From Lophium mytilinum (taxonomy: Eukaryota), in assembly GCA_010093605.1 (NCBI GenBank), contig MU004185.1, positions 331,334 through 395,333 of the forward strand: a stretch of DNA of 64,000 nucleotides, read 5' to 3'. Numbering within the stretch: position 1 is the first letter of the stretch; each line of letters opens with the position of its first letter. Position numbers and translations under genes: made by a program. The notes under the pieces were generated by a model. The model did not search any database. It was not told the origin of the DNA and was given only the letters and a program-made list of their open reading frames with translations. Shown here in pieces: positions 1 through 64,000 of this stretch.

Positions 1-572
1 GGCCTTGCCTACCACCTTATCTCCTCTTTCGTATTCTCCTCATCCACGCCCGTGTGATTCTGTTTGGTCGTCCCCGGCCTCTACCACCTACTCAATCGGG
101 GTACCTAGTATGCCTAGTATCAGTATAACGTTACCAAAATTACTTCATCCACTCGCTCAGATGGCTTCAAGCCTCCTCTCATACAGTTTTGCCCTCCCAA
201 AGGGGATCCGCGAATAACTCCGCTCCCGATTCCTAGCCCGCAATGTACCAACACTCCCTACCACCAAGCAAGCTCTGATCCTTAGTTCGACGGCCTCCCG
301 AGAGGGTCTAAAGCTATATAGAGGCCGGAAGTCTGTCATGAAATGGGGCATGGGAAGCACGTAAACTTAGCGGAGCGCGCGTGGAGATGGAGAGGGTAAA
401 GTGTAAAGTTATCGTGGAAGAATACTGATCTCGATCGCAATTCACGAGTTCTGATGTCTGACTTGTGAGAATTGCGCTATGGTCCCACTATCTCTCTGCC
501 TCATCTATTCCACTCCACCATCCAGATCCCACTACTCTCTAGAACCCCAGCATCTACCCTCTACAACACTCT

Positions 573-3004
573 TTACAACCCACCCCTCCCCCTCCTCTTC
601 TTACTCCCCCTCAAATCCTGCCCAATCTCCGTAAACAACTCCACAAAGAACCCCCTCACCTCCCAAATCGGCAAAATCGTACTCACGAAACTCGAGCAAA
701 ACACCCAGATAAACGAGATAACCACCCACGCCGTGAAAAAGCCCTTACTAAAAATATAGTGGCTGAAGAACATCGGCATCGGAATCAAAAAGTCCATGAT
801 AAACGTCAGCACAAAGGACGATATGCACGCGAGTTTGAACGCCGCGCGGAGTTTGTGCGGCTCGTCAGGCGGGGCGATCTCGACGTGGAGATTTGGCGAA
901 GTGGCTGTAGTAGTGGTAGTGGGAACCGTGTCGACCTTCTCTTCCTCTTTCTCTGAGTCGGAGAGGTTGGGCGAGGATTCGGGGGGCGTGGAGGCCGTGG
1001 GTGCGCTGTCAATGACAGCGACGTTGATGGCGCGCGTGATTTCCCAGTCGAAGTTGTCCATTTTGATGCTTGACACTGCGACGCTGAGGATGAGGCCGGT
1101 CATTATTGCGGCGAGGTTGCCGGCGAGGGTTGGGTAGGATAGGCCGGTGGTGTGGACGGAGAGCTCGCCGTAATAGTGCTTTGCGGTGGTCAGCCATGCG
1201 ATGAGCCCGGCTGATAGTCCACCGAGACAGCCTGTAATGGCGCCGGCTTTGGTTTGGCCTTTCCAGGTGATGGCGAAGGCGGCGGGGAAGACGGCGCCGC
1301 CGATGAGAAGGCCCATGACTAGGAAGAGCCATCCGAGATCGATGCCGATGGCGTTCCAGATGCAGGCGAAGACGGCCATGGTGAGGCCGAAGACGCATAT
1401 CATGGCGTGGGAGACGAAGATGAGCTGGGAAGGTGAGGCGAGCGGCTTGATGTAGCACTTGTAGACGTCGAAGGTCAGGATGGAGGAGACAGCTATGAGC
1501 TCCGCGGAGGCGCAGGATGTAACGGCCATGAAAAGCACGATGAGCAACGCTACAGCGCCCCCTTTCCCGAGCATCGCGGAGGCGGCGTATGCAGCTGTCA
1601 GACCAGACGAGATCTCCGCAGATGTAGGCGGGTTGGGGTACGTAGGGAATCGAGGATTATCCGTCAGTGCGACGGCAGCGAGGCCAAGGGTCGTGGCGAA
1701 GCCGAACGGGATCGCAAACCAAGCTAAGCCCCCCATAATATATGCCCGGACGGCAGTAGTTGGGCGAGAGGCGATGGCGCGCTGCCAGTATGCTTGATCG
1801 AGGAAAACGGTGCCGCTGCCAGAGCAAAGTTGGATGACGCCAAAGACGAGAGCGTAGTTGGACTTTAGTGTGAGATAGGAGCCTTCGTGGTTACCTTCGA
1901 CGGGGCGCTTGATGGCGGCTTCTTTGAGGAGGTCATACATCTCGCCGGGCGAACCGATGAGGGAGCTGACTGAGTAGGCGTTGAACATGAAGTATAGAAT
2001 GATAATCATGAGGATGAGAGTGTGGGAGTAGTCGCCTAAAGCCAGCGTCAGCTATCAGGTTTTGGGCCTCATGATACTTGATGTTTGATCGTGAAGTCCT
2101 CCAGTGACATGCTTGACCGACGACTAGGAGAAGGTGTGAAGGTGGAACTCACATAGGAAGGTTGCTCTGAGTCCACCCAAAATAACATATGTGCAAACAC
2201 CTTGACAACACCAGCTATTAGCTTTAACGACTCCATTGGGATGCATGGCTTACCCGTCGGGATCAAGAAGATAGCCGCATAGACATTCATGCCCGTCAAA
2301 GAGGTCACGACCGCACTTCCACCGAGTAACAGCTGACTCCCAACTAGAATATTGGTGACGAAAGCAAAGAACATGAAGATCAGATGCGTCACCTTGCCAT
2401 ACCGAGCATAGATGATCTCAAGGTAGGTATGGCAGCGAGGAGCGTTCTGCTTGACTTTACATGCGAGGATCGAGAACATCAGAATCTGGACGGTTGCTCC
2501 GGCCGCGTACTGTGATGTGTGAGAAATGCATGGCCAGAGAGTTGTTGTATACTACTTACCCAAAACGGTCCAGCGACTGTATATTCGTTAGCAAATGGTG
2601 GCCGGGTTAAGATTGAATGGGGGACATACCTCCATAGGTATACGCAACGGTACAGCTCTGGAGCAGAGTCGCTGCCCAGGTCCAGGCTGACACGATTCCA
2701 CTAGCGATGAGGCCTGGTTTCACGCTTCTGCTCGCAGTGTTGAACTCTTCCGATTGCTTTGTTGAGTATGTCGTATATCGATTCTTCAAGATATAAGCGC
2801 CTTGCAGCCTAGGTCATGAGTAGAACTACATACCTGAAGGAACGATACACCCATCATAACAAACGCAAAGAAGAACTAGAAATCGAAGAGTTAGATTTGA
2901 AGCCCCCACTGCATCAAGTTAATGATGGGAATAATACTGACCCCAACGCCCACAACAACGCCATAGCCGGCGCCGAGAGGCAAAGTAGCAGAGACAGTAG
3001 ACAT
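573..3004 (-). CDS. DUR3: Urea/polyamine active transporter (SSS family), multi-exon
   Basis: ATG at 3004 ([21 protein letters not shown]). Exons seen in ORFs 2607-2789 ([32 protein letters not shown]), 2069-2479 and 573-2009 ([23 protein letters not shown]), all typical Dur3 motifs. Several GT-AG introns. Confidence 0.95.
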
Positions 3005-3204
3005 AATCGCGTTGAAAGGTTCAACTCTCAGTTCTCAAAGTTCAACACCAAACCTAACGTGAGGATAGAGCACTACGGTTATACCACAGCATCCCACTAT
3101 CGCCCCAGGCATCGGATGAAACAAGCCGAACGTCATCATCGGCAAGTCTGCCGCTGCTGTGCAACCCCCAGCATCTAAACACGGCATAATAGCCAGGTAC
3201 AAGA

Positions 3205-3445
3205 TAGGTAGTCGAACGGACGTACCACAGCGCTGTATTTCAGCGCATTATTCACAGCGCGATAAGTGGCAGCAGTAGCAGAAGGAAAATGAAGAAATAA
3301 GAGGACTATGTCAGAGTATCGTGCGATAACGTGGTATCCCTACCGTTTCTACGTCGTTTGGGTGGATAAGGAAGGGATTTGCATGCTGGGATCGGCGACG
3401 GCATTGTCTAGGACATCTCTACGCGAAACGGGTGGGAAGATAAGA
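3205..3445. promoter_or_regulatory. Cluster of GATA sites upstream of DUR3 (likely AreA/NIT2 nitrogen catabolite repression sites)
   Basis: GATAAG at 3261, 3365 and 3439, GATAAC at 3325, TATC at 3317 and 3335, all within ~450 bp of the DUR3 start. Fungal DUR3 genes are known GATA-factor targets. Confidence 0.55.
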
Positions 3446-4061
3446 GAGCTCTGGGCCATGTCTATACCAATGTCCGCGGAAATAGAGTCATAAGGGACGA
3501 GTAGAAGTATTCTGCTATCAATCATGGTGCTTCAGGACCTGCGGCACAGTGGAGGAGTTGATGTTGGGATAGAGAGCTGACGCCATCATGGAGAGGATAG
3601 GAGGTCCGTTCACGGCCGTTTCGCCTAAGCCTTATTAGTCTAGCACATCACCTCCATTTCTGCTCAATGATCGGGGTCTCAATTCTCGTCACTATCTTCG
3701 TGATCTTTCTCGATTTGTCCTATATCAAGCTATTTCCATCCTTATTCTGTAAAAGCATGATAATGACGCGGTAGGAAGTACTCGCTAGCGACAAGAGGTC
3801 ATGCAGGAAGTACCCCTTGTGTCGAAGCAAAGTTTGTCACAGCCTCAATGTACTTTTGTGCTATACAAGCTACCGGGCTACATAAATTAATTTCCTACGC
3901 ATGGCTGCCTACTTTGGTGGGTTTCTTTAGTGCCCAAATGGTGGTCGTGAGGAGGCTAGGTCGACGCGCTATGGCGTAGCTGCCTAGCCTCATCACAAAG
4001 TCTTACAGCTCGTTTCCGACTGAATCTCCTCCATCTCCATTAGGCGGAAACACATCTTAAA

Positions 4062-4526
4062 ATGCCTCGAACAATCCACCTCCTCATATTCAACTCTCCC
4101 ATCTTCCCAGCTCACTAGGCCCTCTGGATCTCCCATCCCGCCAATTCAAATACCGGCAAACTCATCAACGCCGTCGGAGACGCAGCCACAGGCTTCGAGA
4201 CTATCATTGAACGGGGATATGACCTCGGGGATATTACTCAACGCCACCAACTCGTGCGCCTAGGCGAGCTTTCAGATGTCAAAGGTGACGAGGAGGCTTC
4301 GAACGAAGAGACGAGTACAGGACATGACTACCTCGAAGAAATTGCTTTGAGCGTGCCGGCACCGACGAAAAGCTTGGTATCGCCCACTTCCACGGAGGGA
4401 CCAAGACACAGAGTAGAGATCCAGAACTGTCAGACGTGGCTTCGGCATGCGGTTGCTGCGCTTGTGCAGGCTGGCGTTGTGGGTCAAGCAGCTCTTCAGA
4501 TTGTGGATGGTGCTCCTAAGAACTGA
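4062..4526 (+). pseudogene. Conserved small fungal protein (DUF6540-like) with one in-frame TAG at 4116-4118
   Basis: ATG 4062 gives MPRTIHLLIFNSPIFPAH*ALWISHPANSNTGKLINAVGDAATGF...GYDL, in frame with ORF 4254-4526 (NCQTWL). Matches the HW(A)LWI...G..GF...NCQ.W pattern with the stop at the W position. Confidence 0.7.
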
Positions 4527-5189
4527 GGAGACTGGAGCTGGCATCGGGCCACTCGCATTTCGCCGGGTTGACTTGTTGCTAGGTCATGGTAAGGCCGCGG
4601 TGAAACGAGAGATCACATTATAGACTGTTTGCTGTTTGGTGACTGAGTTAGGGTATAAGTATAGTTTCATTTTATGCAGCTCTCACTCCCGGGTGTGGCT
4701 CTATGGTGGGTTCCGACCTCACTGAGCTGCGCACAAAACTCGAAAAGCCTTTGCTGGCAAAGGTGGATCACCGACCCGGGCAGACATTAACCCCCCGCTG
4801 AGAAACACATTCCGACTGTGTTCGACGCGCGGGGTAAGTCTTTTGTTCTTTCTTTTTTTTTCCCCCTCAGTCACCGAGATGAAGGTCGTGCAGGCGCTTC
4901 AACATGCATTAACAGATTCGAGCGACACGAACTTTAGAGGCGGTGAACTCATTGGACCACCGCGGATAACAGTAGAGAAGTGTACATAGACCGGAAGTAC
5001 GAATTTCTATAGCGATCATAGGGACAGGAGAGAGAGTTGTTATTATTTGCAAAGGTACTTTACTCACTATAGCGGTATCTAAACACCAGACCGGGTATCG
5101 TGTACTTGACCAAACGCCGTTTTCTCCTAGATACGAGCCATGCCTACCTTCAAGACCATAGACTGTATACCGAGGGCCCAATCCTGGCC

Positions 5190-6176
5190 TTAGGAAGTCA
5201 TCTCCTTCTCAATGTCGATCGCCACACTGAAAATGAATACCACCAAGGAAAGCTCCCGACCCGTCAGCTCGCGCACATCAAAAGAAATAGTATCCCACTC
5301 ACCACAATCACTAGTATCATTATGGACGTAATCTCCCAGCCGCCGGCGTGCACATATCCGCGTATGATGGCGTTCTGCTGCCGCCAAAATCGGAATGCGC
5401 CGAGGAGGAGAACCACGACGGCCGCGCCGATGAAGGTCGCAGCGAGAGGTATACCGAGGACGAAGAAGCCGAGCTCGGGATTGGGGTGCAGAGCGTGCTG
5501 CAGACGAAAGAGCTGGGCGATGACGACGCCGGTCATGGCGAGGGCGAGCGAGGTGCGGAGGTAGGCTAGGAAGGTCCGCTCGAGGGCTGTCAAGTGTCAG
5601 TCGAATTTACAATGAAATTTGTAGTCTCGTAGCCCTGTCAACATTGAGGGTGGATGTATGAGGCAAAAGCTCAACTAGAGCATACCCATCGAGGCTTTGT
5701 GCGGTAGAGAACAGAATGAACCCACCTAGATGATCCCTATGTTGTCCCTCCTCGATCGTAACACTAATCTGGGTCCTCCACCACTTCGTGATCCCATCAT
5801 ACCAGTGAGGTGTCTGCCGCCGGAGCTGATTCCGGCTCGCCTCTGCCTCCCACTCCTCATCCGGGACCGTGGTGATAGATTCTGAGTGTCTACGCGCAGA
5901 TCTTGCTCTCAGATATGGTGACGTACGGGACAAGCCGAAGCTGTTACGTGGTTGTGTAGGGTACGCGTAGGGAGAGCGCGAGAGCTCTTCTTGGGAGCGT
6001 TGCTCATTGGGGGACGAGGAGGACGCATGGGCAGAACCTGATGGAGAAAGAGAATCTAATTCCTTCGCTATCCGCTGGTTGTGTATCTTGCGGTGCTCGT
6101 CTGAGTCGGGGTGAGGGGATAGAGGGAAGTGGAGGGTCGCTGGTGGGAGGGTGAGAGGCGCTGGGTCTGGATCCAT
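5190..6176 (-). CDS. DUF202 (YidH-like) membrane protein, 3 exons
   Basis: ATG 6176 (MDPDPAPL). Intron 5725-5587 joins RDHL to ALERTFLAYLRTS, the DUF202 signature. TM helices follow. Last exon LSLVVFIFSVAIDIEKEMTS* ends at 5190. Confidence 0.85.
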
Positions 6177-7881
6177 TGTTATCGTGTCGAAAGAGCTGTG
6201 GGGAGCATGAGTTGCTGGCGGGTCAGCATTGAAGAAGCTGTGAGATCTACTTCGCAATTGCGCATTGCGTTTCGTGAATTCTGAGTGCTGGATAAGGTTG
6301 TGGAGGTGAAGGAAGATAGATCGCCGACTAAAAGATGAGCCAGAGTTACTTGCGCGAGTCAAGACGTGGGGCGGGCCGAGACGTCGAAGAGTCAAGTAAC
6401 TCTGCTCACACAACTTCTCATGCTCAGCTACAACATTCACAGGATGAAATCGCCAAAGTCCGAGCTCTCATATCATTCTCCGCGAGGTCTTCACTTCCAA
6501 GCTAATCTTCCTGACCATCAATGAGGCCCCCCTCGTTTGTGCTTCAAAAAGAGGATGTAAAGAAGATCGATCTGTTTTCCTTATTCTTCCCTCATCTAAA
6601 GCCCACCGGTCTATATTCTTCCTATCTAGGGACTATGGAATTGACTTTAAATCTATCTCGGAACAATATCATGCCAAGGCGCGGGCTGGCTTTCGTTTAC
6701 ACATCTCGCGTCATTAAAACCAAGTCAAAGTTCTAATATAGAGCCCATGGCAATAATATGATGCAATCGCACCGGCTGGCGGCTTTTGTGCTTCTCGTGG
6801 CATTGAAAGAAAGCCAGTCCAAGGATTTGGTTTAGTTGCGTTGTCGATGGACTTCAAACTTCATGGGTGGCTCCTGACTGTGCTTCTCGCGACATCGGAA
6901 TCGACCTACTTTTGATACCCAAAGTAAGGATTAGTAAATCTTACTAGGACTCTGCGTCTAGACTACACTATCCCAGATTGATCTAGGCTTCTGGAGTTAT
7001 CAATAAGTAGGAGAATTTTGGTCCATCTATTCCAACGTGTCCAAATTTCACCACCATTTACTCGCTAAGAACTACCCAATCCGGGAATTTTCGGCAGAAA
7101 CATAGGGGACGGCACAGTGCGTAAAGTTGGCTACAACTATATATGTTTGACTTGTGAAAAGAGGGCCAATATTGTTTGTTGCGGTTAGGCAGTATGCGGA
7201 GGTACTTCGAGGCCGATATACAGATCTATTCGAATTCAATTGTCGTGCTCAGGTAGGCTCCCTTGAACGAAAGTGACAGGCTACGAATTTAAAACTCTTT
7301 TAAAATAACACACCTCAGCTACAGACTCATTCTAGAATCGTGTGTATTTGCTCACCACTGCTTGAGGTTCTCTAGTGCACTTTCAAAATCTGTAAAACGA
7401 AAGTTTTGACAAGTCTGATAGCTCTCTGAGCAACATCAGACGGTGCTGGTCTGCTGCTTTATACTTAACAGAGCCTACTAAGAACAGCAGAATAGACTGC
7501 GCATTTGACTTGATACTAATGACTGCCTCGACGCTTAATTATTGGAGAAGTAGCAAGCGCATGATAGACGCAGGTGGTTCCTTTGTGGTGCAGAGGAGCC
7601 AGACCCAGGTGGTCGGGAAGTTTGAGCAGGAGCAGCCGCCGAAGGAACTGGGGCCGTGCATGACGCCACTGGCATACTTCGCGGTCGCCATCAAACGGAC
7701 GATTCACCACTCAACACCACCCCCTCGCCACGATACGCCCCTCAGTACCACGCTCTCCGCCTTCATATTAGAGCGCAGTCCCCTACCTTGAGATACTGGG
7801 GCCCTCGATTGCACAGCAGCTCGGCGCTGCACCCGCTTCCCTGTCGCGTCCCATCTCAGCTTCGCCCCCCCCGATATCGCT

Positions 7882-9881
7882 ATGGGGCTCTCCAAGTCGC
7901 ATAGGATACTGATCCTGCTGGCCATTGATTCTGCCTTCTTCTTCCTAGAGCTGATTATTGGTATGTTCTGTTGGTCTCTCGTGTGAGCTCTTTTGACACT
8001 CAATACAGGTTATGCCGTTCATTCGCTCGCCCTCGTCGCCGACTCCTTTCATATGGTTCGTCTCCGCCGAAACGCTCCTGAAATCCACATACCTAAATGC
8101 TACTACAGCTGAATGATGTCTTGTCGCTCATAGTCGGTCTCTGGGCGGTCAGGGTTGCCAATCAGAGAACAAACTCCAAGATGTACACCTACGGGGTAAG
8201 CAGTCGCGACCTATGTTTCACGACTCCTCTAATCCCGCCTAGTGGCAACGCGCAGAAACTCTCGGAGCCCTCGTCAACGGCGTATTCCTTGTCGCCCTGT
8301 GCCTCTCCATCTTCCTCGAAGCGATCCAGCGATTCGTCGAACCCCAAGAAGTCTCACACCCACAGCTGGTCATGATTGTTGGATGCTTTGGATTGGCGTC
8401 CAATATCCTCGGTCTATTCCTCTTTCATGACCATGGACACAGCCATGGCGGACATTCACACGGACCCGCTGATACCCACAGTGCGGCGGAGGAAGGACAT
8501 GCCGGACATACACACGATGAGGACGAGGCAGTTGCGGACGAGAGTGGCAATATTGCGGATGTGCTCCCGGAAAGCAGAATCGGAAATTTACCGTCCGCCA
8601 TTAGCAATACTCCACGCAAGGGGAGTGATCCGGCGGGAAGGAACGTCTCGTGGACTCATTCCGACACGTCGACGATAAAGGCTAATTCGAAGACTAATAC
8701 CCTGAAGAAGAACCGAAAGCACAGCCGCTCACGGTCACGGGGATATTCTAACATAGAAGAGATATACGTGCACCCCTCCTCATTCCGGAGTGAGATCATC
8801 AACGCCTCTCGCATCGACGAGGCCGACTCCTCCAGCACCGACAACGAAAATGAAACAGCCAGCCCGGCTCCAGTTGAAGGCCAGGCCAGTCCGACTGAGA
8901 CCTCACCCCTCATCAAGAGGGGCTCCCACTCATCACATTCACACGGCAAAAAAGACTGGCATGCGGACCACAAGCATAACGCGCCCAAAGACGGTGGAAA
9001 GTCTGGTGGCCACGGCCACTCTCACGGCGATCTCAACATGCGCGGCGTTTTCTTGCACGTCATGGGCGACGCACTCGGCAATATTGGTGTCATTGCATCA
9101 GCACTCTTCATCTGGCTCACAGACTTCTCGTGGCGTTTCTACGCCGATCCGCTTATCTCGCTAATCATCACCGTTATCATTCTGGCCTCTGCTATTCCCT
9201 TGTGCAAGGCAGCCTCTCGAATCTTGCTCCAGGCTGTGCCAGCTGGTATCTCTATTGACGATATCAAGGAGGATATCGCCGAACTCCCTGGCATTGTCTC
9301 CTGCCATCATCTGCACGTCTGGCAGCTGTCCGACACCAAGCTCGTTGCCAGCTTGCACGTGCAGGTTGGCTTCGATTTCAAGGGCGAGGGCAGTGCCAGA
9401 TACATGACGCTAGCCAAAGCTGTGCGAAAGTGTCTACACGAGTATGGGATCCATTCTAGCACCATCCAGCCCGAGTTCTGCCTCGACAAGAACCACGACC
9501 ATGTGGACCAAGCCGAAGCCGACGAGAGCAGCTGCGATGATGAGTTCCCGAATGGAGGTGGCAGTGGAAACGGCAACGGCGTCGGGAGTGGCAGCAAAAC
9601 CGGCAGCAAGACTGGCAGCACCACGGGCGAAGACGTGTGTCTACTCGAGTGCGGAGATGATTGCGAGGGTGGGAAGCAGTGCTGTCCTCAAGACGGGGCG
9701 GCGAGGTAGGGAGTGGTGAGATGGTGTTGATCTACCACTCTGCTAACACGGCTTTCTCCGTAGCGATAGGCCGGACGAGCCTGCCCCCGAAGGCCTCATC
9801 AGCAAGCTCGTTCGCAAGCTCAGCCGCCGTACCCTCGAGGAACCCGAGGAGGAGATTCCTGAGGGGTACAATGATGTTTAG
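7882..9881 (+). CDS. ZRC1: CDF-family zinc/cobalt transporter (Zrc1/Cot1/ZnT1-like)
   Basis: ATG 7882 (MGLSKSHRILILLAIDSAFF); ADSFHM-LND; His-rich loop; NMRGVFLHVMGDALGN; HHLHVWQL; GIHSSTIQPE. Stop at 9709 if the last intron (9706-9763) is retained, at 9881 if it is spliced. Confidence 0.93.
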
Positions 9882-12291
9882 ACCCTGCGGCATACTCACC
9901 ACCTTGCTCACGCCGAGTAGTTTATTTGTGGAGCGCTTTCATTTTCTTCTGTACCAATGGACCGCACCTATTATTTCTTTTGTTTTTGGGATGATGGGTT
10001 CAGGGGAGTGTGGGGATTACAAGAAGGCCCAGGTTTTGGGGGCTACGGGGCCTACGTGGGTACATTGAGGTTTATAAGAGTAGCGAATGGGGTGTTCTTA
10101 ACAGCACAGGTATTGCCATGAGGATTCACTAGGGGTTTCCGGTCTATGGGCAGACGTGGGTTTAGGGTATTGCTAGGATGGGTGGATGCGCAAGGTGTAT
10201 ATATCTCTAATCTGAAGACGCATCCTGGATCTGATCCTGATCATCGAAGCTGGACGTGAGCAAGGCTTGAAGCGCATTGAAGGTGATGTGATGGGTTGTC
10301 GTATGGTTATGAGAGCAGATGGCTGATCTTCAGCTGAGATGCGTATCCGACGGAACAAGAAGGTTGGTATGGTGTGCATACAGTCCTAGGCCACAAGCGT
10401 GGGCACATGAACTCATTTCTGCTTGGCTCCAACTTGCCACTCGACACCACTGTTGGGGGTATCCTGGCTGCTGAGCAGCAAATCAGTCAAGAGATAGTCC
10501 AATTTGCACCGCTTGAACCTCGACATTACTATTGGATCTTCGAAACCCTGTAGGGCCTGTAGGGGGGCCCCAAGAAATGTCGATCCAGTGCGCCCAAACT
10601 TGTGGCCTGTCACTGTAAGTCAGGCCTCGACATGTTCTGGCAACGTTCTAGAAGGGGAGTGTGTTATCAGATGTTCGCCAAGATAGTATCGAATGACCAG
10701 CATTCTATAAATACGAATCGAGTTCCGAAATGAATTCCGTCCCGCCTCTCGCGCCGTGCCGTCTCTATCCCATTCTATCCATCCGCCTAGCAGTCAGAAG
10801 GTTAGGAACGGCCTCAGTAGGCACATCTTTCTCGCGGCCCTCTTTCCAACGTGGACAGAATGCCTCGCTGGTAACGCGTTCAGGAAGGTCTGGTGGTTCG
10901 CAGAGCTCGCTTCTCGTGTCGAGCGAGATAAGGTACTGTACATGTCTGTCAGCAAGTAGTGCAGAAGGCTGGTAGAAGCATCTCCACCAATCGCGGCATC
11001 GGTCCAATGCGGGCATGCTTCTGCCCTGTCAGAACTTTGAATGAAAGGCCCAGGTCCAATTACCAGGCTATTGGGAATCCCTTGTTGTTCAGTGGTACGA
11101 TGTCTGCCTCACGAGACAAGGGTGATCAGACAAGATAATCACATGAGACGTGAGTGGCTCCTTAGCCGCAGATGAATTCATATCGAAGTGAATGGGTGGG
11201 GCGAGCTATGCAGGCGAGGCAGGGAACAGGGGGAGAAGCACTGGCAAGCTTTGTGGACGGGCTTGGGCCCGCTGCAGCCACTCATGTCATTGCCGCCCCC
11301 GCATTTTCCTTAGCGGTGCGGAAAAAGCTTGGGCGCGCGAGGTTTCGAGGTTTCATCTCGAACGTCGCCTCCATGCACCCAATCTTCGCGAACGCTTATC
11401 CCCGAGTCGAGAGAGGCACGACGTTCGCCGCCTCTCCTCTTCACACCGAGATGGAGAGCGAGGGGGGTAGTGGAGCAGATTATACCGGCCCCCTCCGCAC
11501 TCACGCGATCGATGCAGAACTTGAAAAGATGCCGTCCCGGCACGCTGCTCCCGCGTGATATCGTGACAGGGTGACACGAGGTTACATACAAAACGGACCG
11601 CACAGCTCGATACCAAGGCGATACCAAGGCGCTTACCTTCACCCCCAGGAGCTTTCTCCGTTTGAAGAAGGCGACAATCAAAATGACAACCCGTGGACCA
11701 CTGTAAGCAACCCGCGGAGTCCAACACTCGGGACTCGGATCAAGGAGGCGTCGTATCCAAGGCTTGGCGCGCCTCCAACAGCAGGTGCGAGATGGCTGTA
11801 GTGCAGATCGTTACGCGATTGTGCGGGTGCCAGGTCGTCTACCGGGCGCCACAATCACCAATCCAAACTCTACGATTGGCCGGGGAGTGGGGAGTTGCTC
11901 GTCGGCCTTCCCGTATCGAAACAGGCGATCGACAAGGACTGGCCGGCTATCACGGGACAGGCGCGCCTCGTTGGCTGGCTATCTGGGCGGAAGCTTATCC
12001 AAAGCTTCGACGGGCCTTCGATACGCCACCCGGGCCTGCCTTGCCTGTCGAGCGCATCGCGGGCCCTGTCAGCGCGTTACATCGTCCCGGGGTTCCGCAG
12101 CGCGGTGTTGAGCGGTGCGTTGGGTTGGATTGGGAAGCGGCCCCGATGGCTGTTGTGTGGCCGTGGGTGTGGGACGTTGGGGTGGGACGCGGGTGGGGAA
12201 ACGGTATATCAACAGTCCGCGCTGCCCATATTGTTGGGGGGTTCAGGATTGATCGCGCTGGACGAACGATTTCCACACACCAATTGCAGAC

Positions 12292-14603
12292 ATGGCTCAA
12301 GATCATGAGCTGGCGGCTTCGCAGTAAGTACTTTCGCTCCTCTATGCGCGTGAAGAGGTGGATTGATGTTTACGGACTTGCGCTGTTGTCGGAGTTTGAT
12401 CATGCATGGCTGGTTGCTGATTGTTTGCTAGGCTTCACCAAATCCTCACTACCGAGGGCAAGAAGCCTGAGCAGGATGCTATGGGCGCGCCTATGCCCGC
12501 TGGAATGAAAGATGTCCCGCTGGACGAGAAGAAGGGGATCTCGCCGCACCCGTCGCAGATTACCCTTGACCACGAGCATGACGGCCTCGAGGGCGAGCAT
12601 CCCTCCGAGGAAGAGAAGCGGACGCTGAGGCACATTGGCGACCCATTGCCCAAGGCTGCCTTCCTAGTCGCTATTGTCGAGCTCTGCGAACGTTTTACGT
12701 ACTACGGTATCCAGGGTCTGTTCCAGAACTATGTGCAGAGGCCGCTGGATGGCAGCTTGGGGAGAGGTGCGCTGGGCATGGGGCAGAAAGGTGCTACTGG
12801 ACTGGGAACGTTCTTCCAGTTCTGGTGTTATGGTATGTCATTTTTTTTTTCTTCTCGTATGCACAGGTCTGCTGCTGTTTGTGGTGCTTCAGTACACTTT
12901 TAGAGGTGTGAAAGAGGTAAAACCTCTTAGCTTTGGGTTATTAGGAAACCTGTTGAAGCACCACAAACAGCGGCAGACCTGTGTACTCATCAAGATCGGT
13001 CATTTGCAGTCGTGTGCACACCTGCTTGCCACTGCTTAGAGTGCTTCAACACATTTTCAGAAAAGGAAAAGACGTAGAACCTCCTAGCTTTGGGCTATCT
13101 GGAAACTTGACGAAGCACTCCAAGCAGTGGCAGACAGGTGTATCAATCTGGACAACCACGTCTAACAACACCACAGTCACTCCCATCCTTGGAGCCATCA
13201 TCGCCGACCAGTACCTCGGAAAATACAAAACAATCCTATACTTCTGCTTCGTCTACATCGTTGGCCTCCTGATTCTCACTCTCACGTCTCTTCCTATCGC
13301 GCTTCAGCATGGCGCAGGCCTGGGCGGCTTCATCGCCGCTATTATCATCATCGGTCTCGGCACTGGAGGAATCAAGTCCAATGTCGCCCCCCTCATTGCC
13401 GATCAATACAAGCGCCGTCAAATGGTCATCGGGACTGATCCTAAGAATGGCGAGCGCGTCATCATCGATCCGGCCATCACCATTCAGCGTATTTACATGA
13501 TCTTCTATCTGTGCATCAACATCGGCTCGCTCTCCCTTCTTGGGACGCCCTACATGGAGCGCAACATCGGTTTCTGGAGCGCCTACCTCCTCGGCCTGTG
13601 CATGTTCGTGTTTGGAACCGTGATTCTCATCTTGGGAAAGAAGGTGTATATTGTGCGGCCACCGCAGGGCTCCGTCGTTACCGATGCCTTCAAGTGTATC
13701 TGGATGATGTGCAAGGCCCGGAACATGAATGCGCCAAAGCCAACATACCAGGCTGCTATTGGCGGACGCTCGAATCTGCACTGGGATGACACTTTCGTTG
13801 AAGAAGTGAAGCGGGCGCTGTTGGCTTGCAAGGTTTTCGCATTCTACCCCATCTACTGGGTTGTGTACGGCCAGTTCTCGAACAACTTCGTTACTCAAGG
13901 TACGTCCGCTCCCTTTCCTCGCTCTCCGCGTTTCTTTTCTGACCCTCCCATAGCTGGTGAAATGCGCGGCCACGGCATCCCCAACGATCTCATGCCCAAC
14001 TTCGACCCCATCTCCATCGTCGTCTTCGTCCCCATCCTCGACATGTTCGTGTACCCCGCGATGCGCAAGGCTAAGATCCCCTTCCCGCCCATCAACCGCA
14101 TCACCCTGGGCTTCTGGATCGGCTCGCTCGCCATGGCCTACGCCGCCGTCATCCAGCACTACATCTACATCAGCGGGCCATGCTACGAGTCTCCACTCTG
14201 CGACGCCAGCGTCGTCGATGGCGTGGCGCAGGGAAACAACATCCACATCGCCGCGCAAACCGGCGCCTACATGCTCATCGGTATCTCCGAGATCTTCGCC
14301 TCGGTGACAGGGTTGGAGTACGCCTACACGAAAGCCCCGCCGAGCATGAAGTCGTTCGTGCAGTCTATGTACTTGTTCACCAACGCGTTTGGGTCGGCTA
14401 TCTCGGAGGCGCTGAACCCGGTGCTCTACGACCCTGCGATTTTGTGGATGTTTGTTGGCCTGGCTATTAGCAGTTTCATTACGGGTTGTATTATTTGGAC
14501 GCTGTTCCATCATTACAACAATATTGAGGATAATATGAACTTTGATAAGGATCTGGATGAGGATCCGGCGTTGGTGAAGGATACGGAGAAGTTGGCGGAG
14601 TAG
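12292..14603 (+). CDS. PTR2: POT/PTR family di/tri-peptide transporter
   Basis: ELCERFTYYG (ExxERFxYYG), GTGGIKSNVAPL, FYLCINIGS and YTKAPPSMKS motifs. Introns at 12324-12431, 12833-13176 and ~13900-13953. Confidence 0.95.
12861..13141 (+). repeat. Two tandem ~125-bp hairpin elements (30-31 bp stems) in PTR2 intron 2
   Basis: Arms 12861-12891/12954-12984 and 13018-13047/13112-13141 are reverse complements. The loops of the two copies are homologous (AACCTCYTAGCTTTGGGYTAT..GGAAAC). Confidence 0.85.
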
Positions 14604-15257
14604 ATGTCTTTCGAAGATAGAAAGGGGGTGGCGTGGAGCCGAGCCTTGAGGAAGGTACCTTAAGAGGTAGATGGAGAGGTGAGGCTGGCGGAAGGGATGG
14701 ATGGCCGAGTTCACTAGGCATGAATGAACAACAGATTCTCTACTACTAGGGCTGTCTTGGGGTAGTGATGTCTGGGCGAGACTGGTGGTTTGAATCGCTA
14801 TTTACTGACGGTCTAGAGTCATGACCTCTAGTCACTTGGAGCTCACGTGCGCCCCATGGGGTAGCCCCTGCGTCGGACTATAAAATCTTCTCGTCTTCTA
14901 GTGATTCTTGCTAAAAGGGGTGGACAATACTTTGGTAGAGGTTCAAATCCCGCTAGCTATCAAGCCATGGTTCTGGAATGTTCGGTGGGACTGGGCTGGG
15001 ATCAAAAACTTCACAACAACCATGCCATGGAGTGGCGTGCAAACGGTCCTCAGGTCCTTATCATGCCCGGGGGTTCGAAGTGTGGCGTGCAATCCACCTA
15101 ATCATCATCTCTTTCTTACGCGGATGACACCCACCTTCCTCCCAATTCCTCCAACCTCCACTCATCTCAGCATAAACTCGCCCTCCTCCCTTCCTCGCGC
15201 TGGTGAGCAGCCTGAGCTAGAAGAGGGGCTCACCATCATCACCTTATCGCTGCTCCT

Positions 15258-15965
15258 CCGCAAAACACCATTTCCCACCGGCACCTCCATGGTGCGTTGC
15301 ACTCCGCCGTGTTCACATCTTCTCCGCCCCCCTCAAGTCCATCGCAGGTTGCGTTTTCTGTTTCTGAACATCCAATTCCCACCACTTCATCATTTCCGGC
15401 GTTGTGTTGTTTTGAACATCCGGCTCCCGCCACTCCATGGTACACTCGCTGTGCCGTTTTGAACACCCAGATCCGCTCTTCGATGCCATGTATTTGCGGC
15501 GGTGTCATTGTCGAACAGCTCTCCCTCCCCACCACTTCATCGTTCCCTGCGTTATGGAGTTTTCAACGGCCGACTCCTCCACTCCATCAAAGCAAGATGT
15601 TTTGTGTTTTGAACGGCTCCCGCTCCCAGCACTCCATTCGGGTTGATAGAGGAGCTGTTTTGAACACCCGCCTCCCAACACCCCATGGAATGACAGGATA
15701 GTGGTTTTGAACACCCGAATCTACCACTCCATCATTCCCTGCGTTATGGTGTTTTGAACGCCCAGCTTCCTCTCAATTCCATGGTCCGTCGGGGCTGTGC
15801 TTTTCGAGAGACTTCCGCCACCACCCATTCATTGCTACAGAAGCCTATTTCGAACACCCAGCTCGCCCACCACTCCATCATTTCCGGAGTTATGAGATTT
15901 CGAACACCAAACTCCCCCGGCACTACATCGTTACCAGCATTGTGCTGATTTGACCTCCCGACACC
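15258..15965. repeat. Degenerate tandem array of ~13-15 units of 47-52 bp (TTTTGAAC ... CCACTCCAT ... variable segment)
   Basis: GAAC anchors end at 15369, 15417, 15464, 15516, 15567, 15614, 15665, 15712, 15759, ~15808, 15855, 15905 and ~15955. Unit lengths are mostly not multiples of 3, so the array is non-coding. Confidence 0.85.
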
Positions 15966-17680
15966 TCCCCTCTCCCTTTCTTCCCACCCTTTGTGCTCTC
16001 CGAAGATAACCCTGCCCTGCAGAAGAAAAGCAAAACGGAGGGAAGGTAGAGGTTTTATAGTCGAGCGAGAAGAAAGAAAATGCGGGAGGCACGTGAGGCA
16101 CATGTGCCACGTCATCGTCAGCAGACTTCGGAAAGGGGTGCGGAGAATGGGGAAGGTTTTAACGGTATCTTGTCGATGAAGGCAAGTCATGCGGACCAGC
16201 GCAAACCATCTGCTGAACCCGTGATCGAGCTTGGCGGGAGGGTATAAAGCCTTCGCCCGCGTTCTTGGGGTTGATTCTTCAAGGAAGGAGTTGGAGTGGG
16301 ACTTGGTCAACATTACAGCTAAAACAAATGTATGGTGAGAGTTGGAGCAAATCCGAGATAATGACAGTCCTGATGGACGGGAGTGTGTTTGTTCAACATC
16401 AACCTCAATTGAACTATGGGTGCGAGAGGTCTTCGAACCTGATACGAAGACAGATCCATGGGTTGGGTCTGGGGAGGGGAGTTGTTGAACTATCGCGAGG
16501 AAGGTTGAGAATGGAGCGTGGGAGGTTCTAGCGCTTTAGCAATGGTGACGCCAATCTTCGAGAGCTAATGCTTGAGATAAGTCCTTTAGAGCGCTGATAG
16601 AGGGCTTACTTGCTGCGGAGGTGCGTGTTATCACCATCCAACTCCACTCAATACCACAATCGACCCATCGTACACCCCATCGCTTACTCACACCCCTTCC
16701 ACCAGAAACCCACCAACCACCATTGTCGCTGTAAGATTCATCTGTTGATCCTCCCCTTCCACCCCATGCCTCGCCAACCTCATCGGAGTGTAATTCCAGA
16801 ACGCAGCCATCAGCTCTTCGACCCCTTCATTTGCGAACGAAAGCTACTGCAGCATTCTGGCTTCATGGTGAGCTGTTGCTTTCCCACTGCCATAAATTGT
16901 AGCGGAGTGTCCTTTCAAACCCTTCGAGAGGGCCACTGATTCCGAAGAAGAAAGTTCGCGGGGGCGGGAGGGAAGATTTATAGGGGATGTAGATTGGGAA
17001 CACGTGGGAGGAACGTGACTTTGCGGGAGCAGCTGCGGGTGCAATAGAGCACGTGGACTTCGTATTTCCCTAAAGTGGGTGGAGAAGGGGTCACAAGCAG
17101 GCGGTGCGAGGAGGTACAAAATCTCTTTCGGCGACGAGATTAGGAAAGTAGAGAAGGCGCTTTCGAGATTTTTTAAAGATAGTTGGTTAAGAGGTTGATG
17201 GAGTGAATCGGAACCGCTACACGACCAATGGTCTGGTGCTGGGTTGGATTGGAGTGTCTAATCTTGCACCGTTCCGGGCAATGTGGAGTAGTCTGGGGAG
17301 GCATCATCGACACTCTTGTTGATAAGTATTATTATCTCTGAGTATTAACTATCAGCATCTTGCCTTTCAAGTGTCCACCCATATCAGCTTAAGTCTTACA
17401 TCGCCGACTTAATATAATACCCATCACCTCCATTTCAATCGCTGTTCACTTCCGCGCCCAACACCACCACCAACTCCATGCACTAGGTCGAGTCCTGCGT
17501 TGCATCTCCACTACCACCACCTCTCCCTCCATGGACCTGAAAAGAGACAATTTTTCGCTATCCACCGCCGATCGCAACCTCCCTGGAGAAAATAGAAACT
17601 CGCGATTGAGACTTGGAACTTATAGAGAAAGGACAGCAAGCGCACGTGCGGACCACGTGAGCTATGAAAACTCGGAAGGG

Positions 17681-17808
17681 GCTGGCAAAATCTTAGTTCC
17701 TATCGCTATTTCGTGTCACATGCCTCACACGTGAGTTCTCAAACCCCATAGGCGCTGGAAAAAATCTTAGTTCCTATCGCTATTTCACGTCACATGCCTT
17801 GCACATGA
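17681..17808 (+). repeat. Direct repeat of ~54 bp (period ~73 bp)
   Basis: GCTGG..AAAATCTTAGTTCCTATCGCTATTTC..GTCACATGCCT..CAC.TGA occurs at 17681 and 17754. Confidence 0.85.
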
Positions 17809-18564
17809 CCGGGCTCTGGAGGAGGTATAAAGTCTTCGTCAATGTCGGGCTGAGAGAGGTAAAGATATCTCCTATGGGTGGCGCAAACCGAGGAGCGTTC
17901 GTGGAAATGGTGGAATCAGGTGTACACCAAGCAGCCAATGGTGTGCTGTCTTGGCTGGGGTGTTTGAAAAGAGTCAGAGGAAGAGCGCGATGCGTGTGGC
18001 CGTCCGTCGGTTGGTGGTAGGTCGCAAGACGGCGATGATCCCGATTCATGTTCGAGCTGCATCTTCCCATTATTTATCCTAAAGTTCGTGGCACACTAAC
18101 CCTCAAGATGCCGCAGACCATCGAACTTGAACGCTGTTCCTTGACATCACTAATTTTCGATGACATCCCCCGAACCTCCGCCCTCATCAGTATGGTCCCT
18201 GTAGCGTTTTTGTCGCCGCTTCACCTCCCGGCCCTCCATGTATCTCGTGCGGGCAAGTGTTACGACACCAACCATCACACGGTTTCTCCATGGGTTTGTC
18301 TCCTCCCACCAACACACAGCCATCGTTCGATGTCGTATCGAGTTTTGCCCTCCGCCCCGACCTCCCACCTCTGCACCTCGACAACCGGCGGCAGAAGATG
18401 TTTTATGCCCGCCCAGACCGGCCGGAAGATCGGGCACATCTCCATCTCACGTGTCCGTCACGAGATGCTTTCGCCCTTCGCTGACCTCAAACGCCGAACG
18501 TGCCTGCCCCAGGCTAGAAGACAGAAACCACGCGTTGTTACGCCATCGGAGTCTTTTGCTGACA

Positions 18565-18880
18565 AGAGTATCGGATTCAACGCTATAAGACGTTGGGTGC
18601 GGATGGCTGCGGCGTAAGCAGGCGGCGTCTTGGCCCCGAGAGGCGACATTTTGGTAAAAATGGTCAAAGAAGTATCGGATCGAATTGCGTGGAAGTTGAC
18701 TTGCTAGACATTGCGTGGATGAGAGCACCTTGTGTGGTTTGCTGGCATCTAGGTTACACTGAGGTATTTCTCTGGTACTTTTGGGTGTAAAAGTATCGGA
18801 TCGAACCGCGCAAAAATTGGTTTGGTAGATGTCGCATGAACGCGACCTCGCTGGCTGGCTTACTGACGTGCAGGCTTTTT
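18565..18880 (+). repeat. Three degenerate tandem units (~105-120 bp) starting AGTATCGGAT
   Basis: AGAGTATCGGATTCAA at ~18565, AAGTATCGGATCGAATTGCG at ~18670 and AAGTATCGGATCGAACCGCG at ~18791. Units 2 and 3 share further similarity. Confidence 0.6.
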
Positions 18881-19195
18881 AGATATGCGATTTCCTCCTT
18901 GGTTTTCGCATCGGTGTTGGTGTAGTAATGGTGCTAAAGTAGGGACTTACTAGGAAGTAGTGATGATGGAGAATTTGGCGATTGGACGTGCGGAGTTAAG
19001 ATCTAGAGGAAGTTGTTGAGAAGAGCGGGCTGGTTAGAGGCTAATAGAAACTTGTTATACAGCTAACTGCGTCAATGACTCTGTTTCGAGACTGCTCAGC
19101 GTTCACTGTTCGTTGGTATGTGGCTTGTCTTTGGATAGGACGAATTTGCCTCGGCATTCGTTGTTGGATGAAGCTAGCCTCCGTTTCTGTCAACC

Positions 19196-20227
19196 TTATT
19201 CTTTCTCTTCTTCGTCATCATCCACCCCGGGAAATCCAAGCTCCATCCTCTTCCTCGTCGTTTCTTCTTTCCACTTCCATAACGCCGGAAGTCTCTCGTT
19301 GTGTGGAAGACGCCCAAAGGTGTGGTTCGGAGTCTCCGGATTAAGCCCATGAAGTATGTGTGCGATATCCAAGCTGCCTTTTATCTTGCCATTCACCCTA
19401 AATCGGATTGTTACAATCCTCTCATGCAAGATCTTACCATAATCGGCAGTAGATGAGCCCATGCTGAGCAGATTCCAGATATCGGCGTCCAAATAATCTG
19501 CTAGCCACTCTGGCCGCAAGCTCTTAGTTTTTTTGGTCTCGTGCGGCCCGGCGGAGTGGGCATATTTGAAGTAATTACTATAAGGGTCGCGAAGCTCGTC
19601 TCGAGTGCCTTCTCCGGTCGGATAATCATTGTTGCCCACAAAATCGAGATCCAGCACCTTAATGCTGACCTCCCTATCCCTCGATGAGGAGGTCTGCCCC
19701 ACAGGTCCCCGCTTTAGAACATGCTCCAACAAGTAGTAAAAGCACCACATGATCACCGGTGGTCCCGTACAACCACTTTTCCAAGCGCTTCGTTTGTGTT
19801 CATCTTCAAGACCCATAGCGCGGAAGGTGACGTTAACGACATCAAGCTTGGTAGCGAGCACCGGTACGGAAAGCCAGGTTGGTAACAAGTCCCTCTCATT
19901 GGCGATCATGACGTCGAGTTCGTAGCGCAAAGAAAGCAAAGAAAGACGGCGGAGCGCTGCAGCGGTCTCATCCGCGAGCTGGTGGTTTGTAAGGGAGAGA
20001 GGGTAACTGTTTGACCTGTAGACGGATTTCTCAAGCCACACGTGGGATGGGCCGTAGGGCCAGGACATGAAGCCGGAATCCGGGGATCCGGATTCCCCGC
20101 TCGTCGCAGGTGTGCATCGAGTGGTCTCTGCAGAGGAGATAGTGGGCGGAGCAAGGCGAGCTGAAGATAGAACGAGTTCGATGATATTGTCGCGGAGCTC
20201 CTGGGGAATGGAGAGGAGGGATGGCAT
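19196..20227 (-). CDS. Hypothetical protein with N-terminal F-box-like motif
   Basis: Intronless 343-aa ORF. MPSLLSIPQELRDNIIELVL is followed by LSLTNHQLADET, the split F-box-like pattern of fungal orphan families. Confidence 0.8.
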   Translation of the reverse strand: MPSLLSIPQELRDNIIELVLSSARLAPPTISSAETTRCTPATSGESGSPDSGFMSWPYGPSHVWLEKSVYRSNSYPLSLTNHQLADETAAALRRLSLLSLRYELDVMIANERDLLPTWLSVPVLATKLDVVNVTFRAMGLEDEHKRSAWKSGCTGPPVIMWCFYYLLEHVLKRGPVGQTSSSRDREVSIKVLDLDFVGNNDYPTGEGTRDELRDPYSNYFKYAHSAGPHETKKTKSLRPEWLADYLDADIWNLLSMGSSTADYGKILHERIVTIRFRVNGKIKGSLDIAHILHGLNPETPNHTFGRLPHNERLPALWKWKEETTRKRMELGFPGVDDDEEEKE

Positions 20228-20649
20228 GCCGAAGGATATTTGGGAGTTTCAGGTCGGATAGGATGTCACCTGAAAGTCGGAAGTTATGGACGTGAAGGCT
20301 AGGAAGTGAACGATAGAACTATATTTGACCAACGATAGTCACAAAGGCGAACAATCAAATTCATGTGGTTGAAGATTCAGATATATGCAACGAGGGTTAG
20401 CTGGCGCTGAAGGCTGTATCGGGAGGTGGGCAGTTTGAGGAAGTGAGGCTGAGGTTGCATGGGTACTGTACTTTCCGACTGTACGCTCCGGATCCACTCC
20501 GTACAATAACAGTAAACAAGAGCGAGGCGCCATCAAGCCCCAGCGACCGGTTTGCTCAGGCAACATTTCCAATACGCTTCTCTCCGCCCCATCCTTTCGG
20601 CGTTACGCCTTGGTTTTGTTGTTGAGGACCATCAGCGCCCTACAACAAC

Positions 20650-21714
20650 ATGGACTCAACACCGACAGTCAGCGCCCCTGCGTTGAGCGGCACCAAATGC
20701 GCATCGTCTTGTTCTCTTCGTATTTTTGAGAATCCTCCAAGCAGCGCGGCCGATGTCGTGGTAGTTTTTAGCCAGCTAGTCGAGCTTCGAAAATTGCAGG
20801 AAGATTGCTGCGAGCGATTGAAGGCTGCGAAACTACCGGCGAGAATCTTGACGTTTGCTTACGATGCACAACCGCCTAGTTCCATGAACAATGGTACTCA
20901 AGGCCTTACGAGTGCTGAAGCAGCCGTGGTTTTCTGCCAATCGTTATCCTCAGAGCGCGAGGCCTCCGGAAGAAAGAACGATCCAATTCTTTTCCTTACG
21001 ACTAAGAACAGCGTCGACTCAATTATCCCGATAATCTTGGGCGACAGCCTTGTTCTTGGTCCTCTGGCAGAAGAAACAGACGTCAACAGCATTATATACG
21101 CTCCAATCAAGCGCTCCACATTTGGCGTACTGCGCCTTCACGCTTCTCCTTATACTTATCGCCAACGAATCCTCGAAACGGCCATACTAACATCCCTACA
21201 AGCTGTTATCATCATTGCGCTACACATCTACAAGCTCTACTGCGGCAGCCTTTTTGACCCGAGCTGGCCGATCTGGTCATCATTATCCGTTATAGGCTTC
21301 GTCCAAAAGGCCCTGGTATACACTTTGCTGGGATGGTTTGCTCTAGGCTACGTGCATCTGGCTACTATGCAGTTTGACGTCAACCGTAATGATCGGCTGC
21401 AATGGGTGTTCATCGCGGTCGGCATTTCGGTAGTCATCCCCAAGCATTGGCATTTCGCCACCATCGACCTACAAGCCCTCGCCTTACCGTTAGCAGTTAC
21501 TATTACGGCTTCCATGGTATTTAGCGCATGGATGCATTGGGTCTGGCGGTTCATTTCGAATGATAAAGAATCTAAAATGGAAAAGAAAGTGAAGATGCTG
21601 GTACGACGTGCCAGTAATATGGTCCCGGGGGATCCTTCACGTTTCATTGAATATGACTCCGTCCTGGATAACATGAGCAACTTCACTTTTGAATACTGGC
21701 CATGGGATTGGTAG
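20650..21714 (+). CDS. Membrane protein with degenerate SesB-like alpha/beta-hydrolase N-terminus and ~4-5 C-terminal TM helices
   Basis: 354-aa ORF. ADVVVVF, LPARILTFAYDA, PILFL and IKRSTFGVL resemble fungal SesB/DUF676-type motifs. The C-terminal half is hydrophobic. Confidence 0.6.
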   Translation: MDSTPTVSAPALSGTKCASSCSLRIFENPPSSAADVVVVFSQLVELRKLQEDCCERLKAAKLPARILTFAYDAQPPSSMNNGTQGLTSAEAAVVFCQSLSSEREASGRKNDPILFLTTKNSVDSIIPIILGDSLVLGPLAEETDVNSIIYAPIKRSTFGVLRLHASPYTYRQRILETAILTSLQAVIIIALHIYKLYCGSLFDPSWPIWSSLSVIGFVQKALVYTLLGWFALGYVHLATMQFDVNRNDRLQWVFIAVGISVVIPKHWHFATIDLQALALPLAVTITASMVFSAWMHWVWRFISNDKESKMEKKVKMLVRRASNMVPGDPSRFIEYDSVLDNMSNFTFEYWPWDW

Positions 21715-22662
21715 GCCTTTTCACGTTTGACGAACGAGCGCTCGCTAAAAGACTTATACGCCCAAATTCATGATTGCACTATGTATTGCTGGCTTTGGGC
21801 AAACTCCTCTCTCGAGCGGTGTTGAGCACGATGCCGAAGTGTGGAGAGGGGAACATTCCCCCGTTCGACCAAGGCAGCATGTGTCCTAAGTACATCTGAA
21901 GGAAGGCTTTGCGCCAGTACCTGGCTGGCTCGGTCTATTTCTGTGCATTCCCTTGGTTGCGCTTGTTTGTGCCCTATAGCTCTGAGCGGCTTCCTCATCT
22001 ATATCTCGAGACTTGTGGTTGCCGCGCTGGCAGCAACACTATTGAGGTACTCTGCTCATTATTATCATCAAACATAGAACGAGGAAGTGGCTTTTACCAT
22101 GCTCCTCTTGACTCACCGAGTCTGGTGCATTCTCTTTAGGCACGGTGATGATAGCCAAGTCGATAATGACTTTCAGCAACTGTGTATTAGCCGCCTCAAA
22201 AGGCCATACCGCACTTCGGTCACTCCAGCTCGCCAGATCAAACACTGCTTCTACTACCAGTACTATAGCGCTACGAGCCGTGTTTCTCCACAAGTCTGCT
22301 ACCTGCTGAGCATAGGCGGCGTATGTACCGACCAGATAGTCTCGAGCAGGGGGCGTCTCAATCAAAAGCCGATTGGGACAATTAGCAGGCACTCTCGGAC
22401 AATAAACAGTGAGAATACAATTCTTGTGTGTAAGAATGTAAGACGGTACTAGATTACTAGGAAAAGGCACTTAGGGCAATGCTAAGTAAAGTAACTACAA
22501 TATTGCGGGCCTTGATTCTAACACTCTATGCGAAGGCAGATATTCAGCTACTTCAACGACGTTCATTGTAAAGAAGACAAATTTTGAATATACAAAGAAA
22601 CCCAAGACAGAGAAGGGTATAAGGCGGATCTTGTATCTGCAATAGGACTCTCCGGACACGGC

Positions 22663-23423
22663 CTAATTGCAAGCCAAGCTAAGAAGAGAGAAAATTCCAC
22701 CAGCATAACCACTTACAGCTCCAGCGACCGCGCCCATGCCTCCCAATATCTGCGCACAGATATCGCTGTCAACAAGTTCCATCGTGATATCCGCACCAAT
22801 GTTTGGAGGGGCAGCATTCGCCGCTTTGGGGTCCTGAAAGTTAATACCCACGTATTTCGGGATTTCGCACTGCCAGGCAGTTGTTTTCGTAAGCTGGCAG
22901 CCTTTTTCATCACCGCCGCAGCCTTGAGTGTTGACTGAGTTGCCGCAGTTAGCTGCTGCCAAGACCGCAGCCCTCAGCGTATCTACAAGACCTGTAGGAG
23001 GTACGGTTAGCAAGGTGGCTTAGACTGTGGACTCTAGACTACTTACCATTGCGAATCCATGTAGGGTAGGCACCAGAAGGGTCCATGGTGACGACTATCG
23101 GGCCCATTTCGCCGTTGAGGCCTGACGCTTGCCACCAGCCGTCGAAGGTAAGGGGGCTGGTGTCGCATTGACCCGACTCATGGCAAGCTCCTGTAAGCGC
23201 ATCGAACATGGCATTGATATCAACATCGCCGAGCTTTACAGTGTCATGAGAGACTACAGATCTCGTTAGATAGTTATTAGTTGAACTTGAGGGGAGAATT
23301 ACAGGTGAGCTTGATGTTTCCATTTGGGTCCCAAACGCCTGTGTTGTCACGATTGGCGATGTTCGGCAAGGCGTACACAGATGAGGCAGCAATAGTTGCA
23401 AGGGCGATATACTGAGAAAGCAT
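22663..23423 (-). CDS. Secreted cysteine-rich protein (effector candidate), 3 exons
   Basis: Signal peptide MLSQYIALATIAASSVYA at 23423. Two short GT-AG introns with branch points. About 8 Cys. Gly-rich hydrophobic C-terminus ICAQILGGMGAVAGAVSGYAGGIFSLLSLACN. Confidence 0.8.
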
Positions 23424-24304
23424 GTCGATGATTTGTTCGGAAGTTTGGTAAAGAATTTGAATACGGTCTGCGCAGAGGGGTGGTAGGCCTACTATTGAAA
23501 TAGGAGAACGGTTGAGATGGCTGGTAGATATTTCTCAACACACAGCGTGACGACCTAGATTATATACATTCATTGCGCCCCTCCATAATGCCAAGTAATG
23601 CCGAAGGATAGGCTGTTCATCTCCGGTCTGCTGGCCACGATTCCTGCCTCGAGATTGATTTGGGGTTGCTTTTCTGCTTCATCATGCATCTATCTTGGCG
23701 ATAGAATTGCTGACGCCAAGATACCATTATAGCAAGACGAGATTTAAGTCTAAATTTGTGGATGCAGGGGAAATGCTCGGGGGCCTCAGAGCCAATTGGA
23801 GACTTTGGTTCCTGGTGGATCTTGGCTACCGACTCGTGCCGGGCCCGCCCGCCATCGTGTAAGCTGAAAATAGCGTGCCAAGGCGGGTGAGTGTTGGTGG
23901 CTTTCTCCGTAGGTCTGTGCGCAAGGCTGTGTTAAACAGCCCCCAAACCCAACGGCCGCGCCGGCATTGGCTGGGAAGACAACAAACACGAGGCTGAAGG
24001 TCCTACCCAACAGTTGTGGCTCGTTCCCAGTGCAGCCGAGTTGTATTGGCTTGTTTCAAGAGCGCTCAGCCTGATGCTTGTGGGGTCGGCGGTGCTCATC
24101 ATCAAAGTTTCCCAAGCCGCATCACCTCAAAACTGATAGAGTTCCGGTGCGATTCGTTTCCTCTGCAACTTTCTCGTTTTGCGCCGGACTTCGATCAAGG
24201 TACAAGTGGTAGCGTCGTAACCTCGTAGACAATTTAAGAGCTAGCGGAGGATTTCCATCTCGCAGATGATTGCGATCAACCCCAACTCTCATCCGGAACG
24301 CAAG

Positions 24305-24388
24305 CAGGGCTCCCGTCACAAAAAGTGAGACTCTACTTAGTGGGGCGCACGGTGCTTCAGAGTCTCACTTTTTGTGACGGTAGCCCTG
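24305..24388. mobile_element. 84-bp MITE-like element: 30-bp TIRs (CAGGGCT...), 5-bp flanking direct repeat GCAAG
   Basis: CAGGGCTCCCGTCACAAAAAGTGAGACTCT (24305-24334) pairs with 24359-24388 with one mismatch. GCAAG at 24300-24304 and 24389-24393. Confidence 0.7.
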
Positions 24389-25253
24389 GCAAGCGAGCAG
24401 ACTATGACCGGCGACTTCAAAGCTCCTAGTAGACTAAGTTAGGAAGCGCAAATAGTTTCGGGATAGGGATCTTATATCCTAAGCTTTGTCTATACTCCTT
24501 GCTGTCTTTGGAAAATTCTTACTTCGCTGTCAATGCCACAATTCACTATCGACGTGCACGACAGCATCACCTTGACGTGCACGAAGGCGACGATGCGAAC
24601 GTAATTCTTAGGTGGGAGGTGCTATAAGTGTTTAGCAGTGGCCACGGTATACAACTTATACAAAAATGTAGGAATTGTTAATATGTGCATAGAGTCTGAG
24701 TTGCTTAAAGTTAATGTACCCAATGATTTTCTCGCTACCTACGGGTTCCCGCTTCCTAGGGATACACCTTAGTACCTGCATAAGATTTGTTACGTCTTCT
24801 TAATTAAGCGAAGATCCTCAGGTTACCTATATCATTGTCCGTGGATACCTTTCCTTCTTTACAATTACTCTACCTCTTCCATGACAGTCACCACAGCGAG
24901 CAATCACGGTAGCAAACTTGGGTCCATTCCTGTATATCAGCCAGCCTTCCACCTAATATGAGACACTACGGCCTGCAATTAGCAAGACACTGAAATTGCA
25001 AAACGTCTAAGCACGTCATGTACCACTTAATGAGGTCGTTCACCTAACCCACCGCCTGCAGCGAGGCCCCAAGTTTCCCCTACCGACGCCTCGTTGGCAT
25101 TTACCCAACGCAAGATGGAAATCCCGTTCCGGACGAGGGCATAGAAACCTGTAGGTGATCCTAGTGACTTGAAGCCTCCATCCAGTTTACATCCTCTTCC
25201 AACCACAACGCCAACACCACTCGCACCACAGCTCACCCACAACACCACACAAG

Positions 25254-26144
25254 ATGTCTGCCAGATTCCGCTTCGACGATCTTCCGGGTGAGCTTCGAAA
25301 CAGAATCTACGAATACACAGTCAAAGACCCCATCGCTATGGACATCACTCTCGATCCCGCAAACGGCAATCATCGAATCAAGGTAGCCGGAGCTGTTTCA
25401 AACAACTCCCCCTCGGCATTGATACCGTTAAGCATAATCAGCAAGAAGGTCCACGAGGAATCTTCCGGCTTCTTCTGGGCCCAGAACATATTCCGAGCGC
25501 TCGAACACAAACACAACACTCCTCCGCACGACGTCGCCCGAGCCTTCTTCCTAGCCATCGGACCCCTCGGCCGGCGGCTGTTACAGAACTTAAGCCTCGT
25601 CAACGTTGGATCTCTCATCGTGGCCTTGCCCCAGAACACCTATTACGATCCCGAAAGTGCAGCGGACACACCGATCTACGTCCGCCAGGCCAGCCGCAAC
25701 CTGAGTGTACTCAGCATCCAGCTCGGCCGCTGCCAGAGTCTCCAAAAGGCTCACGTGGAATTTGAGCTGGAGGAGGTGTTTTCAAGGTTGGCGAATGGGC
25801 CGGGTCCACTCATGGCGTGGCAGGCGCGACGCCAGCCGGGGTTCGTGGGGATTGGTGAGTTTTGGGCATTAGCACGGAAGGATAGTCTGTTGAGTATCTC
25901 TGACAGTAGTCCGCTCCGCTTATAGGTGTCTATTGTTCGTACGTCCCGACTTAAGATTTTAGAGATTGCATGGAAGCCGTTAGATGATGCGGCGGCTGAC
26001 ATGTTCTTGAACGGTGGAAGACTAGCTATGTGGAGGGGCTTTTCAACTGACCTCCTCAAAGAAGCTGCTATAGACTATTTGCGGTTCTACTTGGAGCCCG
26101 AATGTAGGGTCGTCATCGCTGCAGAGGAGGTTTATGAGGATTGA
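25254..26144 (+). pseudogene. F-box-like family paralog A; in-frame TAG at 25923-25925 (pseudogene or recoded CDS)
   Basis: FDDLPGELRNRIYE, FFWAQNIF, AFFLAIGP. The frame continues past the stop as VSIVRTSRLKILEIAWK...YLEPECRVVIAAEEVYED, aligning with paralogs B and C. Confidence 0.75.
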
Positions 26145-26793
26145 GCTAGAGTACTAGGAGAGCGAAGGCAATGGGAGAGGTTTGGCTTCGACGTATAGTA
26201 CTAGGCCTTGGGTACGGGCACACGGACTCGTCACTCTTCGGATCCAGTCTTGCTTACTTGACTCACTGAGAGGAGTAGCCTAGTTAGTTAGTAGGCATAA
26301 CCTTAAGCAGCGGTCTGATCTGCACTGCCTGGAATAAGACATTACGCTTAGATGCTGAAAGCCTTTGGGAATATTGCAAACGTTGGTGAATGTGTGTGAA
26401 TAGGCTTCTGGCTTATGACTATAGAGGATGTGAGATATGCCTTTTTCTTTGAGATTTATAGGCCTAACGGCAGTGGTATTTCCAAATTGGCATTGTCTTG
26501 AGGGGATATCTTGAGGACTCTTAAAGATTGAGGACTTACCGTTCACCTTCGTCACCTACCTCTTGCAGACAAGATCATCTTACATTCCGCCGCTAACCCG
26601 GGCCAAGAAGAGATCGTGTCATACTGTTAGCATTTACTCTGTACTGAACATAATTCACTTCCCGTGCCTAGACACAAAACCTCGGTACGATCTTCAGGCT
26701 CACAATTTTCTTCCTCCATCGACTCGTCGCCCACACGGCCACCCACACATCCATACACCCACCGACCCGAAGCCGCACCTCTAGCCGCTCGAT

Positions 26794-27669
26794 ATGTCTG
26801 GAAAATTTGCCTTTGCCGAGCTCCCAGGAGAGCTCCAAAACCGAGTCTACGAGTTCACACTCAAAGACCCAGTCGCGTTCGACGTTACTCGCAACCCGGC
26901 CAATGGAAACAAGAAGCAAGTCAAGTTCACCGGAGTCGTGACCAAGCACTCAGCGTCTCCCTTGCTCGCCTTCAGCATGATCAGCCGAAAAGTATATGAG
27001 GACTCCGCCACGTTCTTTTGGCTACAAAACACCTTTCGCGTCCTGGAACAAAAGCACACAACAAGACCACACCAGGTCGCCCGCGCTTTTCTAGCAGCCA
27101 TCGGACCTAGGGGTCGTAGAGTGTTAAAGGACCTCAAGCTCATCAACTACGGTTCTCTCGTTGAAGGCTACGACCGGGCCAATGACCGCACACGCGACAC
27201 CGGCCATGTGAGCCAGCACGTTCGTCAGACTGGCCACGATCTTCAAGTTGTGAGCATTCAGCTTGGCCTGTGCCAGAATCTTCAGTCACTGCACATCGAC
27301 CTTGACTTGGCGGAGTTGTTCTCCTGGCTGGCCAACAGCACTGAGATTTTTCGAGCGTGGCACCAACACCACCTAGCGGAACTCTCGGCATCAGCTTTGA
27401 AGAACTCGGAGGAAGCGGCTCCGCTAGCAAAACGTCAGAAGGTGGAGGAAAAGGAAGTCATGCGACTCCACACCCCACTTAACATGTGGATCTCCGCGGC
27501 TAAGGGTTCCCGAGTGAAGCAGTTGAAGGTTGCTTGGAAAGTGACCGACCAACGGGCTATACGCCTGTTCACTCGTGGTTTCCAGTGGGAACGGGAGCGG
27601 CCGCCGTATGGGGAACTCAAAGCGGTCGCTTTAAGCTACCTCCGTGCCTTCCTGGAGCCCGGTTGCTAG
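26794..27669 (+). CDS. F-box-like family paralog B (homology continues past the TAG to TGA at 27705)
   Basis: 291-aa ORF with FAELPGELQNRVYE, NPANGN and FFWLQNTF; clearly homologous to A and C. After the TAG it reads VVVVAEELVEG*. Confidence 0.8.
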   Translation: MSGKFAFAELPGELQNRVYEFTLKDPVAFDVTRNPANGNKKQVKFTGVVTKHSASPLLAFSMISRKVYEDSATFFWLQNTFRVLEQKHTTRPHQVARAFLAAIGPRGRRVLKDLKLINYGSLVEGYDRANDRTRDTGHVSQHVRQTGHDLQVVSIQLGLCQNLQSLHIDLDLAELFSWLANSTEIFRAWHQHHLAELSASALKNSEEAAPLAKRQKVEEKEVMRLHTPLNMWISAAKGSRVKQLKVAWKVTDQRAIRLFTRGFQWERERPPYGELKAVALSYLRAFLEPGC

Positions 27670-28206
27670 GTGGTGGTCGTGGCGGAGGAGCTCGTTGAAG
27701 GCTGACATAATAGTCCATGGGGATGATGGAAGCATCTCCTAAACTGAATCTCCCCGAGGGTCCAAGAGGATGGGCGTTCTGTGTTTCTCATATCAAGGGC
27801 AGAATAGCAAGCTGGAACAAATACCAATGATTAAGTTCCTGTCGGTTTGCTTACGGCCACGCGCAGATCACCGTTTTGCTCTGCTTAAAATCATCCATTC
27901 ACCTCACTGTCCATTTGTAACAGTTCTCACGTGCGGTTCGAAACTCAGCAATATGGTCTTACGATTCTGGTGGTGTCATTGGCTTTCTAGGTAGTTACTA
28001 AGTTCGCAAAATTACAATCATTCTTTGACATCATTCTATTCGCAGGACGGAACTTTCAAGGTCAAAAATCACACCCAAACTCCTATCGGCTGATCCATCT
28101 TGCCGTTCCGAACTCAATTTAGACAACGGCTCTTACTCTGTGGTTCAATTTCAGCGCGAACCTCCCGTACGATCTTCTCTTGCCTCTTCAAGGGAGCAAA
28201 TCCCGT

Positions 28207-29145
28207 CTAGTCTTCTTCCACGTGCTCCCTCACCACGACTTGGAGGCTGCAGGTAGGTTCGAGGCTGGTACGCAGAAACTGTTCTGCAGCTGCTTTGAGT
28301 TGGTCTTCGTCCGGCCATCGCTTGCCACCGTGGATGAGCTTTCCTAACACCTTGCGGTCATTGGTGTCTTTCCAGGCGATCTTCAATGCCTTGAGGCCTG
28401 AGTTCTTGGCAATGGTTACCAGGAGAGCGAGAATTGTCATTGCCACGCTGCCTGATTCCTTTGAAGCGAGAGCAAGCTCGCGCTGCGCAGCCGCCATAGC
28501 TTCCTCGATGCTCGGATCATATCCACTCGGATTGGCTTGTACCTTGGCCACCGCTGCCCGAGCAGCTGAATGTCGCTGCTCCCACGCGACGAGATCCCAG
28601 GGGTCGGCACCATAGCCACCGAAAAGCTCGCACAGCTCCAGCTCCATGTCCAACGTCTGCAGCTTCTTGCAGCAGCACAGATGCGTCGCGATAATTTGGA
28701 ACGTATAGATCGCTTTATGAACATACTCAGCGGGATATTTTACTAGGACATCTTCATTCTCCCAATCATAGCCCTTGAGCAAAGACCCCACTTTGACCAA
28801 CTGGATGTGCTGGATCTCGTCACGACCTCGAGAACCGATGGCTTTGAGGAACGCGCGGGTGACCACGTAGGGAGCCGTGCCGTATTTGTGCTCTTGGATC
28901 TTGAAGAGGTTCTCACGGAAGACCGACAGCTTAGCCTCCTGGTACAGATTCTTGTCACCTATCAGACTAAAGGCGGTCAAGACAGATGGGTTCCCTGTGG
29001 ACGCTCCGATGACCTTGACTTGCTGATTACCGTTCGCCGGGTCCAGAGTGACCTCCATGCCGGATTGGTCTACGAGTCCGGCGAACTGGTAAACAGAGTT
29101 GCGGAGCTCGCCTGGAAGGGCAGCGAGGTTGAACTTGGCAGCCAT
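28207..29145 (-). CDS. F-box-like family paralog C
   Basis: 312-aa intact ORF with LAALPGELRNSVY, LDPANGN, AFLKAIGS, LKIAWK and LEPTC. Confidence 0.85.
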   Translation of the reverse strand: MAAKFNLAALPGELRNSVYQFAGLVDQSGMEVTLDPANGNQQVKVIGASTGNPSVLTAFSLIGDKNLYQEAKLSVFRENLFKIQEHKYGTAPYVVTRAFLKAIGSRGRDEIQHIQLVKVGSLLKGYDWENEDVLVKYPAEYVHKAIYTFQIIATHLCCCKKLQTLDMELELCELFGGYGADPWDLVAWEQRHSAARAAVAKVQANPSGYDPSIEEAMAAAQRELALASKESGSVAMTILALLVTIAKNSGLKALKIAWKDTNDRKVLGKLIHGGKRWPDEDQLKAAAEQFLRTSLEPTCSLQVVVREHVEED

Positions 29146-29571
29146 GGCTAGTCTTGGTGCTGAAGCTGAGATTGACCTTGAATGTAAGGGTACGCTGGGG
29201 ACGACGTTGTTGTTGATGTGAGTTGATGTGGATGGATGGGAAAAGTAGTGGGATGTGTGAGGCCTTAGAGACGGGACGACTGGGCTTTTATCTCTAAAAA
29301 AAATGAAAGTTCACCGGGCCTTGTGAATTCACGTCGTAGGAGGGGGTGAATTGGATGAGTGTGAACAATGCCGCTAGTAAGAGGACAAGACCGCCCGATA
29401 ACACATTGTGTAAGCTCGTGAAAGATTCCATAGTTCGCACTTTCACTTACCACAATTTCTGACCACTGCTAATACCGCCGTCTATGTAACGGTCCTTAGA
29501 CCACCCCCACCCCCACCACCACCACCACCAACTTCCTTTTGTCTATATAAGAGATCCTGGCTAGCGACGCA

Positions 29572-30456
29572 ATGTCGAGCACCCCGACCCCTTGGGTTAC
29601 CCTCGGCGTGGCTCGTGACGCAAACGAGAAGACTGTTCGTTCGGCATATCATCGACTTGCACGCGAGCACCACCCGGACAAAATCCGGGATCCTACCCGC
29701 CGCACAGCAGGAGAGGAGATGTTCAAGATCATCCAACATGCCTACGAACTTCTCACCAACAAGGTAAAGCGCACCGAAGCTAATACCCAGCCAGAACCCG
29801 ATCCCGAACCGGCGAGGCCTCCTCCAAGACGTCGGACGCCATCCCCCTCGCCGTACGATGGAGTTTTCAGGCCACCGAGCGACTATGGTTCTGACACCGA
29901 GGACGAGGATTCTTACGGATTCCGCCAGCTGGGTCGCCCGGAAGCCGCTGCACGCTCCATTGCACGCAGAGCCAACCGTCTCTTTGATTATGCCCAGGAC
30001 CAGTGGTCGGAAGCAGAGTCGATGCTCGTCCACGCGCAAAACGCAGTACCACCACTCATGACCCTCTACTCTAGCACGAAGCCAACCCTTGGGCCAGAGT
30101 CGTGCCGTGAGGAGCTCGAAAAAGGGCGCATTCCCGAGTCTGTTTTGAATATGCACACGAAAAAGTGGAGCAACTCAGCCGAGAACCTGCGCTGGGCCGT
30201 GCAACTGTTCGATGAAGCTTCGTCCACTTACAAGCGCGCTGAAAAGGTATTCAAACAAGCCGCCAAAGAATTTGACGAACTTAATCTCGACGATGACTGG
30301 CGTGAGAACAGGAATATGGTGGAAGAAGCGCGACGGTTGGCGCCTGAGGCTACTGTGAGGGCTAATGAGAGCCAGAAGAAGTTTGAGAAGACCGAGAGCG
30401 TGGCTTCGGCGTGGAGCGGTGCGGACTCACGATGGCGAGGGGCTCTAGAGGTCTGA
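29572..30456 (+). CDS. J-domain (DnaJ/Hsp40-like) protein with helical C-terminal region
   Basis: PWVTLGV...VRSAYHRLAREHHPDK...FKIIQHAYELL includes the HPD motif. TATATAA at ~29544. Intronless. Confidence 0.85.
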   Translation: MSSTPTPWVTLGVARDANEKTVRSAYHRLAREHHPDKIRDPTRRTAGEEMFKIIQHAYELLTNKVKRTEANTQPEPDPEPARPPPRRRTPSPSPYDGVFRPPSDYGSDTEDEDSYGFRQLGRPEAAARSIARRANRLFDYAQDQWSEAESMLVHAQNAVPPLMTLYSSTKPTLGPESCREELEKGRIPESVLNMHTKKWSNSAENLRWAVQLFDEASSTYKRAEKVFKQAAKEFDELNLDDDWRENRNMVEEARRLAPEATVRANESQKKFEKTESVASAWSGADSRWRGALEV

Positions 30457-31008
30457 AATTCAGATACTGTCTCCTAGTTATGTGAGCGCGATAATAATAA
30501 TGGATACGCTAATTCGAAGAATGCTTACTATGATGATGTGACGCTGATGAGTGAACATGGGCCGAGAAATACATGATATTGCTAGCGAAATTCTGTATTG
30601 TGTGGTGAGGGGCAGAAACTAAACAAAGCACTCCGAATAATTGTGCTGTGCCCTTCGCAACTTGGCTCTCCTGCATCCAATCCAAGCGTTTTAACCATTT
30701 TTATCGTTGAATGGGTATGAAGCATTGATGGCTATAGCTGAGCAAGTTAGAAAGGATACGTTATAAAACGGACAAGACACTTATAGTAAGGATTAGAATC
30801 AATTAGAGTACGGTAGTAAAAGTGGGGCAATCAGAGGCCGAGAATTGCAGACCTCCGAGTCTCTCGGATATTAAAACACCAGCCCTAGCCCCATATATAC
30901 ATCACCATTAATCATTGGAACACCAGGATCATCCACAGCCTCGAATCCACGCAGCCCAAATTGGGGCCTCAGTCCAGTCCAAACCTTTGTTCAGGTAATC
31001 CATCTCCA

Positions 31009-31743
31009 TCACTGGGTGGTGGGAGTTGTTTCATCCAGGCGATAAGCTCCCCAGACTCCGGAATCGGTCCGCACTACCTGCTCGTAGCTGTTCTTCATGT
31101 AGCATGGGCCTGGGGATCCAAAGCGGTATGATACATCAACGCAACCGTCAGTTTCTTCACAGGACTGTCATGTTGGTTAATCTCTAGTGAACTGCAGACG
31201 ACCGTGCGTGTACTCACCTCAATGCAGCTGGGGAAGTCAGACACCCAGGCAATCCCAATATCCGAGCCATACCTGTCCGCCGAGCATTCGATCTTGTATG
31301 CGGATCCGTCCTTCGCAGTATAAGTCGTCCCATCAGTCTCTGGGCAGGCTATGACCTTCGTGGCGGACCAAATGTTGGCATTTGTCTGGGGACCCTCGTT
31401 CCGGTTCTTCATGTAGCAGGCGGCGCCGTTGTAAGAAACGACGATACATCCTGTCGTGCTCTCGCAAGTAGCGATGCAGTTCTCGAGGCTAGTTTCCCAT
31501 GATATTGCGAGGTCGCCACCATCTTCGAATTATAGTTAGATGAGTTCCTCGGTTCGCAGCAGTAAACTTACAGTAGTCGGTACCGCATTGGATGTTGTAG
31601 GTATCAGCGCCAATAGTGTAGGCCTGGCCGTCTGAGACAGGACAGGAAAGTGCCGCAGGCGTCGAGGTGGCGGGCAGGGCTGCAATGAGACTGGGTGCAA
31701 TCGCGAGAAGCGCAGCAATCTTGGTGAGGATGACTTGAGGCAT
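31009..31743 (-). CDS. Secreted protein with two PAN/Apple-like Cys repeats, 3 exons
   Basis: Signal peptide, then two repeats of CP..DG..Y....Y.I.C..D.YG.D....W......CI..C....GC..VSY....CYMKN. Two introns. Stop TGA at 31009. Confidence 0.85.
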
Positions 31744-34181
31744 GATGAATGGCTGTTGCGAATTACACGGACTCGGAACAAGTGAAGAGATCTGAAGGAC
31801 AAGATGAGGCGCGTTGAGAACCGAAGATGCAGAGGACCGTTGAAGGTGAGAAAGGTTTTATATTACTACTCCCTTACCTATCGCAAGATTCCGGCTGATG
31901 ACTGCCCATCGAAAAGGATCGAATAATGGTGGCGTATTTACCTGTTGTAGCCGCGTAAGTGTATATTTTACGATTCGCTGAAGTTCGTTGGACTACAGCC
32001 AAGGGGGAAGATCAGGAGCTAATAACATCTCCATCTTTGATATGGTGTTTCCTAGATAGGCCATTGTGGCGGCTGGTGAGTACAATGGACCATTTTAGCC
32101 GCTTTGAACTTGTCGAAGCGAGCGCACACGGCACGAGGTATAGGCGCTAGTAAAAGCTGCAGAGCTCCCCACCAATCTTGCTGTAGCACCGGCTTCTCAT
32201 CGGAGACTCGGAGAGACGGGCCATAATGGAGCAGGTTGTCTCGTTCTAAGCAATCATGAGATGTCGATGATGCTGGCGTTCCCTCAGCTATTCTATCGGG
32301 GCCGAGGCGCAAAAGCAAGCGAGTCTTGTCGTAATGGACCTCGAGCTTTGTTGGTGGAAGGAGAACGCTGGCGTAATGAGGTTTGGGGGTTTGGAGACAG
32401 GAGGTAAGCTAAAGCCTAATAGAGCCTTAGGATAGAACTAGCGGCTGGACCCCTATCCACAACTCGACTCAAGCTCACCAAAGCTTTCCTAGCGCCGGGA
32501 CTTCTCCTTCGCCCAGCTCGCCACAGCCTTGCTTCCAGAGCATCTATCACAGTTTCCACCAGCCAATCACGAAACTAAGGTTGATGATTGGTCTGACAGT
32601 ATTCCATAGCCCCTTAAGAGGGCAACGCAACAACCTTATTGATTCATCTTCGGCGCTTCGTGCCGTCCGCTTCCAGCAATGTCCTAGTATCGTAAGCTCC
32701 CGCAAGTATGTATCCGGCCATAATGACGGAAATGTCAGAAGTCGGACGCTACGGAGTAGCTAATTCGTCGGGTGCCTGCGCCTGACTTCGGTGACAGGTG
32801 TGGCTTGCGCTGGCCGGCGACGCCGCTGTCTTGCCCTTCTCTCGGGTCCGCCTTGCTTTAGAATATTCCAATTAATCTTCTCACCCCTTTCAGGCTATGC
32901 GTCGCCGCTGTTGTACGATGGACACTATATGCTACTCGTTGGCCGACGAACATCAATGTTTTGTTCTCCAATTTCTCGTACCTGGGTAGATCTCATAGCG
33001 TTGCGATTTAACACCTCCTGATTATCGGACCCAGAATGATACTACGTTGTGCGGCGATTAAACAACCTCTCGCTCTCTAACTTCAAGCAAGAAATCTGAT
33101 GAAATATCATAGTTGACCATATTCAGTCCATTTATAGCTGACAACCTCGGTATATCGAGTGATAGCGCATCACGTGATGCTACTCCTGTCTTCGATAGCT
33201 ACAAAGCTTCTTTCAACAATCCACTTTCTGTTCGTTCGCGTAGCGGTCCTGCATTCTCCTCTTACTGTGGACTACTTGTAATCACCGACAAGATCGCAGA
33301 GTCCATATCTGCAAATCCATCCAAGTGCCCTGTCGATTATCTTCCCGTCCTCCTCATCAACGATCCGCGAAGGTCTCGATCAAAAACCGTCTAACGACGA
33401 TAGTCCAACAACCCCTCACTTTTCGACCCTTATCGCTCTATAGCTATCCTACTCCCCGTTGCGTGTCAATGGCAGGCTCCTTTGGCGAAAACATGGCAGT
33501 TAGCACATCACTTTATGCTTATGTTTTAACAGAACTTGAATGCATATATCCTGTGCACCGGGATTAAAGAACAATCTGCAGAGAGAAATGTTTAGAAACG
33601 TTCCTCAGTGCTCATCAGAAACGTGCTACTTCTGACAGTAGCATTGAGCAGGCAAGGATCGAGTCTGAGCAGACCCACGGCATGATACGAGGACACGTGT
33701 CCGCACCCGATATTGCATCCGCCCGAGTTATTCATTGGCCACAGCGTAACACAATTGTGGTCCAGACAAACGAGTTGGGGTACTCGTTCTTGTCACTGTT
33801 TGGCGTGCACCTATGGGTTCCTCAGAATTCTTACACAAAGTGACGGCGAGGTCAGCTAGGAATTAGGTTATCTCTCGAATGACCGAATACGCTCGAGCTA
33901 GGCTACTCCTCACAGTGGCGTTGAGCGGCCAGGAGTGAAAGCCCTGCAGAGGTATGCCAGTGAGCCCAGGTTTATGCCCTTTCACCTGGTACCTTTGCGT
34001 CATGCCCAAGTTGCCGCCTCTTCGATTACCGAATCCATAGTTAGACCTCGGGTGCTACCTTTTTTTTCTATCGTCTTCATCAACTTCACAAAGCTGCTCA
34101 TAATAACGAGATTACTCCATACAACATCAAGAGTCCCCTCCAACACGTAGGCCTAGAACCCCTTCATCGCCCCCGACCAAA

Positions 34182-35093
34182 ATGCCCACTGCCGCCCGCA
34201 AACCCGTCCGAACTCGTCAGCCTTCGAACCTTCCAAAGGCAGAGCCTACGAACCCGCATCGATTACTGAGGCCTTCGCAACCTCGCAACCTGCAGACCAG
34301 CCAACCCGAAACGAACGCTTTTGAGGCGCTGCCAGCCGAGTTACGAAATGAGGTGTACTTCCACGCACTTGTTGTCGAACCCTTCAACGTAGTAATGGAC
34401 GATCAAGGCCGCGCCCGGATTCCTGATGCGGAAAAAGAGGCCGCTGCTGCTCTGTCGTCTTTCGGTCTGAACCGCGGGATCTTCAACGAAGCTAAGAGCG
34501 TCTTTTGGGCCGAAAACAAGTTCCGCATTTCCTATGGCGGAAAGGTTTCCACCGCCGCTGCGCGCCTATTTTTCCAGAAAACTGGGACTTCTGGACGAGC
34601 GTTGATCCAGCGTCTAGAGCTCATCTACACCGACTTCGCGCCATTCAAGGGCACGACAGATCTCAGATCACGCGAGTTGTCTCTTACCATGAACTATGTA
34701 AGCAACATGCTGGGCTTCTGCAAGCACGTCAAGTTCTTGCATCTCGATCTCCCTCTCTGGCGACTGTTCGGTGACGATCGGTACCCTGAGTATATGAAAG
34801 AGTACCTTGACGATCTTTCCCGGAAACCGAAGCACAACCTCATGACAAAGGGCCATATACGCCTTAGAACAGGACTACTGTCATGCTCAGTCACGGAACT
34901 TCGACGCATCAATACACTACAGATTCTGGAAATAACTTGGATGGAAATTAAGAGACAGTCTCCCACCCTACAGCAGCTGCATTTTGACCAGTTTCTGGCT
35001 GAAAATCGACAGGAACTCGAAAAAGGTGTCACCGAGTACTTTCGCTCTCAAATGAGGCCGGGTTGCGAGATTGTGATTAAGAAACAAGGATAA
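34182..35093 (+). CDS. F-box-like family paralog D (more diverged)
   Basis: FEALPAELRNEVY, FNEAKSVFWAENKF, LEITW and MRPGCEIVIK give the same motif order as A-C. Confidence 0.8.
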   Translation: MPTAARKPVRTRQPSNLPKAEPTNPHRLLRPSQPRNLQTSQPETNAFEALPAELRNEVYFHALVVEPFNVVMDDQGRARIPDAEKEAAAALSSFGLNRGIFNEAKSVFWAENKFRISYGGKVSTAAARLFFQKTGTSGRALIQRLELIYTDFAPFKGTTDLRSRELSLTMNYVSNMLGFCKHVKFLHLDLPLWRLFGDDRYPEYMKEYLDDLSRKPKHNLMTKGHIRLRTGLLSCSVTELRRINTLQILEITWMEIKRQSPTLQQLHFDQFLAENRQELEKGVTEYFRSQMRPGCEIVIKKQG

Positions 35094-35350
35094 TTGAGCC
35101 TCCGCCAAGGACGACTACATTGCCCGAGCAGTGTCTCGCGTTCCTTTCCCAATGAGCGCTCGAACAACGTAACTTACCCCACACACGACGGAAGTCAACA
35201 CCATGGAGATCGAGCTGCCTCTACCTCAGTTCGTATCTAAAGCTAAAGGTTGCCTGGCCAGTGGGATCGAGCGAACAAGATCAAAACTCAAACACGGCAG
35301 CATACACGCGCTTAAGCGAATCGCCTCGACCACCGTCTCCCCACTCTCTC

Positions 35351-35792
35351 CTACGCCACAACTTTCAACTCACAACCCCCCAACCTCTCCTCCAAATACC
35401 TTACCACCATCCCCTTAAACCTTTCCTTCGTCCCCGGCGCCTTCCAACTTGAAACAATCATCCCCCCGGCCCCCTCCTCCAACGGCACCCACCTAACCTC
35501 CAACACCCCCAACCCAACCCGCCCCGCAACCGCAACCAGCTCATCCAACACCTCGGAAGGCCGCAGTCCACCTGCAGAGCAGCCAGCAGATCCATAGGTT
35601 CGGCTATAATTCCACAGCGCCTCCACAAGATCCAAGTCCACCGCCAACGTCTTCAACCCAGCGCACAGCTTCAGCAAATTGACAACGCGTCGGAACATCC
35701 TATTTTGGGTTGAATTTCGGCCTTTTAACGGTATCAGCCATCACAACGAACATTCTTCGCTTTTCGATCCTTCTCTGGCTCGTTCGTGGCAT
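35351..35792 (-). CDS. Truncated F-box-like family member (C-terminal half only)
   Basis: LLKLCAGLKTLAVDLDLVEAL...LEVRW...YLEERLGGCELKVVA matches the C-terminal half of A-D. Possible short first exon MPRTSQRRIEKRR with intron ~35751-35700. Confidence 0.5.
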
Positions 35793-36323
35793 TCAGCGTA
35801 GCTACTGGAAAACTCTAGGCGTTTTCGGGATGATTTTTGATAAGACTGAGACAGTGTGCGTAAGTTGAGAATGGAAGGTAAGAGAGACAGCAAAGCATTT
35901 ATTTTGTAGGTGTGCGCTTGGCCGCATGACCGGGTACATTAATAAGAGCAGCATGATTCGAGTGGGATCGTTCCAAGGGTGTAGTGTGCTCTGTTACGGT
36001 ACCCCATTATACAATGCTCTGAACCATGGTTGCCATCGTGGCGCGGTTAAAGCCTAGAAATGGATACTACGATTGGACTGAACACAGCCATGCTGAAGAG
36101 CACGAATTGAACATCAAAGAAGCCGGTTTAGATAGTGAGGAACGCGACTTGGATAGAGAGGATGATATAGTATATCTGGCCAAAAGGTTGGGATTTTTAT
36201 CAACAAGAGAGAGTGAGAGAGATCCTACTACGACTGCTTTCCGCCTCTCACTCTCAGGCTGAGCAAACGCTACTTATGTGCCATTGACATGCTACAAAAG
36301 CTGTATCTGACGGGAATTTTATA

Positions 36324-38336
36324 ATGGTGATGAAAAGGAGAAGTGGGAAGGGACGTCCCGCCGTTGCCGAACTCCGAAAGCCCCGCTGGCGCAGGGTCCA
36401 CCAGCAAACGTCAGCCCCATTCCAGCTGATCCCCCACCACGAAGCTCCATTCTTTGTCCCTCCACGACAACAAAACCCAGTCAATCAAATGCAACCTTCG
36501 CCTGAGCGCATTTCACAAATAGCAGCGTTGCAGGATGCGAAAGCCGCCGCACGCAAAGCGGCACAGCCAGACTCGCAGAACGAGGAGGAAGCTGCAGCGG
36601 CACAGTTGATCCAGAAGAACTATAGAGGGTACCGGGAACGGCGGCAACTGGCGGGAATGGGGTTAGACCCGAGTACACGATGGGTTGAGGTGAGCTCCTT
36701 TTTCTTTGCTTTGATTTGCTTCACTCTGCGTTTTGCCTACTTTATGACTATGACTGTAGCTGATTGCTGACAGGCGATCAAAGAAGGTCAGACTTCCCGT
36801 TCCCCGTTTATCGACTCGTATGATCAAGCACTAAACCCTCTAAAGCTCGGTGGAGAAAGGCCACCCGACCGATCTCGCGCAAAGAACGATCTAGTCCGGC
36901 AGTAGTAACCAACAACGCGGAATCTCGGTCCCGAGCAGAATCAGACGCGGCTAGACAGACATGGAAGCGTGTAGGGGAGATAGCACGGAGGGCAGGCGGA
37001 GACGATCCACCAGACGAAGAAGATGAGAGTGAGATGACCGAGGAGCAACGGGCGGAATACCACAGGAGGAGGGCGGAGCAGAAGCGAGAGCGAGAGAAAA
37101 CGGCGAAAATGATGGACCTCCAGTATTTCTTGGAGATGGTGGACCAGAAACATCGGTATGGGTCAAATCTGCGGGCGTACCACGAGCAGTGGATGAAGGA
37201 TGGCTCCAACGAGAACTTCTTTTACTGGCTGGACAAGGGCGCCGGGAGGAACGTGGAGCTGCCGACTGTTTCAAGGGAGCGCTTGGAGAAAGAACAAGTG
37301 CGGTATCTGTCTCGAGAGCAAAGGATGCAGTACTTGGTGAAGATTGACAACGAGGGACGGCTATGCTGGGTAAAGAATGGGGAGAGGATCACCACAAGCA
37401 CCGATTTCCGGGATAGTATTAATGGCATAGTGCCGAAAGACGACAAGACGCCTATGTTCGGCTCTGATGAGGCTGCGCTGCATAGGAGGAGCACGTCGTC
37501 ATCATCTTCATCGAGTTCGTCGGATTCGGACTCGGAAGCAGAGTCTAGCCAGATCGAAGGCGAGCACTACGTGAATGAAGACCTGAAGAACGCGAAAGGA
37601 CTCAAGAAGATCAAGCATGTTTCTGCAGCTACAGTACTCAACCACCTACTCAGGGGTTCAGTCAAACCGAATTCATGGATTTATGTAAGTTGGGGAGGCA
37701 TAAACCATTGGCAGTGCAGATGTTGACGATCACTAGGTTGCAGATACGTCGTTTCGTCTCTACATCGGCATAAAGCAGTCCGGCGCCTTTCAGCACAGCT
37801 CCTTTCTCCACGGGGCCAGGATATCAAGTGCAGGACTCATCAAGATCAAGAACGGCCAGCTACGGCGTCTGTCCCCACTTAGCGGACATTACAGACCTCC
37901 GACTGCCAACTTCCGGGCCTTCGTGCACTCCTTGAGAGACAACGGGGTTGATATGAGCCGCGTTTCAATCTCGCGGTCTTATGCTATCCTCGTCGGACTT
38001 GAAATGTACGTGAAGACAAGGAAGAAGATCAAGCATGGCGTGGAGCACGCTGGGGATCACAAGGATAAGGTGGTGCATCCAGAAGAGGTCAAGAAGAGAG
38101 AGGAGGAGCAAGTAGACAACAGCAAGAGTGCGCAGAAAGAGCGACAATTACTGGCCTCTGCGGAAAAGCAGCATGAGGAAGCGAAGCGACAGAACAGCTT
38201 CCGCAGCAAGTTCATGCGGAAGCTGAGGTTTGGGTCGGCCTCTTCGAAAGAGGATTTATTGAAGCCGAAAGACAAGCCTGTGAGCCAGCCCGGGCAGGAC
38301 GTGGAGAGTGGGATACCACCCGCGGGGAAGAGATGA
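36324..38336 (+). CDS. IQ calmodulin-binding motif protein (IQM-like), multi-exon
   Basis: AAQLIQKNYRGYRERRQL IQ motif; YFLEMVDQKHRYGSNL; FFYWLDKG; GAFQHSSFL; SPLSGHYRP. Includes a 13-nt micro-exon at ~36774-36786. The start may instead be the ATG at 36489. Confidence 0.9.
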
Positions 38337-40209
38337 CAGCTTGGTGGTTGCTGATCTTGCCTATAGAACTCTTAGATGATTGCTTTGTGTTTATGATATC
38401 CCTTAATGCATCAGGCAATATAGAGCCTGAAACGGGCTCAGCCACGTGACCCAAATATATCCAGTCCAATTGTCCTTCGCGACTTTTACGATCTCTATGA
38501 AGAACGCTTCTCATGCTATATCAAGGACTTTGACGCGTTCGTAAAGAATGTTCAATTATGATTCACGCATTCTTTTAGAAATATCGCTGAGGAGACGCTT
38601 TCGTCACGTGAAAGTAGCTAAAAGTACTAGAAAATGAACTCAGCAGTCAGATTGACTGTCAGATGAACTGGGCAGCGAACTTCAGAAACGTAATCATGCC
38701 CAGTCTCACGCAAGAGAATCCGTATTGCTTTCATCGACGCGCGTAAAGTTGGCAAGGTGGTGATGGTGTGCAGTGGCGTCATAGCTAGCTTCAGGTTCCC
38801 GCATTCCAACGTCCGAGTCAACCACATCCCCTCTGTAATTTCCACAGCAACATCGTGAGACGGTCGCGCCTGTCCCGCCTCCCCGAGCCGTGTGCTATTT
38901 TGCTGTCAGCCGCGTCGCGATGCAGGGCCCGTCCTCGCTGGGGGGAACTGCGGTGATGTTCAGGGCATTCCGCCATGCCTCCGATCCACGCGGCACAGAC
39001 TCGCCTCCACATGCAGGCCCCTTGGCCGATCGGCGCGTGTACGGGATGGGAGTCAAACGGCTGCTTGCCCACACAGGGTTGGACGGCCGGCTGACATGGA
39101 TCATCCCGTGCTCTCCAGCCACATCATCGTCATCAGGCATCACGTTGGAGACGTCTTCCAACTTTTGCTTGGACCGCGAACGCCTGCTGCGAGGATTGCG
39201 GCAAGGTTACGAGCGATCGACGTGCATTATACTTTCTTATAGGCTGCAGATGCCTGTCTGGGAGTGCAGAGTGCAGCAGAAATGCAGTCCCCCGGCCCCG
39301 TGTGCCAGTATCCCCCTCCCTGGTGTTTGGGAGACCTCCTCCAGGCCCGCAGATCACTCTTCTTGGTGAGAGAACTGTTCTTTGCTCATCCGTTTCTTTT
39401 CTTGTCATGCGATTTAATCACTCCAATATTTCTTCTATCTGTTCATCATGCAGCGGCTCATCCAGAATGCTTGTGCTGCTGCTGCCAACTGCGCAAGAAC
39501 ACGGCACGGAACCTCTCCCGTCTCATCTTTCCCTACCCCGTAAGCGGTAGGAGGTCGGAGAAATAGAGTATCAAGCCTAGGCTCGATCTTCATGGCCTCG
39601 CCCCCAGCCATGAAGGCTGCAGGTGCAAGCGTATCGACGATTTGTAGGGATCATCCCCCCAAACCTGCCCAGCCACAGCTCCACAACCGTCCCACGATGC
39701 CGGAAGCTGTTCATGTCGCACCACAGCACCCCGGCGCGATACTCAAGCCCCGCTCGATGCTGGTGTTGTGACGCAATGCCCGCCAGAAGCGTAGAGGGCT
39801 CTCCAACTTCTGACCATCCAGACCGGGCAGCGACGCCTCTCGCACGACGCGACGGCGCCATGCCAGCCGCAAAACAAGTTTCCCATCCCTCCTTCGCCAT
39901 GGGCCCCAGACATTGAGGCGCGAGCTCCCCTGTCGCACACCATGCACCATCACTGGAGCTCTCCCGACTCTACGTCATTGAGAACGATGGCAGACAATTC
40001 CCTCTTTATGAGTACTTTCCCTGTGTAAATCAACTTCTCTCTATATACATATACGTCGCCAATTGACGTATACTTACATGCCCGCCAATTCCTCTCCTCC
40101 AAGCTACGCTTATTACTCATTCCCCCCAACCCCAAACAGAATATCTCCCATTGCCTCCAGGTCTAGAAGAAACACTCCCCAGACAGACCGCACATCACAT
40201 TCACACACA

Positions 40210-43200
40210 ATGCCCTCACCAGCAGCTGGAAAGGGCGGAGATGCTCCCCGAACTCCCACAAAACTAGGCCGTAAGCCTCAATCGAGTGCCACATCAAAGC
40301 TCGGCCAAGGCACAAAAACCCCACCTACACAGAAATCAGACTCCAAAGCACCGTCAACAGAAGACAAGCCTGATCTACCAGAGCGGCCGTCGGAAGACGA
40401 CGCGAAGGACAAGGCTGGTGATGCCGCAAAGACAGCGGAAGACACAAAGGACTCAGCCGAATCCGAAGCTGAGGACACCACAGGCAAAGTCTCGCAAAAG
40501 GGTGACCTAGAGGAGGCCGAGCCAAAACCAATTGACGACGACGAGGACGACACCATTCTCGGCGCCCAAGACGAAGCTGAGGAGACTGGCGACGACGCCA
40601 CCGAGAAGGCTGGCGACGAAGCCGAAGACACCGCCGAAGACACCGCCGACGACGCCACTGACACGGCAGGCGAGGCCGCAGATGGTGCACAAGATCAAGC
40701 CGAAGGCGGCCTGAAGAGTGCACGAGGACTTGCTGGCAAGGCATCGGGCTTGGCTGGTAAGGCGGCCAAAGATCCAGCAGGAGCTGCCAAGGAGGGCGCC
40801 GACGATGCTCAATCGACTGCTGGCGAAACCGCCGATGAGGCCCAATCGACCGTGGGCGAAACCACCGACGGTGCCGAGGATACCGCTGGCGAAGCCGCTG
40901 AAGGTGTTGAGGGCGCTGCGGACGAGGCCAAGGAGGGTGCCGAAGATACCGCAGGTGAGGCTAAGGAGGGCGCCGAAGAGACTGTCGGTGACGCTAAGGA
41001 AGGTGCCGAAGAGACTGTCGGCGAGCCTAAAGAGGGCGCCGAAGAGACCGTCGGTGATGCCAAGGAAGGTGCTGAAGATGCTACGGGCGAGGCGAAGGAA
41101 GGCGCTGAAGATGCTACGGGCGAGGCGAAGGAAGGCGCTGAAGATGCTACGGGCGAGGCGAAGGAAGGCGCTGAGGATGCTGCCGGCGAGGCCAAGGAGG
41201 GAGCTGAAGAGACCACCGGCCAAGAACTTCCCGAAACCCCCGATCTCTCTATCCTCAAGGGCCTCGAAGTTGATGACGAGGGCCTGATCAAGAATGCTGA
41301 TGGCAAGACCGTCGGTAGACTCGTGGAAGGTGACGCCGAAGACCTCGCTGGATACACCATTGGTGACGAAGGCGAGATCCTGGACGACGATGGTGACCTG
41401 GTCGGTCGCTGCGAAATCACCCCGGAACATGCAGAAGAACTCGCCAAGGAAGCCGAGGAGAAGGATGCCGCCCCCAAGATGCCCGGCCTCGATGTTCTCA
41501 AGGGTCTTACCGTCGACGCGACTGGCCAGATCCTGAACGAGGATGGTGACTTCGTTGGTATACTCGTAGAGGGCGACCCAGCCGACCTTCAAGGCAAGGA
41601 GTTTAACGAGAACGGCGAGATCCTTGACGATGATGGAAACGTCATCGGCCGTGCTGAACTCCACCCCGATGCCGCAGACCTGGTCGACCAGGATGGTGAC
41701 CTCCCCGAAGGTGGTGAAGATGCTGAAGGTGCCGACGGCGTTGCTGGTGAAGCCGGCGAAGCTGTCGATGGCGCCAAAGAGGGTGCCGAAGGTGCCGCTG
41801 AAGGCGCTGAGGAAGGTGTCGAAGGCGTCGAAGACGAACTTCCCGGTGTCGAAGCCCTCGAGGGCAAGGAAATCAACGAAGACGGCGAAATCCTCAACGA
41901 GGATGGCGAAGTCATTGGACAACTTGCTGAGGGCAACATCGACGACGTCAAGGGCCTCACCGTCAACGAGAAGGGTGAAGTCGTCGACTCCGAGGGCAAC
42001 GTTCTCGGAAAGGTCGAGCTCGCCGAGGGTGCTGCTGAGAAGCTCAAGGAAGCCGCCAGTGGTGCTCTTGATATCCGCATCCTCGAAGGACTCAAGGTCA
42101 ATAAGAAGGGCAAGGTCCTCGACGAGGAAGGTGAGGAAATTGGTGAACTCAAGGAGGGCGAGATCAAGGACTGCGCCGGCAAGACTGTCAATGAGAAGGG
42201 CGAGGTTGTCGACAAGGAGGGCAAGGTCCTCGGAAAGGTCGACATCGTTCCCGGCGAGGCTGCTTTCGAGGCCCAGAAGGCCCTCAAGGAGAGGCTTGGC
42301 GAGACTGAACCTCAAGAAGTCATCCCCGAGCTCGACATTCTCGAAGGCTTGAAGGTCAACAAGAAGGGACAAATCCTCAACGAAGATGGCGAGCCAATCG
42401 GAGAGCTCATCGAGGGTGACCTGGCTGCCTGCGCAGGAAAGAAGGTCAACGAAAAGGGTGAAGTCCTCGACAAGGACGGAAACGTCATTGGAAAGGTCAA
42501 GACTCTCCCCCAACAAGCCGAGGAGGCTGTCGAAGGCGCCGAGGACACCGCTGAGGGTGCCGAGGAGGGTGCCGAAGACACCGCCGAGGGCGCTGAAGAA
42601 GGCGTTGAAGGTCCTGAAGAAGGCGTTGAAGGTGCTGAAGAAGGCGCTGAAGGTGCCGAAGAAGGTGCCGAAGAAGGTGGACCCGAACTACCCCCTCTCT
42701 CGGTCCTCGAAGGCCTCACCGTCAACAAGGCCGGCAAGCTTGTCGACAGTAACGGCGTCATTGTTGGTGAGCTTGTGGAGGGCGACGCGAAGAAGCTATC
42801 CAAGTCTGGCATCACCGCCGACGCCGAGGGTCAGTTCTGGGACAACAAGGGACACGTCATCGGACGTGCCCAGACTGTTCCGACCGAAGAGGGTGAGGAG
42901 GAAGCACCATTCGCTGGTCTCGAAGGCCTCATCGTCGTCAAGGATGGTCTCGTCGAAGATGAGAATGGCAACACTGTCGGCAAGGTCGTCGAAGGTGATG
43001 CTAAGAAGCTCATCGGCCGTGCCGTGGACGAAGACGGAGACATCATCGACAAGAAGGGCTCCGTTGTTGGCCACGCCGAGCGCTATGAGGAGCCTGAGGA
43101 GGAAGTCGAGCCGGAGGCTGACCCGGAAGACCTATCCATTCTCGCCGGAAAGGTTGTCAACAAGCAGGGCAACGTTATCGGAGACGAGGGCGTGCCAATC

Positions 43201-45317
43201 GGTCGCCTAGTCGAGGGCAACGCGAAGGAGCTCGCGGGCAAGAAGTGTGACGAGAACGGCCAGATCTGGAACGACTCTGGCAAAGTCATTGGCCGCTGCG
43301 AGTTGATCCCTCTCGATGAGCGTGAGGCCAAGCCTGAGGGTATCTTCGCCGGCCTCGAAGGCCTCCGCGTCGTTCCTGACGGCAAGGTCGCTGATGAGGA
43401 TGACAACATTGTCGGTACCATCGTTGAGGGCAACCCCAAGCGTCTCATCGGTCTTGCTGTGGACGAGGATGGTGACATTCTCGACAAGTACGGCAACGTC
43501 AAGGGCCACGCCGAGCCTCTTGAGGAGGAAGAAGAAGTCCCTGATGACCTCTCGATCTTGGACGGCCTTACACTAAACAAGCAAGGCTTCCTTGTTGACT
43601 CTAACGGCATCCCAGTTGGACGCCTTGTCGAAGGTACTCTCGCTGACCTTGCTGGACGCAAGAGCGATGGTGAAGGTCTCATCCATAACGACACCGGAAA
43701 GGTGGTCGGCCGATGCGAGCTCATTCCCGAGAACGAGCGCGTCACCAAGAAGGAGGGTCCTTTCGCCGGTCTTGAAGGCCTCAGGGTAGTCAAGGATGGC
43801 TTTGTCGAGGATGATGATGGCAACCGTGTTGGTCAAATCACCGAGGGTGATCCCAAGAAGTTGGTTGGCAACGCCGTCGACGAGGACGGTGATATCATCG
43901 ACAAATACGGCAACGTCAAGGGCCACGCTGAGCCATGGGAAGAAGAGGCGCCTCAAGAGGTCGACCTTTCTGCCCTTGCTGGCTGCGTTGTCAACAAGGC
44001 TGGCAACGTCGTCGACTCCTCCGGTACCATCCTTGGTCGCGTCGCTGAGGGTGATCCATCCACCATGATCGGCAAGAAGGTCGATGGGAAGGGTCAGATC
44101 TGGGATAACGAAGGCAACGTCATTGGCCGCGCTGAGCTTGTCAAGGGAGCTCAGTCCGGACCTGAGGGACCTTTCGCCGGCTTCGACGGCAACACGGTCG
44201 CCAAAGACGGTACTGTCCAGACCCCAGACGGCACCATCATCGGACGTGTCATTGAAGGCGATGTCAAGAGACTTGTCGGCCACAAGGTCGATGAGGATGG
44301 CGACATCAACGACAAGAACGGCAACGTCATTGGTAAGGCTGAACGCTGGGAGCCAGAAGAGAAGGAACGTAAGATCAACCCCATGTCTGGCATGCACGTC
44401 AACAAGGAGGGTGAAGTCCGCAACGAGAGTGGTGATATCGTCGGCAGACTCACCGCTGGCGATCTCGGTCACTGTGCGGGTCTTGAGATTGATGACAACG
44501 GCTATGTCATCGACAACGATGGCAACAAGGTCGGCGAAGTCACGCTCCTGGAGAACATCCAGGAAGAGGAGGAAGAGACCGATGAGGACAGGAAGAGGAA
44601 GGAAGATGCCGAGTTGGCCGACAAGATGGCGACCATTTGCCAGCAGACACTCGAGCGAATCCAACCCGTCTGCAAGCAAATCACAGAGGTATGTCTTCCT
44701 ATCATCTCCCTTTCGCGATTTTTACTAACACTCTCTAGTACATCGAAGCAGCCGACCGTACCCCTCGTGATGAGCTCGACGAAGAGGAACTTGTCAACAA
44801 CGTCAAGCCCCTCATCGAAGAAGGCGGTCGTATCCTCAACGAATGCAACGGCTCCCTTCGTGGCCTCGATCCCGATGGCCACATTGCTGCGCAAGCGAAG
44901 GGCCGCGCCGGCACCAAGGAGGCTACACCCGAAGAGTACCGCCTGGCGGATTGCCTCAAGGAGCTCACTGGCACTGTCGTCACTTGCATCGACAACGCGA
45001 AGAAGAAGATCTCCGACATGCCGCATGCCAAGAAGAAGCTCAACCCGCTCTGGGGCCTGCTCACGCAGCCGCTCTTCCAGATCATCGCAGCTGTGGGCTT
45101 GTTGCTCGCAGGTGTGTTGGGCCTGGTTGGACAGCTACTCAGCGCCCTGGGTCTCGGTGGCCTGGTCAACGGCCTGTTGGGTGGCTTGGGCATTGACAAA
45201 TTGCTTGGCGGTCTTGGTCTTGGAAGCATCACTGGTGGTGGCAAGGACAAGAAGAAGAAGGGTGGTGCCGGAGGACTGCCGATCATTGGCGGTCTGCTCG
45301 GCGGTGGTGGGAAGTAA
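40210..45317 (+). CDS. Large acidic DUF3659 repeat / LEA-like protein
   Basis: Many LxGLxVxxxGxVxDxxGxxVGRLVEGD repeats. Intron 44689-44738 leads to the conserved C-terminus (MPHAKKKLNPLWGLL...QIIAAVGLLLAGVLGLVG). Confidence 0.92.
40900..41220 (+). repeat. 33-bp coding tandem repeats (11-aa GEAKEGAEDAT LEA-like units)
   Basis: Near-perfect GAAGGCGCTGAAGATGCTACGGGCGAGGCGAAG copies at ~41065-41180, flanked by variant units. Confidence 0.85.
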
Positions 45318-46033
45318 ATGGCTTCCGGTTTCTTAGGTTGAATTTGTAAGATTTAAGAGGGAAAGTACAAGCGTAAAGCTTCGCGCGTGGGGATGAAGGG
45401 GATGTTTCTTCCACAAAAGCAAGTTTAGTGCTTGATGTATTATGGTATGGGTTGCGTCCGGTATGATATGAGCAAATGACTTTTTCGCCTGTCAGCGTTT
45501 CTTTTGTACTTCATTTGGGTTTTGGATGGGTTGGATTAGGGTTTGTTCTGTATATTATTTACGATAGTAATAGTATTGCATCTTACCTCATATGATTTTC
45601 AACCTTGGTGACGTGACACTGAAAAGATGTATAGTCATTCTGTCTCACTTCGATCTTTTTTCTTTCTTTTTTTCAGCCTTTATCACTTCCTTATCCCATT
45701 CCCCGCTTTCCCACAGCGTTCCAAACTATTCCACCCCCCTCTAAACTTAAACCAGCCTAACGCTCCACTCGCTTCTATCAATAGCCGAAGCTATCAGCTG
45801 ACAGCGCGGCCGCGCGCGTCGCGCTACGTCTAGAACCAGCTCGATCGACGCTTCTCCGGGCCGCGATGAATGCTCGCTGGCGGGGTAAGAGCTTCTTTTC
45901 ATCCCGATTGCTACCCGCGACCTCCTTCTTTCTCTTCAACCCAACACCAAGCCTTTGCAACACTCAGAAACACATTCATCCACCGCACAACATACCACCC
46001 AATCCTAACCCCACTTCGATCAGCATACTCACA

Positions 46034-46529
46034 ATGGCCAAAGGCGACTCCACATCCTCCAACGCCGCGTCCCAGTCCTCCTCCGGCGCCGCGTCCTCGA
46101 GCGCTGCTTCTAGTGCTGCCTCGGGCTCGAGCTCAGGTGGGGGGTACACGACTACCAGCTCGGGGGAGAATAGCCAGGTATGTCTAACCCTCAGTCGTTC
46201 CTCTTTCCTCATCCTCCCTCTTAATGTTCCCCAAACTCGAAAAGCAGGGTACTAATAAGCGCCGGGAAAAGGGCAACCGCTACTGCGCCCGCGACTACGG
46301 TGAAAGCGCTAGCAATCAGAATTCGTACCACTATTCGAACACGTGAGTTGCTATTTCCGTACTCTAGGTTTCGCTGCCCGCACTCCAGTGACGCTATTCT
46401 AGTTTCTCTGCGCTGAAGCTGACGTTTTCGGGTGGGTTTAGGGATGAAAGTTATTACTACTCCAACTCGGATGGGAGTACGTATTATAATGATGGGAATG
46501 GGGGGTCGCGGTATTCGCGGGATGGGTAG
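46034..46529 (+). CDS. Small conserved Ser/Gly/Tyr/Asn-rich fungal protein, 3 exons
   Basis: MAKGDSTSS...YTTTSSGENSQ|GNRYCARDYGESASNQNSYHYSNT|DESYYYSNSDGSTYYNDGNGGSRYSRDG* after removing two GT-AG introns. Confidence 0.8.
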
Positions 46530-47846
46530 GAGGCTTACGCTGACTTGATGTGAGAGATGGCTGTGCTTGGGTTGAGCGAGGTTGAGAGATGGGGAGAGCA
46601 GGGCTTGCTAAAGGAGACGTGTAGCTGGTGTTTATGAGCTCGACAACTTCAGGAATGAATTGAACGTCTAAACCCCGATCTTGAGTGTGATGCAAAAACG
46701 AGTGATGCGAATGCTCAATCGCGTGCGATAACGTGATGTGTGACTAGAGAAATCCAGGACAAGGAGGAGGAGCTTCTCCCAGCTCGGCGATCAAAATGAA
46801 TCTTGAAGATTTCGATATGCTCGCCGGGCTGGGAGAAGTAGCAACAGAGATCTAGCAACATCTCATGGGTCCTACTGGTGGTGTGAAGATCAATTCCTAG
46901 ACGAGTACTCCGATAATGGTTGGAGAGCGTGGTGTGTGATCCCTCACGCATTGGTACTTACCGGTATGTGCAGTAAATCAGGATGGAGTAGATCGCCATG
47001 GTGGAGTGTCATGCTTTGGGGGTGGTGGTGATGGGGAACATTACAGCGAGTTGGTGCGCGTTGTCTTTGGGGGGTGCTGCGGTTGCGGATATCCTTGAGG
47101 GCTGGCGCTGGAGATCCTGGGTGGAAGTGATGGTTTCCTTGTTCAAGACAAAGGTGGTGAGAAGCATCATCGTCTATGGCCCAGCTCCAAACACCCCTCC
47201 CCATAGAACAAATCGGCGTGCAGTCTTTTCCCGCCTCCTGGAGCCATCATATTCGAACTCCGGCATTGTTGATCCAACCCATCCAGCTCTCTCAGTTCTC
47301 CAGAGGCCATTGGCATCTTGAGGAAGCTATCTTGAACCTATTCCTCCCCTTGCTGCCATGGAGCTATTCCAGTACATGACGTTGGTTTTATACCTCTAGG
47401 AGCCGCCAAGCCTCGCAGTGCAGACGTGATACTCACATGCCTTTTGAGCGGAAAAGTAGAGTGAAGGGAACGCATCACGTGCTCGTCTCCGGCGGACAAT
47501 ATAGTACCAAGACGGAAGTTTTGGACCCTCTTTGCGACTGCTTTAGGTGTCTAATAGGCTCTTAAATCTGCAAATAGAATGCAACATTGGGAGAGCACAG
47601 CGGAGGGGTGGAAAGCGTAGATTTCAGGCTACAAAATCCAGGGGCTTTGGAGGGGGACGATGATGAGGCTGAGACGGATGGTTTTTAGTGGCGGCAATCT
47701 ATCTTACGTCGTATAAGGTTGTGGGGTCGATACAAGTTCAATCCGATATTTGCGGTGGAGAAGGAGAACTTGCCGATGGATGGATAGATAGGTAGTTGGA
47801 GAGATTCCTTACGAGTTATGGTATGTGTATCCTAATCGTACGTGGC

Positions 47847-49170
47847 TCAGAACTGGGGTGAAATAATTGTCCTCAAGCTGACTGATGTGTTGAAGATAAC
47901 GTGTGCCCCGATGCATATAATGGTGCAAGTAAACAAAACCCAGAACGTGACTAGTAAAGCTGGGATCCAAACATAACCAGGAGGGTCGATGCATAGCGTG
48001 GTGAGAACAGAAATACAGACCGTGACCCATAACGATTTGGCCCAACGAACATCACAAGGGCATGAAATCAACATAAGGTGAGTCAAACGGTAGTTGATGG
48101 CCCGGATATTCCGCATAAGGCGATGCGAACGGAAGATGATGCGGATAATGAATTCAGGGCTGTCAAGCAATCAACCAATTGCCCCGTTGAATTGAATTGA
48201 TTGAAGTCTTGGCAATCAATTCAATCAATCGGCTATTTGGAAAAGGTTCAATCAATCAATCAGGAGGGTCTGAATTGGTTGACCATACAAATAACTGTCA
48301 ATATTGTCAATATTGGCAATATTGACAGTTTCAATCAATTCGATCAACTGAAACCTCTGCTGACTAAGCCGTCAACTCAATCAATCTCGAGGGGCCTGGT
48401 TGATTGATTGATTGCTTGACAGCCCTGATAATGATCACTGCGATCAGTGAGGTTGCAAGGTACTGCCGTTGTATTCCAAGCTGAGACCAGCATTCTTGAA
48501 GCGTCAGGCCGATCCAGTGTCTTGCTCCATATTTGTAGAGAAAGGCTCTTTCCGAAAGCCACGAATCCATGCTTGCAACGGCCGTTGATGTAGCATTGTA
48601 GAATAATGCTCTCTTCGAGATGGAGGGTATGCCGCCTTTGACAGCATCGTCGTAACTGAGGCCTCGATAAGGAGCGCAAATCGTGGAGTTCTTCATAATA
48701 CCCTTAACATTGTTAGCTTTGGCACTCGGATCTTGCTCAGCGCGGACACTTACAAGGCTCTTGTCATTGCAGTCCTTCCAAGTTTGAATACGATCGGCCT
48801 TCTTCGTGAGGTCAATTTGCGTCGCCCCGTAAACATCTTGCCTCTGGCTAAAGTACTCCGTGCGTCCGAAGGCAACTATCGTGAGCAAAAGCCCAAATAT
48901 CGCAACGTATCCACCAATGCGAACGCAAGTGTTGGGGTGACTCCACCACCTCAATAGAGACTTCTTACCACTCGGTGTGGTAGTAACGTTTGATGCTGAG
49001 GCGGTCGAGTTGGTGGTACTCTGAGACTGACTTCCTATAGTGGTATTGACCGGAGGCTGACTGCTTTGAACGAAGCCAGTATTGCTATTCCCAGCTGTTT
49101 GTGCACCATTATTACCGCCGCTTTGTGCGCCTGGGGCACTGTTATGGAGAGTCTGCAGAGGTACTGACAT
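47847..49170 (-). pseudogene. Multi-TM hypothetical membrane protein gene interrupted by a MITE
   Basis: ORFs 48364-49170 and 47847-48170 join in frame (...AVIII-RIIFRSHR...) when the element and one target-site copy are removed. Confidence 0.7.
48155..48427. mobile_element. 273-bp MITE (hAT-like CAGGG termini) rich in TCAA/TTGA subrepeats
   Basis: TIR CAGGGCTGTCAAGCAATCAA at 48155, with its exact reverse complement ending at 48427. ATAATGA lies on both flanks (imperfect ~8-bp TSD). Confidence 0.85.
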
Positions 49171-50050
49171 ATTCTGCAGATGCGCAAACCTTCACGACAG
49201 TCGCTAGTTAAGAAACCAGAAAATCTCGAGGGCGTAAACTTTTTCGAATATAGGGGGAAACAAACGATTTGAGGGTGCCTATTGTTCTCATAATAAGCGC
49301 CGCACGGCCAGCACCCTGCTTGCACATCCAAAAATAAAAAGCCATACAATCGCTGAGTGGTCAGTCAAGAGGCAAGGCTGAAACTTCTCGGTGGCCCCGT
49401 ATCGTGAAATGGGGCCAAAATGAGAATATTGCTGCAAGGCTGAGGACTAGCCCCGAGGCGTAGGCGATGTTGCATGACTAGCCCCGTGCACCACGCTCTC
49501 GTGAGCTCTGTGAGTTCTGGAGGGGTTAATAAAGGCTTGTAATACATCTGAGGATTTGAAAGCGATAGAGTAGTCATTAAAGTGAGCGTTACAGTCCTGC
49601 ATTATCAACTTTATAGTCCTAAGTTTCACCTCTTCAAATTCACCGCTCATGAAGCGACTGGCCTGTGCCAGAGGCATACCTTTGAAAATCGCTCTTGCAA
49701 AGGCATTTTCCTTTCATAAGACCGAATATAACGTAAGGGAAGGGTTATCGTACGTCATCATTAGACATGAGACCAGAGTTTCATACCAGTGAAAACTCCT
49801 CTTCAGATACTTCATCCTCGGAGGTGTAACCGTTTAGTAGTGGAGTTCAGTACAAGATATTCCAAACAGATAGAGCCCACCACTAGATAGGAAGCAACAC
49901 TTGCGGTAGCTTCTCATAAGAAAGATATGACGACATAGTGGGCAAAAGTGCGATTCCTCCAGCACTCTTCAGTCTTGTTCTTGTTCCCCTTAGCATTGCG
50001 GCACTATCTATCGCCAAGCTTCTTACGTTGATCAGCAGTGAAGCGTCGTT

Positions 50051-51769
50051 TCACGACACAGCTGTTGTCTTGAAGTGCTCCAGGCATATCTCTAGTGGCC
50101 TGATAACGTTCTTGATGATCTCTACTCTCCATGATCTTTGTGCATGATTCGCCCCCGTGAAGCACCACTTCACTGCGGAAGCATAATCATCACCGCCTTC
50201 ATCGTCGACACATTGGGACCACTTCAGCGCAGCCATAAGATCGAGGGCTTGCTTTGCCCCTCCAGCCTCGATTGGATGCTTTTGGCGGAGAGGGTGGTCT
50301 TCCAGTCGTCGACCGAAGCAGAGCTCCAGAAGGAGGATGCCAAGCGAAAAGAAGTTGCAGTCATTGGCCTCGGTGTTTGGCATCGTAGGATCATATAGTG
50401 GGAAGCCTTGCCGGATGAAGGGTTCAAGGTATGTTATTCCGCAGTCGTCATTCTCGCATGGATAGAAGAAAACGTCTTCTTTCCTGAGATTAGGTCTTAT
50501 CCACCCAGTGAATTGGAGCTGGGCTATAGAAGAAGCCAGCAGCAGGGCGATAGAATAGCGTTGACGTCGGGTAATATGCGCTTCGTAGTTTTGAGAGAGG
50601 ATATGATCTAGTGTTACGGGGCTGCTGTTATTGAGTCTTTTCCGCTTTGTGAACGGGTGCAGATGGTATGTTTCGTCATCATGGCCGATGATTCCTATAC
50701 ACTGGTTGTTACCATCTTTACCCAGAAGCTCGCAGAGGCCAAGGCTTGGGTCAACTAAGACATCCAACTCGATCTTCGGTACGGTGACTACGGTCGTAGC
50801 GGGTGTTGTGAAGGCTACCTTTTTTCGCCTTACTAGTGACGGTGATGGTGATGGCTTCATGGGCTTGTGCGGACAAGAGCAGCCAATCATTTGTCTACAC
50901 TGCAGCTCTTGCCATAGCCATGGGGTGTTCACCCGAGAAGATGGAGCAGCGAACATGAGAATGACTTCGAAGCATATCTCCGGAAGTGTGCGATGCTCGA
51001 GTCGAAGATTGGCGAAGTGGTATTGCTGACACGAACACTGCCATGCCTTTGACAGGGCTTTAAAGAGGTGGTCCGACATCTTCCACGCTTTCTTCAGTGC
51101 TGTCTCCAGAGCCGAGGTTTTCTTCGTGTTGGGAGAACCAGCGTTCTGTAGTGCGGATACCTTGTCGCTCGTATTGAGGAGCTTCTCTAATCGTCCGTTA
51201 CACTCCTTCAACTGATCGAAAAGCGCCTTCCTCACAGGGTCATTGAAGCTGAACCTGATTCGAAATGTTTCGTAGTCCCATTTTGACTTTGCTGACGCGA
51301 ACTTGGAGGGTTTGGTCGGCGGCTGTGGGCTCGAAGGCCGCCGCTGCTTTTGCAGTTGTGACGGAGCGAGCCTGCTTTGAATATTCGCCCCGTCGAAAGA
51401 GAGCTCCTTCTTCAATTCCTCTGCTGTCTCGTTCATCTTGTGGATAACTCCCATGTAGAGATCATACGACTCCTGAAGCCGCCCCTCCAAGCGCTTTTGC
51501 AGAGCCTTGCTGCTCCAGTCTTTTCCCCCTGGGTCGCCCACTAGACGATTGATCTCAGTTGCATCATACCCCATCGGCAGTAGAAGTTCTTGCAAGTTTC
51601 TCTTGTAACATAGCTCATAGAACTTGACATCCTCGCGGCATTGGGTGTATTCCTTCCGCACTCGCCAGAAGAAACCGCCGACCTTGGCGATATCGCGCCA
51701 GTGCTCGAGGCCGGAGATGATCAAGGGAAAGGCCCCGAGTATAAGGCCTGCAATTTCGATGCCGCTCAT
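50051..51769 (-). CDS. Fungal protein with HeLo-like N-terminus and C-terminal kinase-like (DUF7580-type) region
   Basis: MSGIEIAGLILGAFPLIISGLEHW N-terminal helix; WQCSC..H.ANLRLEHR; R.SIALLLASS..QL..T.W; FSLGILLLELCFG..LE; DYASAVKWC. Confidence 0.8.
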   Translation of the reverse strand: MSGIEIAGLILGAFPLIISGLEHWRDIAKVGGFFWRVRKEYTQCREDVKFYELCYKRNLQELLLPMGYDATEINRLVGDPGGKDWSSKALQKRLEGRLQESYDLYMGVIHKMNETAEELKKELSFDGANIQSRLAPSQLQKQRRPSSPQPPTKPSKFASAKSKWDYETFRIRFSFNDPVRKALFDQLKECNGRLEKLLNTSDKVSALQNAGSPNTKKTSALETALKKAWKMSDHLFKALSKAWQCSCQQYHFANLRLEHRTLPEICFEVILMFAAPSSRVNTPWLWQELQCRQMIGCSCPHKPMKPSPSPSLVRRKKVAFTTPATTVVTVPKIELDVLVDPSLGLCELLGKDGNNQCIGIIGHDDETYHLHPFTKRKRLNNSSPVTLDHILSQNYEAHITRRQRYSIALLLASSIAQLQFTGWIRPNLRKEDVFFYPCENDDCGITYLEPFIRQGFPLYDPTMPNTEANDCNFFSLGILLLELCFGRRLEDHPLRQKHPIEAGGAKQALDLMAALKWSQCVDDEGGDDYASAVKWCFTGANHAQRSWRVEIIKNVIRPLEICLEHFKTTAVS

Positions 51770-52122
51770 TAGGATTATTAGAAGTATATGGCGAGGAGGG
51801 AAGAGGTTCAGCGAAGCGCCGTGTGGTGAACATTTGAAGGAGGTAGTTCTAGCAGCGACCATCGTGGCTAGGCCCCGCAATTCTGGCCCCCAGCGCTCTT
51901 CAGCCTCATCGGATGAACCTCAACCCCATGTGCACCCTGGCGGGATAGCATCTCTCTCGTAATACAAATTTCGTCAGCAATTCGAACGAGGGCTATTTTT
52001 CCTAGTCGTTGAGACTTGCGAGTCGCGAGTGGCATCCCTGAGTACTTCCTAGTCGACGAGCGCATGAGACTCAACTTCATGTCGCCGCCGAACTGTATGT
52101 ATATGGCGAAGTCTGAGCCACG

Positions 52123-55062
52123 ATGAGTGCATCTGTATCAGCACAATGTCGGGCTTGCATCCAGAAATTGACGACGATCGTCTCGACTCTTTCCGCCCCT
52201 GACAGGCAGAAGGGCCGACTCCACCACGCCCAGGTCAACGACGAGCTGGAAAGATTCACCTTATGGATTGGCAACATTGGTGCCCTGCATCCCCCGGAGT
52301 CTTCTTTATCTCTCGAATCGCGTCTTCGAGAAGCGAAGGATGTCTTGACCCATGTCCTAGAGTTGCTAGATGATCTGATCGAGGTCGCCGGAGAACGTGG
52401 GTCTGCTTCTTTCTCCATGCCTTTCAACGATCTGACATAATATAGTCCTGGAAATCGTCTCCGGAGACCGGGAAGGGGAGACAGCTTCTACACATAATGC
52501 CGGCGAGGAGGAAGACCAAAATGAGGAAACGGAACTTCTCACAGAATTTGGGGCTTGCATCACTCGTCTCTACAGAGTATCCCGCCTCATCCGCCAAGCT
52601 GCGCCAACAGATCTTTTTATGAAAGCTCTCAGTCGTAATCGATATCAATTCAATGACCAGTACGACATCGCTCATGTGGGTGAGAAGTACCCGAAGCTCG
52701 CCACAGAAGAACGTGTGTGGCTCCAGAAGCGACTCGGTCGAGCCATTACCCAACGTCGACACTATTTGAGCTACATTCGAGACCACCGCGACAAGCTTGA
52801 GAGGATGCCCACTGACGGAAAAATACGTGAACATGAATCGCAAGCTCCCTCAAGACAACATCCAGCCATCAAACAATTCCTCGATTCCTCCAGTCGGCCG
52901 TCCACGTTCTTCACGAAGGCTTCGAGTCTGAAACCGGACCAGATCACATCGGAGATGCTCGCTGCGGAAGAAGAATCAGACCCGGAGGACGATGTGAGGT
53001 CATACACAACCATATCTCGATCCGTTGATGGCGATCTTGACTCCTCAGCTACAGTCAGGATTCCGAAGCTTGACGGGCTGCGAACTAAGGGTAACAAAGC
53101 TGTGGAATGCCCCTTTTGTTTTCGAATGAAGAAGTTCAAAGATGAACGAGCATGGCGACGACATGTTTTCTCCGACCTCCGTGTCTACGTTTGCACATTC
53201 CCCGACTGCGACGCCCCGTATTTCGTCGACATAAATGAATGGTTTCGTCACGAGATGCAGAACCACCGCATCAGCTACACCTGTCAGTTTTGTGAGCGCA
53301 AGACATTCCAGCTCAAAGAACGTTACTTGACGCACGTGCGAAAACGACATCCCAATGTGCTTCAAGACGGCACCGAGCAGCCTCTTCTTTATATTGCCCG
53401 AAAGCCACTCGATCAGATACCTGCTTTGGAATGCCCATGCTGCTGGAAATGGGTTGATCGTCTCAAGGAACGGGCGGGAGTCGGCGGCATGCCTCCTGAC
53501 GGACCTGAACACATGCTCACCGTCGTCCCAACCGTGTTCAAACGCCACCTCGCTTCTCACTTGGAACAGTTGGCGTTGTTTGCAGTTCCAATTGCTTCAC
53601 CTATTGAAGGCGATGCCAGATCAGATGCTGCCGTCGAGGAGGTGGGCGCTTTTACTAAGGATTCGAATCTCTCAACCCTTGCCTACGACAGTTCCAGGCC
53701 ATCATCTTCAGCAAGCCAAGAGCAGCCATCAGACGACGTCAAAACAATAGAATGGTGGAAGGCCATGGAAAATAAGTTAGAGGGTAGAACAGAAGACTCG
53801 ACCTCTCTGCTCGATCGAAAAGGGCCCGAATTATTAGAACAGGATGGATTGGAACCACAAGTGAGCCCGTACAAAAGGATTAGAGGGACGCTGGGTGATA
53901 GAGAAAAGCTTGACCCAAGTAAGAACCCATTCAATTCCACACTTTGTAAACATAGCTCATGTAAGCCAGGTTTCATGGTTCGGAGACCAGCCGTCCCATT
54001 CTTCGTTATCGGTCGAGTAAGTCAAAATGCTTTCCCGGCTTTTAGGTCAACTATCGTTAACTTTTTTAAGGTCTTTAAGGTTCTTAAGCCAGAGATGGTG
54101 GGAGAAGGAACTGCTCCTTCGGAAATGGAGTTTCAAGTTATGCGAGATCCTAGATTCAATCAGGAAATCTTTGTCAAAGTCCGTTGGTTCGTTGTTGTCA
54201 GACGAGGCTCTGACTGCTCTCACTGCTTGTAGGTAACCACGATGTCTTTGCTTTTATGACAAAGCTAAAATTGCTGTTAAGGCCCATACAGACGTATTCT
54301 AAGAGAGGCGTGTCTGCGTTAAAGACAAGGAGCCATCATGCCATCATGTACACAGGTGATGACGGCCCCCCAGATCCACTTCCCCAAGAATTACCTCGAA
54401 CTCCGTCGGAGCTTCCGATGGGCTACCCAATACGTGTGATAGCCACCGAACCCTGGGGAAAACTAGATCCGCTTTCACGTGTAAATTTTCGGAAAGTATA
54501 CACGGTAGAGGACAATGTGAAAGTCTATGACTTTGGCATTGTGGCCCGAGAGTCGATGGAAAAGTTTTTGCACCAATATAACAGCGCCTGGGGAATCGCC
54601 CCGACCACACCGACTTCGACAGCAAAGCATTCAACGCCAGGCCCACCCGAACATTCCGGAGCTGACTTGTCGAAGACTAATAATGCTGCAACCACCGCAC
54701 CTCACGATAACTCGTGGATCTGGAGTGAGGAACATCAGCGACACTATCGTATTATCTACGACAAAAACGGTACATACCCCGACCTACCTGAAGCAATTCG
54801 TCAAAATATACTGACATTTCCCAGGAAACCCTGTGTACATTTGGCAGGAAGTTACACCTGCATACTCACGAACAGCTTCACCTGGAACAGATGGTAAGTC
54901 AATCACTTAAAGCTACATTTACATCGAGATATATTTCAAATCTATCTTGTGGAGGCTGACGGGAGCTGTATAGAACGTAAGAGGAAAATATTCCGTTGGA
55001 TGACTACGATTCCACAGAGTTCACCGCCCCCTCTCACCATCACCACATCCTCGAGTAAATAA
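52123..55062 (+). CDS. Multi-domain protein: N-terminal helical domain, C2H2 zinc fingers, C-terminal DUF6590-like domain
   Basis: ERFTLWIGNIGA..SLESRLRE; ECPFC...WRRHVFSDLRVYVCTFPDC...WFRHEMQNH; HLASHLEQLALF; VRWFVVVRRG..C.CLPIQTY..HAIMY..LDPLSRVNFRKVYTVE.NVKV. Several introns; the 3' exons are less certain. Confidence 0.8.
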
Positions 55063-55634
55063 CGCTTCGCTCAGTGGCAAGAGAAATCACATCTAGCACA
55101 GTCCGGTGGAAGACCGATGCTTCCCGAGTCCTGGCCCCTGTGCCCAAATGCATAGACCAGTACTAGACAAAGGGACAGGGGTTGATTTCGAGATCAGAAC
55201 CGAACGAGAATGATGCTAGACATGAGTTTGGGTACTCTTTGCGACTGCTTGGGGCATTAATCCACATGGTCTTTGTGCTACCTACTTCACCAAAGTTAGA
55301 CCTCTTTTGATACCTAAATTCAACGGTCTCGAATAGAAGATTGCCTATCGAAGGCAGAATCATTCCCGAAGGGGTATCCCATGTCCCGTGGGAGGTGCAA
55401 GTAATATATCATGTAACCACACCTACTAGCTTCAATGCTTGAGCAGGCAGCCCGAATATTTCCACCGCCATATGCCACCGAACCACAGATAGCAAGAAAT
55501 ACTATTCCCGTAGTGTAATATCACATACCCGCAACAGCTCCATGCAATGCACCCTTAGCCCAGCCCGCCATGTAACCCATGCTCCCAAAAAATTTCCCCA
55601 TTCCGCATCCCTCAATCCATAAGCCCTTCGCAAC

Positions 55635-57226
55635 CTATTTCACCGCGTCCCTCGTAACCCCATCGGACACCCACTTCCCCTCAAACTTCTCCTGCAGCAC
55701 CCTCAACCGACTAAAGAAGACATCGTCGTCCACATATGCCCCCTTAAGCCAGCGCTCCCCTTCATTGGCATCAAACGCACGTCGGGCATGCACGACACGC
55801 CTGTTATCGAAAACGACGCACTCTCCCTCTTCCAGCCTATACTCAAGCATATTCTCCTCGCTGCTAAGCGCCTTCTCAAACGCCTTGCTAGCCGAGAGGT
55901 AGTTGCCGAGCGCGGACTGGTTCTCGCCGCCGATGCGGGCCTCGAAGGGGCCTTGGAAGGGAGGGGACCAGTTGACGCGGCGGATAGCGAGGTTGGTGGG
56001 CTCGGAGTACTTCGGGTACGGGAAGAGCTCGATCGTCGGCCGGGTGTAATGGTAGTGCTGGGAGTCGTTGTGGTAGTGGTAGGTCACTGGGAAGGTGCAC
56101 AGGGTGCGGAAGTGGAAGGCGGATGAGGTGTGGATCTCGGCGGCGGCGTGGAAGGTGTCGGCGAAGAGAGAGGAGCCGCCGGGGGATTGCGCTCGAAGGG
56201 AGTGTAGGAGTTGGAGGTGGGGTGGGTTGGTGGTGTAGCTAATCAGACTTTAGTTTAGAAAGAGCTTGGTTCGAGGGTCTGATGTATCGTCGTGGGTAGC
56301 CAAGGCTGATATATAGAGAGATTGTATAAAAAAGATTGAAGGATGCGGCGTTTGACAGTAACAGGAAAGCTTTGAATATGCTTGACGATAATAAAGACTT
56401 ACAGGAGATCCATATGCAGACCCAGGAACTGACTAGTGTATGCAATGTTCTTAGCATTCGGGATAGACTTCACATCCCAAGTTCGGCCGTAGAAGGTATC
56501 CTTCATGGTCCCAATCCGTTCAGCAATATCTTCAACCGACTTCTCCGAGTCTGGTACCCCTTTGAAGAACAGCAGCCCATACTTGTTCAGATGGAGGAGG
56601 GCCTCGAACAAGGTGTGGTCGTTGGCCATGTAGTCATCATAGTCCAGCCATTTGTTATTCTTGGTCATGATGTCTTTATTCCACACGACTCGCTCATCGC
56701 TCCGCACACCTCCTCGAAGCTCCACTTCCGTAGTCAGAGCTCGCTTCAGCCAATTGATGGAGTGCTTAGTCCGGTGCTCAGAAGAATATCCAGGGACATC
56801 GCTCTGCCAGGCAACCTCCACCATCCAGCCATGTTCTTTGTCGACAATGGTCTTGCATATACCCTCGATGTTCTCTGGGATATCGCAAGTCTGGAAAAGT
56901 TTCTGTTTGTTCGAGGGGTCCACGCATTCGGGGCACGTGCAGCTGTCTCGAAGGAAGATGCTGTCGAAGATCTTGGGCTCGCCGTCAATGCTCACGGCCA
57001 GATTCTTCGACGGCTTGCCATCCAATTGGCCTGCGTTCGACGCATCGTGAACCAGGTGTTCCTGGGGTGTTGTTGCTTCCTGAGCGGGGTTGGTGGAGTT
57101 CTTCCAGAACTGGCGGGTGGGCACAGCATTCCGCGCAAACAGTCCAGGACGGTGTTTGCGCGTTCCAGCACGAGCAATGGCCGTCAGTGGACGCAGACCG
57201 ACGCGGGTGAGGAGGTTTATGGACAT
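55635..57226 (-). CDS. Mitochondrial TauD/TfdA-family 2OG-Fe(II) dioxygenase (gamma-butyrobetaine dioxygenase / Aim17-like)
   Basis: Arg-rich mitochondrial-type presequence; LRDSCTCPEC Zn domain; NIAYTSQFLGLHMDLLY (HxD); FDNRRVVHARRAF; RWLKGAY. Intron 56402-56239. Confidence 0.92.
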
Positions 57227-57422
57227 GACTTTCGGTGTTTGGGGCCGACGATCCGTTTTGCGGGGGAGGCGTGCGGCCTTGTACCTCAGCAGAGAATTGG
57301 TCCGAGGATAAGATGAAGAGCTGGTCCGCTGTCCCGACGCACTCAACACGCACTCCACTACATCAGCCGATCCCTCCTGTGCCCTTAGTACGCGTCGCTT
57401 GCTGGGCGAAGGAGCTGGGTGT

Positions 57423-58520
57423 ATGTCTGGCGGTGTGGTACAGCTCAAGGATGAGGTAACGGCCACCCGCTGGCGGATACGAAGGCACGAGACTGCAGAC
57501 AGCTGATCCAACTTGCTTCTTCCAGGGCTCCTCGAAGCAGGTCGTCGTTGCGGGGTCTGTCGCAGGCCTGGTCTCTCGGTAAGAGCCTCATACAGCTCTT
57601 AAGACGGCGATGTGCTAATCGCATTCACGCGTTCTAGGTTTGTTATAGCACCGCTGGACGTCATCAAGATCCGCCTACAACTCCAAATCCACTCCCTCTC
57701 CGATCCGACGAGTATACACGGTATTGATGGACCTGTCTACAAGGGGACGCTGGGGACGCTCAAGCAGATACTGCGCGAGGAGGGTCTCACTGGGCTATGG
57801 AAGGGGAATATCCCGGCAGAGGCCATGTATCTCATGTACGGAGCCATCCAATTCTCGACCTACACGCACGCCTCGCACGCCCTGAACAACCTACCCTCGC
57901 CGTACAAGCTCCCTGACTCCGCAAACTCGTTCATTTCGGGTGCGCTGGCTGGAGCTTGCGCAACGACTACCACCTATCCGTTAGACCTCCTGCGGACCCG
58001 ATTCGCAGCGCAGGGGAAAGACCGTGTCTACACCTCGATAGTGTCCTCGGTTCGCCAGATCGCAGCTACTGAAGGCCTCCCAGGATTCTTCCGAGGGTTG
58101 GGAGCAGGTGTGAGCCAGATTGTGCCGTACATGGGCCTGTTCTTTGCTGGGTACGAGGCTCTCAAGCCGGCACTTTCGAAAGACGTCGTTCCGCTACCGT
58201 TCGGAAGTTCAGACGCTGTGTCCGGCATCGTTGCTAGTGTGCTTGCAAAGACTGCGGTGTATCCACTGGATACTACGAGGAAACGATTACAAGTGCAAGG
58301 GCCCACGCGATCACAATACGTACACCGTAACATCCCTCTCTATAAGGGCGTCTTCTCAACGGTTGGCCGTATCTGGAAGAACGAGGGACGGAGAGGCATG
58401 TATCGAGGCCTGACCGTGAGTCTGCTCAAGGCAGCTCCGGCCAGCGCTGTAACAATGTGGACCTACGAGAGGACCATGGGCGTCCTGACTTCGATGGACG
58501 AGAAGCTGAAGGAAATATGA
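57423..58520 (+). CDS. TPC1: Mitochondrial thiamine pyrophosphate carrier
   Basis: Three Px[DE]xx[KR]xR carrier signatures ([34 protein letters not shown]) and LWKGNIPAE. Two 5' introns. Confidence 0.93.
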
Positions 58521-58849
58521 TATGGGTCACAAACGGTGTTAGCGGCGTTGTACAATAGCGGGATACTCTAGAGTAGGCGAACTTGGGCGCCTGTCCGACA
58601 TCAAACTTCAACGGTCAGTTTCAGAATTAGAAGCCTCAGGAATGGCAACGAACGTATATAATTCAATGATACCCTAGTATGTTTTATAGAAGTTTTAGTG
58701 CTATGACGTGAAAATAAGCTACTCGTCCCCGCAGTGGAGTGATGGTGGTGCCAAAGATCGCCGAACCAAGACACGAAAATTTCGAGCCTCAAAACCCTCG
58801 AAACTCTACCAAAACTCTGTCACGACGAAAATTACACTCTCTCTGCAAG

Positions 58850-60905
58850 ATGAAGCGCAAGAATGATACACCAGCCAATGGCGCCTCCAAAAAGCGCGCC
58901 ATTTCCGACTCAGAAGCAGAGAAGAACTTTCGCGCCGGCCTCTTCGACAGCAAAGTACTGGCCGACTACACACAACAATACGCAAAGTCGTCCCCGTAAG
59001 ACCTTCATACCTCCAGCAAATACAATTGGCTTCGTCTAACACTCATACAGCTACAAACATGCTGTAATCCATAATCTAATCTCATCGCCCCTCCTCCGCG
59101 CCGTCCGCACCGAAATCCGAGAGAACATCTCCTTCACGCCCAAGGAGACCGACATCTACAAGATCCACCAGTCCGGCGACCTCGCGAACCTCGATGGCCT
59201 CGACGATGCTGCTCTGCGTAGGCTCCCATCGCTTCTCACGCTCCGCGATGCCCTCTACTCGTCTGCGTTCCGGAAATATATCGCTAGTGTTGCGGGATCG
59301 GGGCCGCTGAGTGGAGTCAAGACGGATATGGCTGTGGTAAGTTCCGCTGAATCCAATTTGGAGAAATGAAGCTGATCTAAGGTACAGAATGTGTATACCC
59401 CGGGATGTCACCTCCTCTGCCACGACGACGTCATTGGGAGTCGGCGCGTAAGCTGGATCCTATACCTGTTGGACCCGGATCGGGACTGGAAGCATGAATG
59501 GGGTGGAGCCTTGCGTCTGTATCCTACGAAAGTGCTAAAAAATCAGGACGGTGATGAGGTGAAGATTCCACAACCGGACTTTTCGGTGTCGATCCCACCG
59601 GCGTGGAACCAGCTGTCTTTCTTCACGGTACAGCCTGGGGAAAGCTTTCACGATGTCGAGGAAGTGTACAAGCGGAGTGAAGATGAGACGGAAGAGGAAG
59701 ACGGAGGTCGAGTGCGGATGGCGATTAGTGGCTGGTTCCACATACCCCAGGAAGGCGAGGAGGGATACGAAGAGGGTCTTGAAGAGAAGCTCGCCGAAAA
59801 GAGCTCCCTCGCCCAGTTGCAAGGAGGAAAGGCAGACGCATTTGACCGGCCTCAACCACAATGGGTCGAATTCGAGGACGATTCCGAAGAAAACGAGGAA
59901 GAGGAGGAACTCTCAACCGCAGAGATCGAATTCCTTCTGAAATACCTAAACCCCAACTATCTCACCCCTGACACCGTCGACGAGCTCCAGGCAATGTTCG
60001 CAGACGAGTCATCCCTTCAACTCTCGACCTTCCTCTCCAACAAGTTCTCCGCGCGTCTACAGACATGGATTGAGTCCAAAGACCACGAGGAGCATCCAAG
60101 CCTCCCGGCCCACCCTTCAGCTCCGAAGGGAGACTCCACAGGCGTCGCCCGCCCGCCGCACAAGCACCGCTTCCTATACCGCCAACCCATCCTCCCGCCT
60201 CCTGCATTAAATCCCGACCTAGAGCTCAGCCCTTACGACGAACTCGTTGACATCCTCTTCCCTCACCCATCTTTCCGCAAATGGCTCGCCCTAGCAACCG
60301 GCCTCACCCTCACAAAAACCAACATCCTAGCCCGCCGTTTCCGCCGCGGCGTCGACTACTCCCTCGCCACCGCCTACGAAGACGAGCAACCCCAGCTAGA
60401 AATCTGCCTCGGCATAACACCATCAAGCGGATGGGCGCCCGAAGAAGCCGAAGAAGACGACGCCACTGCCGGCGCCGAAGAAAACAACCGCTCCAAAAGC
60501 AACGGCAAAGCCAAGTCGAAAGCGAAAGAGCCAGCTCCTCCAACCCCCGCAACGGAGGAGCCCGAAGTAGGCGGCTACGAGATGTACATGGCCGGCGACG
60601 ACGAGGAGGCCGCCCCGGCGCCTACCACTGGAGAAGCGTCCACGAACACGGGCGCTGGGCAGCGGAGGAAGACGAAAGCGGATCCGGCGGTGTACCGCAG
60701 CGCGGCGGATGACGAGGATGATGGGGTGCTGTTTTCTATGCCGGCAAGTTGGAACGCGCTTAGCGTTGTGTTGCGGGATCAGGGCGTGTTGAGGTTCGTG
60801 AAGTATGTGAGTAAGGCGGCGAAGGGGGATCGGTGGGATGTTTGTGCGGAGTTTGGGGTGGAGATTGGGGAGGAGGGGAGTGATGAGGAGGAAGGGGATG
60901 AGTAG
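58850..60905 (+). CDS. TPA1: Prolyl 3,4-dihydroxylase Tpa1/Ofd1 (OGFOD1)
   Basis: PYKHAVI; KETDIYKIHQSGDLANLDGL; GCHLLCHDDVIGSRRVSWILYL; SFHDVEEV; RMAISGWFH; LRFVKYVS. Two introns. Confidence 0.95.
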
Positions 60906-61289
60906 GGGGCGAGTTTGGATTGAAGAGAGAGCTAGTATGTGGAGGGATACGAGGTAGAAAGGTGTGATCTGAGATAGTGTGGCAGAGTTAGTACTCAAGA
61001 GGTAAATTTCGTAGAGCAAAACATCAGGTCACGTGCTTTTATCGATTTGTGTACGTTTCTCAGCCGCATTGGGGTATGAGTATGTTACATGATTCATAAA
61101 GAAGAGTTTTTTATCGAAAGGCTTTTACTACGCTGAACATCTACAGTTCTCCGAAACATGATCCAGTCCGGTGGCTGTGATGGTGAAGTGAAACACAACC
61201 TAGGAACCATGCGGCGAAGGTGGGTTTGTTATTCGGGATGCCGAATATTCAGGGTCCAACTCTAAACGTCGCTCGGCGATAAACAATTG

Positions 61290-61420
61290 AACGTGATTTG
61301 GTAGGTGAACGCGATTTGGCAGGTAAATGTAAACCAGCAGGTAAACGCACTTCAGCAGGTAAACGCAATTCAGCAGGTATATACAATCCAGCCGGTGAAA
61401 GAGATTTAGCAGTTAAACCG
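61290..61420. repeat. ~7 degenerate 18-bp tandem repeats (GCAGGTAAACGCANTTCA-like) abutting the RIP region
   Basis: CAGGTAAA-type cores recur every 18 bp. The minus strand reads as PAELRL-type hexapeptides. Confidence 0.65.
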
Positions 61421-61445
61421 TTATTCTTAATCAACCTAGCTATAT

Positions 61446-64000
61446 ATTATTAAAACTAGTAAGGGTTCTATTAATAGTATAGACGCTAACTAGTTTACTA
61501 TATAATTCTACTAAAGTATATAGAACTATAGCTATATAGTCTTCTCTTTCTTAGTATAATCTAAGGGGAATTAAATCTATATAACCTAATTTTAATAGGT
61601 TATAAGCCTGGCTTAGCTAAGTATTACCTAATATCTATATAATAATATACTAAAAATATATAGGAGACCTATAATAGTTAACTACTACCCTTCTATTACG
61701 CAACCTCCTATATAATTTAACTATAGAATTAAATAGGTTAATCTATATTTAGAAATCTAGACTAGGTCTAGATACTAAAAAATATTAAAACTTTAGTATA
61801 ATATCTAGCTAAACCTATCTAGACCTATACTAACTATAGTACTACTCTATCTAAGCTATCTATATATAATATACTCCGGTAACCCCTTATATCTAGAATA
61901 AATATCTAGATCTAGGCCCTTATATACTCGGTTTAATTAAGTAATAATAAAGTAAGTACCCGCTATTATAAAATAATATTTAAAATACTTAAAGGGAAGA
62001 AAATCCTCTTTATAATAAGTTTAACTTACTCTCTCTATCTACCTTTATATATTTAAAAGATATATAACCTTTAATCTTATCTACTAAAGCCTACCTAGAA
62101 AGAAGTCTATTATATACTAAATTAAAACAACTTCTAATACCTAGCTAAGAACCTCTTAGTTAGTGCCTTTAAGCTATACGCTAAAAGACCTTAAGATATT
62201 AGACTATTAGATAAGCAGGACGCCTATTTTAAAATTATAGCTAGCACTAATAAAGATTACATTAATAATAATATATTAGATACTACTATTATCTTAAATT
62301 ACTCTATAAATAATACTTTTCTATTAAGTATTAATAGCCGTAATCTATAGGGACTATTAGCATAGTTAAGACCTAGACTAAGGCCTAAAGTAACTATAGA
62401 AGCTATCTTATCTTAATTAGAAACGCTAAGTATATCTTCTATATCTATATAGTAGACTTATATATTACTCTATATAGAAATACTACTCTATTAATACTCT
62501 CTAGCTCTAATTATAATTAGATTCTTACTAGAATTATTATCTAGGTTATTCTTATCTAAGCTAGAACTAACTTCTTTATCTTCTTTATTCTCTAGATTAG
62601 AACTAATTACCCTAAGACGCTATGCCGGTTAAGATAGGCAAAGCGTTGCTAGCTTAGATTAAGAAACTTAACTTATTAACTAGCTAGATTTAGTAGAATT
62701 GGGAAATAATAGCATAGCTATAAATAAACGGTTTTAGCAATCTTCTAGTAGAGGGATAGAATTAGATAGCACTAATAGCTTCTCTAGATTCTTAAATAGT
62801 AATAATAGTTACTATAGACACCCCCGTAGTAGAATAGAAAGCTAGCGGATCTACTTAACCTTTAAATTTAGGTACTATAATAGTAGTAGACGCTAGATTA
62901 ATTGCAAGATAGAAAGATAAGATAGAGAAATATAAGGAAAAGCTAAATAAATAGCTTAACTATTAGAACTAAGTAACATCTATAATTATAACTTAATGCG
63001 GGTTTAATATATAATATATAATAGATAATATTAAATAAGTAGTACTACTACTTAACGCCCTATACCTCTACTTCTAAGATATAGGCTATAGAATAATCTA
63101 TTAGTATTAACTTAACTATAGTAATATATTATTTAATAATTATATAAGTATAGAAGACTTTATAGATAAGCTCTAAGAAGTAAATTAAGACCTTACTAAT
63201 ATTAATCTAACCTGCAAATATAGTAAAGTACACTTAATTAATAACTTCTTTAATAGACTTAGAACTAACTACTAAATATTAGCTAACCTCTTCTAAACTT
63301 AAAATCTAACTATTCCTATAAGAGATGCAGCTAGTATTATTATAAGACTAGCTTTAAACTTTAGCTCTACTATTATAGTAATATAATGTTACAAGACTTC
63401 TCTTAAAGTAGATAAAGAATATAAAAAAGCTATAATAGCTACGTAAGCTAAAGGGAAATTATATAGTACTAGAAATAGAAAAGAAAACTATACTTATAAT
63501 AAGTATTATACTTATTATAAAAAGAAGGCCTAGTATAACGCTTCTATCTACTAGAAACTTTATCTATATCTAGAAAAGGAGTTTAAAGAAAAGAAGGTGG
63601 CTAAGAGAAAGGTAAAATAGAAGAAGAAGGCTAATAATTCTAAGGAATCTAGCTTAAAGCGCTAGAAAATAGACACTATTAAGAAATATAGCGCTAACCT
63701 AGTAGTCTTTTCTACTAATTTTAAATTTCTAGAAGGAACTAACTACATTATCTATATAGTAAATACGTCTGCTATATCTAATAACGTCTAGCTAATTAAT
63801 ACGGGTTGTTTAACTTACTATTGCAGTATCTAAAAAGACTTTATTAAATCTATAATAAAGCTATATTAAGGCCCTAGAATAGAAGAAATAGAAGGAACTA
63901 TTATCTAACTAACTAAAATAGAAATAGTTTAGCTAGAATGCAACTATAAGGAATAGTAGGTTCTTTTCTATCTTACTAATATATTATATACTCCCGGCTT
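61446..64000 (+). mobile_element. RIP-inactivated Ty1/copia LTR retrotransposon (5' LTR, PBS, gag, protease), running off the window end
   Basis: Extreme TpA excess and CpA/TpG depletion. TA-GGTTATAAGCC at 61596-61608 is a RIPped CA-GGTTATGAGCC (LTR end + copia-type PBS). Reversing RIP changes gives a zinc knuckle H...CWKLHP at ~63500-63570, protease WLIDTGCSTH at ~63785 and LYTPG at the window end. The LTR start is approximate. Confidence 0.85.

Follow-up and report, generated by a model that had tools for sequence, protein, structure and literature searches.

Positions 15362-15947 of the 64-kb stretch of fungal DNA analyzed here (hereafter the window) hold an old, degenerate tandem repeat of the minisatellite type, which is composed of ~49-bp units and lies in a transcribed non-coding spacer behind a PTR2 peptide transporter gene. 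We tentatively interpret this object, at a probability of about 0.4, as a minisatellite-derived array of bipartite protein-binding modules that may act either on DNA or on the transcript.

Architecture and extent of the array

The core of the array comprises 12 solid units that are contiguous, arranged head to tail and all in the same orientation. Read on the + strand, each unit starts with the octamer TTTYGAAC (motif 1), which is followed by a C-rich linker of 11-16 nt, the nonamer CCAYTCCAT (motif 2) and a variable segment of 18-20 nt. The units, termed u1 to u12, were delimited by anchoring on the recurring octamer in addition to a profile. They start at 15362, 15410, 15457, 15509, 15560, 15607, 15658, 15705, 15752, 15802, 15848 and 15898, with respective lengths of 48, 47, 52, 51, 47, 51, 47, 47, 50, 46, 50 and 50 bp. 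The array and its edges are as follows.

15362..15947, + strand, core array of 12 units (nhmmer, unit table, motif counts and two-unit pattern)
15262..15361, + strand, two very degenerate left-edge units (recognized by eye, with weak local profile matches)
15948..15997, + strand, degenerate 13th unit at the right edge, marginal (nhmmer E 1.5 over the whole window and E 0.018 locally)

An nhmmer search of the whole 64 kb with the unit profile recovered all 12 units, with E values from 1e-8 to 4e-3, and found no comparable unit beyond the array in the window, the sole other rows having E values of 4.4 and 8.9. Motif counts gave a similar picture: of the matches in the window, eight of nine to TTTYGAAC and five of eight to CACTCCAT fall within the array, and a strict two-unit pattern has three matches there, whereas 100 shuffles yielded none. 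Tandem Repeats Finder, run at a minimum score of 30, did not report the array. The two left-edge units have kept CACCTCCAT and TCCAT remnants, with motif 1 nearly gone; the local profile matches there are 15285-15301 (E 1.7) and 15331-15356 (E 0.52), and the whole-window search returned none. Thirteen to 15 units of 47-52 bp, as the earlier note had counted them, is thus a fair description of 12 solid units of 46-52 bp with two to three degenerate ones at the edges, and the arrangement of two motifs, C-rich linker and variable segment is as it had been described.

Genomic setting and RNA coverage

The array starts 760 bp downstream of the stop codon of the PTR2 gene, in a spacer that is several kilobases long. 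The features of this region are listed below.

12957..14603, + strand, last exon of a PTR2/POT peptide transporter, with one short in-frame intron (Pfam PF00854, E 2.9e-82)
14604..16990, + strand, non-coding stretch from the PTR2 stop codon to the end of the RNA contig, containing the array (RNA contig, ORF check)
14879..14885, + strand, inward-directed TATAAAA on the left side of the array, 276 bp 3' of the PTR2 stop codon, candidate promoter element (pattern match)
16053..16059, - strand, inward-directed TATAAAA on the right side of the array, candidate promoter element (pattern match)
16621..16705, + strand, spliceosomal intron of 85 nt, GTGCGT...CAG, ~670 bp downstream of the array (joint 16618/16704 of the contig from run X3; GT..AG, cut +2)

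The PTR2 protein is identical to a PTR2-domain protein of Mytilinidion resinicola at 443 of 475 aligned positions, and at ~97% outside the read-through intron; an 18-residue gap in the alignment marks the place where translation reads through that intron. The DNA therefore belongs to a fungus closely related to M. resinicola (Dothideomycetes). Downstream of the stop codon, the stretch 14604-16990 has no credible ORF: after splicing, no ATG ORF is longer than one of 146 aa, which is of low complexity, and no ORF spans the splice junction. A 161-aa frame that passes through the array shares words with 52 candidate proteins, none of which reaches E <= 0.001, in agreement with the earlier description of the array as non-coding.

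The wider neighborhood is that of ordinary fungal genes. A Pfam domain scan covered 33 ORFs, namely eight in addition to 25 of the 47 ORFs of at least 170 aa, the omitted ones overlapping or lying antisense to those scanned. Among these 33 ORFs, we found no Nop, Cas, transposase, reverse-transcriptase or other mobile-element domain, although short or heavily spliced genes may escape such a scan; no cas or Nop-domain gene had been noticed nearby before either. The inward-facing TATA boxes on both sides of the array are present as claimed, and the whole window contains 11 TATAAAA sites on its two strands. A suspected paralogy between 14600-17100 and 17100-20000, which carry two similar TATAAAG promoter-like stretches, was rejected, as BLAST returned nothing and only the TATA surroundings are common in an alignment.

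Three public sequencing runs cover the stretch; two of them are DNA, from which the window itself may derive, and X3 was classed as RNA by guess. Its contig of 4067 nt aligns to 14000-16618 and 16704-16990 with no differences. X3 behaves as RNA because its contig skips 85 nt with GT..AG ends, whereas the DNA contig from run X2 runs unspliced through the same intron. The coverage of X3 begins inside the PTR2 coding region and extends over the array without a break. The array region is present in RNA. The contigs, which carry no strand over the array, show no transcript ends and do not distinguish one transcript from several, are compatible with a long 3' tail of PTR2, with an independent non-coding transcript of the + strand and with an antisense RNA. 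All runs are identical to the window wherever they cover it, and probably derive from the same strain. Over parts of 16990-17344, the cover of X3 is little or absent.

Age and uneven conservation of the units

The highest identity between any two units is 0.77, and the mean column identity is 0.54. Lag analysis revealed no clear higher-order period, the best mean being 0.665 at lag 7 (five pairs). As no pair of units exceeds 77% identity and no higher-order period exists, the array must be old and has long gone without homogenization. It shares with degenerate minisatellites of 10-100 bp unit length the head-to-tail arrangement in one orientation, the period of 46-52 bp, a copy number of at least 12, the non-coding nature and the decayed edges. 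Typical variable minisatellites consist of near-identical units; by contrast, the units here are old and not homogenized, with two short blocks kept clearly better than the rest.

The four parts of the unit have diverged to very different extents. Mismatch to the unit consensus is low in motif 1 (9%) and motif 2 (14%) compared to the linker (36%) and the variable part (49%). Mean pairwise identity follows the same order, with 0.84, 0.77, 0.53 and 0.51, respectively, where shuffles give about 0.45-0.49. The variable part is close to random in sequence, yet its length is held at 18-20 nt. In u5, u6, u7 and u9, both cores are kept even though the variable part is randomized.

Decay at a uniform rate was simulated 2000 times on a UPGMA tree and on a star tree of the units. 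In the motif-anchored alignment, none of the 2000 simulations reached the observed column variance, and at most one reached the best 8-column window. As such an alignment favors the motifs, the real units and 600 simulated sets with indels were realigned alike with MAFFT. In this unanchored test, column variance (z 3.1; 1/600) and the best 8-column window (z 3.1; 0/600) still stood out, whereas two further measures fell short of significance, namely the 18-column window of lowest conservation (equally low in 7.7% of simulations) and the count of columns that are well kept (8.5%); these values pertain to paralogous units of one array, which was itself picked from very many windows. The earlier claim that the motifs are kept while the spacers differ therefore stands insofar as uniform decay is rejected, but the rejection is only moderate (z ~3) once alignment bias is removed. 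The better preservation of the cores, above all of TTTYGAAC, is thus real but moderate.

Relatedness of the variable segments

Ungapped comparison revealed that u1, u3, u4, u8, u11 and u12 share one type of variable segment. Among the 66 pairs of segments, 10 reach the 99.9th percentile of shuffled spacers, and together they define one family. The closest pair, u4 and u8, is identical at 17 of 19 positions. A weaker likeness links u6 with u7 and u2 with u12, and the remaining pairs lie at the shuffled mean. The segment previously seen to recur about five times corresponds to this family: its CATYRTTYCC..GTTRTG type is found in u1, u4, u8, u11 and u12, and more weakly in u3.

Since half of the variable segments are still recognizably homologous, it was the whole ~49-bp unit that was duplicated. 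The variable part is accordingly the fastest-drifting portion of the unit, and not a set of acquired spacers. When compared to the rest of the window, the variable segments gave a single match of 13/14, against zero to two per replicate in 20 shuffled sets.

A candidate cluster of bipartite binding sites

The earlier interpretation is partly supported: a protein-binding scaffold, one of the roles it suggested, is the best functional reading of the array, given cores that are preserved beyond uniform decay and the RNA contig that runs over the array. Each unit would represent a putative bipartite binding site for one protein or a pair of proteins. Selection would keep about a dozen such sites at ~49 bp spacing, while the intervening sequence drifts at constant length, and the array as a whole would form a homotypic binding-site cluster. 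Acting on DNA, the cluster might serve as an upstream element of the TATA-bearing promoter region at about 16050-16250. Acting on RNA, it might offer a series of protein-binding modules within a + strand transcript, either a long non-coding RNA or a long PTR2 3' tail, comparable to the motif clusters of meiRNA.

Comparable motif clusters in RNA include the A-repeat of Xist and the CU-rich repeats of the 15-lipoxygenase 3' UTR. A fungal example comes from fission yeast, where meiRNA and meiotic mRNAs bind Mmi1 through a cluster of U(U/C)AAAC motifs (DSR; PMC3352096, PMC4077057). DSR function needs at least six copies of the motif (PMC3352096), so that copy number itself is a functional feature. 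DSR and the present array have in common many copies of a short conserved motif, unconstrained sequence in between and a location in a transcribed non-coding region. They differ in that the motif of the array is bipartite and, as it descends from a tandem repeat, regularly spaced. A search of 15362-15947 on both strands revealed no DSR hexamer, neither core nor augmenting; the analogy is one of mechanism only.

None of several fungal transcription-factor and RNA-binding motifs considered fits either core. The strict two-unit pattern has no match in prokaryote genomes and none in viral contigs, in collections that hold few or no fungi. One locus on a metagenome contig does match it; this locus is AT-rich and has neither an array nor any similarity to the window, and was rejected as a chance match.

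If sister species turn out to share the conserved cores, a tandem repeat would have turned into about a dozen regularly spaced bipartite binding sites; if they do not, the array would be an ordinary decaying minisatellite. In the former case, such a cluster would sit in a fungal non-coding transcript beside a nutrient transporter gene. To our knowledge, filamentous fungi offer few examples of regulatory or scaffold RNAs that are built from repeats.

Neutral decay or a mobile-element origin as possible alternatives

Nearly as likely as a cluster of binding modules is a functionless relic, that is, an ancient minisatellite in neutral decay within a long spacer between genes. Chance, ascertainment (an array is noticed only if a block survives) or a neutral bias, for instance through short conversion tracts, would then account for the better preservation of the cores, and read-through or pervasive transcription for the presence of the array in RNA. 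Such a history agrees with the age of the units, none of which is recent (maximum identity 0.77), and with an unanchored conservation test that yields a z of only ~3 and leaves two of its four measures without significance. It also agrees with an array that has no consensus structure, known RNA family or recognizable factor motif, and that occurs at one locus only across the window and the metagenome, prokaryote and viral collections, which contain few or no fungi. Moreover, the sequenced sources, being identical and probably of the same strain, give no sign of a regulated or variable copy number. What neutral decay explains poorly is the block of eight columns at a mean pairwise identity of 0.84, which was reached by none of 600 and at most one of 2000 uniform-rate simulations, together with the survival of both cores in u5, u6, u7 and u9 beside a randomized variable part, and the constant length of that part.

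A much less probable origin is a mobile element with short tandem sub-repeats, foldback- or MITE-like, which would have inserted behind PTR2 and since decayed. The features that point in this direction lie in the same spacer as the array, the first of them being the following.

15006..15036, - strand, possible inverted single unit (motif 2, 18-nt segment and TTTT start), marginal, ~325 bp upstream of the array

This candidate forms an inverted repeat of 33 nt (I1) with unit 2, to which it is 76% complementary, and a rotated unit profile matches it at E 0.015 and 7.2 bits in a search of 2.2 kb. It includes a minus-strand match to CACTCCAT at 15027, and another such match lies in the same spacer at 17198. 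In total, four inverted pairs were found, of 16-33 nt at 74-88%. On the other hand, long terminal inverted repeats that would bracket the array are lacking, no second copy occurs in the 64 kb, and none of the 33 scanned ORFs carries a transposase, a reverse transcriptase or another mobile-element domain.

Comparison with TFIIIC-binding sites

We consider it improbable that the array is a row of minus-strand B-boxes bound by TFIIIC that acts as an insulator or chromosome-organizing site. The loose 9-mer GTTCRANNC is indeed found on the minus strand of six of the 12 units, and this much of the earlier B-box suggestion holds. TFIIIC sites without Pol III exist in yeasts, where they act as boundaries (PMC3395662). 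The array resembles these ETC or chromosome-organizing-clamp sites in its intergenic position and in a GTTCRA core that most units carry on one strand. When compared to the full 11-nt B-box consensus GGTTCGANTCC (PMC3395662), which includes a critical internal C, however, the units reach at best 5-7 of the 10 specified positions, with the flanking GG and TCC missing. Of 5000 random 52-nt windows drawn from this sequence, 56% reach a score of 6 or more and 14% one of 7 or more; the full B-box is thus matched no better in the array than at random.

Binding of TFIIIC would also leave motif 2 unexplained. The likeness of motif 2 to an A-box is at background level, and a mini tRNA-like unit of A-box and B-box on the minus strand was rejected at the same level. 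ARAGORN detected no tRNA gene in the window, and a search of 14500-16700 against Rfam at E up to 10 returned three unrelated weak rows, with neither a tRNA nor a known RNA family among them; a tRNA gene or tRNA-derived SINE was rejected on these grounds.

Comparison with guide arrays and snoRNA clusters

Even less likely is a polycistronic precursor of small RNAs, of ~48 nt or as ~20-nt guides, with the cores as constant handles, in analogy to CRISPR and TIGR arrays or to clustered snoRNAs. It is equally improbable that the array is cut into unit-length RNAs of ~48 nt in which the cores would be handles for protein and the segment of 18-20 nt a specificity or guide element, independently of Cas and Nop proteins; if this were true, the array would be a fungal counterpart of prokaryotic guide arrays or of clustered snoRNAs. 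A small-RNA precursor would be in keeping with the RNA contig over the array, the alternation of constant blocks with variable segments of fixed length, the hairpins that some of these segments form on the + strand only, and the inward TATA boxes, which could give convergent transcripts. Half of the variable segments are paralogous, however, and their matches to the rest of the window do not exceed chance expectation.

CRISPR direct repeats are near-identical and about 25-36 nt long (size from PMC12045711). A CRISPR array was rejected, since the conserved blocks here have only 8 and 9 nt, six of the 12 variable segments are related to one another, no Cas domain occurs in the 33 ORFs, and the sequence is fungal nuclear DNA. 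TIGR arrays consist of two repeats of 8-12 nt and spacers of 9 nt (up to 12 nt) in a 36-nt unit (PMC12045711). Each of the two repeats opens with UG and closes with CCA; they resemble boxes C and D and covary, and a Tas gene with a Nop domain lies adjacent. The hosts are phages, archaeal viruses and parasitic bacteria. The present array shares with them two distinct blocks of 8 and 9 nt that alternate with two intervening segments in a unit repeated 5-15 times, a resemblance of size only. Compared to TIGR, it has a low-complexity C-rich linker of 11-16 nt in place of one spacer, a half-paralogous segment of 18-20 nt in place of the other, a unit of 46-52 nt and a fungal host. Of the features that define TIGR, the 9-nt dual spacers and the 36-nt unit are absent here, no Nop gene occurs among the 33 ORFs scanned, and inspection of the + strand found the UG...CCA form in neither TTTYGAAC nor CCAYTCCAT.

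Clustered box C/D snoRNAs fare no better. In such a cluster, every unit would carry both a C box (RUGAUGA) and a D box (CUGA). The array contains a single RTGATGA (minus strand) and a single CTGA (plus strand) in total, on opposite strands, and the sole Rfam snoRNA row scores 14.7 bits against a gathering score of 45. Altogether, the CRISPR/TIGR-like guide precursor proposed by the earlier note is not supported, given the diverged copies among the variable segments (6/12), the short blocks, a geometry other than that of TIGR, the lack of a Nop or Cas gene among the scanned neighbors and a fungal host with spliceosomal introns. This framing, which is the source of the striking look of the array, fails whether or not the cores are conserved elsewhere.

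Folding of the units

The + strand of the array displays a strand-specific tendency toward predicted hairpins rather than a demonstrated structure. The summed minimum free energy of motif 2 with the variable part is -66.1 kcal/mol on this strand, compared to -43.3 ± 6.7 kcal/mol for spacer shuffles, none of 300 being as low. This excess is weakened because the units are related by descent and hence not independent; it becomes marginal when the units are grouped by lineage (arithmetic on z-scores). Folded in its entirety, the array does not stand out from its shuffles (z -0.67), 28 of 100 of which do equally well, and RNAalifold on the units gave no common pairs.

On the minus strand, which has no excess of hairpins, only u12 stands out. 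The three hairpins named previously all exist on the + strand, in u2 (-8.5 kcal/mol, 1% of shuffles as good), u5 (-4.3 kcal/mol, 8%) and u4 with motif 2 (-7.2 kcal/mol, 4%), but only two to three of the 12 units are individually unusual. The most stable relative to their shuffles are u2 and u9, for each of which ~1% of shuffles fold as well, with u5 and u12 being borderline.

Transcription and promoter-like stretches around the array

Just 3' of the array of dual-motif units, RNA is found on the + strand within 16260-16990, which is spliced and apparently non-coding. No ORF crossing the splice junction was found, and the longest ATG ORFs near the intron encode 57-67 aa.

Spliced RNA and promoter-like stretches
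16621-16705 (+), intron, 85 nt, GT..AG
16085-16115 and 16243-16250, promoter-like stretch 1
17640-17660 and 17826-17833, promoter-like stretch 2

The two promoter-like stretches both possess CACGTG-type boxes, and their TATA surroundings, GGTATAAAG(C/T)CTTCG, are near-identical. Paralogy of the two was rejected, as BLAST gave no match and alignment revealed the TATA region alone in common.

Motif copies and tRNA-like stretches outside the array

In the entire window, only three copies of CACTCCAT lie outside the array, two of which are located within 1.3 kb of it. An isolated CACTCCAT sits at 17198-17205 (-), in the same non-coding spacer behind the PTR2 stop codon as the array itself. Upstream of the array, two short + strand stretches (14925-14960 and 15027-15080) look similar to the D-arm and T-arm of tRNAs; the likeness consists of one GGTTCAAATCC-like stretch and one GGGTTCGAAG stretch. 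Neither ARAGORN nor Rfam called a tRNA at these positions; the stretches may represent chance similarity, or debris related to the possible single inverted unit upstream of the array.

Distal features of the window

40012-45333 (+), open frame, very long, 1774 aa
61303-61418, tandem repeat, 18-bp period, 6.4 copies, 68% matches, bordering the AT-rich block

The long frame harbors 14 DUF3659 repeats, together with numerous tandem repeats within the coding sequence (periods 33, 66 and 99 bp), and looks like a gene for a repeat-rich fungal protein. At the window end (61600-64000), the GC content falls abruptly to ~26%, and short AT-rich tandem repeats are numerous; this block resembles the AT-rich, repeat-mutated blocks known from Dothideomycete genomes.
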